From Methanobacteriota archaeon (GTDB lineage Archaea > Thermoplasmatota > Thermoplasmata > SG8-5 > JAGLSY01), in contig JAEHCO010000005.1 in assembly GCA_020697715.1 (NCBI GenBank), positions 32,001 through 96,000 on the forward strand: a stretch of DNA of 64,000 nt, written 5' to 3'. Below are positions 1 to 64,000 of the stretch, piece by piece (position 1 is the stretch's first letter; each line of letters begins with the position of its first letter). The position numbers were made by a program, and so were the translations under genes. The notes under the pieces are model-generated. The model saw nothing but the letters and a program-made list of their open reading frames with translations, did no database searches and was not told where the DNA came from.

Positions 1-82
1 GATCGACTATCTCATCCAGAGGCCAGGACGTGACCATTTCAACTTGAATATCCTGCTTTTCCAATCAAACACCATCCGATGA

Positions 83-676
83 TCATTTCAATATTTCGTA
101 AAATTCCTCGATTGGCATGGTAGCCAGATGCCTGCCCAATTTGTCAAATATCTCCTTGAACTCTGGAAGAGCATGCGATACCTCATGTGCTTCTTTGGAT
201 TCCCAAAAGGTCACTAGTATGTACTTCAGTGGCTCGATCTTCATATCCGTCAGATCCCCTGGTAGGAAACTCCCAATGGCGGACATGCCATCCACCCTCA
301 GGACCTTGGATCCAAGAAAACCATCCATGCTCTCTGTGGCTCTGCATAATTGCATTGCCTGGGACATGAAATCACCCTCCTCCCCAGGTCTCAAAGATAT
401 GAAGTTCAGGGCGCAGATTATCGGCCTGCCATCGGTCTCATAGGAGTTCTGCTCCTCCAATGTAAGGACCTGTGACTCGATGCCCATATCCTCAAGCCTT
501 TGCTGGCCTATCCTGGATCTATGCATGGTATTGCAGGCCAGCTTGACATCCTTGTCCTTCAGGAATTCCTCATGGAATATCAGATCATAATGGGGTATGT
601 TGAAAGCACCCTTGATATGTTCTCTAACAAATTCCTCTCGCGATCTCACATCGATTATTATCTCAGACTTGCTCAT
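83..676 (-). CDS. Rhodanese domain fused to a sulfur oxygenase reductase (SOR)-like / ABM-fold domain (197 aa)
   Basis: Start reassigned to the ATG at 676 (MSKSEIIIDVRS), just after the upstream stop at 684. Rhodanese motifs IDVRSREEF..EHIKGA.NIP and active-site loop CNTMHRS. C-terminal half contains LC..T...GFLG, TFWESKEAHEVSH and PIEEFYEIL. Confidence 0.75.
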   Translation of the reverse strand: MSKSEIIIDVRSREEFVREHIKGAFNIPHYDLIFHEEFLKDKDVKLACNTMHRSRIGQQRLEDMGIESQVLTLEEQNSYETDGRPIICALNFISLRPGEEGDFMSQAMQLCRATESMDGFLGSKVLRVDGMSAIGSFLPGDLTDMKIEPLKYILVTFWESKEAHEVSHALPEFKEIFDKLGRHLATMPIEEFYEILK

Positions 677-683
677 AATATCA

Positions 684-1211
684 CTACATGAATCTTTCAA
701 AGCGTTCCTTCGTCGCCTTGCATATCGGGCATACTGGAGGGGGATCGTCCCTTGCAGCCAGATAGCCGCAGACCTTGCATCTCCAGACAGGATAGGCAAG
801 TCCAGAGGGTGCTTCCGCCCCACTCGCTTCATCTTCCTGAACTGGGATCTGGGCCTTCTCGATCTTCCTTTCTGAATAGGATGGTCTTCTGTCTGGTATT
901 GGTTCTGGTTGGGCGTCGCCACGCTTTATCTCATCCGAGACATAAAGCGCGCAATAGCAGGCTCCGAACTCATTGAGATCCGCATCCCGGTAATCGCAGG
1001 GGCAGACGATGTCCAGATCATCCGCTTTATCGCCATCGGCCAGCCTACACGGGCATGCCCAATATCCGTAAGTCTCTTCATTGATCAGCAAGCCCTCGAT
1101 GAGCTCTTTCACGAAGTCCGTATCTGGACTTAGGTGATAGCCGAATTTTTCAGCATCCGCATCCAGTTTCTTGAATGTAGTTTCGATCTTTTCTGGAGGA
1201 ATATCACTCAT
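684..1211 (-). CDS. Ferredoxin:thioredoxin reductase catalytic subunit-like protein with C-terminal rubredoxin-like domain (ferredoxin:disulfide reductase, FDR type)
   Basis: CPC...CPC...CYC FTR motifs and C-terminal WRCKVCGY...CPIC. ATG at 1211 overlaps the glutaredoxin stop (ATGA). Confidence 0.9.
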   Translation of the reverse strand: MSDIPPEKIETTFKKLDADAEKFGYHLSPDTDFVKELIEGLLINEETYGYWACPCRLADGDKADDLDIVCPCDYRDADLNEFGACYCALYVSDEIKRGDAQPEPIPDRRPSYSERKIEKAQIPVQEDEASGAEAPSGLAYPVWRCKVCGYLAARDDPPPVCPICKATKERFERFM

Positions 1212-1483
1212 ACGCCAAGGGCCTCCTTGATCTCTTCCTCTTTGAAGCCCACTATGCATATCTCGTCCCTGATGACCAGTGTGGGGAATGAGGTGCGCTC
1301 ATTCCACTTTGCCACTTCCTTGATACATGCCTCGCGGGCCTCCCCGGCCAGCTTGTCCACGAACTCAACTTCATAGGCAACTCCCAGTTCATTCAGTAAA
1401 TTCTTCGTTTTCTTGCACCAGCCACATGTGCTGAGTGCGTACAATACGACTTTCCCCTTGTCAATTCCATCAACATGTTCCAT
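1208..1483 (-). CDS. Glutaredoxin / NrdH-like redoxin
   Basis: LYALSTCGWCKKTK (CxxC), SFPTLVI, IVGF. SD GGAGTGA upstream; alternative starts at 1489 and 1492. Confidence 0.9.
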   Translation of the reverse strand: MEHVDGIDKGKVVLYALSTCGWCKKTKNLLNELGVAYEVEFVDKLAGEAREACIKEVAKWNERTSFPTLVIRDEICIVGFKEEEIKEALGV

Positions 1484-1567
1484 AATCATCACTCCTAAAT
1501 TTGTACTCTATCATATATTATCGATAGATAATCTTGGTTCAGGTATATATTTACAACCCCTGTTGAA

Positions 1568-2185
1568 TCAATCTTCTTTAAAGCGCTTCAGCCTAAACAC
1601 ATTCTCACGCTCAAGCTCTTCCAGCCTCATCATGATCATGTTTTCCGCAGTCTTCAACTCTGGTATAACTTTGAACTCCAGCGCATTAACTCTCCTCTTG
1701 GTTCCAGATATCTCTTCCAAGAGCTTCTTCAACGTGGTCTCTATCTCGGCGGCCCTTACAATTTCCTCCACCAGTTCCTCATAAGCTTCCGCTGCTTCAT
1801 CGATCCTGGTAGATGTGCCTATCAGACCATAACCGCGCTCGTCAATTCGCTTTCTGACCTTCTCGCCCTTGATCTTCGGAACAACAACACCCATCACGTT
1901 CTTCGTGTACAGGGAGATGGTTGGAACTTCAGCGGCTGCAAACGCCGCTGACCTCACTCCCATCTCACCTTCCACTGCTTCGGCGATGGCCAGCTTCCGC
2001 TCCGCGGTCGTGCATTTGTACATGATGCTACCGCGAACCTTTTTCGCCTCCTCCAGTATCTCGAAGAATTCAAGAATTAGCCCATCTCTCTTTTTCTTGA
2101 GAAGGTCGTAACCTTTCTCAGAGAATTTGATGCGCTTCTTGACATCGAGCAGTTCGGATCTTGTTGGTTTGAATTCCCTGGCCAT
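1568..2185 (-). CDS. atpD: A/V-type ATP synthase subunit D
   Basis: KPTRSELL, GYDLLKKKRDGL, TKRRVNALE motifs; operon position. Confidence 0.97.
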   Translation of the reverse strand: MAREFKPTRSELLDVKKRIKFSEKGYDLLKKKRDGLILEFFEILEEAKKVRGSIMYKCTTAERKLAIAEAVEGEMGVRSAAFAAAEVPTISLYTKNVMGVVVPKIKGEKVRKRIDERGYGLIGTSTRIDEAAEAYEELVEEIVRAAEIETTLKKLLEEISGTKRRVNALEFKVIPELKTAENMIMMRLEELERENVFRLKRFKED

Positions 2186-2244
2186 GTGTTGTTTCCTCTT
2201 TGTTTTATTTTATTTAATTATATTTGATCTTGTCATTTCAATTA

Positions 2245-3633
2245 TCACAGCTTACTTGGTTTTTTATGCGCTGGGTGATAGGCATTTATGATCTTATTAT
2301 CGATCTTCGTAAGAGAAGCCTCTGGTATGTGGGACAGTAGATCCCAGCATATACCCAATGTCTCCTCGATCGGCCTATCATCCTCATATCCCTGCCTGAC
2401 AACTTTATCCTCGAAGCCATCCGCGAAGTCCAGATATTTTCTGTCAGCTTCGGATAGAGCTTCCTTTCCAATTATGGACACCAGTGATCGCAGGTCTTTG
2501 CCATTAGCGTATACCGCGTAACACTGATCGGATACCGCTTTGTGATCCTCACGCGTCATGCCCTTTCCAATACCGGAATCCATCAGTCTTGACAATGATC
2601 CAGATATATCGATAGGTGGGTAGATACCCTGCCTGTGCAGATCTCTTGAAACGATGATCTGGCCCTCGGTGATATACGCACTCAGGTCAGGTATCGGATG
2701 TGTGATGTCATCATCCGGCATGGAAAGAATTGGGATCTGTGTTATGGTACCCTTTCTTCCCTTTATCCTGCCCGCTCGCTCGTACATGGTGGCAAGATCG
2801 GTGTACATGTAACCCGGATATCCTCTCCTGCCAGGAACCTCTTCCCTGGCAGCTCCTATCTGCCTCAAGGCCTCGCAATAGTTCGTTATGTCTGTTAGAA
2901 TGATCAGGACGTGCATGTCGAGATCGAAAGCCAGATATTCGGCGGCTGTCAATGCCATCTTCGGTGTGATAAGACGCTCAATTGTTGGATCATTGGCCAG
3001 ATTCAGGAACACGACCGATTTCTTGATCGCACCAGTTCTCTCGAACTCCCTCATGAAATGCTGTGCTTCCTCATTGGTGATACCCATGGCTGCAAATACC
3101 ACAGCAAATTCCTCTACTTCGGCCAACACCTTCGCGTTCTTGGCTATCTGAAGCGCGATGTCATTGTGCGGAAGACCGCTACCAGAGAAAATTGGAAGTT
3201 TCTGGCCTCTCACCAAAGTGAACATACCGTCTATCGTGGATATGCCAGTCTGAATGAATTCCTTTGGCTTCTCACGAGCATAAGGATTGATAGCTCCGAC
3301 AATTATCTCTTTCTTTTCTTTGGGTATGATCGGTGGCCCGCCATCCAATGGCTGGCCAGCACCGCTCAGGATCCTGCCTATTATATCGGGTGAAACACCC
3401 AGCTTCACAGTCTCTCCCAGGAATTTCACGGTCGAATTCCTGTCGATACCGTCAGTTCCCTCGAAGACCTGGACAACCACCATGTCTTTTGAAGTATCAA
3501 GGACCTGGCCTCTCTTCCTGCTTCCATCGGAGAGTGTGATGTCCACTATCTCGCCATAGCCCACATGCTCTGTTTTCTCGAGGAAGACCAGGGGGCCAGC
3601 TATCTCCGTGATAGTTCGATATTCTTTTCTCAT
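2245..3633 (-). CDS. atpB: A/V-type ATP synthase subunit B
   Basis: [52 protein letters not shown]. Start ATG at 3633 after SD GGAGGG. Confidence 0.98.
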
Positions 3634-3689
3634 TGTGAATCCCTCCACTTCGCTACGGGCTTATCAATGCGCTCCTTGCAGTCGCTCAT
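3630..3689 (-). other. Mini-[22 protein letters not shown] bridging atpA and atpB (double-hairpin element)
   Basis: Its ATG overlaps the atpA stop (ATGA, 3686-3689) and its TGA overlaps the atpB start (ATGA, 3630-3633). Hairpin ATCAATG...CATTGAT. Confidence 0.6.
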
Positions 3690-5476
3690 TGATTCACCTC
3701 TTTGAGTTTCTCCACCTTACTGGATGGTTCAGCTTCTCCTCTCATGTCCGTGCATTCGCCCATCATGCAGTCCATGACCTTTTTCAATTCTGCATCGAAC
3801 TCGGGTTCGTATTTGACCTTCGCAAGGTCGTCCTTGGATTTCATGGACATTATCTTCGTGATCGGCACACCTACTGAAAGCAGGTCCATTGAATCATCAT
3901 TGAACTTCTTGATACAATCAATTAAATTCTCCTGTCTGGATGGTTTACAGAAGGTGTCCACATCGTGGAATGCATTTTGCTGAAGGAAGTATTCTCTCAA
4001 CATCCTGGCCACCTCGAGCAACACACGCTGATCATCCGGTAATGCATCGGCTCCAACGAGCTGAACTATCTCCTGTAACTCGGCTTCTTTCTGGAGAACT
4101 CCCATAGCCCATTTTACCTTGCTGGACCAATCTTTGTCCACATTCTCACTGAACCATGGGTCCAATGACTGTGAATATAAACTATATGAATTCAACCAGT
4201 TGACAGCAGGGAAATGCCTTCTTTCCCTGAGCTTGGTATCCAGAGCCCAGAAGACCTTGACGATCCTCAATGTGGCTTGCGTAACTGGTTCGGAGAAATC
4301 CCCACCCTGTGGAGATACAGCCCCGATAACAGATACCGAGCCTTCCTTTCCATTGAGCCCGCTCACACGGCCAGCTCTCTCATAGAAAGCGGATAATTTG
4401 GATGACAGGTAAGCTGGATATCCTTCTTCCCCAGGCATTTCTTCCAGCCTGGAGGATATCTCTCTCATCGCCTCGGCCCATCTTGATGTTGAATCAGCCA
4501 TCAGTGCGATATCATAGCCCATATCACGATAATACTCGGCCATCGTGATACCTGTGTAAACTGAAGCTTCTCTTGCAGCCACTGGCATATTGGAGGTATT
4601 GGCTATCAGGATCGTCCTGTCCATAAGAGGAGCACCTGTCTGCGGATCCTCCAGTTCGGGGAATTCCTTGAGCACATCGGCCATCTCATTGCCCCTTTCA
4701 CCACAGCCGACATATACGACCATGTCCGCGTCACTCCACTTGGCCAGCTGATGCTCGGTGACTGTCTTCCCAGTTCCGAATCCACCTGGAATTGCAGCAG
4801 TTCCGCCCTTGGCTATCGGGAAGAAAGTGTCCAGAACCCTCTGACCTGTGATAAGTGGTATATCGGGTGCGAGTTTTTCCACGATCGGCCTGGGGTTTCT
4901 AACTGGCCAATTGTGATACATCTTCAACTTATCGCCACCGTCCAGTGTTGCGATTATCTCATCGATATTGAAATCTCCACCCTTGATATCCGTGATCGTG
5001 CCAGATATTCCAGGGGGCACCATGATATAATGCTTGATATTCTTGGATTCCTGAACCCAGCCAATTATCGAGTTCGGAGATACTTCATCGCCCACATTGG
5101 CTGTTGGATTGAATGTCCATATCTTTTCGTGATCCAGACCAGGTACATTGACCCCTCTCTCAATGATGTCACCCATCTTCTCCTGAAGCACTTCCAGGGG
5201 TCTCTGAATTCCATCATATATGCTTGTCAGAAGCCCGGGCCCGAGTTCCGCAGTCAATGGCTCGCCGGTATCCGTAACTGGCTCACCTGGGCGGATACCC
5301 GAGGTATCCTCATAGACCTGGATGATGCTCTTTTCTCCAATTATCTGGATAACCTCTCCCATCAGCTTTTCCTCGCCGACGAATACCACATCAAACATCC
5401 TAGGCTCTATGCCAGTTACCGTGACCACAGGACCTGCAACCCTGAAGATCTCACCTGTTCCTTTCTCTTCGCTCAT
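3686..5476 (-). CDS. atpA: A/V-type ATP synthase subunit A
   Basis: P-loop [29 protein letters not shown]. Start MSEEKG at 5476. No intein seen. Confidence 0.98.
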
Positions 5477-5480
5477 TCTT

Positions 5481-5783
5481 TCATCCTCCTTTGAATAGAT
5501 CAATTCCAATAACTCTCTTAACTTTCTCTCTCAGGTCGCTCTCTTCTTCTCTGCCAACAGCGACAACGACCGGGCTGACGGATGCCAAGAATTTTCTTCT
5601 GGACTCTTCCGACAGCGATTGAAGGGACGAGTTGTGTATCACCACGATTCCAACATCCTCATCCTGCATAATCTCATTAAGTTTATTTTCGATATCCACA
5701 TCATTCGCGACATGGATCTTTCTGATACCAACAAGCTGATAGCCCAGCACGAAATCATTTGTACCCAATACAGCCAGTTCCAT
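5481..5783 (-). CDS. atpF: A/V-type ATP synthase subunit F
   Basis: [18 protein letters not shown] and [13 protein letters not shown]. Confidence 0.95.
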
Positions 5784-5897
5784 TCAGACCATCTCCTGTA
5801 TCGAGGATGGTGTAAAATGAAATGCTTTTATCCATTTCATTCAGACCATCTCCTGTCGGGGATGTTGTAAAATGAAAAATATCTTGATGTTTTTCAT
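5784..5897 (-). repeat. Two tandem 57-bp double-hairpin units, each an 18-aa mini-ORF (MKNIKIFFILQHPRQEMV at 5841-5897; MKWIKAFHFTPSSIQEMV at 5784-5840)
   Basis: Both units read ATGAAA...TTTCATTTTACA...CAGGAGATGGTCTGA. They fill the atpC-atpF gap exactly, with TGA-ATG junctions throughout. Confidence 0.85.
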
Positions 5898-6980
5898 TCA
5901 GTTCACCAGCAATCCCCTTATCGTGTCAATGTCCAGGCCGCTCTCTTTTCCTCTTGCGATTATCCGTAGATTATCTACTTCTATCTTCTTAAGAATCAGA
6001 TAATTCAGAATGGGAAGCACGGATAATGGATACACCTTGGCGAACTTGTCCGCCTGCTTGAGCAAGTGTTTCTCCGCCTGCCTGGTCATCTCGTTCAATG
6101 TCATTTTCTCCTCAACTTTTTCAGAGGCTTCCGCAATGTCCTCGTAGAAGGAGAACCTTTGAAGTTCTCCTATGAACTGCTGATACGAGGTCGCGGCCAA
6201 TAATGCCTTCATACCCGCACCCTTCAGTTCTCCTCCACCAGGTATCATATACTGCTCGGGATCATTGATGCCTTTTTCATGCAATATCAGATCGAATTTT
6301 ATCTTCATAAGAGTTGTAAGATTCTCAATATCTATCTCTTTCTTTATGAAGTTCAGGAAAAGGGCTGTGGAACGAGATTTGACCGCGGATGCGGATGTGA
6401 TAAGTGTAGCATAATACGCCTTGTCTATCTCATTCTCAAAGGATATTAGAGTTGTTATGGCGGTTGATTCTCCAATATTCCTCATAGCTTTCTCAAGTGA
6501 GTGATGATACGGCGTGCCTTTCAGGCCAGCTATGACCTCGGGGATCGAGCCAGACCTTGCCAATTCCTCAAGTTTTGCCATCTTCATGGTCCCACTGGGT
6601 GTCAATTCCGCGATTATCGCTTCTGCATCTGCTTCGTGAAATTTACCTCTGAGAATTGTCTTTATATTCCATACATCCACCTTCCCAAGATAATGGCTTA
6701 CCAGATCCTTTAATTGACCCTCACAGAAGGTCATTATCTGATTATATATCATAGCCAGATTGGCATTGGTAGCCCTCTCAACAAGAGCCGCTCCCGAGAA
6801 ATCAGATGATAGTTTCTCGATCTCGGCCTTATACTGGCTGTCTCCGATATATCTGGATATACCTGGCAAGTCCATGACTGAAAGCCTTAGATATTCATCC
6901 TTCTGAATAAGGAAGCGTCTCTTGGCCCTTACCCTTGTACAGGCATAGGGATAATTACTGGATGCACGACTGAACTTCAA
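5898..6980 (-). CDS. atpC: A/V-type ATP synthase subunit C
   Basis: NYPYACTRVRAK, DVWNIKTILRGK, KKIEVDNLRIIARGK. Probable TTG start at 6980 after SD GAGGGTGA; start is uncertain. Confidence 0.93.
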   Translation of the reverse strand: MKFSRASSNYPYACTRVRAKRRFLIQKDEYLRLSVMDLPGISRYIGDSQYKAEIEKLSSDFSGAALVERATNANLAMIYNQIMTFCEGQLKDLVSHYLGKVDVWNIKTILRGKFHEADAEAIIAELTPSGTMKMAKLEELARSGSIPEVIAGLKGTPYHHSLEKAMRNIGESTAITTLISFENEIDKAYYATLITSASAVKSRSTALFLNFIKKEIDIENLTTLMKIKFDLILHEKGINDPEQYMIPGGGELKGAGMKALLAATSYQQFIGELQRFSFYEDIAEASEKVEEKMTLNEMTRQAEKHLLKQADKFAKVYPLSVLPILNYLILKKIEVDNLRIIARGKESGLDIDTIRGLLVN

Positions 6981-6991
6981 ACTTTTCACCC

Positions 6992-7552
6992 TCACTTGAA
7001 GAGCATGTCGGCCACTTCGCCGATCCTCTCCGCCCATAGTTCCTCAAGAAGCATCTCGTAGGTGAGATTCAATCTCTGAGTTCTATCCGAGCTCTCTATT
7101 ATCATCCCGCCAGAACATTTTATGGTTCCAGCGAATTGGTACTGAGACGCCAATCTCTTAACAGCAACAGAATCCTCTTCATTGGAATACACAGAGCCAC
7201 TTGGAATGATCTGGACAGCCTGTTTTATCAGGCCATTTATGATCTGTTCCTTCTTAGGCGTGGAAGCAGCTATCAAGCTCTGGAAGGTCTTTTCCTTGAC
7301 CTTGTCCAGTATCTCTTTTTCAGCTGTAAGTCTATCCCTTCGACCCTCTACATCGGCCGATGATACTTCCTGCTCCTTGTTCAGTTTTATCTGCTTCTCA
7401 GCTTTTTCTCTAGCCTGGGTAACCAATGCTTTAGCCTCTGTCTCTGCCTTATTGATTATCTGAAGTGTTTCCTGTCCGCCCTGTTTGATTATGATATTGG
7501 ACTCACGTTTACCCTTCTCGATCACCTTTTTCGCGACTTCGTCTAAGCTCAT
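6992..7552 (-). CDS. atpE: A/V-type ATP synthase subunit E
   Basis: MSLDEV, N-terminal coiled coil, GGMIIESSD, VADMLF; operon position. Confidence 0.93.
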   Translation of the reverse strand: MSLDEVAKKVIEKGKRESNIIIKQGGQETLQIINKAETEAKALVTQAREKAEKQIKLNKEQEVSSADVEGRRDRLTAEKEILDKVKEKTFQSLIAASTPKKEQIINGLIKQAVQIIPSGSVYSNEEDSVAVKRLASQYQFAGTIKCSGGMIIESSDRTQRLNLTYEMLLEELWAERIGEVADMLFK

Positions 7553-7569
7553 TTGCTAACCTCTTTCAT

Positions 7570-9893
<2,324 letters not shown>

Positions 9894-9904
<11 letters not shown>

Positions 9905-10223
9905 TTGCCTTCCTCTCGAACTCTTGAATTAAAAAATTCATTGCCTGGTCAATATTGGCATCAGCCTGTGACCGCAGTGCTTCTATCTGATTATTGGAAC
10001 GAGTCCTCAGGATCTCCTTTTCCTTTGAGATATCCTCTACGGACTTTTTCAACATATTATCATAAAGCACCTTGGACCTGGCCTGACCTTCATTCAACTT
10101 GGCCAAGGCTTCATTTCTCGCTTTCGCAAGATCTTTTTCTTTTCTCTGGAGGGCGGAGGTCTTTAGCTTTTCAGCTTTCTCCTCCGCATCCTTTATCACA
10201 TTCAAAATATCTGCTTTATTCAT
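9894..10223 (-). CDS. atpH: A/V-type ATP synthase subunit H (G)
   Basis: Short coiled coil ILNVIKDAEEKAE; first gene of the operon. ATG at 10223 after GCGGTGA. Confidence 0.85.
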
Positions 10224-10560
10224 GGCAGTCACCGCTGTCAATGATGGTAGATTTGGAGAGGATAAAACACTCATTTATATTAACCCTTATGGCTAATATG
10301 TTAACAATTTCATACACTTTTAGACAAATATTAACACAGTTAATTAAGAGCAATAACAATAATGTTCAATATTGGCCGTATATCTCCAACCATAATGGCA
10401 TAAGATCATTGATTCATGAACATCCCTGACACTATCTCCAAACATGGTTGTTCTGCTTTATATAATACGGGAAAAAATTGTAAGATGTCATAGGCACTGA
10501 TTTAAGGAATATATTCTGACTTTCACTCCTATGCCTCAAAGGAGAAGTATTTTATAATCA

Positions 10561-11391
10561 ATGACAGATGAGAAATTGATGGAGATCAATGAGATCAAGA
10601 GCAAACTTGGAAGACTGGGTATCAAGCCTTCCAAGAGATTCAGCCAGAACTTTCTGATAAGTGAGAATATCGCCCGTAGACAGGTAGAAGCGGCAGGTAT
10701 CCAGGATGGAGATCGAGTTCTGGAAATTGGGCCAGGCCTTGGTGTCCTTTCAAAGCACATACTGGACAAGACGAAGAATGTCCAATTCATTGAAAAGGAT
10801 CCTCATTTGGCAGGTTTCATCAGGGAAGAATATTCAGCAGATGTGATAAGTGGTGATGCGATGGAGGAAGACCTTTCTGGCTTCGATGTGGTCATAGCCA
10901 ATCTACCCTATCACATATCATCCGAGATCACCGTGAGATTGTTGGAGGCGGGCTTCAGAACAGCCATCCTGATGTTCCAGAAAGAATTCGCTGTACATCT
11001 GACCGCCAGTCCGGGAAGTCGGGATTATTCCCGTATCACGGTATTCAGAGAATTCTACTCGGATGCGGAGATCATCATGGAAGTTCCAAAAAGTAATTAT
11101 TATCCAGTACCCAAAGTTGATTCATGCATTGTGAAACTGGAAGGCCATGAGCCCCCCTTCCAGCCCAGGGATATCGATCAATTTTTCAAAATTGTTAGAA
11201 TACTATTCTCTCACAAGAAGCGTACTGTCAGGAATGCATTGGTCTCGGAGACTGGTGTTCTGGGCACTACCAAGGAGGAACTCAAACCCCTCCTGACGGA
11301 CCTGCCATTCGCGGATGAAAGGGCGTTCAATCTACCTCCTGAGAAGATCTATGAGATATCAGAGTACGTATACAAAATATTGAAAGAGTAG
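10561..11391 (+). CDS. ksgA: 16S rRNA adenine dimethyltransferase KsgA/Dim1
   Basis: SQNFLI, LEIGPGLGVL, ANLPYHISS, PVPKVDS. Confidence 0.96.
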   Translation: MTDEKLMEINEIKSKLGRLGIKPSKRFSQNFLISENIARRQVEAAGIQDGDRVLEIGPGLGVLSKHILDKTKNVQFIEKDPHLAGFIREEYSADVISGDAMEEDLSGFDVVIANLPYHISSEITVRLLEAGFRTAILMFQKEFAVHLTASPGSRDYSRITVFREFYSDAEIIMEVPKSNYYPVPKVDSCIVKLEGHEPPFQPRDIDQFFKIVRILFSHKKRTVRNALVSETGVLGTTKEELKPLLTDLPFADERAFNLPPEKIYEISEYVYKILKE

Positions 11392-11488
11392 TCTTTGAAA
11401 GAGTATAACTTCATTTAGTAAATGAATGACTTTGAAAGAAGATATCTACCTTTGTCAAGTTTTGTATTTTGAATTAATCTATTATGAA

Positions 11489-12118
11489 TTAATTCTTTTC
11501 AAAATAGGTCTCGATTATCTTTTTCTGGCCGCGCCTCAATATCTCCGATAGGGTGGCAGTAGATACTTCAAACATATCTGCCAATTCCTTCACGCCAATG
11601 CGCTTTGGGAAGTCATAATAGCCACGATCATAAGCAGTCCTGACTATCTTTTCTTGGCGTTCTGTAAGAAGGTCATCATCTTTGATACTGGTAAGTTTTA
11701 TCAGCTTTGGCTCGGCATCATGCTTGTCCAGCTCGGCAACGAGGTTTTTCAATTTCTCCCTGTCACCAGCCAACATCGTCCATTCGACCCGATCGTCCTG
11801 GGTCGTGACCGATGAGATGAGGAAACAATCGCATTGTAAAAGAGCCTTGCAACCATAGCACATCTTTGTCTTGACAATACCCAGTGCCTTACTGGAGTCC
11901 ACATGGTCGATGTTCACCCCTTCCACTTCATCTATACCCTCAATGAATTTCTTTATCTCATCAATATCAGAACCATTAAGCTTGATCTCCACAAGATCCT
12001 GGACACCGTCTTTTCCAAATGGAATGATATCCAATATTCTGATCTCGACTGGAAATCTCTTGACAACCTCTGTGTGCCATATCCCATATAGTTTAATTGA
12101 AAGAACTGCTTCGATCAT
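11489..12118 (-). CDS. Bat/HTH_10-type transcriptional regulator
   Basis: C-terminal LTERQEKIVRTAYDRGYYDFPKRIGVKELADMFEVSTATLSEILRR. Confidence 0.88.
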   Translation of the reverse strand: MIEAVLSIKLYGIWHTEVVKRFPVEIRILDIIPFGKDGVQDLVEIKLNGSDIDEIKKFIEGIDEVEGVNIDHVDSSKALGIVKTKMCYGCKALLQCDCFLISSVTTQDDRVEWTMLAGDREKLKNLVAELDKHDAEPKLIKLTSIKDDDLLTERQEKIVRTAYDRGYYDFPKRIGVKELADMFEVSTATLSEILRRGQKKIIETYFEKN

Positions 12119-12272
12119 GTTTCTCACTTACTCCCTGCGGCTCAAAAGGTAATCATTATATATAATCCTTAACTATAACATTATTAGAGACCGGCATATC
12201 TCATGCAATCGAAAGGGTTAATAACAAAATGCAATTATACCCGGAGATATCCTTCAATTGGTGGGACCATTC

Positions 12273-13136
12273 ATGCAGAAGAAAAATCGTTCTGAACAAG
12301 ACAGCGCGGAAGAAAAGTATAGCAGCCTAGTGGAAAAAAGGAATGAACTTAATACCCAGGCTAGAGAATTCGCTGAATCTCGAAATACTTTGAATGCAGA
12401 GCGAAGACGTATATTGGATGAGTCCAAGGAATTAAGGGACGAGCGCAAGAAATATGTTGACCTGATGCGCAAGCATAAGAAAAGAAGGAACCAGTTCCAG
12501 GACAAGGGAAAGGCACTTATTGAAAAGAAGAAGAAAAGTAAAGGCAAGCTCCCAGAAGGCCTGAACAAGGAGATCGCAACCACAAGAGCGGATGTGAAGA
12601 GCCTGGAACACAAGCAACAGACAGTACCCATGACGGTTCAGGAGGAGAACATTCTTCTAGACGAGATGAAGGTCAAAATGAAGAGCCTCAAAGACCTTGA
12701 GGTCGTCAAAGAGGAGGAAGATGCGATCATGGATGATGTCAAAAAGACAGATCTTTCGATCAATGAACTTTTTGAACTGGCTGATGAGGAGCATAAGAAA
12801 GTTGTCGAATACTCCAACAAGGCCAATGAGATCCATGAGAAGATCAGCACCTCGATGAAATCAATTTCACACCTTATTGCAGAAGCCAACAAGAATCACG
12901 AAGCATACGTGGTCATGAAGGAAAAAGCAGATGGTTACCATCAGAAGGCCATGGAAATGCGCAAGAAGCTCATGGCCATCAAAAATGAGAAGAGAGAGGA
13001 AGTAAGAGAGGGAAGGAAACAGGTAACAGACCACAATAAGGATGTGAAGAAACACCTTGGCAGTGAAGATGATCTAGAAAAAGCAGCCGACGATGCCCTA
13101 CAGCAGCTCCTCAAGAAAGGCAAGGTAGAGATTTAA
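12273..13136 (+). CDS. Conserved archaeal long coiled-coil protein
   Basis: Heptad-rich K/E sequence, KRNELN...QQT...EE...H repeats. Stop overlaps the next start (TAATG). Confidence 0.7.
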   Translation: MQKKNRSEQDSAEEKYSSLVEKRNELNTQAREFAESRNTLNAERRRILDESKELRDERKKYVDLMRKHKKRRNQFQDKGKALIEKKKKSKGKLPEGLNKEIATTRADVKSLEHKQQTVPMTVQEENILLDEMKVKMKSLKDLEVVKEEEDAIMDDVKKTDLSINELFELADEEHKKVVEYSNKANEIHEKISTSMKSISHLIAEANKNHEAYVVMKEKADGYHQKAMEMRKKLMAIKNEKREEVREGRKQVTDHNKDVKKHLGSEDDLEKAADDALQQLLKKGKVEI

Positions 13137-14254
13137 TGTCAGATAACCTCAAGGCCGTCATTCTCGCAGGCGGTATTGGTAAACGCCTGAGGCCATTGAC
13201 CGAACATAGGCCAAAACCATTGATACCTGTTGCTGGTAGGCCATGTATTGATTTTGTTATAAGATCCCTGGTGAGTGGGGGATTCAAAGAAATAATTGTA
13301 ACAACTGGCTATCTATCAGATAGACTTATAAAAAGTATCGGAGATGGTTCCAAGTATGGTGCCACCATCCTATATTCCTTCGAGGAGGAGCCTGCTGGAA
13401 CTGCAGGTGCGATCAAGAAAGTGGCTGATTTTTTAGACGATACATTTGTTGTCGCAAGCGGTGATCTACTGGCTGACATAGACATCGGCCAGCTTCTGAA
13501 ATATCATAAGGACAAGGAAGCGATGGCGACCATGGCCCTGACAAAGGTCAGCGATCCCACGGATTTCGGAATTGTGGGAATGAACAAGTCCAATAAGATA
13601 ATCAAATTCGCAGAGAAGCCGAAGAAAAAAGAGGTCTTCTCCAATCTTATCAATGCAGGTATATATGTGCTTGAACCAGAAGTACTGGATCTGATACCTG
13701 AAAATACCATGTATGATTTCTCCAAACAGGTCTTCCCCGAGATCCTGGAAAAGGATATGAAGCTATATGGGAAGATGATAAAAGGCATCTGGAGAGATAT
13801 AGGAAAGCCCATTGACCTTCTACAAGCCAGCCTGGATGTTGTTGAAAGAGAAGGAGCGAAGGTCAAGCTGGAGAAAGTGAAGACAAAGGGCAATATCATT
13901 ATTGGAAAGAACACGGCCATAGAGAAGGGCGTGAGGATCATCGGGCCTGCTTACATCGGGGATGATGTCTACGTTAGCTCTGGAACCGTCATAGACAAGT
14001 CATGTATCTATGATAGCGTGTTCATCGATCGAGACACGAGCATCAAGAACAGTATAATTCTGGATGGCAGTAAGATAGGTTGGCAGAGCACGATTGATGA
14101 AAGTGTCATATCCAGAGATTGCCAGATTGAAGAGGACGTGACCATTATCAAGAGCATTATCGGGGACAAGATGACGGTGAAGATACACTCTAAATTGGAG
14201 GATGCGAACCTCACCCAGCCTCCGGAGAACAATAATGGCAATAATAACCGCTAA
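13136..14254 (+). CDS. Sugar-phosphate nucleotidyltransferase (mannose-1-P guanylyltransferase-like) with left-handed beta-helix tail
   Basis: AVILAGGIGKRLRPLT..RPKPL, GTAGA, EKP, INAGIY, WRDIG, hexapeptide repeats. Confidence 0.9.
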   Translation: MSDNLKAVILAGGIGKRLRPLTEHRPKPLIPVAGRPCIDFVIRSLVSGGFKEIIVTTGYLSDRLIKSIGDGSKYGATILYSFEEEPAGTAGAIKKVADFLDDTFVVASGDLLADIDIGQLLKYHKDKEAMATMALTKVSDPTDFGIVGMNKSNKIIKFAEKPKKKEVFSNLINAGIYVLEPEVLDLIPENTMYDFSKQVFPEILEKDMKLYGKMIKGIWRDIGKPIDLLQASLDVVEREGAKVKLEKVKTKGNIIIGKNTAIEKGVRIIGPAYIGDDVYVSSGTVIDKSCIYDSVFIDRDTSIKNSIILDGSKIGWQSTIDESVISRDCQIEEDVTIIKSIIGDKMTVKIHSKLEDANLTQPPENNNGNNNR

Positions 14255-14311
14255 TGTTCTCGTAATTTAGGAGATTATTAATATTTGCACAATCATTATC
14301 AAATTGATATT

Positions 14312-14785
14312 ATGAGTGCGAAGATCAAGATCAAACACAGAAAATCAGGAAATATAGCGTATATGGAACACAAGGGGCCATATGACTCCATTCCTTTTGA
14401 CAAGTATTACACTGACCTTTATTCCTGGGCGAAAGAAAATAAGGCCAGGCCAGGTTTCAAGCCCATGGCCATATACATGAGCAATCCTAATGAAACACCA
14501 AAAGATGAGCTCGTGACCCTTATTGCCATTCCTATCGGCATAACGATCGAATCAAAAGGAGATGTGAAAACGAAAAACCTGCCCGAAATGGATGTGGCCG
14601 TGTTCAAACACGCCGCACCTGCCGAGGAATACGAGAATTCTTATACGGACCTTGCCAAATGGATCGAGGATAATGGCTTCGAGGTCACGGATCCCCTAAT
14701 GGAGATATATGGTAAGAAACCGAAAGTGAAGAATGGCAAGACCATCATATTCAGTGATATCCAGTTCCCGGTCAAGAAAAAATAA
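14312..14785 (+). CDS. GyrI-like small-molecule-binding protein
   Basis: HKGPYD..Y..LYSW and Y..LAKWIEDNG...MEIY; two-fold internal repeat. Confidence 0.8.
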   Translation: MSAKIKIKHRKSGNIAYMEHKGPYDSIPFDKYYTDLYSWAKENKARPGFKPMAIYMSNPNETPKDELVTLIAIPIGITIESKGDVKTKNLPEMDVAVFKHAAPAEEYENSYTDLAKWIEDNGFEVTDPLMEIYGKKPKVKNGKTIIFSDIQFPVKKK

Positions 14786-15356
14786 TAGATACTTCAGTTC
14801 CGGCAGTGATATTATTTTCAGCAGCCAGGCCGTAGTTCATTTCCAGCACGTACAATGCCGAGCCTTCACTGAGATATCTAATAAGAAGGTCATCCGGAGT
14901 GCTGGTATTCTCCACAATGGCCTCTTCCACATTTAGGACCTTCAAATCCTCACCTATGAACACGATATCCAAAGGTATTTCGACATTCTTCATCCAGAAT
15001 GTCTTGGGGGCTGGCTCATCAAAGATGAATAACATACCCCGATCCAGAGAAAGGTTTGTCACATACATCAAACCTTGTTGTCTTTCCTCATCCGTGCTGG
15101 CTATATCGCAGAATATCGTCAGATTATCATTTGTGCCAGCCATGCCATCGCTGGCATTTCCAGATGTGTTCGGATAAAGAATTACCGATGCCTCATAGTC
15201 AATGTCATCGTCGATCGTCTCGTCATCCGTGCCATCATTTTCATTGTCATCGTCATCATCAGGCTTGAGATCCACATAGAGCAGGGCTGAGACCACCAAT
15301 ATCGAGATGATGGCCATGGTCAATATGATGATGATATTATTTTTGGACAATCTCAC
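14772..15356 (-). CDS. DUF192 family membrane-anchored protein
   Basis: N-terminal TM, acidic linker, ERQQGLMY, GMLFIF, FWMKNVEIPLDIVFI, YVLEMN. Confidence 0.88.
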   Translation of the reverse strand: MRLSKNNIIIILTMAIISILVVSALLYVDLKPDDDDDNENDGTDDETIDDDIDYEASVILYPNTSGNASDGMAGTNDNLTIFCDIASTDEERQQGLMYVTNLSLDRGMLFIFDEPAPKTFWMKNVEIPLDIVFIGEDLKVLNVEEAIVENTSTPDDLLIRYLSEGSALYVLEMNYGLAAENNITAGTEVSIIFS

Positions 15357-15474
15357 ACCAGATGATACATGAAGTTCAGTATATTTTAAACTTCATATTG
15401 TGTATGAGCTGACCAGCCAGCCATCTAGAACATCCACCAGTAATTATATAACCCCAGTGGCTGATTATGTACTG

Positions 15475-16230
15475 ATGAGCGAATGGGATGCAGAGATTCT
15501 GATCATTGTCATATGTTTCACATTAGCATTCTTAGCCCATAGGAAGTCCATACTTACAAAAAATGGGTCCATTGGAGCTTTTTTCGTCGGTATCATCATA
15601 GGCATCATGGGACATATCACGTGGGTCATCCTTCTTCTGATATTCTTCCTCACCAGCTTCCTTGCCACCAAATATAAATTTGAATACAAGAAAGCGAAGG
15701 GATTACAGGAAGGAAAGGGCGGCGAGAGAGGACTGAAGAACGTACTGGCGAATGGAGCTGTGCCAGTCCTTATCGCGATATTGAGCTTCATATCCGAACA
15801 CTATTCATACCTGGATAAAGGAACGTGGTCGATAATATTCATCTCATCTATAGCAGTCGCTGCCTCTGACACACTGGCCAGTGAATTGGGCGTGATATCC
15901 GATAAAGTTTATCTCATCACCAATGGAAAGAAAGTGAAGGCAGGAATAGATGGCGGTATCTCATTGCTTGGGCAAACGGCCGCCTTCATTGCAGCTTCCT
16001 ACACCGCTGTCCTGGGATATCTGGCATTCTATTATTTCGATATGATAGACCAGAGTTGGTATGTCGTCATACCCCTGGTCACTTTCATCGGCTTCATGGG
16101 ATGTCAGGTCGATAGTGTCTTCGGGGCCACTCTTGAGACAAAAGGAATACTTACAAAATTAACAAATAATCTGTCGTCAATAGCAGTTGGCGCGATAATA
16201 GCATGGTGGATACTGACATGGCTCGTATGA
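15475..16230 (+). CDS. DUF92/TMEM19 family membrane protein
   Basis: RGLKNVLANG, SDTLASELG, GIDGGISLLG, DSVFGATLE. Confidence 0.88.
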   Translation: MSEWDAEILIIVICFTLAFLAHRKSILTKNGSIGAFFVGIIIGIMGHITWVILLLIFFLTSFLATKYKFEYKKAKGLQEGKGGERGLKNVLANGAVPVLIAILSFISEHYSYLDKGTWSIIFISSIAVAASDTLASELGVISDKVYLITNGKKVKAGIDGGISLLGQTAAFIAASYTAVLGYLAFYYFDMIDQSWYVVIPLVTFIGFMGCQVDSVFGATLETKGILTKLTNNLSSIAVGAIIAWWILTWLV

Positions 16231-17447
16231 AGATACTGATTATCATATGTGATGGAATGGCGGATAGACCGTCTTATGAATTGAAGGGTAAGACCCCGAT
16301 GGAAGCCGCCTCAACACCCGCGATGGACAAGCTGGCTAAGCTTGGTTCCAATGGCCTGATGGACCCGATAGGCAAGGGCATAGTTCCTGGAAGCGACACT
16401 GCCCATCTTTCACTTTTTGGCTACGACCCATACAAATATTATTGCGGAAGAGGAACTCTCGAAGCCGCTGGCCTCGGCATATACATGAAAAAAGGTGATG
16501 TGGCCTTCAGATGCAATTTCGCGACATCGGATAGCGATCTGCGGATACTCGACCGCAGAGCGGGCAGAATTGCCTTCGGAACTGAAGAACTGGCCGAAGC
16601 GATCAATGGACTTGAGATCGATGGCGTGAAGGTGATATTCAAGGACGCTGTCGAGCATCGTTCCGTCATGGTGCTTCGAGGTCCTGGCCTGAGCTCCAAG
16701 GTCTCGGAGGTCGATCCACATAATGAAGGCGAGATCGCCTGGAAATCCGTAGCAACGGAACCTGGAGCGGAGAAGACTGCCGATATCCTGAATAAATTTA
16801 CCAGAATGTCATTTGATATTCTGCATAAACATCCGATCAATATCGCGAGAAAAGAAGAGGGATTGCTTCCCGCGAACATCATACTGGCCAGAGGACCGGG
16901 GGATGTGCCGGACATACCGACCTTCAAAGAAGTGCATGGGATGAAGGCCTCGGCCATAGTCGGGATCACCCTTGTCAAAGGATTATGCCGCATACTTGGA
17001 ATGGAAGTGCCCGAGATAGAGGGCGCGACCGGAGGCGCGGACACCAGCCTGGAGAATAAGACCCAGGCTGTTCTGCAAGCTCTGAAGGATCATGATCTCG
17101 TGCTGTGGCATATCAAGGGAACTGACGTCTTCGGGCATGATGGTGATGCTGTTGGCAAAAAAGAGTTCATCGAGAAGATCGATGCCAGCCTGGCTGGCCT
17201 GGTGGATAAGCTGGGCGATGATGTGATGATCGCCATAACCGCCGACCACTCCACCCCAACCTCGGTGAAGGACCATGCTTCCGATCCAGTGCCCTTGCTC
17301 ATATACGGCAAGGGATTGAGAGCGGACAAGTGCCAGGTATTCAATGAGCATGAGGTTTCCAATGGCTCATTGGGGATCATCAATGGTCTGGAGCTTATGC
17401 AGATATTGAAAGGATTGGGCGGTTGGAACGATAAATTCGGCGCTTAA
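16227..17447 (+). CDS. apgM: 2,3-bisphosphoglycerate-independent phosphoglycerate mutase (archaeal)
   Basis: DGMADRP, PGSDTAHLSLFGYDP, KGTDVFGHDG, TADHSTP, KFGA C-terminus. Confidence 0.93.
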   Translation: MKILIIICDGMADRPSYELKGKTPMEAASTPAMDKLAKLGSNGLMDPIGKGIVPGSDTAHLSLFGYDPYKYYCGRGTLEAAGLGIYMKKGDVAFRCNFATSDSDLRILDRRAGRIAFGTEELAEAINGLEIDGVKVIFKDAVEHRSVMVLRGPGLSSKVSEVDPHNEGEIAWKSVATEPGAEKTADILNKFTRMSFDILHKHPINIARKEEGLLPANIILARGPGDVPDIPTFKEVHGMKASAIVGITLVKGLCRILGMEVPEIEGATGGADTSLENKTQAVLQALKDHDLVLWHIKGTDVFGHDGDAVGKKEFIEKIDASLAGLVDKLGDDVMIAITADHSTPTSVKDHASDPVPLLIYGKGLRADKCQVFNEHEVSNGSLGIINGLELMQILKGLGGWNDKFGA

Positions 17448-17511
17448 ACCTGCTTTTATACCTATCCATCCCTCCTATCTACCTTATATATAATATCGAT
17501 AATGGCAGTTC

Positions 17512-18495
17512 GTGAACGCGAAAAGCATACCAACTGTACTATCGGCAGACGAGATACTGGAAAAAGCCTTCAAGAGAGCGGATAAGATCCAGGTCTGGAA
17601 CGCGGGTAACCGCAATAAGACCCGGTCGGACTCTGGCTCCAAATTGAATTCATTCGGACACACGATATCGAGCAAACTTCGAATGTATGTGAGGAAATTC
17701 CCCAGCCTGGATCAGCTTCACCCCTTCTATTATTCACTTATCGACCTCAAGGTCAATAATGACAAACTAAGGCACTCATTGGGCGCGATCCAGTGGGCGG
17801 CCAATACCACGGATCTGATACTCAAAGAGAACGAAAAAAAGCTCAAAGGGACTGAGGGCAAGAAGGATATGGAAAAAGTGAGAAAATCCGCTTATGGCAG
17901 GATTTCTTCCGTGGTCAAGAAAGTGGAAAAAGACCTTGTCCTGCTTCAGGAAACAAGAGAGTTCATGAAGTCCCTGCCCGAGATAAATGTCGACGAGCCA
18001 GTCACTGTCATCGCCGGCGCTCCGAATGTCGGAAAGTCAGCGGTCATGACAAGGCTGACAGCGGCCACACCCAAGATAGCTTCCTACCCTTTCACCACCC
18101 AGAACATCAGCATCGGGCATATGGACCTGGAAGATGAGAGATTCCAGATCATGGACACTCCAGGATTGCTGGACAGACCTCTTGAGGAAAGGAATGACAT
18201 CGAGAGGCACGCGATATTGGCGATAGAACATATTGCCAGTATCATTGTTTTCATCCTCGACCCATCAGAATCTTGCGGCTATGTGATGGAAAAGCAGGAG
18301 AACCTACGAGCGACCATAATCAAGTCCTTCCCGCAAGCGAAGGTCATCACGATCACCAACAAATCCGATATGGCGACCATGGACGAGTATCTGGCCGTGT
18401 CCGCCCTGCACGACAAGGGATTTGAAGAACTGGAAAAACTTCTTTACAAGGAGCTGGATGCGATACCACCAGCACCTTATTATGGGCCGGATTGA
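17512..18495 (+). CDS. NOG1-family GTPase
   Basis: FPSLDQLHPFY, GAPNVGKS, YPFTT, DTPGLLDRP, NKSD. Confidence 0.93.
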   Translation: MNAKSIPTVLSADEILEKAFKRADKIQVWNAGNRNKTRSDSGSKLNSFGHTISSKLRMYVRKFPSLDQLHPFYYSLIDLKVNNDKLRHSLGAIQWAANTTDLILKENEKKLKGTEGKKDMEKVRKSAYGRISSVVKKVEKDLVLLQETREFMKSLPEINVDEPVTVIAGAPNVGKSAVMTRLTAATPKIASYPFTTQNISIGHMDLEDERFQIMDTPGLLDRPLEERNDIERHAILAIEHIASIIVFILDPSESCGYVMEKQENLRATIIKSFPQAKVITITNKSDMATMDEYLAVSALHDKGFEELEKLLYKELDAIPPAPYYGPD

Positions 18496-18509
18496 GTTCA
18501 TCAATTAAC

Positions 18510-21260
18510 TCAATCCCAGAACCTCTTCGTTCTCGCATATTTGACTTCCGAATTGAGGATGGCTGCTAAGAAATCATCCTCATCCTGATACGACCTCTGG
18601 AGTATCAAGGCCGCATTGCCTGGCCCCACACCCCGGGCGGCCAGGCAGAGCGCGGCTCTTTGTCCATGATTGCTCATCAAGGAGGCTGTTTTCATCATGT
18701 TCTTTATTTCTTTCTTCTCGGCAGGTGTGGGATTCTTTTTCTTTAGTAATTTGAGATTGTCCATCTGATGCCTTCTGATGGTGGCGACCATCACTCCTCC
18801 GCATCTCTCACAGGATACACGATCCGGGATGGATGCCACGGATCGTATGGTCTTGCTATTGCAGTTCATGCACACCTGCACCATGCGTTCCTTTTCCAAT
18901 CGTTTTTTGAGGGCCATGAGGATCGCGTGAGTTGGACGTGCTGGCATCATCATGTCCATCCTCTGCTCGATACCCTCCTTGCCGATAGGAGAAAGAGCCG
19001 ATCTCTCCAGAGCTATTTCCCCGCTCTGGATCTTTTCAATTATTTGAGTGGCCAGTGGTATGTTGAGGTTCTCGTACACCGTCTTATTAACGGATTCTTT
19101 CATGATGGAGGTTCCAGCATAGGTTCCCATTATCCTCTCGATGTTCAAACTGCGATAATCCGCATCTTTTCGAATAGCTCCGAACTTCTTGGCCACATAG
19201 ACGAACTTCCACCTGAGATAAGCCGTGTTCCTCAGATATAGTTTCAGAATGTCATTCACGGTGACTGGGTCGGTCTTTCTGAATATGTCCTCCACTATGT
19301 CGATATTGATCATTCTGGGCAGCAGGAGCATGATCCTGTAAGGGTCGGTTCGAACTGCCACGGATTCGCCCAATCTGGCCATCAGTAAAGCTGAGACCAG
19401 CTTTCCCAGGGTCTCATTGACCTTGGTCCCGAAGCAGGCATTGATGACGATGGTACGATCCGATGTCTCGATGGTCATTAATTTATCAGTGGGCATCAGG
19501 CATTTCGCCCTCTGTCCAGCCAGAAATTCCTGAGCCTTGTCCCTGGCATTCGCCCTTGCGGGATAATCATCATAATTCTCCCTTTCTCTAAGTCGGCCAA
19601 CTTCCTGGGCAATGGCATAGGGTATTGGAATGTCCTCCCCAGACCAGGATGGAACGGTTCCCAGGCCCAGAGAAGGCTCGACCAATATCGTGTCTTCTTC
19701 AAGTGACACGATGTTCCAGGGTCTTCCCCTGACAATGAGGGAAGCGGTTGGCTCGGCATAGGCGACGACAAAGCTCTCGTCCAGCTTGCCGATAGGCTTC
19801 CGGGTTGTGATATCGACAACTCGGAACGTTCTCTCATCGGGTATCATGGAAACATTATCGAAAAAGTGAAGTCGCGATCTCTTGTTCCTTCTGAACTCAT
19901 CATCTTCCACCCTGATGACCCTGATCTCTCCGAGTTGCTCGACAACTCGGTCATATTCCTCCCTATCCAGTGTCTGGAATGGATAGGCCCTTGTCACGAT
20001 CTTGAAGAACTCCTCGATATTCTCATCGCCAACCTGCATCGCGTGAGCGATCACCTGATTCGCCAGGACCACCAGCGGGTTCTTTCTGATATCGGTTTGT
20101 TCCAGCTCGCCAGCCAATGCTCTGCGAGCGACCACCAAGGATTCGAGTATGTCATCAGGCGTGTCGGTGACTATCACTCCTTTTGACAATTGGCCTATCT
20201 TGTGGCCAGATCGTCCCAGCCTCTGGACAAGTCTGGAAACCTCCCTTGGAGAATTGTATTGAATTGTAAAATCAGCCGATCCAACATCTATACCCAGCTC
20301 CAGAGAAGAGGTGCATATTAGAGCATCCAGCATCTGGCTTTTGAATTCATCCTCCATCTGGATCCGAATATCCTTGGAAAGCGAGCCGTGATGAACCCCG
20401 ACAGGATGATCGGGATCTATAAGATGAAAGCGAGCACCCAGTATTTCCGCAGAATCCCTCGTATTGACAAATAGTAAAGTAGAATTATGAGCCTTTATCT
20501 GCTCCGAGCAGAAGCGAAGGCGAGCGGCTGTGTCCTCATCCGAATGGATGGTGTCAGCCAATAGAACATCTCCCTTTTCAGGAACGGGAGATGAGACTTT
20601 CACCGACATCCGCTTGTCCCTGGCGACATTGACTATCTCTATCGGGCTGCTGCTACCTCGGAGGAACCTGGCCACCTCCTCCGGTGTGCCGACAGTCGCT
20701 GAAAGTCCAATTCGCTGAAAATCATGATCGGCCAGCACCCTCAGTCTTTCCAAACCGATGGACAGCTGAGCCCCCCTCTCGTCCTGTGCCAGCTCATGTA
20801 TCTCGTCCACAATGACGTGCTTGACATTCTTCAGGATGTTCTTCAATCGAGAGCCAGTCATCATTATCTGAAAGGTCTCCGGGGTCGTGATCAATATCTG
20901 GGGAGGCTTCAATACCTGTTTCCTGCGATCGTTCTGGGTCGTGTCCCCGTGCCTCACGCTCACAGTTATTCCCAGTCTTTCCCCGAACCAGGTCATTCTC
21001 TTCATCATGTCCCTGTTGAGTGCCCGAAGCGGAGTTATATACAGTGTGTGGAATCCGGCTGGCTCGGTTTCCAATATCTTATGAAATATCGGAAGGATAG
21101 CGGCCTCGGTCTTCCCAATGCCTGTGGGTGCGACAAGTAGAACATTCTTTCCTTCAAGTGAAACTGGAATGACCTGCGCCTGTGCATCGGTCGGGCGTGA
21201 AATACCCAGCTCCTTCATCGCATCCCTTATCCTGGGATCCAAAAGACTGAACTCGTTCAT
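18510..21260 (-). CDS. lhr: Lhr-like ATP-dependent DEAD/H helicase
   Basis: APTGIGKT, PLRALNRD, DEIHE, LSAT, HHGSLS, TSSLELGIDVG, QRLGRSGH, C-terminal Zn finger. Confidence 0.93.
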   Translation of the reverse strand: MNEFSLLDPRIRDAMKELGISRPTDAQAQVIPVSLEGKNVLLVAPTGIGKTEAAILPIFHKILETEPAGFHTLYITPLRALNRDMMKRMTWFGERLGITVSVRHGDTTQNDRRKQVLKPPQILITTPETFQIMMTGSRLKNILKNVKHVIVDEIHELAQDERGAQLSIGLERLRVLADHDFQRIGLSATVGTPEEVARFLRGSSSPIEIVNVARDKRMSVKVSSPVPEKGDVLLADTIHSDEDTAARLRFCSEQIKAHNSTLLFVNTRDSAEILGARFHLIDPDHPVGVHHGSLSKDIRIQMEDEFKSQMLDALICTSSLELGIDVGSADFTIQYNSPREVSRLVQRLGRSGHKIGQLSKGVIVTDTPDDILESLVVARRALAGELEQTDIRKNPLVVLANQVIAHAMQVGDENIEEFFKIVTRAYPFQTLDREEYDRVVEQLGEIRVIRVEDDEFRRNKRSRLHFFDNVSMIPDERTFRVVDITTRKPIGKLDESFVVAYAEPTASLIVRGRPWNIVSLEEDTILVEPSLGLGTVPSWSGEDIPIPYAIAQEVGRLRERENYDDYPARANARDKAQEFLAGQRAKCLMPTDKLMTIETSDRTIVINACFGTKVNETLGKLVSALLMARLGESVAVRTDPYRIMLLLPRMINIDIVEDIFRKTDPVTVNDILKLYLRNTAYLRWKFVYVAKKFGAIRKDADYRSLNIERIMGTYAGTSIMKESVNKTVYENLNIPLATQIIEKIQSGEIALERSALSPIGKEGIEQRMDMMMPARPTHAILMALKKRLEKERMVQVCMNCNSKTIRSVASIPDRVSCERCGGVMVATIRRHQMDNLKLLKKKNPTPAEKKEIKNMMKTASLMSNHGQRAALCLAARGVGPGNAALILQRSYQDEDDFLAAILNSEVKYARTKRFWD

Positions 21261-21413
21261 TGTATTGACTATATAGTAGGAATATAGAATATAAAACTAA
21301 TGAGGGGGGATGGGTGAAAGTGATCGAACGCAAATTCAGATACGATAATAAAATATCACAAACTTGTAACCGAAAGCATTAATATTGCGATTTTTATGCA
21401 GATACCACTACGG

Positions 21414-21487
21414 GGGCCCGTAGCTTAGTCTGGTGGAGCGTCTGGCTCATAACCAGATGGCCGCCGGTTCAAATCCGGTCGGGCCCA
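21414..21487 (+). tRNA. tRNA with CAT anticodon, most likely tRNA-Ile2 (agmatidine-modified); CCA not encoded
   Basis: Cloverleaf: acceptor GGGCCCG/CGGGCCC plus A73, anticodon arm TCTGG-CTCATAA-CCAGA, T-arm GGTTCAAATCC. The GGGCCC acceptor is typical of archaeal Ile2 rather than Met tRNAs. Confidence 0.9.
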
Positions 21488-21610
21488 CTATTTCTTTACT
21501 TAAGAATTTCCTTATGGTAAGGTAATGATTTCAAGGGCATAATTGCTTTGGAAACAAATGATATCAATCTCAAATAGATAGAAATAACATGATACCATTA
21601 ATCATCCAAC

Positions 21611-22663
21611 ATGGAACATCTTGAGGATGAATTCAGCCTTCGGCTCCTTCGCCACCTGGTTTCAGGAGAGGGTGTGGATGTCAATATCAATGCTCTTGCC
21701 AAAAGACTCGGTATACACCGTACCACCGCAAAGAACAAGGTCAAGGCATTGATAGATCAAAAGATTCTGGATTACCCCAAATATCCATTCATCCATCTTT
21801 TTCAGGAGTATCCTTTACTCGTGCTTGCCTGGGCGGATATCCCGCGGATATCCCAAGCCAGGTCATTCTTTGAAGAGGATCTGAATATCTTTGCGGCATT
21901 TCCCTGCATGGAAGGTCCTTACAATACTCTTTTAATAGAATTCTTCGAGGATATGGAATCCTATCATTCATGGCGTGAGACTATAGTAAAAGATCAAAAA
22001 TTACCCCGGCGAGAGAATCGTACAGCTGCCGAGGTCTATATGTTTAGCAATAAGCTTGAATTCAAGTACGACCCAGCATGCTTCCTTAACAATATGCGGA
22101 GCGAATTCAAATCAAACAAGAAAATGATGATCGGTGACCATAAGCTGGATAAAACAGATTTCAGGATATTTGAATTACTCCTGAGCGGAGAATATATCCA
22201 TGTGAACGAAACATATCTGGCTAATAAATTAGGGACCAATAGAAAAAAGATAGGTCGTCGAATAGAGAAATTATTGAAAGATAACATTGTCGCTCCTGCA
22301 CGGTGCTATTTTCCAGATCTCCTCGCCCCTCCTAAATATAATATGATAATATCAATGATAGAATTGAAGTCGAATAGAAGTGAGATCAAGAAGTTCATTC
22401 TTGCAGATAATAATATCCCGAGGGCACTTGAAAGCAGTATTGGCAGGTATAATATTCTTCTATTCTCTGCATTCCCTGCTATTGATGAATTCTTTGAATG
22501 GGGGGATAGATTGATAAATAAATTCCCAGAGAGCATTGGAGCCATGTCAAATACGATCCTCTCATCTCGAACAATGCACACGATCAATGCTCAGAAGGTG
22601 TCTCTGGGGTTGATAGAAAAGATGTTGCTTGAACTTAGAAGGCAGAAGGCAAGGCAAAAATAG
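21611..22663 (+). CDS. Tandem Lrp/AsnC-like (wHTH + effector domain, x2) transcriptional regulator
   Basis: Two HTH segments (NINALAKRLGIHRTTAKNKV; NETYLANKLGTNRKKIGRRI), each followed by G.YN.LL...F.....F..W. Confidence 0.7.
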   Translation: MEHLEDEFSLRLLRHLVSGEGVDVNINALAKRLGIHRTTAKNKVKALIDQKILDYPKYPFIHLFQEYPLLVLAWADIPRISQARSFFEEDLNIFAAFPCMEGPYNTLLIEFFEDMESYHSWRETIVKDQKLPRRENRTAAEVYMFSNKLEFKYDPACFLNNMRSEFKSNKKMMIGDHKLDKTDFRIFELLLSGEYIHVNETYLANKLGTNRKKIGRRIEKLLKDNIVAPARCYFPDLLAPPKYNMIISMIELKSNRSEIKKFILADNNIPRALESSIGRYNILLFSAFPAIDEFFEWGDRLINKFPESIGAMSNTILSSRTMHTINAQKVSLGLIEKMLLELRRQKARQK

Positions 22664-22683
22664 ACACAACTTTATTATGTTTG

Positions 22684-22743
22684 CAATAGCACATTTGTCA
22701 TGTTTTTATTAAGTTAATATACCACAATGCACATATTTGACAT
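22684..22743 (+). promoter_or_regulatory. Imperfect direct repeat upstream of the gdhA TATA box; candidate operator
   Basis: CAATAGCACATTTGTCAT (22684-22701) and CAATGCACATATTTGACAT (22725-22743), followed by TTATATATTAA near 22762. Confidence 0.4.
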
Positions 22744-22813
22744 TATAACTGTGATATTATCTTATATATTAAATTCTATTTTATTGGTATCATAATCCCA
22801 GGAGGGATCATAT

Positions 22814-24100
22814 ATGGCAGATGACGGATACAACGCATTTGAGATAGAACAGGAACAGTTTGATCGAATGGCTGATAGTTTAGAGCTGGATAAGAGCGTG
22901 AGAGACCTATTGCGTTCACCCATTAGGGAATATCATTTCAATATTCCTGTTAAAATGGATGATGGCACTTTCAGGATCTTCAAAGGTTTTAGGATCCAGC
23001 ATAATGATGCCCGTGGCCCATGTAAAGGAGGAATAAGGTTCCACCCTCAGGAGACCGCGGATTCCGTGAGGGCACTTTCAATGTGGATGACCTGGAAATG
23101 CTCACTTGTGAACATCCCTCTGGGTGGAGGAAAGGGCGGGGTCATCTGTGACCCTCATAACCTTTCACAGAGAGAGCAGGAGAACCTGTGTAGGGGATGG
23201 GTTCGTCAAGTATACAAGAACCTTGGCCCGGACAATGACATTCCAGCCCCAGATGTGATGACCAATAGCCAGCACATGCTTTGGATGTTGGATGAATATG
23301 AGGCCATCAGCGGAGGTAGATACCCCGGAGCTATCACCGGAAAGCCTGTTGGAATGGGCGGCTCACTTGGCCGAACTGAGGCAACAGGTTATGGTGTAGT
23401 ATTTGTGCTGAGAGAAGCCCTTAAGGAATTAGAGATGGACATATCCAAGACCACAGCTTCTGTCCAGGGATTCGGCAATGTTGCCCAATATGCTATTGAA
23501 CTCTTTATCAAATATGGTGGAAAAGTCGTTTCAGTCTCTTGCTGGGATCAGAATGACCAAACAACATATGCATTTTTTAAACAAGATGGCATAGATCTGA
23601 AAGAATTGAGGAAGATAACCAATCGTTATGGAACAGTGGAAAAATCCAGGGCGGAGGAATTGGGCTACAAGGTATTGCCTGGTGATGACTGGCTGAAGCA
23701 GGATGTAGATATTCTCATACCAGCCGCACTAGAGAACTCGATCCATAAGGACAATGTCAAGGACATAAGCAATAAGGTCAAGATCATTGCAGAAGGTGCT
23801 AATGGACCAACAACACCAGAAGCTGATGAGCATCTCTATAGCAATGATGTTCTGGTGATACCGTGCTTCCTGGCCAATGCAGGCGGAGTGGTATGTAGCT
23901 ACTTCGAACAGGTCCAATCCAATACCAATTATTTCTGGCCAAAGGACGAGGTCCTGGGAAAGCTGGACGATAAGATGACAGATGCCTACTATGCAGTCAT
24001 CGAACTGAAAAAGAGAAGAAATATTCCTATGCGAGATGCGGCCTATATGATCGCCATATCGCGCGTAGCAGAGGCCTGCCATTTACGTGGCTGGGCATGA
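22814..24100 (+). CDS. gdhA: Glutamate dehydrogenase (Glu/Leu/Phe/Val family)
   Basis: RGPCKGGIRFHP, MTWK, GGGKGG, DIPAPDV, GGSLGRTEATGYG, QGFGNVA, EGANGPTT, NAGGV..SYFE. Confidence 0.96.
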   Translation: MADDGYNAFEIEQEQFDRMADSLELDKSVRDLLRSPIREYHFNIPVKMDDGTFRIFKGFRIQHNDARGPCKGGIRFHPQETADSVRALSMWMTWKCSLVNIPLGGGKGGVICDPHNLSQREQENLCRGWVRQVYKNLGPDNDIPAPDVMTNSQHMLWMLDEYEAISGGRYPGAITGKPVGMGGSLGRTEATGYGVVFVLREALKELEMDISKTTASVQGFGNVAQYAIELFIKYGGKVVSVSCWDQNDQTTYAFFKQDGIDLKELRKITNRYGTVEKSRAEELGYKVLPGDDWLKQDVDILIPAALENSIHKDNVKDISNKVKIIAEGANGPTTPEADEHLYSNDVLVIPCFLANAGGVVCSYFEQVQSNTNYFWPKDEVLGKLDDKMTDAYYAVIELKKRRNIPMRDAAYMIAISRVAEACHLRGWA

Positions 24101-24116
24101 TAATGGAAAGGGAACG

Positions 24117-27100
24117 ATGATCAAAAAATTCGATGAGATCGAAAAGATCATAGCTGAAGCAGCTAATAACAAAAAGGCAGGGGAGGTTAGTTCAACCTCG
24201 AGAGCAGGTAGCACTGCCTCTCCACGCCTCATCAGGAATATTCTCCTACTTTGTACTGAATATGATTATTTCATTCTGGAGGAGGAGGGTAGATTGACAT
24301 CACTCTTTCGTAAGATGTACGACCACATTGGGGGTAACCCCCCAAAGATAATCAAGGCAGAAAATGAGAAAGCCTTGTTGTCCATCCTGAAAACAAAGGA
24401 CATTGATGTTCTGATCATGTTCAAACCTCCAATTGAAATGGATGCATTTGCCCTGGCCAGGAAGGTTAAAGATCAAAAACCAGATCTGCCAATAGTTCTG
24501 GTTGATAATAATACAGAAGACCTTGATGAGCTGGTTGAAGCAAATACTGGTGAAACCATTGATTGGATATTCACATGGTTCGGTGATGGTAAGATATTCC
24601 TTAACATAACACAGTTCATAGAGGATCAGCAAAATTTTGGATCAGATACACCAATTCTCCCTCAAAGAGTGCTGATCATTGCCGAGTCTCCAAGATATTA
24701 TTCTAATCTATTGTCAGAGGCCTATGAAGCAATATGGGGTCAACTTAACAGTATTTTGCCAGAGGATATGCCATCTCCTTTGGAAAGCAGGCTCAGAAGG
24801 AGATATCCCCAGGTCCTTATTGCAGATTCCACCAAAGTAGCCAAAACGATATTTGCTGAAAACCTAGACGATATTCTCTGTGTTATAATCGACATTGACC
24901 AATCTAATATTGAGAAAAATGAATCATTACTATATCAATTCATAGAAAGAGTTGTAGAGACCAAACCTTCAGCTCCTACGTTGTTGTTATCCTCAGATTC
25001 TAATTGGCAATCAATGTCAGAATCAAGTGAAATAGATTTCTTACAAAAGGGCTCTCCTAATTATATTGGCAAGATACGGAACTTCATTCAGGATTCTTTG
25101 GGTTCCAAGGACTTATCCATTTCGGATAAGGATGGAGCAGAATTGATAAGAATTGAAGATATCAAGACCTTTGAAAAAGCCATTTGGACAATGCCTGCCC
25201 CCATCCTTCTAGATCACTCTCACAACAATAGTTTGATAAGATGGCTTATTTCGAGATTGGAGTTCGAGCTAGCACATGAATTTAAAACCATTATTTCAAT
25301 AGAAGATGAGCCTGAAATACTCCGAAAGAACATGACCGATGCCATGGAACAACACAGGCGAGATCTCAATAAGGGGGTGGTATCAAAATACTCTCGAAGA
25401 ACCTATGGAGAGCATTCAAGATTCTGTCGGATCGGCAAAGGTGCCATGGGGGGAAAGGCTAGAGGGCTTGCTTTCATGGACAAGATAATATCAAATTATC
25501 TGGAGAATGGCTTGTTCAGGAATTTGAATATCTCAATGCCCAGGACCATTGTCATCTGTTCGGATATCTTCGATTCATTCCTTGAGGATAATGACCTGGT
25601 TAACGAAGAGCTCTACTTCATGTCTGATGAAAGAATAGCAATGAAATTCATGGAAGCTGACCTACCACCAATATTACTTGGTGATCTTAGAGCCTTCGTC
25701 AGAGAGACAAAGGTTCCCATTGTCGTACGTTCGTCAAGCCTACTGGAGGATGCTTTGAACCATCCATTTGCAGGGGTTTATTCATCCCTTCTTCTACCAA
25801 ATGAATCATGGGAAACAGATCTAAGATTCCAGGAGCTTTGCAATGCTGTAAAATATGTGTTTGCCTCAGTCTTCTTCCAAAAGGCCAGAACTTACATGGA
25901 AACAACCCCCAACACGATAGAGGATGAGAAGATGGCTGTCATTATCCAGGAACTCATTGGCCAGAAATATGGTGATGTTTTCTACCCCACGATTTCCGGT
26001 GTAACGAAATCATACGAATATTATCCATCTGGCTCATGTAAGAACACAGATGGTGTGGTCAACTTGGCTTTGGGGCTAGGGAAGGCCGTGGTAGATGGAA
26101 GTAGCACATTCAGGTTCTGCCCGATGCATCCCAAGGTCCACAAATACGGAACTGTGAAAGAACTTCTGGGTCAATCCCAAAAGAAGTTCTATGCTGTGGA
26201 TCTGACCTCTTATGTTAATATTGTTCAGCGGGATGAGGATAGTGCCTTGGTCAAATTAGACTTGACAACAGCTGAGGAGCATGGCATACTGGATCATACG
26301 GCCTCTACATATTCGAATGAAAGATTATATCCCGGAATTGGGAGAGATGGTTCCAGAGTCATTGATTTCGCACCCATTCGTGAGCTGGGTATCATACCCC
26401 TTCCTAAGGCGATCCACATGCTCCTTCAAGTCGGTGAAATAGCCATAGGAACACCAGTGGAGATAGAATTTGCAGTCAATATCCATCCAGAACCCAAGCG
26501 ACCAGTCGATCTATATCTGTTACAAATTAGAAGTATGTTCTCCAATGTGGCTACCCAGGAAGTGGAGATCGGCCAGCATGATGAGAAGAATATCATCTGC
26601 TATACCGAGAATGTGCTTGGTAATGGTATAATTGATAATATCAAGGATATTGTTTTTGTCAAGCCTGAAGGATTTGAATTATCCAAAAACCAATCCATTG
26701 TTCCACAGATAAGGAAATTGAATAAAAAATTGATGGAAAGTAAAACCCCATACATTCTGATAGGCCCAGGCCGATGGGGATCCACAGACCAATGGCTAGG
26801 AATACCAGTAACCTGGAGTGACATAGCAGGAGCGAAGATCATAGTAGAAACCCCTGTGAAAGAGAGAATAATCGATCCATCCCAGGGTTCGCATTTCTTC
26901 CATAATATGACATCCGCTCACATCGGATATTTCACAATAACTCCATTTGGAAAAGGAACCATTGATTGGGATTGGCTGGGAGAACTTCCCACTGCTGAAG
27001 AGACCGAGAATCTGAAGCATATTCGCTTTGACACTCCCTTGGAAGTACGAATAGATGGCAATCATGGTCTCGGTGTGATACTGAAAAAGCTTTCGAAAGA

Positions 27101-27128
27101 AGTAATGGAGGTTGCTGAAGATGAATGA
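24117..27128 (+). CDS. PPDK/PEP-synthase-type ATP-grasp protein with N-terminal receiver-like domains; no pyruvate-binding barrel
   Basis: GGKARGLAF, VRSSSLLED, FAGVYSS, MAVIIQ, GLGKAVVDG, VEIEFA, LLQIR. C-terminal GPGRWGS...SQGSHFF. Confidence 0.85.
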   Translation: MIKKFDEIEKIIAEAANNKKAGEVSSTSRAGSTASPRLIRNILLLCTEYDYFILEEEGRLTSLFRKMYDHIGGNPPKIIKAENEKALLSILKTKDIDVLIMFKPPIEMDAFALARKVKDQKPDLPIVLVDNNTEDLDELVEANTGETIDWIFTWFGDGKIFLNITQFIEDQQNFGSDTPILPQRVLIIAESPRYYSNLLSEAYEAIWGQLNSILPEDMPSPLESRLRRRYPQVLIADSTKVAKTIFAENLDDILCVIIDIDQSNIEKNESLLYQFIERVVETKPSAPTLLLSSDSNWQSMSESSEIDFLQKGSPNYIGKIRNFIQDSLGSKDLSISDKDGAELIRIEDIKTFEKAIWTMPAPILLDHSHNNSLIRWLISRLEFELAHEFKTIISIEDEPEILRKNMTDAMEQHRRDLNKGVVSKYSRRTYGEHSRFCRIGKGAMGGKARGLAFMDKIISNYLENGLFRNLNISMPRTIVICSDIFDSFLEDNDLVNEELYFMSDERIAMKFMEADLPPILLGDLRAFVRETKVPIVVRSSSLLEDALNHPFAGVYSSLLLPNESWETDLRFQELCNAVKYVFASVFFQKARTYMETTPNTIEDEKMAVIIQELIGQKYGDVFYPTISGVTKSYEYYPSGSCKNTDGVVNLALGLGKAVVDGSSTFRFCPMHPKVHKYGTVKELLGQSQKKFYAVDLTSYVNIVQRDEDSALVKLDLTTAEEHGILDHTASTYSNERLYPGIGRDGSRVIDFAPIRELGIIPLPKAIHMLLQVGEIAIGTPVEIEFAVNIHPEPKRPVDLYLLQIRSMFSNVATQEVEIGQHDEKNIICYTENVLGNGIIDNIKDIVFVKPEGFELSKNQSIVPQIRKLNKKLMESKTPYILIGPGRWGSTDQWLGIPVTWSDIAGAKIIVETPVKERIIDPSQGSHFFHNMTSAHIGYFTITPFGKGTIDWDWLGELPTAEETENLKHIRFDTPLEVRIDGNHGLGVILKKLSKEVMEVAEDE

Positions 27129-30100
27129 TGGCCAGATATCAGGAAATGGTGCAGAACAGAGGCTTGAAGAGAGAATAAAGGAGCTCAATTGCATATATGG
27201 TATATCCGCAATCACTCAAGATGAAAGCATCACCCTAAATGAAGCACTACAGGATATTCTCCAGCTGATCTCCCAAGCTTGGCAGTATCCCAATTCCACA
27301 TATGCTCGAATTATCATAGATGATGAAGTTCATTCAACACCAAATTATAAAGAAACGCCCTGGCTACAATCAACCCAAATAAAGCATGGAGGAAAAATCA
27401 AGGGCATTATAGAGGTCGGCTATCTTGAAGAGATGCCAGCCATGGATGAAGGACCATTCTTAGCAGAGGAAAGAAAGTTACTCAAAGCCATTTCAGAGTT
27501 GATTGGAAACTTCATTGCACAAAGACAGATCCGTGATAGACTAAATAATAACAATAATAACATCAACAAGGCAGCTGATAAAGATGACTGGGAAATAATC
27601 TTGGGCATATTGATGAAGACAGACCCAAGAAGTTCTCTTCGAATTACAAGGCGCATGATATATCATCTTTACAGAATCCAGAACGAAGAAATTGCAGCTA
27701 TTGTGAACAGTATATGCCAGCTGGACGAGGCAGATTCTGAGTGGTGTGGGATCAATATACCCAATCCCAGAAAGGATATTGTAGCCTTGAAAAAAATACA
27801 AGCAGAGGTTTTTAAAATTGCGAAGGACGCTTTACCACCTGAGGAGATATCAAATCTATTCAATATGTGGCTGAAGGCTGATAAAGCTCGCCCTCTTCTT
27901 CTGGCTTCTCAAAAGCAAAGTATTCCTTTGACAGAGATCACAAGTGAACTCAATAGGTTCTGGGATATGCCGGAGGATGCCAGAACACTACTTCCTGAGG
28001 ATGATATATCCATATCCACAGCCCTCATACGTCGATTTTTCACCAGTAGGCTTGATTTCATCAACAATGCAAAAAAATACATTGGTGTTGGAGATTTTGT
28101 CAGTCTTTTAAAGACAGTTGTTGGTCCCCCTGAAGGAGAAGGAAAGCTGGGTGGAAAGATATCTGGTGTATATCTTGCTGAAAAAATAATCGAGATGGAA
28201 AAAATAACCCATGAGCACCTGCGGGATGTGAAATTCGCTGATAGCTGGTATATCACTTCAGACACACTGATAGATGTGATCCATTACAATGATCTGGATG
28301 ATATGGTACACATAAAATATCTTGATCCAAGCGAGATACGCCAGGAGCACCCATTTCTGGAACAACTCTTCAAAAATTCAATATTCCCTCCTGAGATCGA
28401 GAAAGGCCTTAACAGGATATTGAGAAATATTGGAGACAATCCAATAATCGTAAGGTCATCCAGCCTTCTTGAGGACAGCTTTGGAGCTGCATTCTCTGGA
28501 AAATACAAAAGCTTGTTTTTGGTCAATAAGGGTACATTGGAGGAAAAGAGAAACGCACTCATGGATGCAATATTAGAGGTTTATGCATCTACATTTGCCC
28601 CGGATCCCATTGAATACAGGAGAGAGCGTGGACTCCTTGACTTCTCGGAAGAGATGGGGATATTGATCCAGAAGGTCGTTGGAACGAAAATAGGCCCTTA
28701 TTACATCCCGGCATTTGCAGGTGTGGCCTTCAGCAACAATGAGTTCCGATGGTCTCCGAGAATAAGAAGAGAGGATGGAATAATCAGAATGGTCGCTGGC
28801 CTTGGAACAAGAGCTGTGGATAGGGTCGGAGATGATTATCCTGTATTGGTATCTCCCAATAAGCCAGATATTCAGGTGAATGCCCTTGTTGATGAATCTA
28901 TTCAATATTCACAGCATTTCATGGATGTCATTAATATTGAAAAGGGAACCTTTGAAACAGTAAGCTCCCTGGATCTCATTAGAGAATATTGGGATGTTTA
29001 TCCAATAATAACCAAAATAGTTTCCATACATCGTGATGGAATACTCAGACCAGTCACAGGTGTATTGATGGATATCGAAGATGCGGATCTTGTCATAACC
29101 TTCTCTGGGTTGATAGAAAAAACTTCTTTCATCAAACAGATCAAAAGTGTTTTAAATATTTTGCAGGAAAAGATGGGAACCCCAGTAGACGTGGAGTTCG
29201 CACACGATGGTGAAAAACTTCACATATTACAGTGTCGTCCTCAAAGCTTTGGCAAGGAGACAGTACGAGTCCCAATACCAAAGAACATACCCAATAACAG
29301 GAAGATATTCTCAGCAAGTAAATACGTAACTAACAGCCACATAAAAAATATCGAATATATGGTCTATGTGAGGCCTAGTGCATATGATGCTTTGAGCGAG
29401 AGAAACGATATGCTGAATGTGGCCAAAGCCGTGGGTGGTCTAAATAAGGCTCTTCCAAAAGGTAGGTTCATCCTAATGGGGCCTGGCCGATGGGGAAGCC
29501 GAGGAGACATCAAGTTGGGTGTGCCTATTTCATATAGTGACATTAACAACACTTCACTTCTGATAGAGATAGCTATCAAAAAAGGAGGTTATCTACCTGA
29601 CCTCTCCTTTGGCACGCACTTCTTCCAGGATCTCGTCGAGGCAGATATCCATTATCTACCACTTTATCCTGACGATCCAGATTCTATATTCAATGAAAAT
29701 CTGATGAACATGGCCCCCAATAGGCTTGGTGAATTACTACCAAAATACAAGGATATGGAACATGTGATCCAGGTAATTCAGATCGCAGATATCTCTGATG
29801 GTGGGACCATGAATGTCGTAATGGACGGGGAAGCGAATGATGCACTTGCCTATGTCATGCCACCTGATCACTGGACCTGGAGGATGAAGAAGGTCGAGGA
29901 ATTAGGCAATATGCTGGATGCCGAATTGTATGGGGTTGAAGCATTTTATGTCTTCGGGAGCACCAAAGAAGCAACTGCTGGCCCGGCAAGTGACATTGAT
30001 CTTCTGATACATTTCAACGGAAATGAGGAACAGAGAGAGAGTCTTCTATCCTGGCTCCATGAACGTGGTGTCAAGTTGGGAAAGGAGAATAAAGAAAGGA

Positions 30101-30237
30101 CAGGGGGCCAGACAGATGACATACTGGATGTTCACATAATCACAGATGAAGATATTAAGAACAAGAGTTCATGGGCAGTGCATATTAACTCTCCTCATAG
30201 TGCTGCAAAGAAGATACCATTAAGAAATGATAACTAA
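27121..30237 (+). CDS. Paralogous PPDK-type ATP-grasp protein with N-terminal GAF-like sensor segment and C-terminal Pol-beta-type nucleotidyltransferase domain
   Basis: LEERIKELNCIYGIS...EGPFLAEERKLL; LGGKISG, VRSSSLLED.FGAAFSGKY, GLGTRAVD, DVEFA, LQCRP, GPGRWGS, SFGTHFF; then YVFGSTKEATAGPASDIDLLIH. Confidence 0.85.
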   Translation: MNDGQISGNGAEQRLEERIKELNCIYGISAITQDESITLNEALQDILQLISQAWQYPNSTYARIIIDDEVHSTPNYKETPWLQSTQIKHGGKIKGIIEVGYLEEMPAMDEGPFLAEERKLLKAISELIGNFIAQRQIRDRLNNNNNNINKAADKDDWEIILGILMKTDPRSSLRITRRMIYHLYRIQNEEIAAIVNSICQLDEADSEWCGINIPNPRKDIVALKKIQAEVFKIAKDALPPEEISNLFNMWLKADKARPLLLASQKQSIPLTEITSELNRFWDMPEDARTLLPEDDISISTALIRRFFTSRLDFINNAKKYIGVGDFVSLLKTVVGPPEGEGKLGGKISGVYLAEKIIEMEKITHEHLRDVKFADSWYITSDTLIDVIHYNDLDDMVHIKYLDPSEIRQEHPFLEQLFKNSIFPPEIEKGLNRILRNIGDNPIIVRSSSLLEDSFGAAFSGKYKSLFLVNKGTLEEKRNALMDAILEVYASTFAPDPIEYRRERGLLDFSEEMGILIQKVVGTKIGPYYIPAFAGVAFSNNEFRWSPRIRREDGIIRMVAGLGTRAVDRVGDDYPVLVSPNKPDIQVNALVDESIQYSQHFMDVINIEKGTFETVSSLDLIREYWDVYPIITKIVSIHRDGILRPVTGVLMDIEDADLVITFSGLIEKTSFIKQIKSVLNILQEKMGTPVDVEFAHDGEKLHILQCRPQSFGKETVRVPIPKNIPNNRKIFSASKYVTNSHIKNIEYMVYVRPSAYDALSERNDMLNVAKAVGGLNKALPKGRFILMGPGRWGSRGDIKLGVPISYSDINNTSLLIEIAIKKGGYLPDLSFGTHFFQDLVEADIHYLPLYPDDPDSIFNENLMNMAPNRLGELLPKYKDMEHVIQVIQIADISDGGTMNVVMDGEANDALAYVMPPDHWTWRMKKVEELGNMLDAELYGVEAFYVFGSTKEATAGPASDIDLLIHFNGNEEQRESLLSWLHERGVKLGKENKERTGGQTDDILDVHIITDEDIKNKSSWAVHINSPHSAAKKIPLRNDN

Positions 30238-31088
30238 TCTATTGAGATAAGTTCTCTTGTTGCATTGGCCAGGTCATCTGTATCGAACCTTATCAAAGCG
30301 ATCTCTGAACCATCATGGGCAGCATTGAAGGAGTGCGTTTTCCCTTTCATTTCACGCCATTGGCCAGTCAATCTGGCAGATTCATGAATATGCCCATGCA
30401 GTGTGAGCAATGGCTGTTTTTCATCTATGAAACGCTGAACCGCGATACTTCCCACATGAATGTCCATGGGGGCATGATCAACTTTCATGCCATCCAATGC
30501 CGCCCTATCTAAATTGGAATCATAAGGTGGAGCGTGGAATAGGTAAATCGTCCTATCTGGGGGAGAGGCCAGGGCTAGCTTTTTTAGATCATTGGCAATG
30601 GTGGCTGTTCTGATTTCTTTTTCAGGTACTTGCACTGTACGGACACCTTCCTCTGGTGAAACACAGCCCACATCCACATGTCTTGAAACATCATAACGCT
30701 CCCAATCCTTGAATTGGAATGGAGTGGGGTTAACATAAGAATAGCCAGTGATGTACAAATTATCAAAAGAAATTGTACGATCGTGCAGATATTCTATCAA
30801 TCCGGATTTATCTGCCTCTAGGAACAATGCTTCATACTGGCGTGGGTCATCATTCCCCATTATGACGAAGAAACGAGTTTTGGATCCATTGGCTTCTGAA
30901 TAAACCTTGATAAGTGAAAATAATTCATTCTCTAAGAAGAGCTCTGGGTCTTCCTCCATCCCCAAGCCACTTGGGAAGATATCCCCTCCAAACAAAACTG
31001 CATCTGGCTCTTCGATGGAAATTATCTTAAATAATTTCCTGTATTTGTCAACATTCCCATGTAGGTCCGAGACGAAAAAGCATTTCAA
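30234..31088 (-). CDS. Calcineurin-like metallophosphoesterase
   Basis: SDLHG, GGD, GNDD, HAPPY, HGHIHE. Its stop overlaps the stop of the convergent gene. Confidence 0.9.
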   Translation of the reverse strand: MKCFFVSDLHGNVDKYRKLFKIISIEEPDAVLFGGDIFPSGLGMEEDPELFLENELFSLIKVYSEANGSKTRFFVIMGNDDPRQYEALFLEADKSGLIEYLHDRTISFDNLYITGYSYVNPTPFQFKDWERYDVSRHVDVGCVSPEEGVRTVQVPEKEIRTATIANDLKKLALASPPDRTIYLFHAPPYDSNLDRAALDGMKVDHAPMDIHVGSIAVQRFIDEKQPLLTLHGHIHESARLTGQWREMKGKTHSFNAAHDGSEIALIRFDTDDLANATRELISID

Positions 31089-31261
31089 TTTTATTTCCTC
31101 CAGTTCCTGAACATAATCAATAATGAGGGCTTATAAATATTTATTATGTTCTTATATTCGTTAGTATGTTCATGATCTGATTGAGATAGAGGTGAAAAAG
31201 AGTGGTGAATAGGCCATACAATATTCATTCATTTTGATTTTTCATGGAATAACCTCAAGTA

Positions 31262-32170
31262 GTGAATGATACATTTAAAGGCATGGTGCATACTGTGTTA
31301 AACTCAAATGGATCAATGATCGATACTATCAAGAAAAGAACATCTGTTAGAACATATGATGAGCAGAAAATAACAGAAGAGATCTTTGACCAAATAACGA
31401 TCATACTAAAGAAATTCGAGGCTGAGCCAGGTCCCTTTGGAAATTATTCAAGATTTCAGATCCTGAAGCTCGATAATGAAGAGTCTCACCAAGGAGTGAA
31501 ACTGGGCACTTATGGTTTTATTAAAGGTCACATGGCCTATCTTGTGGCGATTTGCTCAAAAGAGAACGAGGCCATAATCGATATGGGATATTCTTTTGAG
31601 AAGGTGATCCTGAACATGACACAGATGGGGCTGGGCACATGCTGGATCGGGGGCACATTCAGCCGAGAATCTTTCATGAAATTCATCGATCTAAAGGACA
31701 ATGAATTCATTGGCGCTATCTCACCAATTGGTTATGGTTCAGATAATAATAGGATCAAGGAAAAAATTATCAGAAGAACCGCAGGTGCGGACAATAGAAA
31801 ATCCTGGGATCAGATGTTTTTCAAAAATGACTTTTCAACAGAGCTGAAAAAAGAACATGCTGGGGAATTGGAGATCGCATTCGAAATGGTGAGATGGGGG
31901 CCATCAGCATCCAATAAACAACCCTGGCGACTTATGTTGGTTGAAGAACAGGACATACGAACAATTCATTTTTATCTGGATTTTGACCCAAAATACACTG
32001 GCAATACTAAGCTGGGATATCCCATACAGAAACTTGACATCGGGATCGCCATGAGTCATTTCGAGGTCTCGGCAATAGAACTCGAAAAAGCAGGAAAATG
32101 GGTATTTGAGGAGCCAGATATGAAGAAGATAAATGATCAATATGAATATGTCGGTAGCTATTCGATATAA
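31262..32170 (+). CDS. Nitroreductase family protein (two-domain)
   Basis: IKKRTSVRTY, GLGTCWIGG, GPSASNKQPWR, DIGIAMSHF. Start may be 31316. Confidence 0.88.
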   Translation: MNDTFKGMVHTVLNSNGSMIDTIKKRTSVRTYDEQKITEEIFDQITIILKKFEAEPGPFGNYSRFQILKLDNEESHQGVKLGTYGFIKGHMAYLVAICSKENEAIIDMGYSFEKVILNMTQMGLGTCWIGGTFSRESFMKFIDLKDNEFIGAISPIGYGSDNNRIKEKIIRRTAGADNRKSWDQMFFKNDFSTELKKEHAGELEIAFEMVRWGPSASNKQPWRLMLVEEQDIRTIHFYLDFDPKYTGNTKLGYPIQKLDIGIAMSHFEVSAIELEKAGKWVFEEPDMKKINDQYEYVGSYSI

Positions 32171-32338
32171 TTGCAATCTGGAACTCGAACTCTCTAAGCA
32201 ATGGAATATGCATAGTGCATGTTATATCTTCATCTCAGAATACCCCGCGGAATACCCATGAAAGAGTTTTATACTTGAGGACAAATATGATGAGTGAATC
32301 TGGCGAATTGCTGGATCTAACATAAAGGAAGGAACATC

Positions 32339-33985
32339 ATGAGTTTGATCATCCCCATATTAGCCGCGATCGCCGCGGTTGCAGGCATATTGACCAATGC
32401 GTTCATTATCGAGTCTGACAGGTCAGACTGGAATGAGGTCTTGAAAAAGGTTATGATCATCGGTCTGGTGATCGGCATAGCATTTGGAGTTTTGAACTAC
32501 TTCATAATGATCAAGACCTATGCGATCAACCTGGTCTTTGTTTTCACTTTCTTATTCATAATCGGGTTCTGGATATCATATGGATTATTTAGTTCAAAAA
32601 AGGTATTTCCAGGAATTGCCGCGATCATCGTGCTGGTCATACTTTTACTATCACCTTATGCAATGACCAAGCAATTGTATGAACTGGCAGATGTGGAGGT
32701 TGCCACTGAAAAACCCATGGTAATTGACACCTCCCATCTTAGACAGGTCAACTACGAATATGCAAAATGGAAGGCGGATAAAGTAGTGGGTGAGATGGGA
32801 AATAGAGTGATGATCGGAGAATTGGAGATCATTCTTTTCCAGGGGAGATTGACATGGGTCTGTCCCCTCATACACAGAGGCATTTTCAAGCAATGGGAAT
32901 ATGATATCACACCCGGATATATCCTGGTGGATGGAGAGGATCCCACCAAAGAAGCTATACTTGTGGATGATTATGATATCGATTATTCCTACGAAAATGA
33001 ATTCTTCAGCGAGTACATGCACAGGATAGTTTACAATGAATATCCAGACCATAATCAATATTGGTCCTTCGAGATCGATGAAACGGGAGCGCCATGGGTC
33101 ATCGTCACACTCAGCCAGCCCACAGTCTCATACCGTGGAGATGTGGCAGATACTGTAGTGGTCGTGTCTCCCCTGAACAAGACCATGACAAGCTATCCAT
33201 TTGGATCGCAACCTGATTGGATAGACAATGCATTCCCGGAGGAGCTGGCGGAGAAATATTGTGAGTGGTGGGGAAGCTACAAGCATGGCTTCTGGAACAC
33301 CCTTGTTACTGAGAAGGATGTTAAGAGACCGACTGCGAAGAACAATGCCTATTCCCAGGATGGTGCAGGTTATTTCGGCACCGATGTTTACATGATAGTC
33401 GGAAAAGACAATCAATCTTACTGGTTCACGGATTTCACATCACCAGCCAGCTCGGATCAGAGCATGGTGGGTTACGCTTTGATAAATACACAGACCGGTA
33501 AAATGAACTTCTATGAAGTTACTGGACTTCTCAATGGGGATGCCGCAATGGAAGCCGCGACCGCGAAAGTGACCAATTTTGTAGGTTGGTATGCGACACA
33601 ACCCATATTCCTGATAATTGATGGAAATGAGACCTGGTTCACCCCGATCCATTCTGGAACGAACATATTGCAGAAGGTGGCACTGGTCCAAGCTCTTGAT
33701 GGGAAGGTCATAATGGGTGACACCCTGGAAGAAGTTCTGGCACAGTTCGATTTTGATAACATTGTTCCAGCAGACGTCAATTCAACAATAATCACCTTGA
33801 ATGGTACTGTGAATGACATTCACTCATATGTTGTGGATGGAGAAACTGAATGGTATCTGGATATCAATGGAACCGTGGTATACGCTTACTCCAACACCCA
33901 GCCTTTCCTGATCAATGTGGGGAACCATGTGACCGTCGAATACCAGGTGACTGACAACAGGAATATCATGGTAAGTTGGGATTGA
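32339..33985 (+). CDS. Membrane protein (about 4 N-terminal TM helices) with a large soluble domain; function unknown
   Basis: Long ORF with a purine-rich SD-like sequence upstream and a hydrophobic N-terminus; no catalytic motif recognised. Confidence 0.7.
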   Translation: MSLIIPILAAIAAVAGILTNAFIIESDRSDWNEVLKKVMIIGLVIGIAFGVLNYFIMIKTYAINLVFVFTFLFIIGFWISYGLFSSKKVFPGIAAIIVLVILLLSPYAMTKQLYELADVEVATEKPMVIDTSHLRQVNYEYAKWKADKVVGEMGNRVMIGELEIILFQGRLTWVCPLIHRGIFKQWEYDITPGYILVDGEDPTKEAILVDDYDIDYSYENEFFSEYMHRIVYNEYPDHNQYWSFEIDETGAPWVIVTLSQPTVSYRGDVADTVVVVSPLNKTMTSYPFGSQPDWIDNAFPEELAEKYCEWWGSYKHGFWNTLVTEKDVKRPTAKNNAYSQDGAGYFGTDVYMIVGKDNQSYWFTDFTSPASSDQSMVGYALINTQTGKMNFYEVTGLLNGDAAMEAATAKVTNFVGWYATQPIFLIIDGNETWFTPIHSGTNILQKVALVQALDGKVIMGDTLEEVLAQFDFDNIVPADVNSTIITLNGTVNDIHSYVVDGETEWYLDINGTVVYAYSNTQPFLINVGNHVTVEYQVTDNRNIMVSWD

Positions 33986-34064
33986 TCGAATTACCAGTTA
34001 GTTCGATAATTCGAAGGCGAACAGAGCTGTCTATTCAGTTACCAGCTCATTCAGATATGGTAGA

Positions 34065-37000
34065 TCAATTCAGCCCTATCAATTCATTCCTGGCCTTCTC
34101 TTCCCATGCCGTCATATCCATGGTTCTGAACATGTCACAGGCCTGATCCAGATATTCCCTGGCCTTTCCTGGATCGCCCATGTCCTTCAGAAGAAGAGCG
34201 TGCTCGTATAGGAGGAATGCGATCTCGATCTTTTCACCCACATCCTGAAGGATCGTCCTGGCCTTTTCAAATTCCACACTGGCCTTGTCCATATCTCCCT
34301 TTTTTCTGTGGATCATACCAAGGGTGCGGAGGCACATTCCTTCTTCCCTCTTCAAGCAAGTTTGAATAGAGGTCTCCAGAGCCTCTGCACCATGACTGGA
34401 AGCCTCATCCATTCTTCCGAGCATCATACTGGCCTCGGCCAATCCACATCGGATCTGGATGATGTGGCGTTTGTCTCCCAGCCCCTTATAGATCTCAAGG
34501 CATTTATCAAAATATTCCTCGGCATGGTCTGGAGAATTACTGGCCATGTGAAGGAGTGCGATATTATACAGTGATTCTGCAATTCCATGTTTGTCCTTAA
34601 TATTCTCACGGATCTCCAATCCCCTGGTCTGATACTCCAAGGCGATGTCCATATCCCCTCTGTTCATATGCACCAATCCGATATTGCTAAGAGATAGGCC
34701 AGTACCTTGTTGGTCCCCCATAGCTTCCATGATCTCCAGGCTGCTTTCATAATTCTGCAATGCCTTGCCCATATCGCCCCTGTCCCAGTTAAGATTTCCT
34801 AGATTTATGAGTGAGAAGGCTATACCGCGCTTGTCCATTACCTTCTCCCTTATCTCCAGACTTCGAGTTTGGCATTCCAGAACAAGGTCCAGGTCTCCTC
34901 TTCTACGATGGATTATACCTATATTGTTAAGCGCGGAGGCTATTCCTGGCAGATTTCCTATCTCCTCCATCAATGCCAGGCTTTTCTCCGAGTATTCAAA
35001 AGCCAGGTCATTCTCACCCTGGCTTATGTAGATATTTCCAACCATTCTGAGAGCATTGGCACTGTCCTTCTTGGCTCCCTCCACATTTTCAAAGGTATCG
35101 TATGCTCTTTTGAAACGATCCATGGCATCATCATAGGCACCTTTCCTCCAGAAGGCCGAGCCTTCACCAACCAGTATCCTTCCCAATTCCATGGGATTCG
35201 TATCACTGGCCAGCTCTCTTGCTTGACCAAATAATTCCAGAGATCTGTCGAAATCACCCTTCTTCTCATAGGTCTCACCCGTGCGCCTGAGTATCCGGGT
35301 TTGAATGTCAATGGACTCACCGCCTTCTATGATCCCAGATAGCAGGGTGAGGTTGAGAAGTGCTTCATCATAATCCCCGATCTGTATCTGGATGTCAGCC
35401 AAACTCTCCAGAATAGAGGGCTTTTCACTATCCTCTATAAATTCCAGAGCATTATTGAATGAGCGTATGGCCTCTTCATTGGCATATCTATCCCGGTACC
35501 TATTCGCAGCCAGGATGAGATAATGGCCAGCTCTTTTATCTCCAGCCTTTGAGAAATGATAGGCCAGAGGATCGAGAATATCGCCCAATTCATCCTCTCC
35601 CAGATCCATCATCGCCTCCCCCACCATCAAATGATATTCACTTCTCAGCTCAGTACCGATGCCAGTGTATAGCACATCCCTGATCTTAGCATGATCAAAG
35701 ATATATTTGTCATCAAGATAATTGATAAGGCGATGATTATTCTCTATCTCCCTGAGCGACTTCAGAAGCTTGATACGGTTCAGTTCAAGGGTCCTTCCAA
35801 CCACTACCGATCTGAACTCATTACCGATGACACTAGCACATTCCAGAACATCCATCTGATCCGCCCCCAGCCTATCCAGACGTCGTTTTATAACATCATA
35901 GACCTTGGATGGAATATCAAGATCCTCCAATGATCTGGTTATCTCCCATTTCCCTTCCTCATTCTGGGCAATGGTACCATCTCCCACCAGAAGCCGGGTT
36001 ACCTCAAGAACAAAAAATGGGGTTCCTTCAGTCTCTTTGAATATTCGAGCCAGCAATTCTTTTTCCAGGTGCACCTTACCCAAGGCGGATATTATCATTT
36101 CCTCGGTCTCATTAGATCCCAGTCTTTTCAGCTCGATCCTATTGAATAATGATTCACGGCTCATATTCTGCATCGTGGTTTCCAGATGATGTGGCCTTCC
36201 ATCATCTGTTGCGATGATATCTTCCGGGCGGTAAGTGCCGACCATGAGGACCTTCGATTGCCGGGTGTTTCGAGCCAGATAATGAATCAGGTTGAGAGTC
36301 GTAGGATCCGCCCACTGGAGATCGTCAAAGAATATCAGCAATGGAATATCCATTGCTGTTCTTTGAATTCCCAAGAGTACATTATCAAAGAGATTCTCTT
36401 GTTTTATCTTGGCATCATCAACAAGGAATCTACCATCATATTTTCCAGACCCAGTCAGATCTGCTAACCGGGGAATGAGTGCATCTGCTTCACTCATATT
36501 GCCACCCCAATTCATCAGAGCCTTTGAAGAATCTTCCAATACACTTCTCATATCGTCTATAAGGAACTCGCTCTCATTCCCCTCGATAACAGCAGCCAGT
36601 GATATCTCTCCCAATGATTGGACGAGTATCTTGTATCTGTCATAACCCAATGAACTAAGACCAGCGCCTTTGCCCTTGCCCATCATGGAAAGGGAATCCT
36701 GCACGAAATCACCGACCGCCTTCAGCATTGATGCAAATATGTCCGGGTCCAGCTCTGTTTCCTCACGTTCGACCTTGGCGACCAGCATACCGGCCTTATT
36801 GATAAGATATAATGATACCAAAAATGGTGGAGGTGCATCGGACATGACATGGAGTATGTCCAATTCCTTCAATACGGATTTCACAGGCATCAATGGTTCC
36901 TGGCTTTCAGCCAGACACCAGCCTTGGGCGATCTGGATTTCATTTTTTCCAGCCTCTTTAAAAAGCTCATTGACCAGCCTTGTCTTTCCAATACCAGCCT

Positions 37001-37145
37001 CTCCGGATATCAGAACAGTGGATCCATCACCTTCAAGCGACTTCATGAGAGCCTGTGTGAGCTGTGCCAGTTCATTGTGACGGCCTATAAGCTCAGGCTG
37101 ATTCAAGGTTGGTCCTTCCATGTAATCATAGAATACCTCGGTCAT
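34065..37145 (-). CDS. STAND-like (AAA_16) ATPase with an inserted longin/roadblock-like domain and C-terminal TPR array
   Basis: LIGRHNEL, GEAGIGKTRL, FFDDLQWADP, GTYRPE, ETEGTPFFV, FDHAKIRDVLY, followed by many TPR units (ASALNNIG.., AFSLINLG..). Confidence 0.88.
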   Translation of the reverse strand: MTEVFYDYMEGPTLNQPELIGRHNELAQLTQALMKSLEGDGSTVLISGEAGIGKTRLVNELFKEAGKNEIQIAQGWCLAESQEPLMPVKSVLKELDILHVMSDAPPPFLVSLYLINKAGMLVAKVEREETELDPDIFASMLKAVGDFVQDSLSMMGKGKGAGLSSLGYDRYKILVQSLGEISLAAVIEGNESEFLIDDMRSVLEDSSKALMNWGGNMSEADALIPRLADLTGSGKYDGRFLVDDAKIKQENLFDNVLLGIQRTAMDIPLLIFFDDLQWADPTTLNLIHYLARNTRQSKVLMVGTYRPEDIIATDDGRPHHLETTMQNMSRESLFNRIELKRLGSNETEEMIISALGKVHLEKELLARIFKETEGTPFFVLEVTRLLVGDGTIAQNEEGKWEITRSLEDLDIPSKVYDVIKRRLDRLGADQMDVLECASVIGNEFRSVVVGRTLELNRIKLLKSLREIENNHRLINYLDDKYIFDHAKIRDVLYTGIGTELRSEYHLMVGEAMMDLGEDELGDILDPLAYHFSKAGDKRAGHYLILAANRYRDRYANEEAIRSFNNALEFIEDSEKPSILESLADIQIQIGDYDEALLNLTLLSGIIEGGESIDIQTRILRRTGETYEKKGDFDRSLELFGQARELASDTNPMELGRILVGEGSAFWRKGAYDDAMDRFKRAYDTFENVEGAKKDSANALRMVGNIYISQGENDLAFEYSEKSLALMEEIGNLPGIASALNNIGIIHRRRGDLDLVLECQTRSLEIREKVMDKRGIAFSLINLGNLNWDRGDMGKALQNYESSLEIMEAMGDQQGTGLSLSNIGLVHMNRGDMDIALEYQTRGLEIRENIKDKHGIAESLYNIALLHMASNSPDHAEEYFDKCLEIYKGLGDKRHIIQIRCGLAEASMMLGRMDEASSHGAEALETSIQTCLKREEGMCLRTLGMIHRKKGDMDKASVEFEKARTILQDVGEKIEIAFLLYEHALLLKDMGDPGKAREYLDQACDMFRTMDMTAWEEKARNELIGLN

Positions 37146-37260
37146 AAATATAATTTGTTAAGTTCATCAATAAGAATTATCCAGACCTATAACTATATAT
37201 ATTACCCATTATTTTATCAGCCTTTACATATAATATTTAACGAACACATCCAGAGGAGTT

Positions 37261-37412
37261 AGTATGCGAGAACATAGTGATTGCATACAGAGCTTCAAAA
37301 AATTGAAGCTTTGAATGCATGAATGAATTCGCGCATACTAAACCTCTACATTGAATGTGTGAACTTGTTTCGCACATTCAAAAACTCGAACGAAGTGAGA
37401 GATTCAATATGG
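37261..37412 (+). repeat. Cluster of about 3 hairpin elements and short ORFs in the glnA leader
   Basis: GTATGCGA...TTGCATAC; TTGAATGCATGAATGAATTCGCGCAT; TTGAATGTGTGAACTTGTTTCGCACATTCA...GAGAGATTCAATATGG. The last resembles the element upstream of rps6e. Confidence 0.65.
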
Positions 37413-37423
37413 AGAGGTTAAAA

Positions 37424-38851
37424 ATGACGACCAAAGAGCAGGCAAATGAGATATTGAAAAAAGAGAATGTCAAATGGGTGGAGGTCCAGTTCAGCGATGT
37501 CTTCGGCAGGAACAGATGTGTCTTCCTTCCTGTACGCAAGTTCGTGGATGGCCACGCATGGGAGCGCGGCGTGAATTTCGATGGGTCTTCCATCGGGTTC
37601 CTGGCCACGGATGACAGTGACATGAATGCCTATCCAGATCCAAATACCTTGATGATCCTACCTTTTGAAGATTCTCCAGGTGAAAAGACCGCCATCGTCA
37701 TATGCGACATAAGGGATGTGAATACGAAACAAAACTTTCCTGGCGATCCGAGAAGCATTGCGAAGAACTCAGAAAGAGTTCTTGGCGAGCGTGGTTTTGA
37801 TGGCGTAAATATTCTATCCGAGATGGAATTCTTCGTTTTCAAATCCATGGAGGCCGCCCAGATAGAGAATGATGTCTGGGGTATGGATTCCAATATAGGT
37901 GGAGGAAGCCTCAAGGTCATTCCAACCCACATCAAGCCATTGGTGGATCATGATTATATCATCAAGCCCAAGCAGGGTTATTTCCTCGCCCCTCCAGAAG
38001 ATAGAGTGGCGGGATATCGTCACCAGCTTTCAAACCTCATGGAGGAATTTGGATTCCCTGTCAAGTACCATCATCATGAAAATGGTAATGGCCAGCATGA
38101 GATAGAATTTGAATTCATAGAAGGAGTCACAAAGCCCGCGGATGCCTGCGTGATCTTCAAGCAGATGTCCAGATTATTGTCACAGGACAGAGGATTCGTT
38201 CCAACTTTCATGCCAAAGCCGCTTTTCGCGGACCTGGGCAGTGGCCAGCATGCGCATCAATACCTTACAAAAGATGGAAAGAATGCATTTTTCGATGCGG
38301 ATGATCCCGATCATTTATCCCAGATAGGCAGGTACTATATCGGTGGAATATTGGAATATGCCAGTGATATGGCCGCGATCACCAATCCGATCACGAATTC
38401 CTACAAGAGATTGATACCAGAATTTGAAGCTCCAGTCTTCAAATCATGGTCCTTCAGGAACCGCACTGCCCTGATAAGAGTGGCAGCACCCACTCACAAG
38501 GCCCATATCGATGTGGAGCCAAGACAGGCAGACCCCACATGCAATCCGTATCTCGCATATTCCCTATTCATCCATGCTGGACTTGAGGGGATCAAGAAGA
38601 AGATCGATCCTGGCGAGCCAGTTATCGGCGATGTGACCAAGCTTTCAAAGAGGGAGATGAAGGAGAAGGGAATAGAGATCCTGCCAACAACCCTCGAGAA
38701 CGCACTGGAATTCATGGAGACATCGGATTTCGTGAAGGGCATTTTGGGCCAGAACTTATTCGACCACTACCTTGAAAAGAAACATGAGGAACTATTCGCC
38801 AAGAGGATCTATGTGTCTCCTTGGGAACATTACATGTACTTCAATAGTTGA
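37424..38851 (+). CDS. glnA: Glutamine synthetase type I
   Basis: FDGSSIGF, EMEFF, HHENGNGQHEI, TFMPKP, GSGQHAH, NSYKRLIPEFEAP, NRTALIR, ADPTCNPYLA. The frame is open back to an ATG at 37355. Confidence 0.95.
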   Translation: MTTKEQANEILKKENVKWVEVQFSDVFGRNRCVFLPVRKFVDGHAWERGVNFDGSSIGFLATDDSDMNAYPDPNTLMILPFEDSPGEKTAIVICDIRDVNTKQNFPGDPRSIAKNSERVLGERGFDGVNILSEMEFFVFKSMEAAQIENDVWGMDSNIGGGSLKVIPTHIKPLVDHDYIIKPKQGYFLAPPEDRVAGYRHQLSNLMEEFGFPVKYHHHENGNGQHEIEFEFIEGVTKPADACVIFKQMSRLLSQDRGFVPTFMPKPLFADLGSGQHAHQYLTKDGKNAFFDADDPDHLSQIGRYYIGGILEYASDMAAITNPITNSYKRLIPEFEAPVFKSWSFRNRTALIRVAAPTHKAHIDVEPRQADPTCNPYLAYSLFIHAGLEGIKKKIDPGEPVIGDVTKLSKREMKEKGIEILPTTLENALEFMETSDFVKGILGQNLFDHYLEKKHEELFAKRIYVSPWEHYMYFNS

Positions 38852-38881
38852 TGATCATGTATCACATGTACTTCAATAGTT
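38832..38881 (+). repeat. 18-bp direct repeat duplicating the glnA 3' end
   Basis: ACATGTACTTCAATAGTT at 38832-38849 and 38864-38881. Confidence 0.85.
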
Positions 38882-38906
38882 AGGCAATTATAAAGTATTA
38901 TTTTTG

Positions 38907-38934
38907 TTGCTGGCATTGAGCCCAATGCCAGCAA
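38907..38934 (+). terminator. Perfect 12-bp inverted repeat downstream of glnA
   Basis: TTGCTGGCATTG-AGCC-CAATGCCAGCAA, preceded by a T-run. Confidence 0.55.
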
Positions 38935-39062
38935 TATAGCATTTATCATAATACAATAATTCCCATGATCAGTGCACCTTTTCATTCGATATATTTACTT
39001 TGGGAATTCCCATGGATATCCCAAGATATCCTTAATATCTCAACCGTCAATATTAATATTAC

Positions 39063-39986
39063 ATGAAAAAAAATTCAAGTAGTCAAAACAGGGAAATGCT
39101 AAGGGAGCTGAAGATAAAGATAATCGGTGTCATACTCGCCATAATACTGGTGGTCATCATCGTAATACCATTATCCATGCTCGTGAACGTACCCGCGGGC
39201 TACAAAGCCGTGGTGGTAAAAGGATTCGGGGTCGGCCATGTCTTCGACGAAGGCTGGAATATGAAGAATCCACTGTCGTCTGTGGACTTTGTCAGATACA
39301 ATACACAGAGGGTGGAGTTCATCGGGGCATCATACGGAGAGGACAATGTAGGGAACATCGTTGTCAACAGCAAGGACAATGTCGCGATCTTCATGGACTT
39401 CCAGGTGGTCTTCCATCTTGAAGAAGCCTATGTGAGCGAGATAAGAGTTCAAAATGGTGACTTCGAGGAGACCATCATCGTGCCAATATGCAGATCGGTC
39501 CCCCGAGATGTGTGTGCGAAGTTCGAGGCCCTGGAGATCAGGGGTGACAGTCGTGACCTTGTGGCAGCAGCCATAGAGCGGAACATAACAGCGAAATTCG
39601 CTACCAAGCACATAATCATGGAGGAGTTCGCCCTACAGGAGATCTCATTGCCAGTCGAATATGAATCTGCCATAAACGAGAAGAAAGTGGCGGAGCAGAA
39701 GGTCATAACCGAGCAATACAATCTGGACGCGCAAGAATACATCGCTGAGAGAGACATAATAGATGCTCTGGCTCAAGCCAATGTGACCATCATAGACGCG
39801 GATGCGAAGGCAACTGCCGTGGGAATAATCATGGACCAGTTCAATGTGACCAATGAGGCAGAGGCCGCGAGCATCTACCTTCAGTGGTTGTACATAAGGG
39901 CCCTCACAGATGAGGACACGAATATCGAGTACATAATGGGAGACAATCCCTTCATACTGGACCTTGGCGATGGATCATCCCCATAA
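39063..39986 (+). CDS. SPFH/prohibitin (band 7) family membrane protein
   Basis: N-terminal TM, VPAGYKAVV, SKDNV, LPVEYESAINEKKVAEQ. Confidence 0.88.
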   Translation: MKKNSSSQNREMLRELKIKIIGVILAIILVVIIVIPLSMLVNVPAGYKAVVVKGFGVGHVFDEGWNMKNPLSSVDFVRYNTQRVEFIGASYGEDNVGNIVVNSKDNVAIFMDFQVVFHLEEAYVSEIRVQNGDFEETIIVPICRSVPRDVCAKFEALEIRGDSRDLVAAAIERNITAKFATKHIIMEEFALQEISLPVEYESAINEKKVAEQKVITEQYNLDAQEYIAERDIIDALAQANVTIIDADAKATAVGIIMDQFNVTNEAEAASIYLQWLYIRALTDEDTNIEYIMGDNPFILDLGDGSSP

Positions 39987-40005
39987 TGAAAGGGAGAAAA
40001 CATCA

Positions 40006-40045
40006 ATGCCCAGCACAAAAAGCTGGGCAAACTTTAATTTTTTAA
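40006..40045 (+). terminator. Hairpin plus T-tract between convergent genes
   Basis: TGCCCAGC-ACAAAAA-GCTGGGCA followed by TTTAATTTTTT. Confidence 0.5.
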
Positions 40046-40101
40046 TTAAAAGATCATAATATATTGATCATAAACTTACATTTGATAATCATCAAAAATG
40101 A

Positions 40102-40461
40102 TCAGCCAATGCCCTCGATACCCCTTTCGAGAACATCTTCTCTCATTATGAGCTTCATCTCCCACCTGGCATACCTCATTGCTTTCACCTGCATGATATC
40201 CCATAGTGAAGAAGATTCATCAAAATTCATATCATGATCCTCTTCAAGCACTTTTGGTAGTGGTGGGACTGGAGGTATCTCACCACCAGAATCGAGGAAT
40301 TCCTTTTCCCGCCTGGCAAGGTCCGATTCCCACTGGACAAGCTCTTCTTCCTTGAGCTTGAACTTCGCGGTCTCGTCCTCCATTATCCCCCAGACTGGGC
40401 GGAGACTGTTGGAGTCCTCATTTTCAATGTCTTGATTTGTCTGATCTTCATCGGGTGTCAT
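40102..40461 (-). CDS. Small acidic hypothetical protein
   Basis: 119-aa ORF with upstream GTGAGG; internal W-E..L..RE repeat. Confidence 0.55.
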   Translation of the reverse strand: MTPDEDQTNQDIENEDSNSLRPVWGIMEDETAKFKLKEEELVQWESDLARREKEFLDSGGEIPPVPPLPKVLEEDHDMNFDESSSLWDIMQVKAMRYARWEMKLIMREDVLERGIEGIG

Positions 40462-40520
40462 GGGTTTGCCTCACAACCAGGATATATTACTGGCACATAA
40501 TATTTTTGAAAGATGAACTT

Positions 40521-40916
40521 CTACTTCTTTGTTAAGTAATTGGTCAATGCCTTCTTCAGAGTGTCCGCCGAGAGTTTGGCACAATGATGATGATCCTCCG
40601 GGAGGTCACCCAGCTCTTTGATCACATCCTGGTCGGATATCTCAATAGCCTGGCCAATATCCTTTCCCTTGGCCATCTGGGTCGTGATGCTTCCGCAGGC
40701 GATCGTGGTACCACATCCATCCGTGTAGAACTGAACATCCTCGATGATATTGCCCTTGGCCTTGACATAGAATTCCATGGTGTCTCCGCATGAGCCAGTT
40801 ATTTCTCCGAAGCCATCCGGATCACTCATCCTTCCGACATTCTGCGGGTCGTAGGATTCCTTTATGAACTTCTCGGTGTTCTTTCTCTTCAGCTCCGCAT
40901 CATTGTCCAATATCAT
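40521..40916 (-). CDS. IscU/NifU-N-like Fe-S scaffold protein
   Basis: GSCGDTM, DGCG..IACGS, HHCAKL. Confidence 0.88.
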   Translation of the reverse strand: MILDNDAELKRKNTEKFIKESYDPQNVGRMSDPDGFGEITGSCGDTMEFYVKAKGNIIEDVQFYTDGCGTTIACGSITTQMAKGKDIGQAIEISDQDVIKELGDLPEDHHHCAKLSADTLKKALTNYLTKK

Positions 40917-41050
40917 CGAACCTGAAATAGTAACTGGCCTTATTAAATTTACTCTATATTTGGTGAGATAATATATGTAAAAATCAAAGCCCAGCATATG
41001 TCCATTCATATCTCTTAAATACCCTCAAGCACTACTGGTCGAAGGAGATC

Positions 41051-42526
41051 ATGGGCATGTGGAAGAAAAACATAGACGGAGAAGAATATTTTTTGACCAA
41101 GAGCAAGTACATGAATGGCATCCAGTGCCCGAGATTATTGTACAAAGCGGTGAACATGCCGGATGATATCCCACCGCCTGATGAGGCCACCCAGTTCATT
41201 TTCAAACAAGGTAATGAGGTAGGAGAGATCGCCAGACAGAAATTCCCTGGTGGCATCCGTATCCAGATGTTCCCATGGCACACTATCACCAAGAGGACGA
41301 AAACAGCCATCAACAGCCTGGCCGAGCATGTTTACGAGGCAGGGTTCCTTCATGATGAAGTGGTCGTGCTTGTGGATGTCCTGAGAAAGCTGGACGGCAA
41401 GACCGTGGACATCATCGAAGTTAAGCAATCCACAAGGCAAAAGGATGAACATATTCCGGATCTGGCAATACAGAAATACGTTGTCGAGGGAAATGGGTTC
41501 AAGGTCAATAAGACATTTTTAATGCATCTGAACCGCGACTATGTACATCCTGGCGATGGAGATGCGGAGCTTCTGGTCATGGAAGATTGCACAGATGAGG
41601 TGAACGAGCACCTGGCCACTGTGCCGGAAAGACTGGCCGAGATGAGAGAGACTTGCGAATTGAACTCTCCACCCAGATCGGAGATCGGCCCGCATTGCAC
41701 CAGTCCGAGAGAATGCGCGCTCATGCCCGAATGCTGGGCACGAGTTCCAAAGCCATCGATCTTCAATATAACTGGCTACAGGAAAAAATGGGAGCTGTAC
41801 GAGCAGGGCGTGGTCCTATTGAGCGATGTACCGGATGGCACAAAATTAAGTGTGAGCCAGCAGGCTTTCCTCGACTCGTACAGAATAGGCCAGCCGATAA
41901 TAGACACCCAGGCGATACAGAACGAATTGGGTAAGATGGAGAAGCCAATTCATTTCCTTGATTTTGAGACGATAAACTGGGCGGTCCCCAAGCATGAGGG
42001 AATGCGATCCTACATGCAGGTGCCCTTCCAGTGGTCACTGCACACACTGGAAGATGGAAAATTAGAGCATAAGGAATTCCTGTGGGATAACCAAGAAGAT
42101 CCGCGATTACAATTAACAGAAAAGCTGCTGGATGCCCTCGGAGACAAGGGCTCGATAGTCGTTTACTCGTCCTTCGAAAAGAGCAGGCTGAACGAGCTGG
42201 CTGATGCGTTCCCCGAGCACCGCGATAGAATTAACGCGGTCATCGACCGATTATGGGATCAGCTGGAGATATTCAGGAACTTCTACACGGATGCGGCGTT
42301 CGGCGGCAGTAATTCGATAAAGAACGTGTTGCCAGTGCTTGTGCCGGAATTGAGCTACAAGGATCTCGAAATTCAGCAAGGTGGCCTGGCGATGGCCACC
42401 TTTGCCAAGTTCATAGAAATGAAAACAGGATCTGAAAAAGAAAAGATCAGAGATGCCCTGCTGAAATATTGCGAAAGGGATACGCTGGCAATGGTTGAGA
42501 TTCATAGAAGGCTGGCGGAGCTTTGA
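41051..42526 (+). CDS. DUF2779-type protein: N-terminal PD-(D/E)xK/Cas4-like nuclease plus C-terminal RNase H-like domain
   Basis: LTKSKY..GIQCPR, DVL...IIEVKQST, DLAIQ, HC.....C.....C, FLDFET, QVPFQWSLH, SIKNVLP, LLKYCERDT. Confidence 0.8.
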   Translation: MGMWKKNIDGEEYFLTKSKYMNGIQCPRLLYKAVNMPDDIPPPDEATQFIFKQGNEVGEIARQKFPGGIRIQMFPWHTITKRTKTAINSLAEHVYEAGFLHDEVVVLVDVLRKLDGKTVDIIEVKQSTRQKDEHIPDLAIQKYVVEGNGFKVNKTFLMHLNRDYVHPGDGDAELLVMEDCTDEVNEHLATVPERLAEMRETCELNSPPRSEIGPHCTSPRECALMPECWARVPKPSIFNITGYRKKWELYEQGVVLLSDVPDGTKLSVSQQAFLDSYRIGQPIIDTQAIQNELGKMEKPIHFLDFETINWAVPKHEGMRSYMQVPFQWSLHTLEDGKLEHKEFLWDNQEDPRLQLTEKLLDALGDKGSIVVYSSFEKSRLNELADAFPEHRDRINAVIDRLWDQLEIFRNFYTDAAFGGSNSIKNVLPVLVPELSYKDLEIQQGGLAMATFAKFIEMKTGSEKEKIRDALLKYCERDTLAMVEIHRRLAEL

Positions 42527-42529
42527 GGC

Positions 42530-44602
42530 TCAATTTTCATAAAAGTACTTCAATTCCTCTTCGATATTCCTCATGTTCCTCATTTTCAGATCTTCAGGAA
42601 AATAATTACTGTACTTCGGATATCCAAATCTCTTGTCCAGCAGGATGATCGCCGCCCGATCTGTTTCGGATCTGATACACCTGCCCATTGACTGGAGAAC
42701 GCGGTTGATGGCGGGCGATGTGTAGCCATAAGCTCGCCCGTTCCCCCTGCCGAACTTCCTATCATAATAATCGATAAGCTGGCTCTGCTCCAGAGATGGA
42801 GGGGCAAAGGGGACTCCAACGATCATGACCGAATTTAGAAGGTTATCCTTGTAATCTATTCCTTCGGATAGAGAGCCACCCATAACTCCGAGTAGAAGAC
42901 CGCCCCATGTGGACTTCAGATCCACCAGAGTATCCAGCATTCTTCTTTTCTGCGCCTTGTTCGAGGCCTGGGATTCCGCTAATATCTCCTTATCGGTCTC
43001 GATGCGGAAGCGAATTTCCTTCAGCAGGCCGTAAGATGGGAAGAAGACCGCGACATTGCCAGGTATGATCTTGCAAGCCCTGCCAATGTGCTTCGCGATG
43101 CGCTCGTACATCGCATCCGACCTCTCATTGTAAAGGGTGGTGACATCATCCGCCACATACACTGGCCGATTGGCTGGCGGGAAGGGTGATGGATAGGTTC
43201 GAAGTATCTGGGAACCATTCTCAATTCCCAGGATATCCGCGAACATCTTTGTTGGAAATAAGGTTCCGCTCATTATGATACTTGAATGGAATTCTTTGAA
43301 TATCGGAGCTGAGATAACAGACGGGTCCAGTAGTCGGAAGTAGAGCTTTGACCCATCCTTCTGGCTTGATATCCTGATAAGCCCCTCAAGATCCTGCTTG
43401 TAGCCCTCGAGGAACTCGCTGACTACCGCGGCGGAACTGCTCTGGCCTTTGACCATCCGGATCTCTCCGACCTTCTTCAGCTCCTTTATGAGCGAGTCAA
43501 GGTCCATGGCCTCGAAAAGTGACTGGCCCATGATCCCTTCTATCCTTGACAGGAAGACATCCTTATCGACAACTTCCTCCTTGCCAGGGGGAACCGCATC
43601 CAGGATCTTGCGCAATTCCTTCTTCATCATATTGAGTATGTGCGCCAGTTGTTTATTGGACATCTCGGATATTGCCTCGGAAAGCATGTTCGTTGTCAGG
43701 CTTTGGGTGTAATAATTCCTTATTCGATCTGGCAGATTATGTGCCTCGTCCACTATCACGATGCACTCGTCCAGTGACTTGTCAAATGATTCAAGGATCG
43801 TTTCCCTGATATCCTGGTCGAAGATGTAATTGTAATCACATATGATGACATTGGCACTGGCCGCAGCCTTCAATGCCACTTTATGGGGACAGGAGCGATG
43901 ACCAACAGCCACATCCTTCAATTCCTCCACATGAAGGATATTGGAATGTATCTGCCCTATCAGATCCTCATCTTCCGGAGCTTTGAAATAACTGCAAGTG
44001 CCGGTCTTCTGGCTGGTCCTGCAAAGGAGCGTGAAGGCCGCGTGAAATTCCTCAGATATATCCCTGGGGCACATGGCCTGCTTCGAGATTATATCCACAA
44101 CTTTTATCTTGGCATTGAAGATGGAATTGATGATCTTCAAGGTGTCCACGGCGATATAATGCTGAGATTGCTTCGATGTGAGAAAGAAGACCACCTTGCC
44201 AGTCTTGAGAGATTCCGTGATAGCCGGCACCAGAGCGGCAGCGGTCTTGCCAATACCAGTGGGTGCATAGGCTAAAAGATGTTTATTCAATTTTATGGCC
44301 GTGCTGGCATCCTTGATGAACTGTGCCTGTCCATCTCTGGCTGTAGGGTGTGGAAAATATGGAATGGTGGGATGTCTGGCATGAGCCTCTGTCATCTTGG
44401 GGGATGCGGCAAAGGCCGGATTTTTCTTCTTTAACTGATCGAAAGACATTCTCTCCGCAGGTGGTGATGAGCTTTTTGACCTGATCCGGCTATTACCCGA
44501 GCTGTGGCTTTGCTTGCTGCACTTGGGACAAAAGGTCTCCTTTGTCCCTCCCCTTTTTCGTATCTTCATTAAGGTTCCACAACCATCACAGAACATGGAC
44601 AT
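42530..44602 (-). CDS. XPD/Rad3/DinG-family Fe-S helicase with N-terminal Zn ribbon
   Basis: APTGIGKT, Fe-S cysteines, DEAHNL, MSGTL, FFPSY, SEGIDY, QSMGRCIRSETD. Confidence 0.92.
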   Translation of the reverse strand: MSMFCDGCGTLMKIRKRGGTKETFCPKCSKQSHSSGNSRIRSKSSSPPAERMSFDQLKKKNPAFAASPKMTEAHARHPTIPYFPHPTARDGQAQFIKDASTAIKLNKHLLAYAPTGIGKTAAALVPAITESLKTGKVVFFLTSKQSQHYIAVDTLKIINSIFNAKIKVVDIISKQAMCPRDISEEFHAAFTLLCRTSQKTGTCSYFKAPEDEDLIGQIHSNILHVEELKDVAVGHRSCPHKVALKAAASANVIICDYNYIFDQDIRETILESFDKSLDECIVIVDEAHNLPDRIRNYYTQSLTTNMLSEAISEMSNKQLAHILNMMKKELRKILDAVPPGKEEVVDKDVFLSRIEGIMGQSLFEAMDLDSLIKELKKVGEIRMVKGQSSSAAVVSEFLEGYKQDLEGLIRISSQKDGSKLYFRLLDPSVISAPIFKEFHSSIIMSGTLFPTKMFADILGIENGSQILRTYPSPFPPANRPVYVADDVTTLYNERSDAMYERIAKHIGRACKIIPGNVAVFFPSYGLLKEIRFRIETDKEILAESQASNKAQKRRMLDTLVDLKSTWGGLLLGVMGGSLSEGIDYKDNLLNSVMIVGVPFAPPSLEQSQLIDYYDRKFGRGNGRAYGYTSPAINRVLQSMGRCIRSETDRAAIILLDKRFGYPKYSNYFPEDLKMRNMRNIEEELKYFYEN

Positions 44603-44769
44603 TATGACGGCTGATGAGCTTAGAGTATTAGAGGGCTTTCATGGGGTTAGTGAAAGTATTGATTCAGTATATCCCGATTGGTAATAATAAGTATAGGCAA
44701 ATAATATATATGTAAGATTTATTGCATTGGTTATCCATATATATTCCCAAATTTATTTGAGGAAGAGCC

Positions 44770-47700
44770 ATGAAGCACAATTCACCCATAAAATCGAACG
44801 ATATAGGATCTGCCATAATTCCACAGTCCAAGGGCTTTACCAATGGTAATTCCAGCCATAACCATACGGGATTCACCAATGGAAGCACAAAAGCGCAGAA
44901 GGACATGACCGTGATCGGTGGGATGACCAATGGCATTAGGAACTCTGGCATGGTGAATGGCAGTGGAATGGTAAATGGTAGTGGACTCGTTAATGGTAAC
45001 GGTCTTGTCAATGGAAATGGCATGGTCAACGGCAATGGTTTGGTTAATGGAAGCGGACTCGTTAATGGCAACGGCCTTGTCAACGGCAATGGGCTTGTCA
45101 ATGGAAATGGCATGGTGAATGGCAGTGGAATGGTAAATGGAACTGGCATGACCAATGGCCTGGTCGGCACACCAAGGCTCAGTATTAACAATAAGGCCAT
45201 GGCTCCGAAAAAGACCTCGTATGTTCTGATAGTGGTCTTCATATTGATGATAACTTCGTCCTTTGCAGTATTGACTGGAACAGACGATGAAGCTATTATC
45301 GAGGGCATCTCGGTCGATGGAATATTCGAGGATTGGACAGAAGAACCACTGACAACGGATACTGGTTCCGTGACCACGCAGTCACTGGACATAGATTCAT
45401 ACGGTGTATCCACAAATGATGATGGACATTCCTTCATATATGCGAAGGCAAAAGGGAATTGGATGTCATCAGCAGAAGCCCAGAGTCTTCTGGTCTTCAT
45501 TGATTCTGATAATTCCGCGAGTACTGGCTATTCCATAGAAGGAATTGGCGCGGACAATGTATTGGATATCTATGGATGGGATGGAAAGATATCTGGCAAG
45601 CAATTTGGTGAGTTCATAGGCGCGGACAATAATGATTATTCATGGAGATTCTCAAGTATTCAGGCGAGCGCGGTCAATAATGAACTGGAGGCCAGCATAC
45701 CGAAAGTACTGGATGCAAATGCTAAGTTATTGTTCATGACCCGTAGCGGCAACTCTGTAACCGAGATATGCAATGCTCACATCTCCGAGGGAAAGGGATC
45801 ACTGATTGTTGAGCAGATACCGAAGGATGTGAATGGCATAGTATCAGCAAATTCAGTATTGGATCTCAAGCTCACAGCATATGGAGAGGATATCACTGTC
45901 AACAGTATCACATTCAGCAATATTGGTATCACAGCATCTGTAGCCGGATTGCCAGTTACGATCACAGCTGGCCAGACATCGACACTCAGCGCGAGCGGAA
46001 GTATCACATCCCTCGGTGATGGAACCTTCATAAGCACCAAGGTATCCAGCATTACATCGAATGGAGTTAATTCCATAATCGGAGACGGGGTCAAGGCCTA
46101 TGTGAACTCCGGTCCAGATGATATCAACATCGATGGGGCTTTCGCCGACTGGACAGGAATCAGCAGATCATCCGACACACAAGGAGATGTTGATAATCCA
46201 GACATCGATACTTTGGAATATGCTGCCACCAACTCCACCAATGATGCTTTCTTCTACCTGAAGATCGATCCAAATGGTATGATGATGGGGGGTAGTCAAG
46301 TACCTCATGGCAGACATAAGGCCACTTCCACAGGAGGAGGCGAAACCACACCTCCAGGCGAGCCAGGAACTCCATCAACACCAGCACCATTGATAAGGAC
46401 TGGTGGAGAAGATATGTCCAGAATATATGTGGATACAAAAGCAGGCGGACAGAAAGTGGGCGGCATCGAAGCCGACTTTTTGATAGAGATCAAGGGGATC
46501 GATGGAGATATCACCTCGAGTAAATTATATGGCCTACCAGCAAAGAATTTCATTCGTGATGTTCCAGCAGGAAATGGAATAACAGAATTGGAAACTGGCG
46601 TACCAATTGACGATATAGATTATATTGGCATCATGCAGGTTTATTTCCAATCAACCGACTGGAAGAGCAATATGGACGACACAGACCCTTATACTCTGAT
46701 TCCAGCATTGCAGAATATCACGCTGAACAATACAGGTAATGGAACAAGGAGCGGGGGTGAATACGAGACTGACGATTACGGAACAGCCTCGGTCTTTGAA
46801 TCTGCATCCACATTATACACCTCCATAGTTTATGACACATCAACTGGCAATATCGTGGTCGCATACCAGGGAGCGAGCAATGATGGAACTGCAGTTGTAG
46901 GAACCGTGTCTGGAGACGCCATCACATTCGGAACTCCAGCAACCTTCACAACTGGCCTTATATCAGCAACTTGGGTATCCGCAGCATTCGACTCGAACAA
47001 TAACAAGGTGGTGATATCATATCGTGGAGAATTTGGATATGGACATGCGATAGTTCCTTCAATAACTGGCACGACCATATCATTCCCAACAGCGGCAACG
47101 GTATTCGCTGTGGGAAGCACGATCTATACTGCTACCACCTTCGACCCATCAACCAACAGGATAGTGATATCTTATCAGAATCAAACTGCTGGAGGACAAG
47201 GAAGGGCAAGGGTTGGGGTAGTAAGTGGCACAACCATATCTTTCCCATCACCGGAAGTGGCCTTTGAAACCACAGGAACCACATATATTTCATCCACATT
47301 CGATTCTACCAATAACAAAGTAGTAACTGTTTATCAGACCGCGGCTGGTGCCAAGGCAAGGGTCGGAACTGTATCGGGCACGACAATCAACTATGGTACT
47401 GCAGTGACTTACACCACAAGCAATACCAACTACATCTCCACAACTTTCGATACCACGAATGGCAAAGTGATCATAGCCTACACGGATGTGACCAATTCCT
47501 TCAATGGAACAGCAATAGTCGGAACTGTATCGGGTACAGACATCAGTTTCGGAACAGCTGCCGTATATGAAGCTGGCGCAACTCACAGCAATGCCATTAC
47601 CTATAATTCTGTGACTGGACAATTGATGATCGCCTACAGAGAGACCATTTCAAATTACGGAAAAGGTGTATTGGGATCAGTATCCGGCACAGACATCAGT

Positions 47701-47928
47701 TTCGGCTCACCAGTAACATTCAATACCGATACTCCAGCATATATCTCAATTGCATATGATCCTACAAATGAGCGAGGGATCATCACATACCAGGATGGAG
47801 GCAATTCAAATTACGGAACAGCTGTCACAATGGATGTTCCCGAGTTCCCAACGCCATTACTTCCAATACTAATCATGCTTGGAATGGCATTCATTATTCA
47901 GAGAAAGCGCAGGGAGGTGGTCTTGTGA
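44770..47928 (+). CDS. Large cell-surface protein: N-terminal G[LM]VNG repeats, TM/signal segment, duplicated beta domains, 7-repeat propeller-like region, PEF-CTERM-type sorting signal
   Basis: Ends VPEFPTPLLPILIMLGMAFIIQRKRR. Two I.VDG.F.DW domains and seven ~50-aa F/YGT...FD....KVV..Y repeats. Confidence 0.8.
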   Translation: MKHNSPIKSNDIGSAIIPQSKGFTNGNSSHNHTGFTNGSTKAQKDMTVIGGMTNGIRNSGMVNGSGMVNGSGLVNGNGLVNGNGMVNGNGLVNGSGLVNGNGLVNGNGLVNGNGMVNGSGMVNGTGMTNGLVGTPRLSINNKAMAPKKTSYVLIVVFILMITSSFAVLTGTDDEAIIEGISVDGIFEDWTEEPLTTDTGSVTTQSLDIDSYGVSTNDDGHSFIYAKAKGNWMSSAEAQSLLVFIDSDNSASTGYSIEGIGADNVLDIYGWDGKISGKQFGEFIGADNNDYSWRFSSIQASAVNNELEASIPKVLDANAKLLFMTRSGNSVTEICNAHISEGKGSLIVEQIPKDVNGIVSANSVLDLKLTAYGEDITVNSITFSNIGITASVAGLPVTITAGQTSTLSASGSITSLGDGTFISTKVSSITSNGVNSIIGDGVKAYVNSGPDDINIDGAFADWTGISRSSDTQGDVDNPDIDTLEYAATNSTNDAFFYLKIDPNGMMMGGSQVPHGRHKATSTGGGETTPPGEPGTPSTPAPLIRTGGEDMSRIYVDTKAGGQKVGGIEADFLIEIKGIDGDITSSKLYGLPAKNFIRDVPAGNGITELETGVPIDDIDYIGIMQVYFQSTDWKSNMDDTDPYTLIPALQNITLNNTGNGTRSGGEYETDDYGTASVFESASTLYTSIVYDTSTGNIVVAYQGASNDGTAVVGTVSGDAITFGTPATFTTGLISATWVSAAFDSNNNKVVISYRGEFGYGHAIVPSITGTTISFPTAATVFAVGSTIYTATTFDPSTNRIVISYQNQTAGGQGRARVGVVSGTTISFPSPEVAFETTGTTYISSTFDSTNNKVVTVYQTAAGAKARVGTVSGTTINYGTAVTYTTSNTNYISTTFDTTNGKVIIAYTDVTNSFNGTAIVGTVSGTDISFGTAAVYEAGATHSNAITYNSVTGQLMIAYRETISNYGKGVLGSVSGTDISFGSPVTFNTDTPAYISIAYDPTNERGIITYQDGGNSNYGTAVTMDVPEFPTPLLPILIMLGMAFIIQRKRREVVL
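44947..45162 (+). repeat. 12 tandem 18-bp coding repeats (G[LM][VT]NG[NSTL])
   Basis: Directly visible; synonymous codons vary between units. Confidence 0.9.
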
Positions 47929-49046
47929 GCAAGAAGAAAGTGGAAGAAATTGAAGACCTAGCAGAGTGCCCCACCTGTGGAGAACTTATTCCCGAAGATG
48001 CTGGCAAGTGCCCTGAATGTGGCGAAGAGTTCGATGAGGGCTTTGAGGATGAAGAGGTAGAGGCTGTGGAAATAAAAGAAGAGCCAAAAGCAAAACCCAA
48101 GATGGAAAAGAAGTTCAAAAATGATAAGAATAAAGATAAAGAGGATAAGAAGAAGTTAAAGGAAAATATCCAGAAGGAAAAGGAACTGGATAAGATGCCT
48201 GAAACTTCTGGTGTCAAGTACACGCTTCTCATCATAGGCATCATGCTTTGCCTTGCCGGAATGTTCGGAGTCGTAGGGCTGAGAACTGGTATCGTGCAAT
48301 CACTGCTTGGAGATGCAAATGCATACCCTGGCATTGGATCTGTAGAGCCAAGTGGGCATATTGTTTCCATAATACCTTTCGTGGGAGGACTTGTCACCAT
48401 ATTCTTCTGGGGTATCAAGAACGAGCCTCTTTACGTCGAAAAGGGAGAACTGGTGGAAGAGGAGAAGGAAGATAAATTCTCCTTTGAGGATGAAGAGGAT
48501 GATAAAGAAGAGGAAGAAGTTACCGTCCCAGAGCCAGTTAAACCTGTTAAAGAATTGAAAATTGAAAGGCCCAAGCCAGTTGTGCGTAAAAAGCCAGTTC
48601 CTGTAAAAGAAAAGGCAGAGATAGAAGAGATCATGGACGATATTGACGACATCGATGCAGAAATTGAAGATACCGTGGATGATGTCGAAGAGCTCGATGG
48701 ACTGGCAGAAAGCCTTGCTGAAGATGAGAGAAGAGAAGCTTGCAGATCGATACTCATGAACGCCATCCTGCTTGATGAGGACAGAAAAGTATTGGCAAAG
48801 CAGATCTTACTTGGAGTAAAAGAAGATAATTTCAAGATAATGGTCAAAAAAGCCGAGCAAAAGAAAATAAAGAAAGAGGCCGAGCTCAAGAAGCAATATG
48901 AGAAAATGGATGCAGAGGAGATCGGCACTAGCCTTGAGGATGAGCTGGCTGCGGAATTAGCACTGCTGGAAGAAGAGCTCGAGGATGATGAAGAGGACCT
49001 TGAAGAGAAGATCTTGAAGGAAATAGAGGACCTCGAGGATCTGTAG
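47925..49046 (+). CDS. Zn-ribbon membrane protein with highly acidic C-terminus
   Basis: CPTCG...CPECG, two TM helices, D/E-rich tail. GTGA overlap with the upstream stop. Confidence 0.7.
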   Translation: MSKKKVEEIEDLAECPTCGELIPEDAGKCPECGEEFDEGFEDEEVEAVEIKEEPKAKPKMEKKFKNDKNKDKEDKKKLKENIQKEKELDKMPETSGVKYTLLIIGIMLCLAGMFGVVGLRTGIVQSLLGDANAYPGIGSVEPSGHIVSIIPFVGGLVTIFFWGIKNEPLYVEKGELVEEEKEDKFSFEDEEDDKEEEEVTVPEPVKPVKELKIERPKPVVRKKPVPVKEKAEIEEIMDDIDDIDAEIEDTVDDVEELDGLAESLAEDERREACRSILMNAILLDEDRKVLAKQILLGVKEDNFKIMVKKAEQKKIKKEAELKKQYEKMDAEEIGTSLEDELAAELALLEEELEDDEEDLEEKILKEIEDLEDL

Positions 49047-49054
49047 GTGGAACA

Positions 49055-49549
49055 TTGGCTCAGTTGAAATTGAGAAGAAGGCACAGGCTCAGACGCAAGG
49101 AGATAGTCAAGCTCAGCGGAGAATTGAAGGATATTCTGGAATGTGATACCTTCAATGAAGAGGATAATGTAGAAACTGCCAATGCTGGAGATAATGATCT
49201 CATCCTGTACAAGGGAGTTCCTTTTGGTATATACATTGATGAAAAGCCCTTTCTTTTGATAAGAGGCATACTGAAATTCATGCCAGATAAAAAATGGATC
49301 ACTGTCGATATGGGGGCTGTGAAATTCCTGGCCAATGGGGCGGATGTGATGTCCCCGGGCATTGTGGATGCTGATATGGGAATTGTTCCTGGAGAAGGTG
49401 TCTGGATAAGGGATGAAAGGAACAAGAAGCCACTGGCTGTCGGGATCGCCCAGATGCCAGCGAATGAAATGGTCAATACAAAAAGCGGTAAAGCGGTCAA
49501 GACCATCCATTATATCGGAGACAAGATCTGGAAACTGAGCGAGGAATAG
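49055..49549 (+). CDS. PUA-domain RNA-binding protein (MCT-1/Tma20-like)
   Basis: VDMGAVKFLANGADVMSPGI, GKAVKTIHYIGDKIW. TTG start after GGTGG. Confidence 0.9.
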   Translation: MAQLKLRRRHRLRRKEIVKLSGELKDILECDTFNEEDNVETANAGDNDLILYKGVPFGIYIDEKPFLLIRGILKFMPDKKWITVDMGAVKFLANGADVMSPGIVDADMGIVPGEGVWIRDERNKKPLAVGIAQMPANEMVNTKSGKAVKTIHYIGDKIWKLSEE

Positions 49550-49629
49550 GCTCGCTCATGCTCATTTATACTTAATCTATATATATTAAAAGGCTATGTA
49601 GCGGTCTACTCTGTCACAGGTAATGTGGA

Positions 49630-49699
49630 TTGAATGAGCGAACTGGGTTCGCGCATGCAGAACTTCGAAAGAGGTTCGAAATGGAGAGATTCAATATGG
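49630..49699 (+). repeat. Double-hairpin element supplying the SD/ATG region of rps6e
   Basis: TTGAATGAGCGAACTGGGTTCGCGCATGCA...GAGAGATTCAATATGG. 24/30 identity plus a 16/16 exact tail against 37351-37412. Confidence 0.75.
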
Positions 49700-50091
49700 T
49701 TGAATTCAAAGCAAATATATCTGACCAGAAATCAGGAAAGTCCTATCAAAGGGAAATAAGCGGCCATCAGGCCAGTGCACTTCTAGGTAAGAAGATAGGA
49801 GATACAGTAGATGGTATCTTCATGGAAATGCCTGGATACAAGCTGGAGATAACTGGTGGTAGCGATAAAGATGGTTTTAGCATGAGGAAGGACCTTCCAG
49901 GGCCACGCAGAAAGAAACTTCTTGTATCAAAGGGTATTGGCTTCAACCCCAATAAGGACGGCGAGAGGAGAAGGAAGAACTACAGAGGAGATACAATATC
50001 TCCAGACATAGTTCAGCTTAATCTGAAGATCGCCAGAATGGGGCCAAAGAAAGTGGAAGATCTTCTTGGCTCCCCAGAGGAGACAAAATGA
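49696..50091 (+). CDS. rps6e: 30S ribosomal protein S6e
   Basis: [33 protein letters not shown]. Confidence 0.95.
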
Positions 50092-51317
50092 AGGGTAAAA
50101 AACAGCCCGAAGTGAATATAGGCATGATCGGCCATGTGGATCATGGTAAGACAACCCTAACAAAAGCTCTGACTGGCGATTGGACAGACAGACATTCTGA
50201 AGAGATCAAGCGTGGAATTTCTATTAAGCTGGGATATGCAGATGCCACTATCTACAAATGTCCAGATTGCTCAGAAGGCGAGAATTATTCAGTAAAGAAG
50301 AAATGCTCCTGTGGTAAAGCTGCAGAGGAGCAAAGATCCATATCTTTTGTAGATGCACCAGGGCACGAGACCCTGATGGCCACCATGCTCTCAGGAGCGG
50401 CCATCATGAATGGTGCTCTTTTACTCATTGCGGCCAATGAAACATGCCCACAGCCACAGACCAAGGAACACCTGATGGCATTGACCATATCAGGTGTTGA
50501 GAATATCATCATAGTTCAGAACAAGATAGACCTGGTAAGCGAAGAAGAGGCGATGAAGAACTTTGAAGAGATCAAGGCATTTGTTAAAGGTTCCATTGCA
50601 GAAAATGCACCAGTCATACCGATATGCGCCCACAATGAGGTGAATGTCGGATATCTGATAGATGCTATCCAGGATCATATCCCATCTCCCGAATTGCAGG
50701 AAGACTTGCCAGCCAGGATGTTCGTGGCAAGATCATTTGACGTTAATAATCCCGGAGGCGGGCCAGATGACCTCATTGGTGGTGTCATTGGCGGTACTCT
50801 TATCCAGGGTGTCTTCAAGAAGGGACAGGATATAGAGATCTCACCGGGTGTGAAGATAGAGATAAAGGGACAAACAGAATGGACCAAGATACATACCAAG
50901 ATAACTTCCCTATATGCGGGCAATAAGCTCCATAAAGAAGTGAAGCAGGGTGGCCTCATCGCGGTCGGGACATTGCTCGACCCTAATATCACAAAATCAG
51001 ATACATTGATCGGCAGGGTGGTAGGAACCCCTGGCACATTACCAGATGTTCTTCATTCATTTTCAATGAACATCAACCTTCTGGAAAGAGTCGTAGGATC
51101 CGAGAAAGAGCTGGAGGTGGACAGCCTGAAGACCAATGAGCCACTTATGCTCAATGTCGGCACCAGCACCACAGTGGGGATGGTATCCAGCGCCAGAAAG
51201 GACGTTGCAGATGTCAAGCTAAAGATCCCTGTCTGTGCGGAGAAAGGCCAGAGAGTGGCCATCAGCAGGCGTATTTCCGGCAAGTGGCGGTTGATCGGGT
51301 ACGGTATCATAAGATGA
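50088..51317 (+). CDS. eif2g: Translation initiation factor 2 gamma subunit
   Basis: [46 protein letters not shown]. Confidence 0.97.
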
Positions 51318-51685
51318 AGATAGTTATCGCGGACTCAAACGCCCTTCTCATGCCTTTTAAGAATTCTATCAATATCGATTCCGAGCTGGCAGGCATTTTA
51401 GGTAGCTACAAGATCATGGTCCCCGCTCCGATAATCGGGGAGCTTAAGAAATTGAGTGATAAGATCCCAGAGGCAAAGATCGCATTGAAGCTGGCCATGA
51501 CGAAGGAGCTGGTGGAGACTGAAACAATGGGCGATGCTTCGGTGATAGAGGCCGCTGTCAAGATGGATGGGATAGTCCTGACGAATGATAGAGAGCTCAT
51601 TGGCATTGCCTTGAAGCAGAGAATTCCGGTCATCAGGATGATGGGAAAGAAGAGACTGGTTCTCACAGATCACAAGAATCGATAG
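51314..51685 (+). CDS. PIN-domain protein (Fcf1/Utp24-like)
   Basis: [26 protein letters not shown]; conserved position after aIF2-gamma. Confidence 0.85.
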
Positions 51686-51792
51686 TGCGTGATCGCATAT
51701 CATCCGTACACCATGAATTGACAATATTGCAGTGCACACACTTTGATATTTTGAAGCAAAGTGTTTTTATGAGATATGTATAACCATCTCGC

Positions 51793-52443
51793 ATGAACTG
51801 GGAAATCGAGATATTGAAGATACTGGGCCTCAGGGGCGCCCTAAATGGCTTCATAACCGTCACATCCAGTGAGCTGGCTGAAGACCTTGGTACCAGCCAG
51901 CAGACCGCCTCCAATCGTATTCTATCACTTCTCAAGAATGGAAGTATAGAAAGAAAAATGGGCACGAGGCATCAGAGGATCAAGATCACTGCCAGAGGTA
52001 AAGACATGCTCTGCAAGGAATATGCAGATTACATGGCCATGTTCAAACCAGTGGAGAAGATCATCATGAAAGGAACTGTATCTGCGGGATTGGGAGAAGG
52101 ACAATATTATGTCGCCCAGTATGCGGATCAGTTCAAGACCAGTCTGGGGTTCAAACCATTTGAGGGAACTCTGAACCTTACAGTGGATGAGGAAAATGCG
52201 CAGAAACTGAGCCATGTTCCCAGATCCGCAATTATCGAGATCAAGAGCTTCAAGGCAGATGGCCGGAGCTTTGGGAAAGTATCCTGCATACCTGCGAGGA
52301 TCAGGGATGTGCAATGCGCCATCGTGATACCAAAACGATCACATCATATCAATGTGATCGAGGTACTGGCCCAGTACCATCTTAGAAAGAATCTGAAGAT
52401 CGAAGAGGGAGAAGACCTTGAGATCATCATAGATATTGAGTAA
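51793..52443 (+). CDS. ribK: CTP-dependent riboflavin kinase with N-terminal wHTH (RbkR type)
   Basis: SSELAEDLGTSQQTAS HTH; GLGEGQYYV, PFEGTLN, IEVLA..HLR. Confidence 0.92.
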   Translation: MNWEIEILKILGLRGALNGFITVTSSELAEDLGTSQQTASNRILSLLKNGSIERKMGTRHQRIKITARGKDMLCKEYADYMAMFKPVEKIIMKGTVSAGLGEGQYYVAQYADQFKTSLGFKPFEGTLNLTVDEENAQKLSHVPRSAIIEIKSFKADGRSFGKVSCIPARIRDVQCAIVIPKRSHHINVIEVLAQYHLRKNLKIEEGEDLEIIIDIE

Positions 52444-52496
52444 GATGGCAATATATTAAGTATGGATATCAAATTAATGCTATACAGAGTGGTTCG

Positions 52497-53396
52497 ATGA
52501 TAGATATATTACTGGTATGGGGGATCATAATAGCTTCCCTATTGTACGTGGCCTGGAAAAAGGCTTACATGAGCCAGATATTAATTATTGCCAATTTCAT
52601 CATATTCATCTACTACATCATACTGGATCAGACCGATATCGTAAGAGCTTACTACATGGTGGATGATCTCACTTTCGTGCCTGCCAGATTGGGAGATCTA
52701 GAACACGCGCACACGCTCATAACATCGATGTTCATGCACGCCAATGGCTTCCATATTCTGGGAAATTGTCTTTTCCTCTACCTGCTGGGTATGCCACTGG
52801 AGGAAAGGATCGGAACAAAGAGATGGACGATCCTGTATTTCTCGACCGGGATAGTCGCCACTTTCAGCTTCTACATGCTCAATATGGATTCGACTGGCCA
52901 TCTTCTGGGGGCATCTGGAGCCATCTTCGGCATTGCTGGCTCCCTGCTCATACTCTATCCCAAAGACAAGGTGCTGCTTCCCATACCACTCTTCTTCATC
53001 ATGCTTTTCAGAAGAGTGAGGGTTTGGATAGCTGTTGGTCTTTTGTTCGTTATAGAGACCATAATGGTCGTGATATCCAGCCAGGACGGAGTGGCGCATA
53101 TCGCTCATGTTGGTGGTCTGATAGCTGGTATATTCCTGGCCCCGATGATATTCGAAAGAACAAGAACAGAATCAGAAAAAGATATCGACCTATCCAGCCT
53201 CAAGGAAATTGCCACCACACAGAAGGAATTGGAAATACTGGATAAGATCGAGACCGAGGATGTTGAGGATATCAGAAAGGTGTGGGTGGACGAGTTCTTC
53301 AAGGTAGCCACTTGCCCGGATTGCTCCCGACCACTTGAGAAAGTTTCTGGGAAGATCAAGTGCGAGTGCGGACGGGAATTCAAGGTGCTGAAATAG
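52497..53396 (+). CDS. Rhomboid intramembrane serine protease with C-terminal Zn ribbon
   Basis: SMFMHAN..HI.GN, GASGA, AHIAHVGG, CPDC...CEC. Confidence 0.92.
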   Translation: MIDILLVWGIIIASLLYVAWKKAYMSQILIIANFIIFIYYIILDQTDIVRAYYMVDDLTFVPARLGDLEHAHTLITSMFMHANGFHILGNCLFLYLLGMPLEERIGTKRWTILYFSTGIVATFSFYMLNMDSTGHLLGASGAIFGIAGSLLILYPKDKVLLPIPLFFIMLFRRVRVWIAVGLLFVIETIMVVISSQDGVAHIAHVGGLIAGIFLAPMIFERTRTESEKDIDLSSLKEIATTQKELEILDKIETEDVEDIRKVWVDEFFKVATCPDCSRPLEKVSGKIKCECGREFKVLK

Positions 53397-53408
53397 ATTA
53401 TTTCAGGT

Positions 53409-54059
53409 TTATTTCTCACCCTTCGCCTTCTCAATAATATCCTCAAATTTCTTAACACTGGCCTCAATATCATCAGTGGCAACTGTCGCACTGATGGCGC
53501 AGACAGAATCCGCACCCGCTTTCACAACACTTTCCAGATTATCCAGGTTAATACCCCCGATCGCTATAACTGGTAGATCGGTGGCCTTTCTGAACTCCGT
53601 GATGCCGGCCAACCCAAGAGGCTGGCCAATATCCGCCTTTGTTTTTGTGAAGAAGACCGGGCTCACCGCGATATAGTCCGCGCCCTTTTCTTCAGCTTCT
53701 GAGACATCGGCCAGTGTGCTGCAGGATATGCCAATTATGCCATTCGGGAAAATGCGCCTCGCTTCCTCCAGGGGCATGTCCGATTGCCCAAGATGAACAC
53801 CATCGGCATCCACATCCAGGGCGATCTCCACGCTATTGTTTATCAGAAGATGAACACCAGCTTTTTTACACATGTTGATAAGTATCCTTGCCTCGGCCAT
53901 CATTTCTGTTTTGGATCGGTTCTTTTCCCGATACTGGATGACCCTGGCTCCGCCCATTATCGCATCATGCACGTCCTTCATGCAATCCTGCTTTGTGAGA
54001 TTGGAATCTGTGATGAAATAGAAGTTCCAGTTTATTTCATTATCACTTTTACTCGACAT
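53409..54059 (-). CDS. thiE: Thiamine-phosphate synthase
   Basis: QYREK, ADGVHLGQSD, ADYI..SPVFFTKTK, AIGGI. Confidence 0.95.
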   Translation of the reverse strand: MSSKSDNEINWNFYFITDSNLTKQDCMKDVHDAIMGGARVIQYREKNRSKTEMMAEARILINMCKKAGVHLLINNSVEIALDVDADGVHLGQSDMPLEEARRIFPNGIIGISCSTLADVSEAEEKGADYIAVSPVFFTKTKADIGQPLGLAGITEFRKATDLPVIAIGGINLDNLESVVKAGADSVCAISATVATDDIEASVKKFEDIIEKAKGEK

Positions 54060-54858
54060 CCGCATTCGCTCCTTTGCGGATGTCCTCTGGACCGATATTC
54101 ATAATGCTGTCGAACATGTGCATCTTCATAGTGCCTGGCCCACTTGCCTTTTCAGCTGCCATCTCGCCCGCGATGCCGTATACGACCATCGCGTTTGCGG
54201 CTGATTGAGTAGGGTTATCACTGATAGCGACGAAAGCTCCGATCACTGAAGCGGCCATGCAGCCAGTCCCAACAACCTCGCCCATCCTGGCATGTCCATT
54301 CCTGATCTTGAACACCCTTCTGCCATCGGTGATGATATCTTCTACACCTGTAACGACCACGGTGCAACCAGCATTGTCGGCCAGTGACTTCGCATGAGAT
54401 ACCACGTCCCCATCATGGGAGATCGACTCAACTCCACGAACCTCGGCCTGAGCTCCGGCCAATGTAGCTATCTCGCCCGCATTGCCCTTTATCACGGTAA
54501 TCTGGACTTGATCCAGTATCTTCCGCGTGCTCTCGGTTCGAAGTGTTGTGGCTCCGGCTCCGACAGCATCCAATATGACTGGCTTGTGAAGGCTATTGGC
54601 CTTTTTACCAGCCTGGATCATGGCGTGTATCAGCTCGGGAGTGAGTGTTCCGATGTTCAGAACGAGGGAATTGGCTATACCTACCATTTCCTCCACTTCA
54701 TCTTCCGCATGTGCCATGACGGGGTAAGCGCCCAGACTTCGGGTCATGCTCGCGCACTCGGATATCGTCACCCAGTTGGTTATGTGATGTACCAACGGAG
54801 GTACCTCTCTCAGAAATTCCAGATCACTTACTGCGGATTCTACTTTGAAATTTGTCAT
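54049..54858 (-). CDS. thiM: Hydroxyethylthiazole kinase
   Basis: PLVHHITNWV, LNIGTL, LDAVGAGAT, IKGNAGEI, GTGCM. Confidence 0.95.
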   Translation of the reverse strand: MTNFKVESAVSDLEFLREVPPLVHHITNWVTISECASMTRSLGAYPVMAHAEDEVEEMVGIANSLVLNIGTLTPELIHAMIQAGKKANSLHKPVILDAVGAGATTLRTESTRKILDQVQITVIKGNAGEIATLAGAQAEVRGVESISHDGDVVSHAKSLADNAGCTVVVTGVEDIITDGRRVFKIRNGHARMGEVVGTGCMAASVIGAFVAISDNPTQSAANAMVVYGIAGEMAAEKASGPGTMKMHMFDSIMNIGPEDIRKGANADVE

Positions 54859-54872
54859 TCATATCACCTATT

Positions 54873-54900
54873 GGGTTCACCTATCAGAATTGGTGAACCC
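54873..54900 (-). promoter_or_regulatory. 9-bp hairpin immediately upstream of the thiM SD
   Basis: On the minus strand: GGGTTCACC-N10-GGTGAACCC, then AATAGGTGATATGA-ATG. Confidence 0.5.
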
Positions 54901-54982
54901 TGTATGTGGCGGTGAATCTGACCATGGCTAATAAATGTTGTCAGTTAACAATGAATAAGACCATTTGGAATACATGGATGGA

Positions 54983-57949
54983 TCAGTCGACCTTGACCAG
55001 CCAGACCTTGAGCATGCGCTTGTCGATCGTCCATTCCTTGAAGGCCCCATCTGGTAGCTCGCCAATGACCATCTCATCGGCCAATATCTCGCGGCCGATG
55101 TAGTCCTTGTTCTGTTCGATGGCATTCACCATCTCGTCATCGCCATCGAAGCCGATCTTTATACGCTGGTCGTACTGGAGGTCCTCGTCCTTCCTGAGGC
55201 TCTGTATTCTGCGGACGACATCTCTAGCAATTCCCTCGCTTGCCAGTTCCGGTGTGAGCTCCATATCGATGAAGACCTTGAAGCCCTGGCCCTCTGCGAT
55301 CGCCGCATTTGCCATATCTGGATCTGTGGCGGAGAATTCCATGGATTTGACATTTAATTCCTCTTGTACCAGGGGAATTAACTCATCATACAATTGCTCG
55401 CCTTCCATGACGACGACAGCCTTCGAAAGTGGTTGTCGTAGCTTGGATCCAGATGTCTGTCTCGCATTTCTGCCGGTCTCGGACATCTTCCTGGAAAGGG
55501 TCATCATCCTTTCCAGTTCCATGTCGATAAGACTTTTATCGGATTCGGGATATGATGTCAGATGTACACTGGTTGGGGCATCCTTATCAATGCCAACTAC
55601 CAAATTCTGATACATAGCTTCAGCCAGATAAGGGGTGAAGGGAGCCATCATCCTGGCCGTGTCCACCAGCACCCTGTAAAGTGAAGAATATGCGGAATTC
55701 TTATCCTCATCCACATTCTCTGTCCAGAATCGGCGACGGGAACGGCGTACATACCAGTTGCTCAGATCATCAATGAAATCGAATATCGCTCTAACTGATT
55801 TATGAAGCTCCATTTTTTGAATTCCGCTTTGTACTGCGGAATTCGCACTCTGCAACCTGGACAATATCCACTTGTCCAGCAGATGCACTGGCTCGCTCTC
55901 GTTCCTTGGATCGAAACCATCCAGATTCGCATTGGAAACATAGAATGAATACACGTTCCATAGTGTATTCATCACCTTGCTATGTGCTTCCTTGAGCGAT
56001 GCATCACTGAACTTCTGGTTGGTCCAGCATGGCGCGGATAGAAGTGCTATTCGTGTAGCATCCGCCCCAGACTTGTCAAATGTCTCATGAGCATCGACCG
56101 ACGTGCCCTTGGACTTGGACATCTTCTGCCCGTCATTATTGAGCAGGAGACCCTGTGTCAGGCACTTCTTGTAAGGTGAAGTTCCAAAGGTCGCTGTATT
56201 GACCGCCAGCAAGGTGTAGAACCATCCACGCGTTTGGTCGATGGCCTCGGTTATGAAGTCCGCTGGATAGGAGGTGTCGAATAGCTCCTTGTTCTCAAAT
56301 GGATAGTGGAATTGTGCGAAAGGAGCGGAGCCTGAATCATACCAGGTGTCTATGACGTATTCCTCTCTCGTCATCCTTTTTCCGCAATCTGGACATGGTA
56401 TGTTCAGATCGTCCACCCATGGTCTGTGGGGCTCGAAATCATCGGGAAGATCTCCCGCCATCTTCTTCAATTCCTCAAAGCTCCCGATGCATATCTCCTT
56501 GGAGCAATCGCATCTCCAGACCGGAAGTGGTGTTCCCCAGAACCTGTTCCTGCTCAGAGCCCAATCCTTCAGTTCATCAAGGAAATTACCAAAGCGTCCG
56601 TCCTTGAGATGCTCTGGCTTCCATTCGATCGTCTGATTGTTCGCAACCATCTCATCCCTTAATTGAGACATGCGGATGAACCACGAATCCAATCCGTAAT
56701 ATAGAAGTGGTGAATCACATCTCCAACAATACGGATAGCTATGAACGTAATTCTCATCCTTATACAATCTATTATTATCATCAAGGTGGACCAATATCTC
56801 CACATCCAGGCCCTTCTTTTTAACAAAGCTACCCTGCCATTGTGTGACCAATTCGTTAAACTTTCCTTCCATGTCCACGGTATGCTTGGCCGGCAACCCG
56901 ATCTTCATTCCCAGATTGTAATCGTCCTCACCGTACATGACGGCTGTATGAACCACGCCAGTACCTTCTTCGGTGGTTACGAAGTCGGCAGCGACGACTT
57001 CGTAAGCCTTCTTGCCTTCCTCACGGAGGTCCATGAAGTCGAAAAGTGGATGATATTTCCATCCAATCATTTCCTCGCCTTTGATTACACCCAGTAGTTC
57101 GTGATCACCCTCTATCACCTTCTCGACGAGGTCCATGGCGAGAAGTAGTTTCTCTCCCTTCTGCTCCACTATTGCATAATCGATGTCCTTGCCAACTGCC
57201 AGTGCGACATTGCCCGGTAATGTCCAGGGTGTGGTCGTCCATGCCAGGATGGATGCCTCTGGCCCAAGTTTATCTTGATCATACTCGGATAATTTGAATT
57301 TGAGTGTGGCTGAAAGCTCCTTCACGTCCTTGTAGCCCTGCGCGACTTCATGACTTGACAGTGGCGTCCCGCATCTGGGGCAGTAAGGAACTATGTAATG
57401 CCCTTTCTCCAACAATCCCTTATCATAGATCGTCTTGAGGGACCACCAGACACTCTCGATGTAATTATCATCCATGGTGATATAGGGGTCTTCCATGTCG
57501 ATCCAGAAGCCCAATCGTTCTGACATGGCCTTCCATTTCCCCTCATATTTCATGACGGATTTTCTGCAAAGGCGGTTGAACTCCGCTACTCCGAATTCCA
57601 CTACCTGGGTCTTTGATCTCAGACCCAGTTCCTTTTCCACGCCTATCTCGACAGGCAAGCCATGGCAATCCCAACCGCCTTTCCATGGGAACACGTGATA
57701 TCCTTTCATCGCGTGGTATCTTAGAAAAACATCTTTGATCGCACGGCCAGCAGAATGCCCAATGTGGGGAATACCATTGGCAGTTGGCGGGCCTTCCAGG
57801 AATATGAACTTCTCATTACCCTGGTTCTTGGCGCGCAGCTTACCGAATATGTCATTCGCCTTCCATTGGCTAAGTGTCTCCTCCTCCTGCTTCGGAAAGG
57901 AGACAAAGGTCGGTACATCAGCAAAGATTTTATCTATTTCAGAACCCAT
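54983..57949 (-). CDS. ileS: Isoleucyl-tRNA synthetase
   Basis: EGPPTANGIPHIGH, GWDCHGLP, WTTTPWTLP, SRNRFWGTP, DQTRGWFY, KMSKS. Confidence 0.97.
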   Translation of the reverse strand: MGSEIDKIFADVPTFVSFPKQEEETLSQWKANDIFGKLRAKNQGNEKFIFLEGPPTANGIPHIGHSAGRAIKDVFLRYHAMKGYHVFPWKGGWDCHGLPVEIGVEKELGLRSKTQVVEFGVAEFNRLCRKSVMKYEGKWKAMSERLGFWIDMEDPYITMDDNYIESVWWSLKTIYDKGLLEKGHYIVPYCPRCGTPLSSHEVAQGYKDVKELSATLKFKLSEYDQDKLGPEASILAWTTTPWTLPGNVALAVGKDIDYAIVEQKGEKLLLAMDLVEKVIEGDHELLGVIKGEEMIGWKYHPLFDFMDLREEGKKAYEVVAADFVTTEEGTGVVHTAVMYGEDDYNLGMKIGLPAKHTVDMEGKFNELVTQWQGSFVKKKGLDVEILVHLDDNNRLYKDENYVHSYPYCWRCDSPLLYYGLDSWFIRMSQLRDEMVANNQTIEWKPEHLKDGRFGNFLDELKDWALSRNRFWGTPLPVWRCDCSKEICIGSFEELKKMAGDLPDDFEPHRPWVDDLNIPCPDCGKRMTREEYVIDTWYDSGSAPFAQFHYPFENKELFDTSYPADFITEAIDQTRGWFYTLLAVNTATFGTSPYKKCLTQGLLLNNDGQKMSKSKGTSVDAHETFDKSGADATRIALLSAPCWTNQKFSDASLKEAHSKVMNTLWNVYSFYVSNANLDGFDPRNESEPVHLLDKWILSRLQSANSAVQSGIQKMELHKSVRAIFDFIDDLSNWYVRRSRRRFWTENVDEDKNSAYSSLYRVLVDTARMMAPFTPYLAEAMYQNLVVGIDKDAPTSVHLTSYPESDKSLIDMELERMMTLSRKMSETGRNARQTSGSKLRQPLSKAVVVMEGEQLYDELIPLVQEELNVKSMEFSATDPDMANAAIAEGQGFKVFIDMELTPELASEGIARDVVRRIQSLRKDEDLQYDQRIKIGFDGDDEMVNAIEQNKDYIGREILADEMVIGELPDGAFKEWTIDKRMLKVWLVKVD

Positions 57950-58000
57950 GAAAAAAACCTCCAGAAAAGATATCTGGCATGAGCTGGGCGAACGGTCACT

Positions 58001-58030
58001 TTATCTAATTATGATCGTGGCTGAGCTCAT
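58001..58030 (-). promoter_or_regulatory. Putative ileS leader peptide uORF MSSATIIIR
   Basis: ATG AGC TCA GCC ACG ATC ATA ATT AGA TAA, about 28 nt downstream of BRE-TATA (CGAAAAACCTATATATT, 58051-58067). Confidence 0.65.
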
Positions 58031-58157
58031 TAGTCGTGGTAAGAAGGTACAATATATAGGTTTTTCGTAGAGGCGGAAGTTCAATAATTTCAATAGAGGT
58101 TAACCTAGACGTTCTGTTGAAGTTCATGTACGATCAATCTACTGGACACCTCGAAGA

Positions 58158-58385
58158 CTAATCCTCGGCTTCTTCAGAAACTAATGGCCTCAGCATTCTG
58201 CCACTCGATATTCTAGGAGTGGCACTTCCTACTGGCCAGAACATCTCGTCAAAGGCTATACGGTACTCGTCATACAGAATGTCCATTTCATCAAATAATG
58301 CATATGGCTTTCCTTCGAACTCCTTTTTCCCCCTCTTTCTAGAAGGGGCATATATTAGATCTCCTGATTCGTCATATATGTCTAT
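58158..58385 (-). pseudogene. 75-codon open frame without a canonical start (ATA after an SD-like GGGGGTTGA); small protein or gene remnant
   Basis: Reads IDIYDESGDLIYAPSRKRGKKEFEGKPYALFDEMDILYDEYRIAFDEMFWP...EEAED*; not in the supplied ORF track. Confidence 0.35.
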
Positions 58386-58565
58386 ATTTCAACCCCCTTT
58401 TCCACAATTTACAATTCGAATATAAATTGTGTGTAATTAACAATTCTTAGGATATCTATATAATACTTTTTCATGCGATTGAGAAAAGGTTAATTTTTCT
58501 TTGGGTATCTGGGATATCCCATATCGCTTTTATATTCTCTGAAGCGATATCTGGGTTGATAATAG

Positions 58566-59531
58566 ATGATAGGCGAATTATTACTAATGATACTGGGCTT
58601 CTTTTTATTGTGGAAAGGAAGCGATCTGACGGTTGACGCGTCCAAGAATCTGGCAACCAAGTTCGGGATATCCCATGCGGTGATAGGCCTGACCCTGGTG
58701 TCTGTTGGCACCTCCCTTCCCGAGATATTCACCAATGTGTATACCGGCCTCCGGGTCAATGCAGGGGCCGAGGTCAGCGGGATCGCGGTCGGTATGATCC
58801 TGGGCAGCCAGATATCGCAGATCACTTTCATTCTCGGAGCCGCAGCTCTGGTGGGCATCATGTATGCCAGTGAGTTCACTTTCAAGCGCGATGTGCCAAT
58901 GATGTTCGTGGCCATCGCCATGTTCTTCATGGTGGGATTGGATGGCCAAGTAACTCGTGTGGAGGGAGTGATGCTGATCACCATCTACCTTGTTTATTTG
59001 TTCCTGATAAACAAGCAAGACCATGTTGCTGGCAATATCAAAAATGAGATGAAGAACGGAAATCACAAAGAGATCAGCACTAGCAAGCAGGCGGGCATGG
59101 CCATTGTAGGACTGGTCATTCTCATAATCGGGGGAATATTCGTTGTGGACAATGCGGAGATCCTCGCCGGGGAATTCGGAGTTTCAAACACACTTATCGG
59201 TATACTGGTCATCGGGCCAGGAGCTGCATTGCCAGAGCTATCCGTGGCTGTATCCGGCATGAAAAAGGAGGCAGAGGGCATCTCATTGGGCGCGCTTATC
59301 GGTTCCAATATCACAGACCCGCTCCTGTCATTCGGAGCAGGAGTGGTGGTGGCTGGCTATGCCTTTGACCAGAATCTTTTGTGGTTCGACATACCTTACT
59401 GGACCATGGCAACGGCGATCGCCGTCACCCTAATGTGGCCAGGCAAGAGGATCGGCAGGCTGAAGATCACTGGTGTTATCCTCATTTCACTCTTCCTGGT
59501 GTACGCGGCTTTGAAGCTGATGATGTTGTGA
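58566..59531 (+). CDS. Calcium/sodium antiporter (CaCA, YrbG-like)
   Basis: GLTLVSVGTSLPE and GAALPEL...GALIGSNI alpha repeats. Confidence 0.92.
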   Translation: MIGELLLMILGFFLLWKGSDLTVDASKNLATKFGISHAVIGLTLVSVGTSLPEIFTNVYTGLRVNAGAEVSGIAVGMILGSQISQITFILGAAALVGIMYASEFTFKRDVPMMFVAIAMFFMVGLDGQVTRVEGVMLITIYLVYLFLINKQDHVAGNIKNEMKNGNHKEISTSKQAGMAIVGLVILIIGGIFVVDNAEILAGEFGVSNTLIGILVIGPGAALPELSVAVSGMKKEAEGISLGALIGSNITDPLLSFGAGVVVAGYAFDQNLLWFDIPYWTMATAIAVTLMWPGKRIGRLKITGVILISLFLVYAALKLMML

Positions 59532-59581
59532 TTTTTGGCTTAAAGCTTTTATAGACAAATCACATTTTGAGGATTGAGATA

Positions 59582-59902
59582 ATGGGATCCGACGAGGCAA
59601 AGATAGAGAAAAAGAGACTCAAGGCGGAGCAGAAGGCCAAGAAGAAGGCGGCCAAAGCAGAGGAAAAAGAAGATAGCCAGCCTGTAGAATCTGAGAAACA
59701 GCAGGCTGTTGAAAAGCCTGCTGTCATAGAATCTTCTTCAGTTCCTGTACCACAAATACAGCTAGAACCTATACCACAGCCAAAGATAGTAGTCGAGATG
59801 CCCCACGTGCCCTGGTACAAGGATCCTAGATGGATCAGTGCCATCATCGGAGCAGTTAGCTTATCGCTGGCATTGATAAGTATTTTCACGGATTGGCTGT
59901 AG
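59582..59902 (+). CDS. Hypothetical protein with Lys/Ala/Glu-rich N-terminus and C-terminal TM
   Basis: ORF composition; PWYKDPRW followed by a hydrophobic tail. Confidence 0.55.
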   Translation: MGSDEAKIEKKRLKAEQKAKKKAAKAEEKEDSQPVESEKQQAVEKPAVIESSSVPVPQIQLEPIPQPKIVVEMPHVPWYKDPRWISAIIGAVSLSLALISIFTDWL

Positions 59903-60120
59903 TTTAATAAGGCCAGAAAGAAAAGGATTGAAGTATCTTATAACAGATGTAGCAAAAGGCTATTACCAATATATAGGGCAGAATTCCAGTACTGGAAATA
60001 CCTCTTATTTTTTTCCTAGGAACAGTATATTGTGGGGATTGAATATGAACTCCTTTACTAGACATCATATTGAATAATGGTTAATGATTATTTAAAGCAT
60101 ACTTGGGCTTTCCCTGAAAT

Positions 60121-61263
60121 TTATTCCCGCAATACCTGCCCAGCGATGACCATCTTCTGGACCTCGCTGGTCCCCTCGTATATCTCGGTTATTTTAGCCT
60201 CACGGTACATCCTTTCTACTGCGTAATCCTTGATGTATCCGTAACCACCGTGTATCTGGACAGCGTCACTGGTGACTTCTCTGGCGATCTTGGAAGCGTA
60301 CAGCTTGGCCATCGCGCTTTCTTTGCTGAACCTCGCTCCCTGGTCTTTCAGGTGTGCAGCCCTATAAACGAGATACCTGGCGGCCTCGATCTTTGTCGAC
60401 ATGTCAGCCAGCATCCACTGGATAGCCTGGAATTTACCAATTGGCCTTCCGAACTGCTCGCGCTCCTTCGCATACTTGATGGACTCTTCCATCGCCCCTT
60501 CAGCAATGCCAAGTGCCTGGGCCGCAATACCTATCCTGCCACCGTCCAGCGTGGTCATTCCGACCTTGAAGCCATCTCCTTCCTTGCCGAGTAGATTTTC
60601 CTTTGGAACTCGGCAATTCTCGAATACAAGCTCGGAAGTCGCGGAAGCCCTGACACCCATCTTGTCCTCCACAGTTCCGTAAGTGTAGCCAGGAGTTCCC
60701 TTTTCAACAATTATCGTGCTCAATCCCTTGGTTCCCTTCGAAGGGTCTGTGGAAACTATAATGATGGCGACATCGGCCTCGCAGCCACTGGTGATGAATA
60801 TTTTGTCGCCATTTATGACATAATCATCCCCATCAAGAACGGCCTTTGTTCTAACCGCGCCAGCATCGGAACCCGCGCTTGGTTCTGTAAGCGCGAAGGC
60901 ACCCAGTTTCTCACCACGTGCCAGTGGTTTGAGGAATTTCTCTTTCTGCTCGGGTGTCCCGAACTTATAAATTGGATAGCAGCAGACCGAATTATGCACC
61001 GCCATGATCACACTGGTACTGGCACAAACTTTGGCGATCTCCTCGATAACAATAGCGTAAGAAATGGAATCCACACCAGCTCCACCATATTCCTTCGGAA
61101 CTGCCAATCCGAGCATATTGAGCTTGCCCATTTTCTTCAGCACGTCCCATGGAAACTCTCCGCTCATGTCTATATCATGAGCGATTGGCTTGACCTCTTC
61201 CTCGGCAAAGCGCCTGGCCATCGTGCGAACCATTTCCTGTTCCTTAGTAAGATTGAAATCCAT
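60121..61263 (-). CDS. Acyl-CoA dehydrogenase (short/branched-chain type)
   Basis: [47 protein letters not shown]. Confidence 0.95.
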
Positions 61264-61335
61264 TTTATCCACTTCCGCATGCTGTTATTGGACTTGGGAA
61301 CTTATGATTAGATAAATATCTTTTGAGAATCTTAT

Positions 61336-62439
61336 CTACTTTCGAACAACGATCGAAAGCACATCCTCATCTTTCAAAACATGACCGATGGACACTCTCT
61401 GGCCAGGGAACTTCGCGCTTGGTCCCCAGACTCTGGCATACCTGAATTTTTCACGGAAGTCGCGATGTAGGTAGTCGCAAACAATACCAACTGTCGAATC
61501 CTCTTTGATAACCAGTGGTTCTATCAGATCCGCATCCTGGCCTTGCGGTTTGAGGAATATCCTGACGAACTGGCATATATCGAATATTTCTTGTTTGAAT
61601 TGCTCGATCATAAGATCCTTTTCCGCGGACATCCTGAAGACATTCCAGCCGTCCAGTGCCTCGATCACCTTGTCCACCTCTTCCTTTGGAAGCAGATCAA
61701 TTTTATTCAGAACGACTATGGCATCGACATATACTTTATTCCCGGATAGATAATCGATAAGCTGGTCCTCATCGATATCCTCCCTCAGGACGATATCGGC
61801 ATTGATTATTCCATAAGAGGACATGATGTTCTTGACCATTTCCTCATCCATCTTGGTCATTTCCACGGTGTGATTGACATTCAGGCCACCCCTAAAGCTC
61901 TTGTAGATCTTGATATCCACTGGCTTGGAATTGATACGCATGCCAGCCTTGTAAAGTTCACGGACAATGATATCGATGTCATAACGGAAGACATCGACCA
62001 TCAGAATGAGGAGATCCGCGCTTCTAGCGGCCGCGATTACCTCTCTGCCACGCCCTTTTCCCTTGGACGCGTCCTTGATTATACCCGGAAGATCCAGTAT
62101 CTGGACCTTCGCGCCCTGGTAATCCATTATTCCAGGCACGACATCCAGGGTGGTGAATTCATAACGACCGACTTCACTGGTGGCATCGGTTATCTTATTG
62201 AGAAGGGTTGATTTTCCCACGGATGGAAATCCCACGAGAGCGACTGTGGCATTGCCAGATTTCTTCACGGCATATGATTTACCGCCACCCGAGCTGGCTG
62301 CCCTTCTTTTTTCCTGATCGTCCTTTAGCCTCGCCATCTTGGCCTTCAGTTTGCCAATATGATGCTGGGTGTTCTTGTTATACTTCGTCTTCGCAAGCTC
62401 TGCCTCGATATCCGCTATCTGTTCATCAATATTGCCCAT
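61336..62439 (-). CDS. DRG/OBG-family GTPase with TGS domain
   Basis: HHIGKLKAK, GFPSVGKST, YEFTT, DLPGII, NKID, WGPSAKFPGQRV. Confidence 0.95.
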   Translation of the reverse strand: MGNIDEQIADIEAELAKTKYNKNTQHHIGKLKAKMARLKDDQEKRRAASSGGGKSYAVKKSGNATVALVGFPSVGKSTLLNKITDATSEVGRYEFTTLDVVPGIMDYQGAKVQILDLPGIIKDASKGKGRGREVIAAARSADLLILMVDVFRYDIDIIVRELYKAGMRINSKPVDIKIYKSFRGGLNVNHTVEMTKMDEEMVKNIMSSYGIINADIVLREDIDEDQLIDYLSGNKVYVDAIVVLNKIDLLPKEEVDKVIEALDGWNVFRMSAEKDLMIEQFKQEIFDICQFVRIFLKPQGQDADLIEPLVIKEDSTVGIVCDYLHRDFREKFRYARVWGPSAKFPGQRVSIGHVLKDEDVLSIVVRK

Positions 62440-62576
62440 GTTCAATCCGAGGATATGGGGATTGGTTATAAAATTTGTTCATGAATATGTACTATTTTTT
62501 TATCAAATACCATAATTCGAAGATATCATGGTTCCGGGATTAATTTATTATCCCCGGGTAATTATGGTTGGACATC

Positions 62577-63881
62577 ATGGCAGAGCAGATCGATCTATTG
62601 AAAAGGTATTCCGGTTTCAGGAAGAGTGCCCGCAATCTTGTATTTGTGGGTCTCATAAACATGACTGGTAGTGCTCTCCAGGGTTTTATCCTTGTGCTAT
62701 ATCTTAATGTTCTGGGTCATAATAATTCGATCTTCGGATCGCTTGGTCTTGTGATGGAAGTTAGTACAGTTGTAATTTTGATAGTCAGTGGCCTGCTGGC
62801 CGACAAATATGGAAAGAAAGGGACATTGATGTTGGGTATCACCCTCAGTGCGCTGGGCATGCTATTATTTTCCATGACCGAATCCCTGCCCATCTTCTTC
62901 ATAGCCGCAGCCTTGATCGGTCTGGGTGGAGGATTTGATGGCCCCTCCTTTAATGGACTATTGGCAGAGTTATCAAACTCCAAACGTAGAAAATATTTGT
63001 TCAGTTTCAATTCATTCCTCAATCTGATGGGATCTGGAACCATAACCATCATTGGTGGTTTTGTTCCATTGTTCCTAATATCCTCGCTGAACTTCGGCAG
63101 TATCGAGGCCTACAGGATGATCTTCATATTGGCTTTCCTTCTCAAGGCAATCAGTCTGGTACTTCTTTCCCGGATCAAGAAACCAGAGGCGGATGAAGAG
63201 GACATGAATGATTCATGCCCCATAGATGACAAGAAACCATGGGGTCTGATATTCAAATTCGCGCTTCCAAATGTATTCACTGGCCTGGGAGCGGGAATGA
63301 TAGTCCCATACTTCCAGATATTCTTTAAAGAGGAGTTCACATTGGAACTGGGAAGCATTGGGATCATCTTCGCCTTGCTATCCTTCGTCATGGCCGCCAT
63401 CACCTTCATTCTTCCACGAATAGCGGAGAAGGGAGGCTCAGTGATGACCATCGGCGTATTCCATGGAGCCTCCATATTTGCGATGATCGCCATACCCTTC
63501 ACACCCTGGCTGTCCGTGGTCATATTCCTATTCATATTCCGGGCTGCTATGATGAATGTTCCACATCCAATAATGACGGCTTTCATGCAATCCAAGATGC
63601 CAGATAACTGTCGCTCCACTGCCCAAAGCGCTCTGGCCTTCGCCTGGATGGTCACTCATGCTGTAGGAATATACATCGGGGGCTTCATCTGGGATGCGGT
63701 CTATGTCTATGAGACCCTACCTATGAGATATCCTTTCTACATAGCCACGATCCTGTACACCATTTCCACGGTCCTCTTCCTGATATTCTTCCTGAAAATG
63801 GATGATAAAGAGCATAAGCCACTACCTCATTTGCACAAAAGACCAAGCCTGTCCAATATACTTCACCGTAATCCAAGATGA
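62577..63881 (+). CDS. MFS transporter
   Basis: About 12 TM segments; motif A GLLADKYGKK. Confidence 0.88.
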   Translation: MAEQIDLLKRYSGFRKSARNLVFVGLINMTGSALQGFILVLYLNVLGHNNSIFGSLGLVMEVSTVVILIVSGLLADKYGKKGTLMLGITLSALGMLLFSMTESLPIFFIAAALIGLGGGFDGPSFNGLLAELSNSKRRKYLFSFNSFLNLMGSGTITIIGGFVPLFLISSLNFGSIEAYRMIFILAFLLKAISLVLLSRIKKPEADEEDMNDSCPIDDKKPWGLIFKFALPNVFTGLGAGMIVPYFQIFFKEEFTLELGSIGIIFALLSFVMAAITFILPRIAEKGGSVMTIGVFHGASIFAMIAIPFTPWLSVVIFLFIFRAAMMNVPHPIMTAFMQSKMPDNCRSTAQSALAFAWMVTHAVGIYIGGFIWDAVYVYETLPMRYPFYIATILYTISTVLFLIFFLKMDDKEHKPLPHLHKRPSLSNILHRNPR

Positions 63882-64000
63882 TCAGAGAACTGGTGAATTC
63901 AAAATTGGGTTGTATAATAATGCAAAACCTTTATAATAGATAGTTATGTACGGTGAACTTCACAGGCGGGTACACACTATGGAATACACAAGATATGAAC

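Follow-up and report, generated by a model that had tools for sequence, protein, structure and literature searches.

The closest described counterparts of the arrangement analyzed here are the MIRUs of mycobacteria, units of 40 to 100 bp that occupy 41 loci, 12 of which vary in copy number (Supply et al. 1997, cited through PMC2734929). They are reported to insert at start codons and to carry a coupled internal ORF (PMC12548453). This small ORF is coupled to the downstream start by a −4 overlap, an arrangement that is thought to make insertion at a start codon cheap. The archaeal repeat family that we describe below shares with MIRUs short units at some 40 loci, a position between the genes of operons, the orientation of the genes, and tandem arrays of variable copy number. 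Its units are 56 to 57 nt long, occur in ∼48 copies, form arrays, differ in presence and absence between sister species, and tile the space from a stop to a start codon by ATGA overlaps or by abutting TGA and ATG (written TGA-ATG below). It is unlike MIRUs in that the units have a GGAG of their own and two covarying hairpins, and in that many copies lie in 5′ leaders. The hosts also belong to another domain of life; the likeness is one of kind, and no relation of sequence would be expected.

REP and BIME sequences are short, palindromic, transcribed repeats that lie in operons, often in arrays; they can affect mRNA stability and are associated with RAYT (Y1) transposases. The archaeal repeats resemble them in being short, palindromic, transcribed within operons, and often arrayed, but REP sequences usually lie after genes and have neither an ORF nor a ribosome-binding site, whereas the archaeal copies each face a downstream start. 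Rickettsia palindromic elements (RPEs) are selfish palindromic repeats that are inserted inside genes and tolerated there as translatable sequence. The archaeal units would be like them in being selfish palindromic repeats that are tolerated through remaining translatable. RPEs become part of the protein, whereas the archaeal units are separate mini-ORFs between genes.

Gene pairs described as undergoing termination-reinitiation (2019; 2023, PMC10666635) have the same ATGA, TGATG, and TGA-ATG grammar and the same preference for subunits of complexes; those cases join two real genes, whereas here the two genes are linked by a chain of noncoding-like mini-ORFs. In engineered bicistronic designs (PMC12548453), a short leader ORF with a Shine-Dalgarno sequence inside it ends at the target start and brings ribosomes to the desired gene, which removes the dependence on local structure; these designs are synthetic, occur singly, and are not mobile. 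A literature search found no paper on such an element in archaea. The kind of element is known from mycobacteria; the archaeal version, which bears hairpins and a Shine-Dalgarno sequence, was not found in the literature searched.

The window, by which we mean the whole 64,000-nt stretch of DNA that was analyzed, carries on its minus strand the operon of an archaeal A-type ATPase, with the genes arranged atpI-K-E-C-F-A-B (Table 1). The host assembly (G000) is 2.12 Mb in 34 contigs and 93.8% complete. Gene calls in all genomes are crude longest-ORF heuristics, and the atp gene names were assigned from gene order and from tblastn searches between relatives. Between atpC and atpF lies a spacer of 114 nt that, translated in the one frame that both of these genes use, reads N, stop, MKNIKIFFILQHPRQEMV, stop, MKWIKAFHFTPSSIQEMV, stop, M. 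Each of the two mini-ORFs runs from an ATG through 18 codons to a TGA, and from the atpC stop to the atpF start every TGA abuts the next ATG, with zero spacer bases. Tandem Repeats Finder reported a repeat at 5781-5901 with a period of 57, 2.1 copies, 80% matches, 6% indels, and a score of 145. The preliminary description of this DNA had claimed two 57-nt tandem mini-ORFs in one frame and without a spacer, and both the translation and the repeat search bear this out. It had also claimed compensating −2 and +2 indels. When the two units were aligned, 46 of the 59 columns were identical and each unit had one 2-nt gap; thus, the compensation is real. The middle of the two units is read in different frames. 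In both units a GGAG stands 8 nt before the unit end. A mini-ORF of 6 codons tiles another spacer of the same operon, with TGA-ATG at its start and an ATGA overlap at its end (Table 1).

Table 1. Positions of genes, mini-ORFs, and predicted hairpins of the ATPase operon in the window
Feature	Position	Strand	Remarks
atpI	9904-7913	minus	
atpK	7899-7570	minus	
Mini-ORF MKEVSK, 6 codons	7549-7569	minus	tiles 17-nt atpK/atpE spacer
atpE	7552-6992	minus	
atpC	7037-5898	minus	
atpC stop TGA	5898-5900	minus	abuts unit 1 ATG
Unit 1, 57-nt mini-ORF	5841-5897	minus	MKNIKIFFILQHPRQEMV, stop
Hairpin 1 of unit 1	5870-5899	minus	10-bp stem, predicted fold of 5841-5900
Hairpin 2 of unit 1	5847-5864	minus	pairs GGAG 5850-5853, which precedes unit 2 ATG
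Unit 2, 57-nt mini-ORF	5784-5840	minus	MKWIKAFHFTPSSIQEMV, stop
Hairpin 1 of unit 2	5815-5842	minus	10-bp stem, predicted fold of 5784-5843
Hairpin 2 of unit 2	5788-5811	minus	pairs GGAG 5793-5796, the atpF Shine-Dalgarno sequence
atpF (100 aa)	5481-5783	minus	ATG 5783-5781, abuts unit 2 TGA
atpA	5509-3686	minus	
atpA/atpB family copy, 60-nt mini-ORF	3630-3689	minus	ATGA overlaps on both sides
atpB	from 3633	minus	

Each unit is predicted to fold into two hairpins, as had been proposed: hairpin 1 covaries, two apical pairs being exchanged on both sides between unit 1 and unit 2, and the GGAG is paired in hairpin 2. Hairpin 1 contains, in its 5′ arm, the last two bases (GA) of the preceding TGA, which is that of atpC for unit 1 and that of unit 1 for unit 2, and the ATG of the unit itself. 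The fold of unit 1 has −12.1 kcal/mol (z = −1.64), and 10 of 200 shuffles were equally stable; that of unit 2 has −17.9 kcal/mol (z = −3.41), and 1 of 200 shuffles was equally stable. Unit 1 contains a T5 run. The single unit found at this junction in the sister species (G003) has no significant fold (z = +1.04) and no hairpin 1. Because that unit has no significant fold, the hairpins at atpC/atpF do not appear, on the predicted structures, to be an ancestral requirement.

We compared the same junction in relatives. The host, the sister species, and two congeners (G001 and G002) belong, with G004, to one family-level clade; the sister species is the closest genome to the host, its Atp proteins being 85 to 98% identical to those of the host, compared to 65 to 93% for the congeners. 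The atpC/atpF spacer of 114 nt in the host is 59 nt in the sister species, 0 nt in G002, and 14 nt in G001. In the sister species it contains a single unit, an ORF of 20 codons whose start overlaps the atpC stop as ATGA and whose end reads TGA-ATG. G002 has TGA-ATG, and in G001 a 5-codon ORF tiles the spacer, with an ATGA overlap and TAA-ATG. Thus, all three nonzero spacers at this junction (host, sister species, and G001) are tiled by mini-ORFs, and the variation in copy number among relatives that the preliminary description had suggested looking for exists as a series of 0, 0 (plus 14 nt), 1, and 2 units. Farther from the host, the spacer does not exceed 8 nt in any of 12 relatives: all 10 of the more distant loci (L012-L021) have a 1-nt overlap, TGATG, with GGTGATC within the end of atpC, and the spacer measures 8 nt in G004 and 1 nt in G024. 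A tight atpC/atpF junction is therefore the ancestral state. The insert is new either to the lineage of the host and its sister species or, if it was lost again later, to the whole genus; the second unit is specific to the host. A scan for AtpF in metagenome and genome contigs returned only the two known congeners and distant relatives (44 to 52% identical).

All three units, the two of the host and the one of the sister species, share the same last 16 nt (CAGGAGATGGTCTGA plus the A of the ATG that follows). The interiors of the units are 0.55 to 0.70 identical, and the 4-fold sites of the flanking genes are 0.69 identical between host and sister species (630/913); the unit interior diverges at about the neutral rate, and the 3′ 16 nt are invariant. 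The peptides of the host units have only the C-terminal QEMV in common with the peptide of the sister species, and QEMV is encoded by the Shine-Dalgarno/stop region. Selection on RNA structure and translatability rather than on the peptide, as earlier suggested, agrees with these data in that the frame is open and the peptide is not conserved; for RNA structure the agreement ends at the sister species, whose unit has no hairpin 1, and the structural evidence comes from two paralogous units only.

Searches for further copies of the exact units, also suggested earlier, returned none. With blastn-short, the exact units matched only themselves in the 2.12-Mb genome, all other matches being ≤21 nt with E ≥ 0.04; a profile of units 1 and 2 found no further copy genome-wide; and BLAST against the five genomes of the family-level clade matched only the 29-nt 3′ end of the units, in the sister species. 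The atpC/atpF units are thus, unlike MIRUs, a sequence of a single locus, although their copy number is 0, 1, or 2 between species.

A scan for mini-ORFs that touch a long ORF at both ends returned several similar cases of ∼60 nt, and from these we found a dispersed family of 56- to 57-nt repeats. Iterated nhmmer gave 50 matches in the host genome at E < 1e-3, 47 of them nonredundant. At E ≤ 1e-3 there were 48 matches in the host, 68 in G001, 39 in G002, 53 in the sister species, and 31 in G004; each of four genomes of a neighboring family had 2 to 5 matches, and none were found in the other 32 genomes searched. In the consensus unit, the 5′ arm of hairpin 1 contains TGA plus ATG, hairpin 2 adjoins GGAG, and an ATG follows 7 to 8 nt later. 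In a MAFFT alignment of 36 full-length copies, 91.2% of the cells of the two helices were paired, compared to 27 to 42% with slid partners, and 17 of the 18 pairs had compensatory changes on both sides; none of 500 shuffles reached the observed values. Because one helix position is G-U in 22 of the 36 copies, the predicted structure fits an RNA of the sense strand and not a DNA palindrome.

One copy of the family lies in the same operon, between atpA and atpB (Table 1). A covariance model built without it (R1) scored it at 67.1 bits (E = 4.5e-13), and a model built from 113 copies of other genomes only (R2) scored it at 68.9 bits (E = 7.7e-15). The ORF call for atpB extended to a GTG inside this element. 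Rfam 15 at the gathering threshold found a single tRNA in the window; E-value scans of 5400-6300 and 37150-37500 returned only subthreshold, chance-level matches, and no Rfam family matched the units or the dispersed repeat.

In the host, 34 of the 47 copies directly precede an ORF of ≥60 codons on the same strand; of the remainder, 3 are internal units of arrays and 10 have no such ORF within 12 nt. We divided the copies into junction copies, in which the 5′ arm of hairpin 1 contains the end of a frame that has been open for ≥80 codons, and leader copies, which comprise all others. The genes flanking junction copies mostly encode subunits of complexes (hydrogenase, TldD/PmbA, split transketolase, HMG-CoA synthase/thiolase, S4/S11, and AtpA/B). 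Leader copies precede genes for ribosomal proteins S6e, S8e, L3, and L10e, NAC, proteasome alpha, glutamine synthetase, ATP-citrate lyase, and others.

A copy was counted as tiled if a mini-ORF starts in the 5′ arm of hairpin 1 and its stop ends between −6 and +10 nt of the ATG of the gene. With mini-ORFs starting at ATG, 11 of 13 junction copies but 2 of 21 leader copies (7 of 21 with any start codon) were tiled in the host (Fisher's P = 1.8e-5). The corresponding numbers were 7/7 and 3/13 in G001, 10/11 and 2/15 in the sister species, and 8/10 and 7/12 in G004, in which leader tiling weakens the contrast. Pooled over these three relatives, 25 of 28 junction copies versus 12 of 40 leader copies were tiled (Fisher's P = 1.2e-6), after 17 rows without a callable downstream ORF and 1 whose upstream side was not determinable had been dropped; note that copies in related genomes are partly orthologous, and the Fisher tests overstate their independence. 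In leader copies the ATG is often gone, or early stops have appeared. This contrast between junction and leader copies shows that, across the family, open frames are kept where coupling is at stake. Junction tiling could in part have been built in at insertion rather than selected later. Among the spacers of the host that hold a family copy, 15 of 22 were tiled versus 2.2 expected from shuffled spacers, and among other codirectional spacers of 8 to 150 nt, 55 of 441 were tiled versus 34.0 expected (z = 4.4), both with crude gene calls.

The family turns over. For the 30 best copies of the sister species with both flanks located on one contig of the host, the orthologous host site was empty, and 48 to 60 nt shorter, in 14; ∼11 sites were filled in both genomes, sometimes with differing numbers of units, and 5 were ambiguous. 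In the alignments of the 14 empty sites, the extra segment sits exactly between the Shine-Dalgarno/stop and the ATG, and short direct repeats of the ribosome-binding region often stand on its two sides. Where both species have a copy at a site, the two copies show only 54 to 86% identity, and their hairpin 1 subtypes can differ. One site (L095) is filled in the sister species and in G001 but empty in the host and in G004, so precise loss or repeated gain occurs; for two further sites there was no match to the flanks in G001 or G002. Arrays occur at several loci. At atpA/atpB the host has one unit, G002 has at least three, running to the end of the contig, and the sister species has none, its 5-nt spacer lying within an adjacent 9-nt direct repeat. 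Tens of loci with variable copy number, as in MIRUs, are thus found for this two-hairpin family, and an internal ORF that overlaps or abuts the flanking stop and start is found both in the family and in the atpC/atpF units. We also considered a link between the family and RAYT/Y1 transposases. A Y1 transposase (PF01797) is present in 22 of 41 genomes, many of them without the repeat, and its distribution is unrelated to that of the repeat; PF01797 was not found in G002 (39 copies of the repeat) or G004 (31 copies), the assemblies of which are 74% and 83% complete. No link with Y1 transposases was thus seen in these genomes.

The atpC/atpF units have much in common with the family: the 57-nt length (56 to 57 nt in the family) and the exact placement between Shine-Dalgarno/stop and ATG, the orientation, the tandem habit, and an end that reads GGAG-N7-TGA-ATG. 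A hairpin containing TGA plus ATG and a hairpin pairing the Shine-Dalgarno sequence, as in the family, are predicted in both host units but are absent from the orthologous unit of the sister species. The statistical tests of membership were all weak or negative. Unit 2 matched model R1 in register with 9.5 bits (E = 5 in the window and 0.016 in a 201-nt search), and its antisense strand scored nearly the same (7.7 bits; E = 0.039 in the 201-nt search); with model R2, unit 2 scored 10.6 bits, again in register (E = 1.7 in the window; rank 14 of 38). Unit 1 and the unit of the sister species gave no in-register match to the family covariance models, and the profile of units 1 and 2 had no family copy within its top 40 matches. 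The best local score against 149 family copies was equaled by 45 of 400 control gene starts for unit 2 and by 177 of 400 for unit 1. We therefore class the atpC/atpF units as working like members of the family; that they descend from it as decayed copies we hold to be only slightly more likely than not. The units and C/D box sRNAs were also compared. The host units start with AUGAAAA and AUGAAAU and lack the second GA of the RUGAUGA C box; only the unit of the sister species has AUGAUGA...CUGA, without recognizable internal boxes, and there were no Rfam snoRNA matches. This candidate was rejected.

Our preferred reading, to which we assign a probability of roughly 55%, is that the units are a MIRU-like, self-neutralizing junction insert that preserves termination-reinitiation coupling. 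On this reading, a lineage-specific insert came to lie precisely where the atpC stop meets the atpF start and was duplicated in tandem; in relatives, stop and start overlap directly at this junction, which supports translational coupling of the two genes. A ribosome that terminates on atpC would reinitiate at unit 1, then at unit 2, and then at atpF. Such a relay is possible because each ATG touches the preceding TGA, 18 codons are open, a GGAG stands near their end, and the final TGA touches the next ATG. The arriving ribosome would open hairpin 1, which holds the stop and the start, and hairpin 2, which holds the Shine-Dalgarno sequence; otherwise the hairpins would hinder independent initiation, which would make initiation dependent on the upstream ribosome, or they might stabilize the RNA. 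A relay of this kind may also affect the ratio of the subunits. Termination-reinitiation requires frames that overlap or nearly touch. A spacer of ∼20 nt almost abolishes it in Haloferax volcanii and Escherichia coli (PMC10666635). Given this limit, an untranslated insert of 57 to 114 nt should uncouple atpC and atpF, whereas an ORF touching both neighbors should not. A ribosome relay or self-neutralizing element had been proposed in the preliminary description; the proposal fits the tiling in the look-alike family, with its excess at junctions over leaders, but the exact units have no other copy, and the tests of family membership were weak or negative.

The initiation of atpF could do without a relay, for atpF has its own GGAG 8 nt upstream. 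The units might then be a neutral leftover: a tolerated insert, or a duplication of the junction, that was later duplicated in tandem while atpF initiated independently at its own Shine-Dalgarno sequence. Under this alternative, the open frames would go back to the start and stop codons of the junction that was duplicated, the hairpins would be by-products of a quasi-palindrome, and the apparent covariation would come from template-switch correction at the level of DNA. Both the divergence of the unit interior near the 4-fold-site rate and the unfolded unit of the sister species are consistent with it, and at its 3′ end each unit reproduces the ancestral end of atpC together with the ATG. By our estimate, two 2-nt indels cancel about half the time by chance, and a short AT-rich frame is often open. 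A model that composes a unit of the atpF 5′ end and the atpC 3′ end fits unit 2, for which only 12 to 24 of 2,000 shuffles were better; but the same model fails for unit 1 (597 to 1,901 of 2,000 shuffles as good), is marginal for the unit of the sister species (92 of 2,000), and takes much of its score from the shared last 8 to 10 nt. An origin by tandem duplication across the atpC/atpF junction, with its modest support for unit 2 only, was not adopted. Also against neutrality are the tiling of all three independent nonzero spacers, the junction-leader contrast in the family with its frames kept where coupling is at stake, and the loss of coupling with ∼20 nt of untranslated spacer in the species tested (PMC10666635). 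We consider a neutral leftover fairly unlikely.

The RNA structure itself might be the function, with the ORFs secondary: the hairpins would be an intercistronic signal for processing, stability, or attenuation and would thereby fix how much of I, K, E, and C is made relative to F, A, and B. Unit 2 folds far better than its shuffles, hairpin 1 changed in two apical pairs on both sides between the units, and covariation is strong in both family helices, in which G-U pairs occur on the sense strand; to judge from their flanks, leader copies would have hairpin 1 close to the 5′ end of the mRNA. Unit 1 has its T5 run, and transcription in archaea can be terminated by oligo-T tracts. But the unit of the sister species has no such structure, the two congeners have no unit at all (0 nt in G002 and 14 nt in G001) and the outgroups have spacers of ≤8 nt, and Rfam holds no matching family. 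A-type ATPases have an excess of A3B3, which attenuation ahead of atpA and atpB would oppose. We regard a structural signal as improbable. It is more improbable still that the mini-ORFs encode functional microproteins, such as small ATPase-associated peptides: both mini-ORFs are open from an ATG onward, and a GGAG precedes unit 2 and atpF, but the two units use different frames for the central part of the peptide, QEMV alone recurs in the sister species, and neither the two congeners nor any outgroup has the ORFs. Finally, an assembler could have duplicated a single unit. A search of sequencing runs found one DNA run, which contains 7% of the sampled words, and no RNA run; contigs of the DNA run cover 4800-4861 and 5304-5669 but not the junction. 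Such a duplication is nonetheless unlikely, and we give it hardly any credence, because the copies differ at about one-fifth of positions (13 of the 59 alignment columns, including two indels), because assemblers do not make diverged copies, and because the independent assembly of the sister species has one homologous unit at the same place.

If the relay of the preferred reading is real, the 0, 1, and 2 units at one junction in matched genomes would provide a natural experiment on how far termination-reinitiation can reach in archaea. The family would be an archaeal counterpart of the MIRUs, and the solution of inserting at a start codon and staying translatable would have been found twice. 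Mini-ORFs of this kind escape gene callers and distort start-codon calls. Variation in unit number could serve to type strains of uncultured lineages, and the units are predicted to be ready-made, portable ribosome-binding modules. More tentatively, and with a probability somewhat below even, this clade of uncultured Thermoplasmata as a whole may carry undescribed, mobile, ribosome-binding-site-seeking structured-RNA elements of 56 to 57 nt that insert precisely at start codons, bring their own Shine-Dalgarno sequence, and keep relay ORFs only between coupled genes, the atpC/atpF pair being an old, decayed tandem copy. If that is true, chains of mini-ORFs would be a natural archaeal answer to the distance limit of termination-reinitiation.

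At the junction of atpA and atpB, the copy of the dispersed two-hairpin repeat family forms a 60-nt mini-ORF (window positions 3630 to 3689, minus strand) with an ATGA overlap at each end. The mechanical ORF list places the atpB start at a GTG within this copy, and atpB is thereby lengthened. The same junction in the sister species G003 (locus L089, positions 5850 to 6010) is without a unit; there, TGA and ATG are separated by 5 nt and lie inside an adjacent 9-nt direct repeat. This direct repeat, with its 5-nt spacer, looks like the footprint of a lost unit. At least three units are present at the junction in the congener G002.

Small ORFs also tile other junctions of the ATPase operon. The counterpart in G003 of the ORF between atpK and atpE (see the table) encodes MKIERG, and its stop codon is 3 nt upstream of the atpE ATG. 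Between atpC and atpF of the congener G001 (L004/L010), a 5-codon ORF tiles the 14-nt spacer; it begins with an ATGA overlap and ends with TAA abutting ATG. The motif GGGGGAT in this spacer is similar to the Shine-Dalgarno end of the repeat-family units.

Features located in the window
Feature	Position	Strand	Score
Strong repeat-family copy, atpA-atpB junction	3624-3707	-	
6-codon ORF (MKEVSK, then stop) tiling the 17-nt atpK-atpE spacer	7549-7569	-	
Repeat-family copy, first of tandem pair	37246-37324	+	43.2 bits
Repeat-family copy, second of tandem pair	37337-37418	+	58.8 bits
Tandem repeat, periods 18/54/72	44946-45159		up to 236
Repeat-family copy upstream of ribosomal protein S6e gene	49616-49705	+	55.1 bits

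The gene downstream of the tandem pair of repeat-family copies encodes glutamine synthetase (Pfam Gln-synt_N/C), and the S6e copy carries a 6-nt insertion in the loop of hairpin 2. The tandem repeat at 44946 to 45159 is probably a repetitive coding stretch, and a match to the archaeal C/D box RNA sR17 at the atpF-atpA overlap (5498 to 5552, minus strand), which fell below the Rfam threshold (18.8 bits versus a gathering score of 36; E = 0.086), is probably due to chance.

Four neighbouring-family genomes (G016, G019, G020, and G021) each gave 2 to 5 matches to the repeat model (best E = 8.4e-11); thus, the repeat family is also present outside the window's clade, in few copies per genome. Across the whole genome of the window, with crude gene calls, 55 of the 441 co-directional spacers of 8 to 150 nt lacking a family copy were tiled by a mini-ORF, whereas shuffling predicts 34.0 (z = 4.4). 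The excess hints that relay ORFs, which would hand ribosomes on from gene to gene, are favored more broadly.

What the first reader, a model, noticed from the sequence alone, without database searches (positions are those of the whole stretch)
21611..31088. gdhA locus with two sensor-fused 'orphan' dikinases, a nucleotidyltransferase domain and a phosphoesterase: candidate covalent-modification system for nitrogen metabolism
Seen: regulator -> gdhA -> ~1000-aa protein A -> ~1040-aa protein B <- metallophosphoesterase (stops overlap). A and B each have a PPDK/PEP-synthase ATP-grasp domain and a shared C-terminal domain (GPGRWGS...S.G[ST]HFF) with an invariant His, but neither has the pyruvate/PEP-binding barrel. 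A has receiver-like N-terminal domains. B has a GAF-like sensor segment and a Pol-beta-type NTase tail (FGS...SDIDL). Established: ATP-grasp plus phospho-His modules without the barrel phosphorylate other substrates (rifampin phosphotransferase, glucan water dikinase), and Pol-beta NTases regulate nitrogen enzymes (GlnD/GlnE). I recall similar genes beside gdhA in anaerobic bacteria, usually labelled 'PEP synthase'. Inference: a signal-responsive writer/eraser system acting on GDH or a related metabolite, not gluconeogenic PEP synthases.
Basis: partly seen in the sequence, partly recalled or inferred. Interest (0 to 1): 0.78.

Follow-up and report, generated by a model that had tools for sequence, protein, structure and literature searches.

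The report
Glutamate dehydrogenase with dedicated dikinase-like partners
An archaeal glutamate dehydrogenase gene is followed by two large sensor-fused, ATP-using enzymes related to pyruvate phosphate dikinase and faced by a phosphoesterase gene, a cassette conserved in many bacteria and archaea that probably controls this central nitrogen enzyme by a chemistry nobody has yet shown.

Summary
Regulator, GDH, A (1013 aa), B (1041 aa) and a convergent metallophosphoesterase lie as described. A and B carry a PPDK-type ATP-grasp domain and a shared, Pfam-unannotated C-terminal domain with an invariant His, and no PEP/pyruvate barrel. The genome has its own complete PPDK elsewhere.

A's N-terminus folds as tandem receiver domains. 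B's tail is an intact Pol-beta nucleotidyltransferase. B's "GAF-like" segment could not be verified. The C-terminal domain models as a swivelling beta/beta/alpha fold; its best matches are phosphohistidine carrier domains of PPDK, rifampin phosphotransferase and Enzyme I, at modest Z (5-6.3).

Linkage to GDH is strong. A second A-type paralog in this genome sits beside a second GDH. 36 of 80 mostly bacterial loci have a GDH within 500 bp of the A-type gene. 37 of 38 GDHs of the window's subtype in its phylum abut an A/B-family gene. The phosphoesterase travels with B.

These are not PEP synthases. They are most likely signal-gated His-(di)kinase-like regulators dedicated to GDH. The closest precedent is VadK of Mycobacterium tuberculosis. 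Covalent modification of GDH remains inference.

This scan found the same cassette before on other DNA (at least 16 notes). No paper on it was found.

The parts
21611..22663 (+). Transcription regulator with two winged-HTH regions (350 aa). It is a lineage-specific member of the cassette.
   Evidence: HTH_24 and HTH_11 hits. Orthologs at 59-60% identity lie directly upstream of GDH1-A1 in G014, G017 and G021, and at 50% identity in L012. It is absent from the bacterial loci: 0 of the other 79.
22814..24100 (+). GDH1: a 428-aa hexameric-type glutamate dehydrogenase of a dedicated subtype.
   Evidence: ELFV_dehydrog_N and ELFV_dehydrog. The closest solved structure is P. furiosus GDH 1gtm, E 4e-120. 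In 301 genomes of the phylum there are 38 matches at 68-100% identity, and the next tier is <= 53%; 37 of the 38 abut an A/B-family gene. Subtype-specific features include a 6-residue insertion after strand 'vv.VS' and invariant H115, C126 and H154.
24087..27128 (+). Protein A (A1 type, 1013 aa): pseudo-receiver, receiver, helical linker, ATP-grasp, His-bearing C-terminal domain.
24234..24641 (+). A residues ~50-185: first (beta-alpha)5 domain, a pseudo-receiver without the Asp/Thr/Lys signature.
   Evidence: AF2 model mc987f3ff7a39 (pLDDT 88.6). The best Foldseek hit is the PleD tandem REC (2wb4, E 2.3e-8). Conservation over 91 sequences shows its own motifs (EEDGR, F.W.G, ED..N) and no acceptor Asp.
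24654..25091 (+). A residues ~190-335: second receiver domain, with conserved D269, S302 and K321.
   Evidence: nearly invariant D, S, K. 79 of 81 N-terminal regions hit PF00072. In the window's A the acidic pair reads A199/E200 where the family consensus is E/D.
25104..25376 (+). A residues ~340-430: beta-hairpin plus five helices (DUF5752-like linker).
   Evidence: Model secondary structure. 55 of 81 relatives hit PF19027 (DUF5752), best E 1.5e-7.
25443..26561 (+). A residues 453-825: PPDK/PEP-synthase-type ATP-grasp nucleotide-binding domain.
   Evidence: PF01326, E 1.3e-37. K457, R548, S549, S550, E554, D555, E794, Q813 and R815 are invariant in 25 and 85 sequences.
26589..27101 (+). A residues ~835-1005: C-terminal domain with GPGRWGS and the invariant His936, of swivelling beta/beta/alpha fold.
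   Evidence: AF2 model m83d9ce239cd2 (pLDDT 85.1, pTM 0.85). VIA-align hits: 2fm4 PPDK phosphoryl carrier domain Z 6.3, 2e28 Z 6.3, 1vbg Z 5.7, 5hv1 RPH 756-867 Z 5.7, Enzyme I Z 5.0-5.3. No Pfam family matches: 0 of 81 hit PF00391 at E <= 10.
27112..30237 (+). Protein B (1041 aa): N-terminal sensor-like module, helical region, ATP-grasp, the same C-terminal His domain, and a Pol-beta nucleotidyltransferase tail.
27112..27561 (+). B residues 1-150: conserved N-terminal module of unidentified fold (invariant E20, R21, K23, E24, L25, C27, Y29).
   Evidence: Invariant columns in 60 and 35 sequences. No Pfam or PDB sequence match. tblastn matches to this part (B residues ~7-160, 31-44% identity) occur as separate pieces near A-type genes in Bacteroidota and unclassified bacterial loci.
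28147..29283 (+). B residues 346-724: ATP-grasp (PPDK_N).
   Evidence: PF01326, E 3.1e-51. The best solved relative of the B-family profile is rifampin phosphotransferase (5hv6/5fbs, E 4e-8), over the ATP-grasp only.
29314..29691 (+). B residues ~735-860: C-terminal His domain (GPGRWGS ... FGTH836FF).
   Evidence: Aligned with A's domain. G790-S796 and S832-F838 are invariant in 60 sequences.
29869..30234 (+). B residues ~920-1041: minimal Pol-beta/MNT-type nucleotidyltransferase.
   Evidence: PF01909 at 33.7 bits against a cut-off of 21, and PF18765. 35 of 35 relatives carry it. G949, S950, D961, D963, D1012 and D1014 are invariant.
30234..31088 (-). Calcineurin-like metallophosphoesterase (284 aa), convergent with B; the stop codons overlap.
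   Evidence: PF00149 at 57.3 bits. The metal-binding motifs read intact in the translation. 29 of 40 orthologs (>= 41% identity) in the phylum lie on the same contig within about 5 kb of an A/B-family match. It is adjacent to B in 7 of 9 loci that hold B among the 80 fetched loci.

Best explanation
The window holds a four-gene cassette plus a lineage-specific regulator. The four genes are a dedicated glutamate dehydrogenase (GDH1), two paralogous PPDK-derived enzymes (A and B) and a metallophosphoesterase.

Proposed mechanism:
1. A and B bind ATP in a PEP-synthase-type ATP-grasp domain.
2. They transfer phosphate to an invariant His on a highly divergent swivel-type carrier domain, as PPDK, PEP synthase, rifampin phosphotransferase and VadK do.
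3. They lack any pyruvate/PEP barrel, so the phosphoryl group, or the phospho-state itself, is used on something else. The most likely target is the GDH encoded next door. This could be covalent phosphorylation, or phospho-state-dependent binding as proposed for VadK with methylcitrate-cycle enzymes.
4. Input comes through A's receiver domain (conserved Asp269) and B's N-terminal sensor module.
5. B's nucleotidyltransferase tail may add a nucleotidyl mark.
6. The phosphoesterase may remove the mark or reset the system.

A second, simpler module in the same genome (GDH2 plus an A2-type protein) would control the GdhA-like enzyme in the same way.

Shown here: the domain composition, the conservation of catalytic-type residues, the fold resemblance, and the gene linkage.
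Inferred: His autophosphorylation, GDH as the target, and the roles of the NTase tail and the phosphoesterase.
For: Domains:
- Both proteins have an ATP-grasp domain with conserved nucleotide-site residues.
- The shared C-terminal domain has an invariant His.
- The model of that domain (pLDDT 85.1) matches phosphohistidine carrier domains best: 2fm4 Z 6.3, 1vbg Z 5.7, 5hv1 756-867 Z 5.7, Enzyme I Z 5.0-5.3. Seven of the top 15 rows are such domains or their pyruvate-kinase homolog.
- The His sits at the N-terminus of a helix, after a strand and a loop. I recall the catalytic His of the TSH motif sitting the same way.
- There is no barrel domain, and a complete PPDK lies elsewhere in the genome.

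Linkage within this genome and order:
- The genome's third family member (A2) is convergent with a second GDH.
- In the order, 16 of 21 full-length A-type matches lie within 500 bp of a GDH domain match.

Linkage in the phylum:
- At least 44 of 87 genomes with an A-type match have a listed GDH within 5 kb. This is a lower bound, because only 150 of 364 GDH matches were listed.
- Starting from GDH1 instead of A, 37 of 38 GDH1-type genes abut an A/B-family gene.

Linkage in bacteria:
- 49 of 80 loci, nearly all bacterial and from many phyla, hold a GDH; 36 of the 80 within 500 bp of the A-type gene.
- Clustering all 959 ORFs of those loci shows no other widely recurrent neighbour.

Specific pairing:
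- The A-type clade that contains the window's A coincides with the loci that hold GDH1, B or the phosphoesterase.

Phosphoesterase:
- It co-locates with B/A1.

Precedent:
- VadK is a truncated PPDK with only an ATP-grasp and a His domain. It autophosphorylates His422 and pulls down methylcitrate synthase and dehydratase (PMC13400623: abstract and sections 8, 16, 17 read).
Against: - There is no direct evidence of binding or modification.
- The C-terminal domain is not recognisable as a PEP-utilizers domain by sequence. 0 of 81 hit PF00391 at E <= 10. A profile search of PDB sequences found nothing. hhalign against a 29-sequence swivel-domain profile gave probability 0.4%. Foldseek found nothing at E <= 0.001.
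- The structural Z scores (5-6.3) lie in the range the tool calls common.
- 31 of 80 A-type loci have no GDH within the fetched flanks, several of them with full 9-kb flanks. Many Bacteroidales A-type genes are not adjacent to a GDH.
- GDH2-type enzymes next to A2 differ from unlinked ones at only one column (W202 against Y), so no modification-site signature appears.
- None of 45 longer GDH homologs is fused to PPDK_N.
- The window's A has a weakened acidic pocket in its receiver (A199/E200).
Confidence: 0.5

Rival explanations
1. A and B are small-molecule dikinases, like rifampin phosphotransferase, glucan water dikinase or the hydroxyphenylethanone kinases. They would phosphorylate a metabolite tied to glutamate or 2-oxoglutarate metabolism, and GDH would sit beside them as a pathway partner rather than a target. 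The phosphoesterase would hydrolyse the product or a by-product.
For: - Most characterised barrel-less relatives known to me act on small molecules or glucans. RPH is the best solved sequence relative of the B-family profile (E 4e-8).
- Papers on RPH, glucan water dikinase, HapC, MarK and a two-component hydroxyphenylethanone kinase appear in the listing. Only titles and abstract starts were seen.
- GDH produces a 2-oxo acid, the class of substrate that PEP synthase phosphorylates (established knowledge).
Against: - No substrate-binding domain lies between or after the ATP-grasp and the His domain. In RPH a roughly 430-residue domain sits there (recalled). Here the two domains are contiguous.
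- The extra domains are signalling modules: tandem receivers and a sensor-like N-terminus.
- Each GDH type has its own A-type clade, which fits protein-protein specificity better than a shared metabolite.
- No further pathway enzymes recur in the loci.
Confidence: 0.2
2. A-type proteins are response regulators whose ATP-grasp/His module serves an internal or separate phosphorelay, for example His to the receiver Asp, or to another protein. That relay would control something other than GDH activity, and adjacency to gdh would reflect only co-regulation under nitrogen or carbon status.
For: - The second receiver domain keeps the Asp/Ser/Lys signature across 91 sequences.
- 79 of 81 N-terminal regions hit PF00072.
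- Histidine kinase genes lie directly beside the A-type gene in L046, L083 and L087.
- 31 of 80 loci lack a GDH.
Against: - Adjacency is very tight: gaps of 50-300 bp, overlapping start and stop codons in the window. It survives changes of orientation and transfer between domains of life.
- GDH1-type genes are found essentially only with the module: 37 of 38.
- B has no receiver domain, yet it follows GDH1 directly in L009 and L010.
Confidence: 0.15
3. A and B are ordinary PEP synthases or PPDKs, as many database labels say ('pyruvate, water dikinase', 'PEP/pyruvate-binding domain-containing protein').
For: PPDK_N hits, and the names given by sources.
Against: - Neither protein has a PF02896 barrel or a PF00391 domain.
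- NCBIfam PEP synthase equivalog scores of 50-57 bits fall far below cut-offs of 598-883.
- The genome encodes a complete 868-aa PPDK with all three domains.
Confidence: 0.02

Closest known systems
VadK (Rv1127c) of Mycobacterium tuberculosis, a PPDK-derived regulatory histidine (di)kinase (PMC13400623; abstract and sections 8, 16, 17 read)
   Same: It has an ATP-grasp domain plus a His domain and no PEP/pyruvate barrel. It acts as a regulator of metabolic enzymes rather than a gluconeogenic enzyme, and it is reported to interact physically with the enzymes it controls.
   Different: - By the paper's account VadK is a plain truncated PPDK of about 50 kDa. Its own sequence was not examined here.
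- A and B are about 1000 aa. Their carrier-like domain is too divergent for PF00391.
- They are fused to receiver, sensor and nucleotidyltransferase modules.
- They are linked to GDH and a phosphoesterase, and they occur across many phyla and both prokaryotic domains.
- Autophosphorylation has not been tested for A or B.
Rifampin phosphotransferase (RPH; PDB 5hv1, 5fbs)
   Same: The order of domains is the same: ATP-grasp first, His domain last. RPH is the best solved sequence relative of the B-family ATP-grasp (E 4e-8). Its His domain (residues 756-867) aligns with the model of A's C-terminal domain at Z 5.7.
   Different: RPH has a large rifampin-binding domain between the two (RPH abstract; its position and size are recalled). 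A and B have none. RPH has no sensor, receiver or NTase modules and no link to GDH.
PEP synthase / pyruvate phosphate dikinase (PF01326 + PF00391 + PF02896)
   Same: Homologous ATP-grasp domain with conserved nucleotide-site residues, and probably the same first half-reaction (inferred).
   Different: There is no barrel domain, and the mobile domain is not recognisable by sequence. The genome has a genuine PPDK elsewhere.
GlnE/GlnD control of glutamine synthetase and PII (recalled)
   Same: The concept: a central nitrogen enzyme controlled by Pol-beta-superfamily nucleotidyltransferases, with a removing activity.
   Different: Nothing is shared beyond the Pol-beta fold of B's tail. One of 35 B relatives gave a chance-level PF03710 hit (E 0.059). 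The target here would be GDH, and the main catalytic module is a dikinase-type ATP-grasp.
PleD-type tandem receiver response regulators
   Same: A's residues 41-448 model as two (beta-alpha)5 domains that match the PleD tandem REC (E 2.3e-8). One domain has the acceptor signature and the other does not.
   Different: The order is reversed: the pseudo-receiver comes first. The output is an ATP-grasp/His module, not a GGDEF domain.

Membership tests
PEP synthase / PPDK | N-terminal ATP-grasp nucleotide-binding domain (PF01326) | tested here: met
   A: E 1.3e-37. B: E 3.1e-51.
PEP synthase / PPDK | PEP-utilizers mobile phosphohistidine domain (PF00391) recognisable by sequence | tested here: not met
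   There is no hit in A or B. PF00391 hits only the canonical PPDK in the genome. 0 of 81 C-terminal domains hit it at E <= 10. hhalign gave probability 0.4%.
PEP synthase / PPDK | C-terminal PEP/pyruvate-binding TIM barrel (PF02896) | tested here: not met
   No hit in A or B at E <= 0.01, and no residues are left to hold it. The genome's real PPDK has it at E 9.6e-76.
Phosphohistidine swivel-domain carriers (fold level) | Swivelling beta/beta/alpha fold with the His at a helix N-terminus | tested here: inconclusive
   The model has pLDDT 85.1. Top VIA-align rows include 2fm4, 1vbg, 5hv1 and Enzyme I at Z 5.0-6.3, below the level the tool treats as decisive. Foldseek found none at E <= 0.001. 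No residue-level superposition of the His was available.
Rifampin phosphotransferase-like small-molecule dikinases | Substrate-binding domain inserted between the ATP-grasp and the His domain | tested here: not met
   PPDK_N ends at A 825 / B 724, and the C-terminal domain starts about 10 residues later.
VadK-like truncated PPDK regulators | ATP-grasp plus His domain only, with His autophosphorylation | not testable with these tools
   The architecture is compatible. Autophosphorylation needs an experiment. The His domain here is not the canonical one.
Response regulator receiver (REC) | (beta-alpha)5 fold with the conserved acceptor Asp, a Ser/Thr and a Lys | tested here: met
   Fold: PleD, E 2.3e-8. 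PF00072 hits 79 of 81 relatives. D269, S302 and K321 are nearly invariant. The first domain lacks them, and the window's A has A199/E200 in the acidic pair.
Pol-beta / MNT nucleotidyltransferase | G[GS] x9-13 D x [DE] motif and a family HMM score above the cut-off | tested here: met
   PF01909 at 33.7 bits against 21, and PF18765 at 28.4 against 26.9. G949, S950, D961 and D963 are invariant in 60 sequences.
Calcineurin-like metallophosphoesterase | PF00149 above the cut-off, with intact metal-binding motifs | tested here: met
   57.3 bits against 21.5. DLHG, GGD, GNDD, FHAPP and GHIH are read in the translation. The motif definitions are recalled.
GAF sensor domain (B N-terminus) | Match to a GAF family or fold | tested here: inconclusive
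   No GAF hit by Pfam: none for B at E <= 0.01, and none among the 25 of 36 families shown for 35 relatives at E <= 1. No GAF hit by PDB profile. An Atlas lead at 0.81 points to a cluster in which 20% of members carry GAF. No structure was predicted.
Glu/Leu/Phe/Val dehydrogenase (hexameric GDH) | Both ELFV domains, and the catalytic GGGKGG region | tested here: met
   E 1.1e-54 and 3.7e-73. Aligned to 1gtm over residues 8-427.

The most novel reading that the evidence does not exclude
This would be a dedicated post-translational switch for prokaryotic glutamate dehydrogenase, of a kind not described before. It would be spread by transfer of the whole module between archaea and many bacterial phyla. 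Receiver- or sensor-gated dikinase-type enzymes would load phosphate on a cryptic swivel His and pass it to GDH. A fused minimal nucleotidyltransferase would add a second, nucleotidyl mark, and a partner metallophosphoesterase would erase it. Separate A-type clades would serve the catabolic-type (GDH1) and the GdhA-type (GDH2) enzymes, which would let a cell run the two in opposite directions without a futile cycle.
Probability: 0.3. Interest if true: 0.85.

Novelty: new variant of a known kind. Interest (0 to 1): 0.7.

Why it matters
GDH sits at the junction of carbon and nitrogen metabolism. In prokaryotes its control is understood mostly at the level of transcription and small-molecule effectors.

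Here a conserved enzyme-encoding cassette sits tightly beside gdh genes. It occurs in gut Bacteroides and Prevotella, in soil Acidobacteriota, in Ignavibacteria, in sulfate reducers and in one archaeal phylum. That points to an unstudied layer of control that costs ATP.

- It gives a concrete candidate for old reports of reversible GDH inactivation in Bacteroides. Those reports are recalled; one search found no such paper in the library.
- It adds a large, cross-domain branch to the small set of PPDK-derived regulators, of which VadK is the only studied case I found.
- It corrects a widespread misannotation as 'PEP synthase' or 'pyruvate, water dikinase' in many thousands of database entries. 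Both homolog searches were capped at about 8000 candidates, and nearly all of those scored.

Tried and rejected
1. Complex prediction. I ran A core (residues 445-1013) with GDH1, each chain with its own alignment. The result was no verdict (ipSAE 0.00 twice; the controls were not run). It says nothing either way.

2. Sequence-level homology of the C-terminal domain to PEP-utilizers. All four tests were negative:
- profile against PDB sequences;
- hhalign against a 29-sequence swivel-domain profile from relatives (probability 0.4%);
- Pfam at E <= 10 on 81 members;
- Foldseek against the PDB.
Only the exhaustive structural aligner gave the carrier-domain matches.

3. A modification-site signature in GDH2-type enzymes. 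I compared 61 linked with 27 unlinked sequences. Only one column differs, W202 against Y.

4. Rosetta-stone fusions of GDH with PPDK_N. None was found among 45 longer GDH homologs. The tool itself calls that weak evidence.

5. Absence of histidine kinases as an argument for self-phosphorylation of the receiver. I rejected this, because the genome has at least one hybrid kinase.

6. Alternative recurrent partners in A-type loci without a GDH. The neighbours are miscellaneous, and clustering found none that recurs widely.

7. GAF identity of B's N-terminus. It is not supported by sequence.

8. A second look with the pdb_via and pdb_via_wide libraries for the two models. The libraries were not available.

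9. Literature. No paper links PPDK_N-type proteins to GDH. A recalled Bacteroides locus-tag guess was wrong: BT1971 is a catalase.

10. Bacterial-type promoter and terminator scan. It is not informative for an archaeon.

Full report
**What is in the window.**

Between 21611 and 31088 lie five genes:
- a 350-aa protein with two HTH regions;
- a 428-aa glutamate dehydrogenase (GDH1);
- protein A (1013 aa);
- protein B (1041 aa);
- on the opposite strand, a 284-aa calcineurin-like metallophosphoesterase.

The GDH and A overlap by 14 nt if A starts at its GTG. A's stop overlaps B's ATG. The stop codons of B and the phosphoesterase overlap. Flanking genes (an Lhr-type helicase and a NOG1-type GTPase) and the names of the closest homologs (Thermoplasmata and Thermoplasmatota MAGs) place the window in an archaeon of that phylum.

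**Anatomy of A and B.**

Both have a PPDK_N ATP-grasp domain: A 453-825, E 1.3e-37; B 346-724, E 3.1e-51. Neither hits the PEP-utilizers mobile domain or the PEP/pyruvate barrel. NCBIfam PEP synthase models score 50-57 bits against cut-offs of 598-883. A and B align at 29% identity over about 530 columns (E 8e-42). The aligned stretch runs through the ATP-grasp into a shared C-terminal domain with GPGRWGS and G[ST]HFF. In alignments of 25, 85 and 60 family members the following are invariant:
- the ATP-grasp residues K457, R548-S550, E554, D555, E794, Q813 and R815 (A numbering);
- the C-terminal GPGRWG motif;
- His936 (B: His836).

The genome holds four PPDK_N proteins: A, B, a third A-like protein (A2), and one complete 868-aa PPDK with all three canonical domains. 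PEP/pyruvate interconversion therefore has its own enzyme.

**The C-terminal domain.**

By sequence it belongs to no described family:
- 0 of 81 members hit PF00391, or any consistent Pfam family, at E <= 10.
- A profile finds nothing in PDB sequences.
- hhalign against a swivel-domain profile built from 29 relatives' PPDKs gives probability 0.4%.

An AlphaFold2 model of A 820-1013, built with 81 sequences, is confident (pLDDT 85.1, pTM 0.85). Foldseek finds nothing at E <= 0.001. The exhaustive aligner, however, places these hits at the top:

| Chain | What it is | Z |
|---|---|---|
| 2e28 | PEP-utilizer-like C-terminal domain of B. stearothermophilus pyruvate kinase | 6.3 |
| 2fm4 | PPDK phosphoryl carrier domain | 6.3 |
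| 1vbg, residues 374-511 | maize PPDK | 5.7 |
| 5hv1, residues 756-867 | rifampin phosphotransferase | 5.7 |
| 5t12, 2wqd, 5woy | Enzyme I His domains | 5.0-5.3 |

Other members of the swivelling beta/beta/alpha fold appear in the same list (aconitase-type swivel domains, chaperonin apical domains).

The Z values are modest, and the tool warns that such values can reflect a common arrangement. In the model, His936 sits at the N-terminus of a helix that follows a strand and a Gly-containing loop. As I recall it, the catalytic His of the TSH motif sits the same way. No residue-level superposition was available. My reading is that this is a strongly diverged carrier-type domain; I hold it as likely, not shown.

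**The other domains.**

A 41-448 models with pLDDT 88.6 as two (beta-alpha)5 domains followed by a hairpin and five helices. The best Foldseek matches are the tandem receivers of PleD (E 2.3e-8) and 3mf4/3luf.
- Across 91 A-type proteins the first domain lacks the receiver signature. It has its own conserved motifs.
- The second domain keeps the acidic pair, the acceptor Asp (D269), a Ser (S302) and the Lys (K321). The window's A reads A199/E200 in the acidic pair.
- 79 of 81 N-terminal regions hit PF00072, and 55 of 81 hit DUF5752 in the linker.

B's tail is a minimal Pol-beta/MNT nucleotidyltransferase with invariant G949, S950, D961, D963, D1012 and D1014.

B's first ~150 residues form a conserved module (invariant E20, R21, K23, E24, L25, C27, Y29) with no family match.

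The phosphoesterase has all the metal-binding motifs.

**Linkage to GDH.**

*In this genome.* A2 (986 aa, 36% identical to A) is convergent with a second, GdhA-like GDH (GDH2, 449 aa) on another contig.

*In the order (22 genomes).* 16 of 21 full-length A-type matches lie within 500 bp of a GDH domain match. In three genomes both modules sit in one roughly 12-kb cluster.

*In the phylum (301 genomes, >= 80% complete).*
- 87 have an A-type match, concentrated in a few families. GDH is present in 279.
- By hand count, at least 44 of the 87 have a listed GDH within 5 kb. This is a lower bound, because only 150 of 364 GDH matches were listed.
- An unbiased test starts from GDH1 instead of A. It finds 38 matches at 68-100% identity, and the next tier is <= 53%. 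37 of the 38 abut an A/B-family match. The 38th lies on a different contig from its genome's A fragment.

GDH1 is therefore a dedicated subtype.

*In bacteria.* A scan of one genome per species returned at least 600 stretches with the two C-terminal motifs. The 80 best loci are nearly all bacterial and come from many phyla:
- Bacteroidota, including Bacteroides, Prevotella and Parabacteroides;
- Ignavibacteriales, Acidobacteriota, Desulfobacterales and Chlorobiota;
- Gemmatimonadales, Spirochaetaceae and Bacillota;
- Zixiibacteriota, Bdellovibrionota and others.

They are 34-44% identical to A over residues 49-1000. 49 of the 80 hold a GDH, 36 of them within 500 bp of the A-type gene. By a rough estimate of my own, one or two GDH genes per 2-5 Mb genome would give about 1% by chance. 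Clustering all 959 ORFs of these loci shows that only the A/B family (80 loci) and GDH (47 loci) recur widely.

**Two modules with specific pairing.**

GDH sequences from these loci fall into three clades:
- the GDH1 type;
- a 415-aa type;
- the GdhA-like GDH2 type, in which linked and unlinked enzymes are mixed and some archaeal linked GDHs nest among bacterial linked ones.

GDH1 goes with B and the phosphoesterase in L009-L013, L018 and L021. GDH2 goes with A2-type proteins. In a tree of 91 A-type proteins, the clade that contains the window's A consists of the loci that hold GDH1, B or the phosphoesterase.

The phosphoesterase is adjacent to B in 7 of 9 loci that hold B. In the phylum, 29 of 40 orthologs lie on the same contig within about 5 kb of an A/B-family match; the other 11 lie on other contigs.

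The regulator is lineage-specific. It is found upstream of GDH1-A1 in G014, G017, G021 and L012 only.

**What sets GDH1 apart.**

I compared 28 GDH1-type sequences with 22 unlinked enzymes of the nearest (415-aa) type. Fifteen columns discriminate between them:
- a six-residue insertion (S-C-W-D-Q-x-D, with W244 and Q246 invariant) directly after the strand 'vv.VS' of the dinucleotide-binding domain. The insertion is visible against P. furiosus GDH. From memory, this position is where coenzyme preference is set;
- H115 (where the other type has Lys), Q122, C126, M149, H154, W293, G328 and Q366.

In contrast, GDH2-type enzymes next to A2 differ from unlinked ones at a single column. No modification site can be read from the sequence alone.

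**Mechanism.**

The most economical reading is that A, A2 and B are signal-gated, PPDK-derived His-(di)kinase-like enzymes dedicated to the neighbouring GDH.
- The domain content is shown, and so are the conserved catalytic-type residues, the fold resemblance and the linkage.
- ATP-dependent His phosphorylation is inferred, as is action on GDH, whether covalent or by phospho-dependent binding. The tail's nucleotidyl transfer and the phosphoesterase's erasing or resetting role are inferred too.

The closest studied analogue is VadK of M. tuberculosis. It is a truncated PPDK that autophosphorylates His422 and pulls down methylcitrate synthase and dehydratase (PMC13400623; abstract and sections 8, 16, 17 read).

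Three rivals remain:
- a small-molecule dikinase in a glutamate/2-oxoglutarate-linked pathway;
- a response-regulator relay whose adjacency to gdh reflects only co-regulation;
- an ordinary PEP synthase, which the domain content contradicts.

**Novelty and earlier work.**

Seven literature searches found no paper on this family or on a GDH-PPDK_N link. Supplements could not be read. This scan has noted the same cassette on other genomes many times. My results agree with those notes. They add:
- the unbiased GDH1 test;
- the clade-to-clade pairing;
- the receiver signature;
- the GDH1-specific insertion;
- several negative results.

I file it as a new variant of a known kind (PPDK-derived phosphotransfer enzymes and regulators). 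It has a realistic chance of being a new type of covalent control system for GDH.

Noticed in passing
window 22814-24100 (GDH1), residues ~243-248: GDH1-type enzymes carry an invariant six-residue insertion (S-C-W-D-Q-x-D) right after a strand of the dinucleotide-binding domain. They also have invariant H115, C126 and H154, which the nearest unlinked GDH type lacks. The function of these features is unknown.
   Followed up: partly
G000 contig C11:421466-425921 (locus L007:7467-11922), outside the window: A second module in the same genome: an A2-type protein (986 aa) convergent with a GdhA-like GDH (449 aa). It lies among unrelated genes (Cdc6, a cytidine deaminase, Dfp).
   Followed up: yes
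L053:5508-5855, L055:5375-5734, L056:12285-12710, L067:7142-7564, L070:321-665, L074:5365-5766, L085:5520-5930: tblastn matches to B's N-terminal module (B residues ~7-160, 31-44% identity) occur as separate pieces near A-type genes in Bacteroidota and unclassified bacterial loci. In L053, L055, L070, L074 and L085 the piece lies just upstream of an A-type gene. The module therefore seems to be a mobile sensor unit.
   Followed up: no
G171, G303, G102, G207, G183, G189, G213, G291, G243 (family f17): In one family of small genomes the A-type gene and the GDH are divergent and always about 2.9 kb apart, so an unidentified gene or two lies between them.
   Followed up: no
L046:11935-14163; L083:4880-8809; L087:4907-8809: Histidine kinase genes (one GAF-HisKA-HATPase kinase, and two hybrid two-component proteins in Bacteroides) lie 40-126 bp from the A-type gene. 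They are possible cognate kinases for its receiver domain.
   Followed up: partly
L059, L073, L040, L060: GltD-like (Fer4_20 + Pyr_redox_2) and PyrK-like iron-sulfur flavoprotein genes recur 0.8-7.6 kb from the A-type gene. In L059 and L073 they lie within 1.7 kb. L059, L060 and L073 are Acidobacteriota and L040 is Spirochaetaceae.
   Followed up: no
window 32339-33985: A 548-aa ORF downstream of the cassette has no Pfam hit and only a chance-level NCBIfam hit. It is not conserved in the 80 related loci.
   Followed up: no
window 31262-32170: A TM1586-type nitroreductase gene lies next to the phosphoesterase. It is not found in the related loci, so it is not part of the cassette.
   Followed up: partly
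G003:C45:22816-25659: One genome of the order (91% complete) has an A2-type gene but no clear GDH match anywhere; its best PF00208 hit is E 1.3e-5. Its neighbours were not examined.
   Followed up: no
G025:C4:77604-79280; G157:C1:35844-37460; G036:C130:3601-5256: Short family members (open frames of 589-670 aa) match only A residues ~447-1011, that is ATP-grasp plus C-terminal domain without any sensor part. Their neighbourhoods were not examined.
   Followed up: no

Follow-up and report, generated by a model that had tools for sequence, protein, structure and literature searches.

An isoleucine-codon leader peptide and a conserved helix ahead of ileS in Thermoplasmata: a candidate ribosome-read gauge of tRNA charging in archaea

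The isoleucyl-tRNA synthetase gene (ileS) of a Thermoplasmatota archaeon is preceded by a leader that we read as a gauge of charged tRNA-Ile, sensed by the ribosome and raising ileS when charging falls. We put the probability of this reading at roughly 0.85. The full model that we develop from it, in which the output is premature transcription termination, has in our judgement an even chance of being right. The window, that is the whole stretch of DNA analysed, comprises 64,000 nucleotides of contig JAEHCO010000005.1 (assembly GCA_020697715.1), and all coordinates below refer to it.

Layout of the locus

All elements of the leader lie on the minus strand. The purine run CGAAAAA (58061..58067), which we label BRE-like, adjoins the TATA box CCTATATA (58053..58060), and a BRE next to a TATA box is the established layout of archaeal promoters. 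The box occupies positions -30 to -23 from the ATG of a short upstream open reading frame (uORF), a spacing that implies a probably leaderless uORF transcript, its start site being placed from the promoter. The uORF (58001..58030), recognised from the sequence and from its conservation in relatives, encodes the leader peptide MSSATIIIR*, and its Ile control codons, ATC ATA ATT (58007..58015), end one codon ahead of the stop. Its first 11 nt, including the AUG, form arm 1 (58020..58030), the 5' strand of a helix, P1, supported by folding and covariation. The partner is a switch strand, arm 2 (57978..57989), assigned to arm 1 by covariation and predicted to pair around the ileS start codon once arm 1 is masked. 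Further downstream, folding places a 5-bp hairpin, CCAGA/UCUGG (57961..57977), over the ileS Shine-Dalgarno sequence (SD) GGAGG (57958..57962), before which a conserved UUYU is evident from its enrichment in leaders. A first U4 tract (57965..57968) lies in the loop and 3' strand of this hairpin, and a U7 tract (57951..57957), picked out by a count of longest U runs, would be the second U-tract of a candidate aCPSF1/FttA terminator. Then follows ileS itself (54983..57949, ATG at 57949), encoding a type-2 isoleucyl-tRNA synthetase of 988 aa with IleRS domains and intact HIGH and KMSKS motifs. BRE-TATA, uORF, stems, SD hairpin, U7 and ileS ATG had all been named in a first-pass annotation of this DNA, and each was found in its place on this strand.

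An ORF on the opposite strand (57735-58070) was rejected as a gene, being a shadow frame of inconsistent length in relatives. Upstream of the promoter (58161-58388, minus strand) lies a 76-codon open stretch, possibly a gene remnant; it has no paralogue in the genome, and we take it to resemble the N-terminus of a small heat-shock protein.

Conservation of the uORF

A single uORF with an Ile triplet is unremarkable, 51 of 422 TATA-anchored short ORFs of the genome having at least three of one residue near their end. What lifts this one above chance is its conservation in orthologous leaders and the covariation of its outer helix. Our survey of ileS leaders covered 61 relatives and 301 class-level genomes, 176 of the 301 with a close IleRS match, and upstream DNA was examined for 119 ileS2 loci at class level. 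To be counted, a uORF had to begin with an ATG 55-130 nt upstream, span 7-20 codons and have an Ile-rich end, limits that were set after a first look. Ile-run uORFs were found at 64 of the 119 loci: in the window's own family f1 (4/4), in f4 (8/8), f7 (23/23) and f18 (27/28), and also in f14 (1/1) and f2 (1/2, the f2 case doubtful). The first-pass annotation had staked its proposal on conservation of the Ile run in related ileS leaders, and the run is indeed kept at 62 of the 63 loci of the four main families, f1, f4, f7 and f18. The same limits yielded no uORF in f3 (0/2), f12 (0/6), f13 (0/16), f16 (0/5), f20 (0/17), f21 (0/3), f28 (0/3) and f31 (0/1); applied to clostridial homologues, they yielded a uORF in 3 of 79. 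In the uORF-less families, many ileS genes have a TATA-like box directly before their own start.

A few loci stand apart. The f2 candidate, L013, was set aside as doubtful: it is in the training set of the covariance model described below, yet that model misses it. L113 (genome G268), the sole f18 locus lacking a uORF, has a TATA box at leader distance and, by eye, complementary arms, with neither ATG nor Ile run; it appears to have lost the sensor recently. The ileS homologues L019 and L020 each have one in-frame stop (TAG and TAA) in their N-terminal match, probably because that match extends beyond the true start, into upstream DNA.

The 64 leaders encode 54 distinct peptides in 8 length classes (9-17 codons), all in frame, and Ile makes up 32.5% of their residues. 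Their Ile codons are mixed (ATC 89, ATT 84, ATA 78), and so are their stops (TGA 46, TAA 9, TAG 9). ATG, one transition away from ATA, accounts for 8 of the 259 internal ATN codons, and in all 62 leaders of the four families the last Ile stands 0-2 codons ahead of the stop. In 61 of 64 leaders the best TATA has its first base 29-33 nt upstream of the uORF ATG, to be compared with 27-35 nt in 19 of 23 leaderless valS genes. Frame, lengths, mixed Ile and stop codons, ATG avoidance, position at the end and TATA spacing all show that selection acts on a translated, probably leaderless frame and not on an RNA repeat. The ATA codon, through tRNA-Ile2, had been put forward as part of the signal. All three Ile codons occur in 46 of the 64 leaders, but five leaders have no ATA, so tRNA-Ile2 is not an obligatory signal.

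The same features bear on a reading without a ribosome, in which the AUH repeats in the P1 loop would serve as an RNA site, such as a mimic of an anticodon to which IleRS binds, and the ORF would be incidental. Autoregulation of E. coli thrS works through a synthetase that binds an anticodon mimic, and Ile runs necessarily hold GAU/CAU triplets, the anticodons of tRNA-Ile, here located in the P1 loop. Against this, the frame is kept across the length classes, the stop follows the last Ile closely with all three stop codons in use, ATG is avoided, and the consensus structures contain no conserved anticodon-like stem. We regard IleRS binding as very improbable.

Specificity to ileS

A covariance model of the leader finds one copy in this genome, at ileS2. 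Among 40 chosen genomes it matches in 31, with hits at ileS2; the matches include four genomes outside the upstream-DNA set, whose hits adjoin ileS coordinates. A search of a phylum sample with strict filters returned 2 of 151, its own and one f18 genome. In the same genomes no cognate uORF was found at valS (0 of 23 usable loci, 6 of 29 having been dropped for a short flank or missing motif) or at leuS (0 of 27, 1 of 28 dropped). Nor was one present at the 13 aaRS-family matches inspected in this genome, a set in which the Phe, Arg, Ala, Glu and Lys synthetases are not individually included, and genome-wide uORF scans of this genome gave chance-like candidates only. The heads of f7 thr/ilv operons carry no leader peptide (6 of 8 loci informative). 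The suggestion that other synthetase or biosynthesis genes might have cognate-codon uORFs was thus not borne out at any of these sites, and the leader element is a single-gene device in this genome. What did hold is the core of the original proposal, a probably leaderless cognate-codon uORF linked to a helix, which proves conserved and specific to ileS.

At the f7 loci L311-L326, ilvD ends an operon that is divergent from another gene; we take the operon to be thrC-hom-aspartokinase-like and the divergent gene to be homoserine-kinase-like.

A helix that includes the uORF start

The minimum free energy fold of this leader contains the stems described, among them one between the uORF start and 57979-57989, but taken singly the fold is not significant, with a z-score of -1.44 and 14 of 200 shuffles equally good. 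Across 46 sequences P1 is 83.0% paired, with two-sided changes in 7 of its 11 pairs, kin being non-independent; the figure is 93.4% in f7 and 91.7% in f18. Controls gave 0 of 500 shuffles and 31-41% for slid helices, phylogeny being uncorrected, and P1 beats shuffled arm 2 in 60 of 62 leaders. The distance from the uORF stop to arm 2 is 10-16 nt across leaders. A hallmark of leader-peptide attenuators, a conserved helix that includes the uORF (1:2 in the usual numbering), is therefore present. The long uORF stem of the first-pass annotation survives in part: its outer helix covaries, and its inner stem ACGATCAT/GTGACCGT appears in no family consensus structure. A second job for P1 is plausible, namely hiding the uORF AUG so that a single ribosome votes.

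What happens when a ribosome occupies the uORF? Masking it accordingly in equilibrium folding raises the opening energy of the ileS ribosome-binding site (RBS) in 59 of 62 leaders and lowers it in none. In the masked folds arm 2 pairs with the ileS start codon in f1 and f4 (consensus, 12/12 paired, invariant) and with the SD in f18, and in f7 it lengthens the SD hairpin. P1 and the helix at the ileS start are mutually exclusive in folding. It had been supposed that a stalled ribosome gives access to the SD, and folding with the ribosome footprint masked had been suggested as a check. In that fold arm 2 moves onto the ileS start, and the RBS closes instead of opening. Since masking closes the ileS start, a simple translational model in which stalling frees the SD fails; the closed start fits an antiterminator-like state in these predicted folds.

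The alternative helix itself behaves differently from P1. Pairing of arm 2 with the RBS is better than that of shuffled arm 2 in only 2 of 62 leaders. Its core CCAG:YUGG is invariant (92 of 96 cells in f18, 16/16 in f1, 26/32 in f4, 68/92 in f7), and it displays neither covariation nor an excess over permutation. In f18 only, a leader's own arm 2 pairs better with its RBS than others do (permutation 0.0002 and 0.06 in two tests, kin being non-independent). A classical 2:3 anti-sequestrator was sought in f7, and no dip in opening energy occurs there at any mask boundary.

These exclusive helices would also serve the same sensor with a purely translational output, a reading that we consider a good deal less probable than an even bet, if a serious one. 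In plenty, repeated leaderless initiation would cover arm 1, and arm 2 would keep the ileS start shut. In famine, a stalled ribosome would block re-initiation, and arm 1, emerging behind it, would capture arm 2 so that the ileS start opens. The mutual exclusion of the two helices and the f1 and f4 consensus between arm 2 and the ileS start agree with this scheme. So does a gentler mask: with a footprint of 12 nt upstream and 13 nt downstream of the A site, and pairing around it allowed, median opening energies are near those of the free state. It needs no U-tract and hence covers f4 and f7, for which it is better suited. However, the helix would have to close around a ribosome, and in nine-codon leaders arm 1 is still partly covered by the ribosome when it stalls. 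Once formed, P1 would hide the uORF AUG and lock the ON state in plenty too. Opening the f7 RBS takes about 11.5 kcal/mol even when P1 is formed, and the U tracts of f1 and f18 would go unexplained. The output step may differ between families.

The U-rich linker and a termination model

No other SD-led start among the 320 in this genome is preceded by a U run as long as U7. In 3 of 4 leaders of f1 and 23 of 27 of f18 (26/31 together) the stretch from the uORF stop to the ileS start holds at least two U4 tracts, which are nearly absent from f4 (1/8) and f7 (0/23). In the background one of the 320 SD-led starts has two, and this one is probably ileS itself. Of the 46 leaders that have GGAGG, 42 carry UUYU ahead of it, as against 2 of the 185 GGAGG-led genes in this genome; an f7 background for this count was set aside as apparently contaminated by ileS2 itself. 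Of the SD hairpin, f1 has the form described, f4 a weaker one and f7 a longer substitute, and most of f18 has none. The 5-bp hairpin plus U7 is found in the own family only, f18 having U tracts without a local hairpin and f7 a hairpin without two U tracts, and a conserved intrinsic terminator (a G+C hairpin, then a U-tract) does not follow the uORF across families. Of the hairpin and U7 to which the first-pass annotation drew attention, U7 itself is family-specific, and it is the pair of U4 tracts that is kept in two families.

Such tracts have a counterpart in the archaeal termination literature. Two U4 tracts are described as the minimal aCPSF1 binding element of M. maripaludis (PMC8716108), and in an account of FttA structure U-rich nascent RNA is held at -30 to -36 and steric exclusion of FttA by a coupled ribosome is proposed (PMC11616081). 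Our genome encodes aCPSF1.

To connect these observations we envision the following cycle. Transcription would start at the uORF AUG, as the promoter spacing suggests, and a ribosome would load at once. If Ile-tRNA is plentiful, this ribosome would complete its nine codons and depart, and arms 1 and 2 would form P1. With the uORF AUG hidden in P1, no second ribosome could re-couple, the U-rich linker would be largely exposed, and aCPSF1/FttA would cut and end most transcripts. If Ile-tRNA is scarce, the ribosome would stall on the Ile run and P1 could not close. Arm 2 would then pair into the SD/start region, or the ribosome would stay coupled to RNA polymerase, or both; FttA would be excluded and the polymerase would enter ileS. 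Once the ribosome moves on, P1 would form and the ileS start would open for translation, a direction taken from folding. This logic would match classical attenuation, a likeness that we think equally likely to hold or to fail: 1:2 pairing would be the released, terminating state, pairing of arm 2 downstream would mean transient read-through, and aCPSF1 with the U tracts would replace the bacterial terminator.

The termination model has difficulties of its own. Because the two U4 tracts are nearly absent in f4 and f7, which use SD hairpins, a single output step may not serve every family. The helix between arm 2 and the RBS is no better than shuffles and lacks covariation, and in the masked fold of this leader U7 stays unpaired in a bulge. 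Moreover, ileS would be briefly untranslated after read-through and so open to FttA.

A stalled ribosome at the 5' end could act instead on mRNA stability, protecting the message from 5'-to-3' decay or aCPSF1 cleavage, with P1 as the unoccupied state, prone to decay or blocking re-initiation. In B. subtilis a ribosome stalled near the 5' end of ermC protects that mRNA, and here the leaderless layout would place the stall at the very 5' end, with U-tracts that double as aCPSF1 cleavage signals. Protection would, however, leave the fixed spacing between stop and arm 2 and the excess conservation of arm 2 unexplained, and we find it improbable.

Relation to known systems

The leader-peptide transcription attenuators of E. 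coli, pheM-pheST and trpL/ilvL/hisL, share with our leader a short uORF whose tandem cognate codons lie close to its stop, and helices, one of them only predicted here, that compete at a set distance from those codons; pheM-pheST also has a synthetase gene downstream. They differ in that the host here is archaeal, the uORF is leaderless and its own AUG is part of the 5' strand of the helix. There is here no conserved 3:4 hairpin-plus-U terminator, and termination would need U-tracts and aCPSF1/FttA. The general scheme of leader-peptide attenuation is outlined elsewhere (PMC1262725; bioRxiv 10.1101/834739).

Mycobacterial polycysteine sORF attenuators are described with a leaderless uORF, a C-terminal homopolymeric cognate run and an RNA duplex involving the uORF (10.1101/834739), all of which recur here. 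In the account given there, the SD is base-paired to the control codons themselves and is released by stalling. In our leaders the partner of the uORF start is instead an intermediate switch strand, and masking the uORF closes the RBS; the SD-freeing behaviour of the polyCys and erm type was seen in 0 of 62 leaders on masking in equilibrium folding. Deinococcus deserti has leaderless cognate-codon peptides ahead of aaRS genes such as cysS, bacterial and predicted only, and the main text of that report makes no mention of ileS (PMC4007540).

The ileS T-box riboswitch (RF00230) serves the same target gene family and presumably the same signal, including a translational ileS variant in Actinobacteria (PMC1262725), but there the tRNA is bound by RNA and here it would be read by the ribosome. 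No T-box match was found in the leader or in the genome, and an Rfam scan of the leader gave three chance matches only and no family. The leuA-Halobacteria motif (RF03001) and the actinobacterial LEU element are RNA motifs, archaeal or bearing a leader peptide, that precede a branched-chain amino acid gene; they differ from ours in gene and sequence, and neither has a match over cut-off in this genome. RF03001 has reportedly been proposed to involve a Leu-rich ORF. By analogy, then, the leader would work as pheM-pheST does, and as do the leaderless leaders of mycobacteria and Deinococcus, yet it falls outside the classical-terminator, SD-freeing and T-box classes.

The mechanism had been called barely documented in archaea. 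That assessment agrees with the literature searched, which largely leaves out subscription journals and in which we came upon no archaeal leader peptide described as sensing an amino acid; two archaeal Ribo-seq papers mention uORFs only in general. Control by a cognate leader peptide is a known kind of control, which in archaea would be new as far as that literature goes. The leader suggests how archaea solved the sensing of tRNA charge without T-boxes. Being some 100 nt long and represented by natural compensatory variants in more than 60 genomes, it makes the role of archaeal transcription-translation coupling in gene-specific control, and the gating of FttA by a ribosome, directly testable.

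The synthetase and isoleucine physiology

The product of ileS classes as a type-2 IleRS, related to clostridial enzymes and not of the native archaeal type. Beyond the gene of a near-identical MAG (L120), its closest named relatives are mostly clostridial IleRS (51-57% identity over 300 aa), whereas identity between leader-bearing ileS and the native archaeal type is 39% and a long branch separates the two in a tree. A ranking of PDB entries, which we take to represent particular IleRS types, agrees with the assignment and puts the enzyme nearer to IleRS2 and eukaryote-like forms than to IleRS1. A T-box lies directly upstream in 12 of 20 clostridial homologues tested. The type-2 enzyme is the only IleRS found in this genome, which is 93.8% complete, and the native archaeal type was not found in it.

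Elsewhere in the class the native IleRS is usually a fusion with HhH, zinc-ribbon and DUF835 domains. The fusions measure 1240-2860 aa and carry DUF835 at the C-terminus besides their HhH repeats and zinc ribbons (L200-L219, e.g. L204:732-5483:+; further examples are L205:498-4745:+ and L203:501-9089:-). KMSKS is lost from the native copy in all 10 examined genomes of f1, f3, f4, f12, f14 and f18, and kept in f7 (3), f2 (1) and 6 genomes without a close type-2 match. In 10 of 14 examined genomes of type-2 lineages the native IleRS is kept with HIGH and KMSKS eroded, a sign that it may persist as a conserved pseudo-synthetase in some new role.

The gene ilvD was not found in this genome, nor in any of 22 genomes outside f7, and it is present in 8 of 8 f7 genomes. 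Because of this absence outside f7, most organisms with the leader probably cannot make Ile and depend on a single functional IleRS. This physiology, a sole IleRS in a genome where ilvD was not found, is why we take the leader to induce ileS. Read literally, the masked folds say the opposite: a stalled ribosome would keep arm 2 on the ileS start and shut ileS in Ile famine, and finished translation would mean ON. That would put positive feedback on the sole IleRS found in the genome. In the f1, f4, f18 and f14 genomes examined the native copy is without KMSKS, and the clostridial homologues bear T-boxes, which induce on uncharged tRNA. With these facts against it we think the opposite sign unlikely. 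Like the mRNA-stability and IleRS-binding readings, it is less likely than either the termination or the translational one.

Taking sensor, termination and gene history together, we tentatively propose, at somewhat less than even odds, that archaea have ribosome-mediated transcription attenuation acting by way of the archaeal termination nuclease. The uORF, leaderless and one-shot, would gate the access of aCPSF1/FttA, a CPSF73 homologue, to a U-tract terminator in the leader. It would do so ahead of a type-2 synthetase whose clostridial homologues use the T-box, and where the native IleRS decayed to a DUF835-bearing pseudo-enzyme.

One genome of the same genus, G002 (C277, C336; 74% complete), has no close type-2 match and two native-type IleRS-like genes, one a degenerate fusion and the other 53% identical to an intact native enzyme.

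A tree of 175 residues does not unite the leader-bearing families in a single clade, although the leaders themselves can be aligned in register; this suggests either one leader origin with losses or joint transfer of gene and leader. Clostridial IleRS nest within archaeal type-2 diversity in this tree (support 0.86, on a short fragment with biased sampling), and the gene may have been transferred from archaea to Clostridia.
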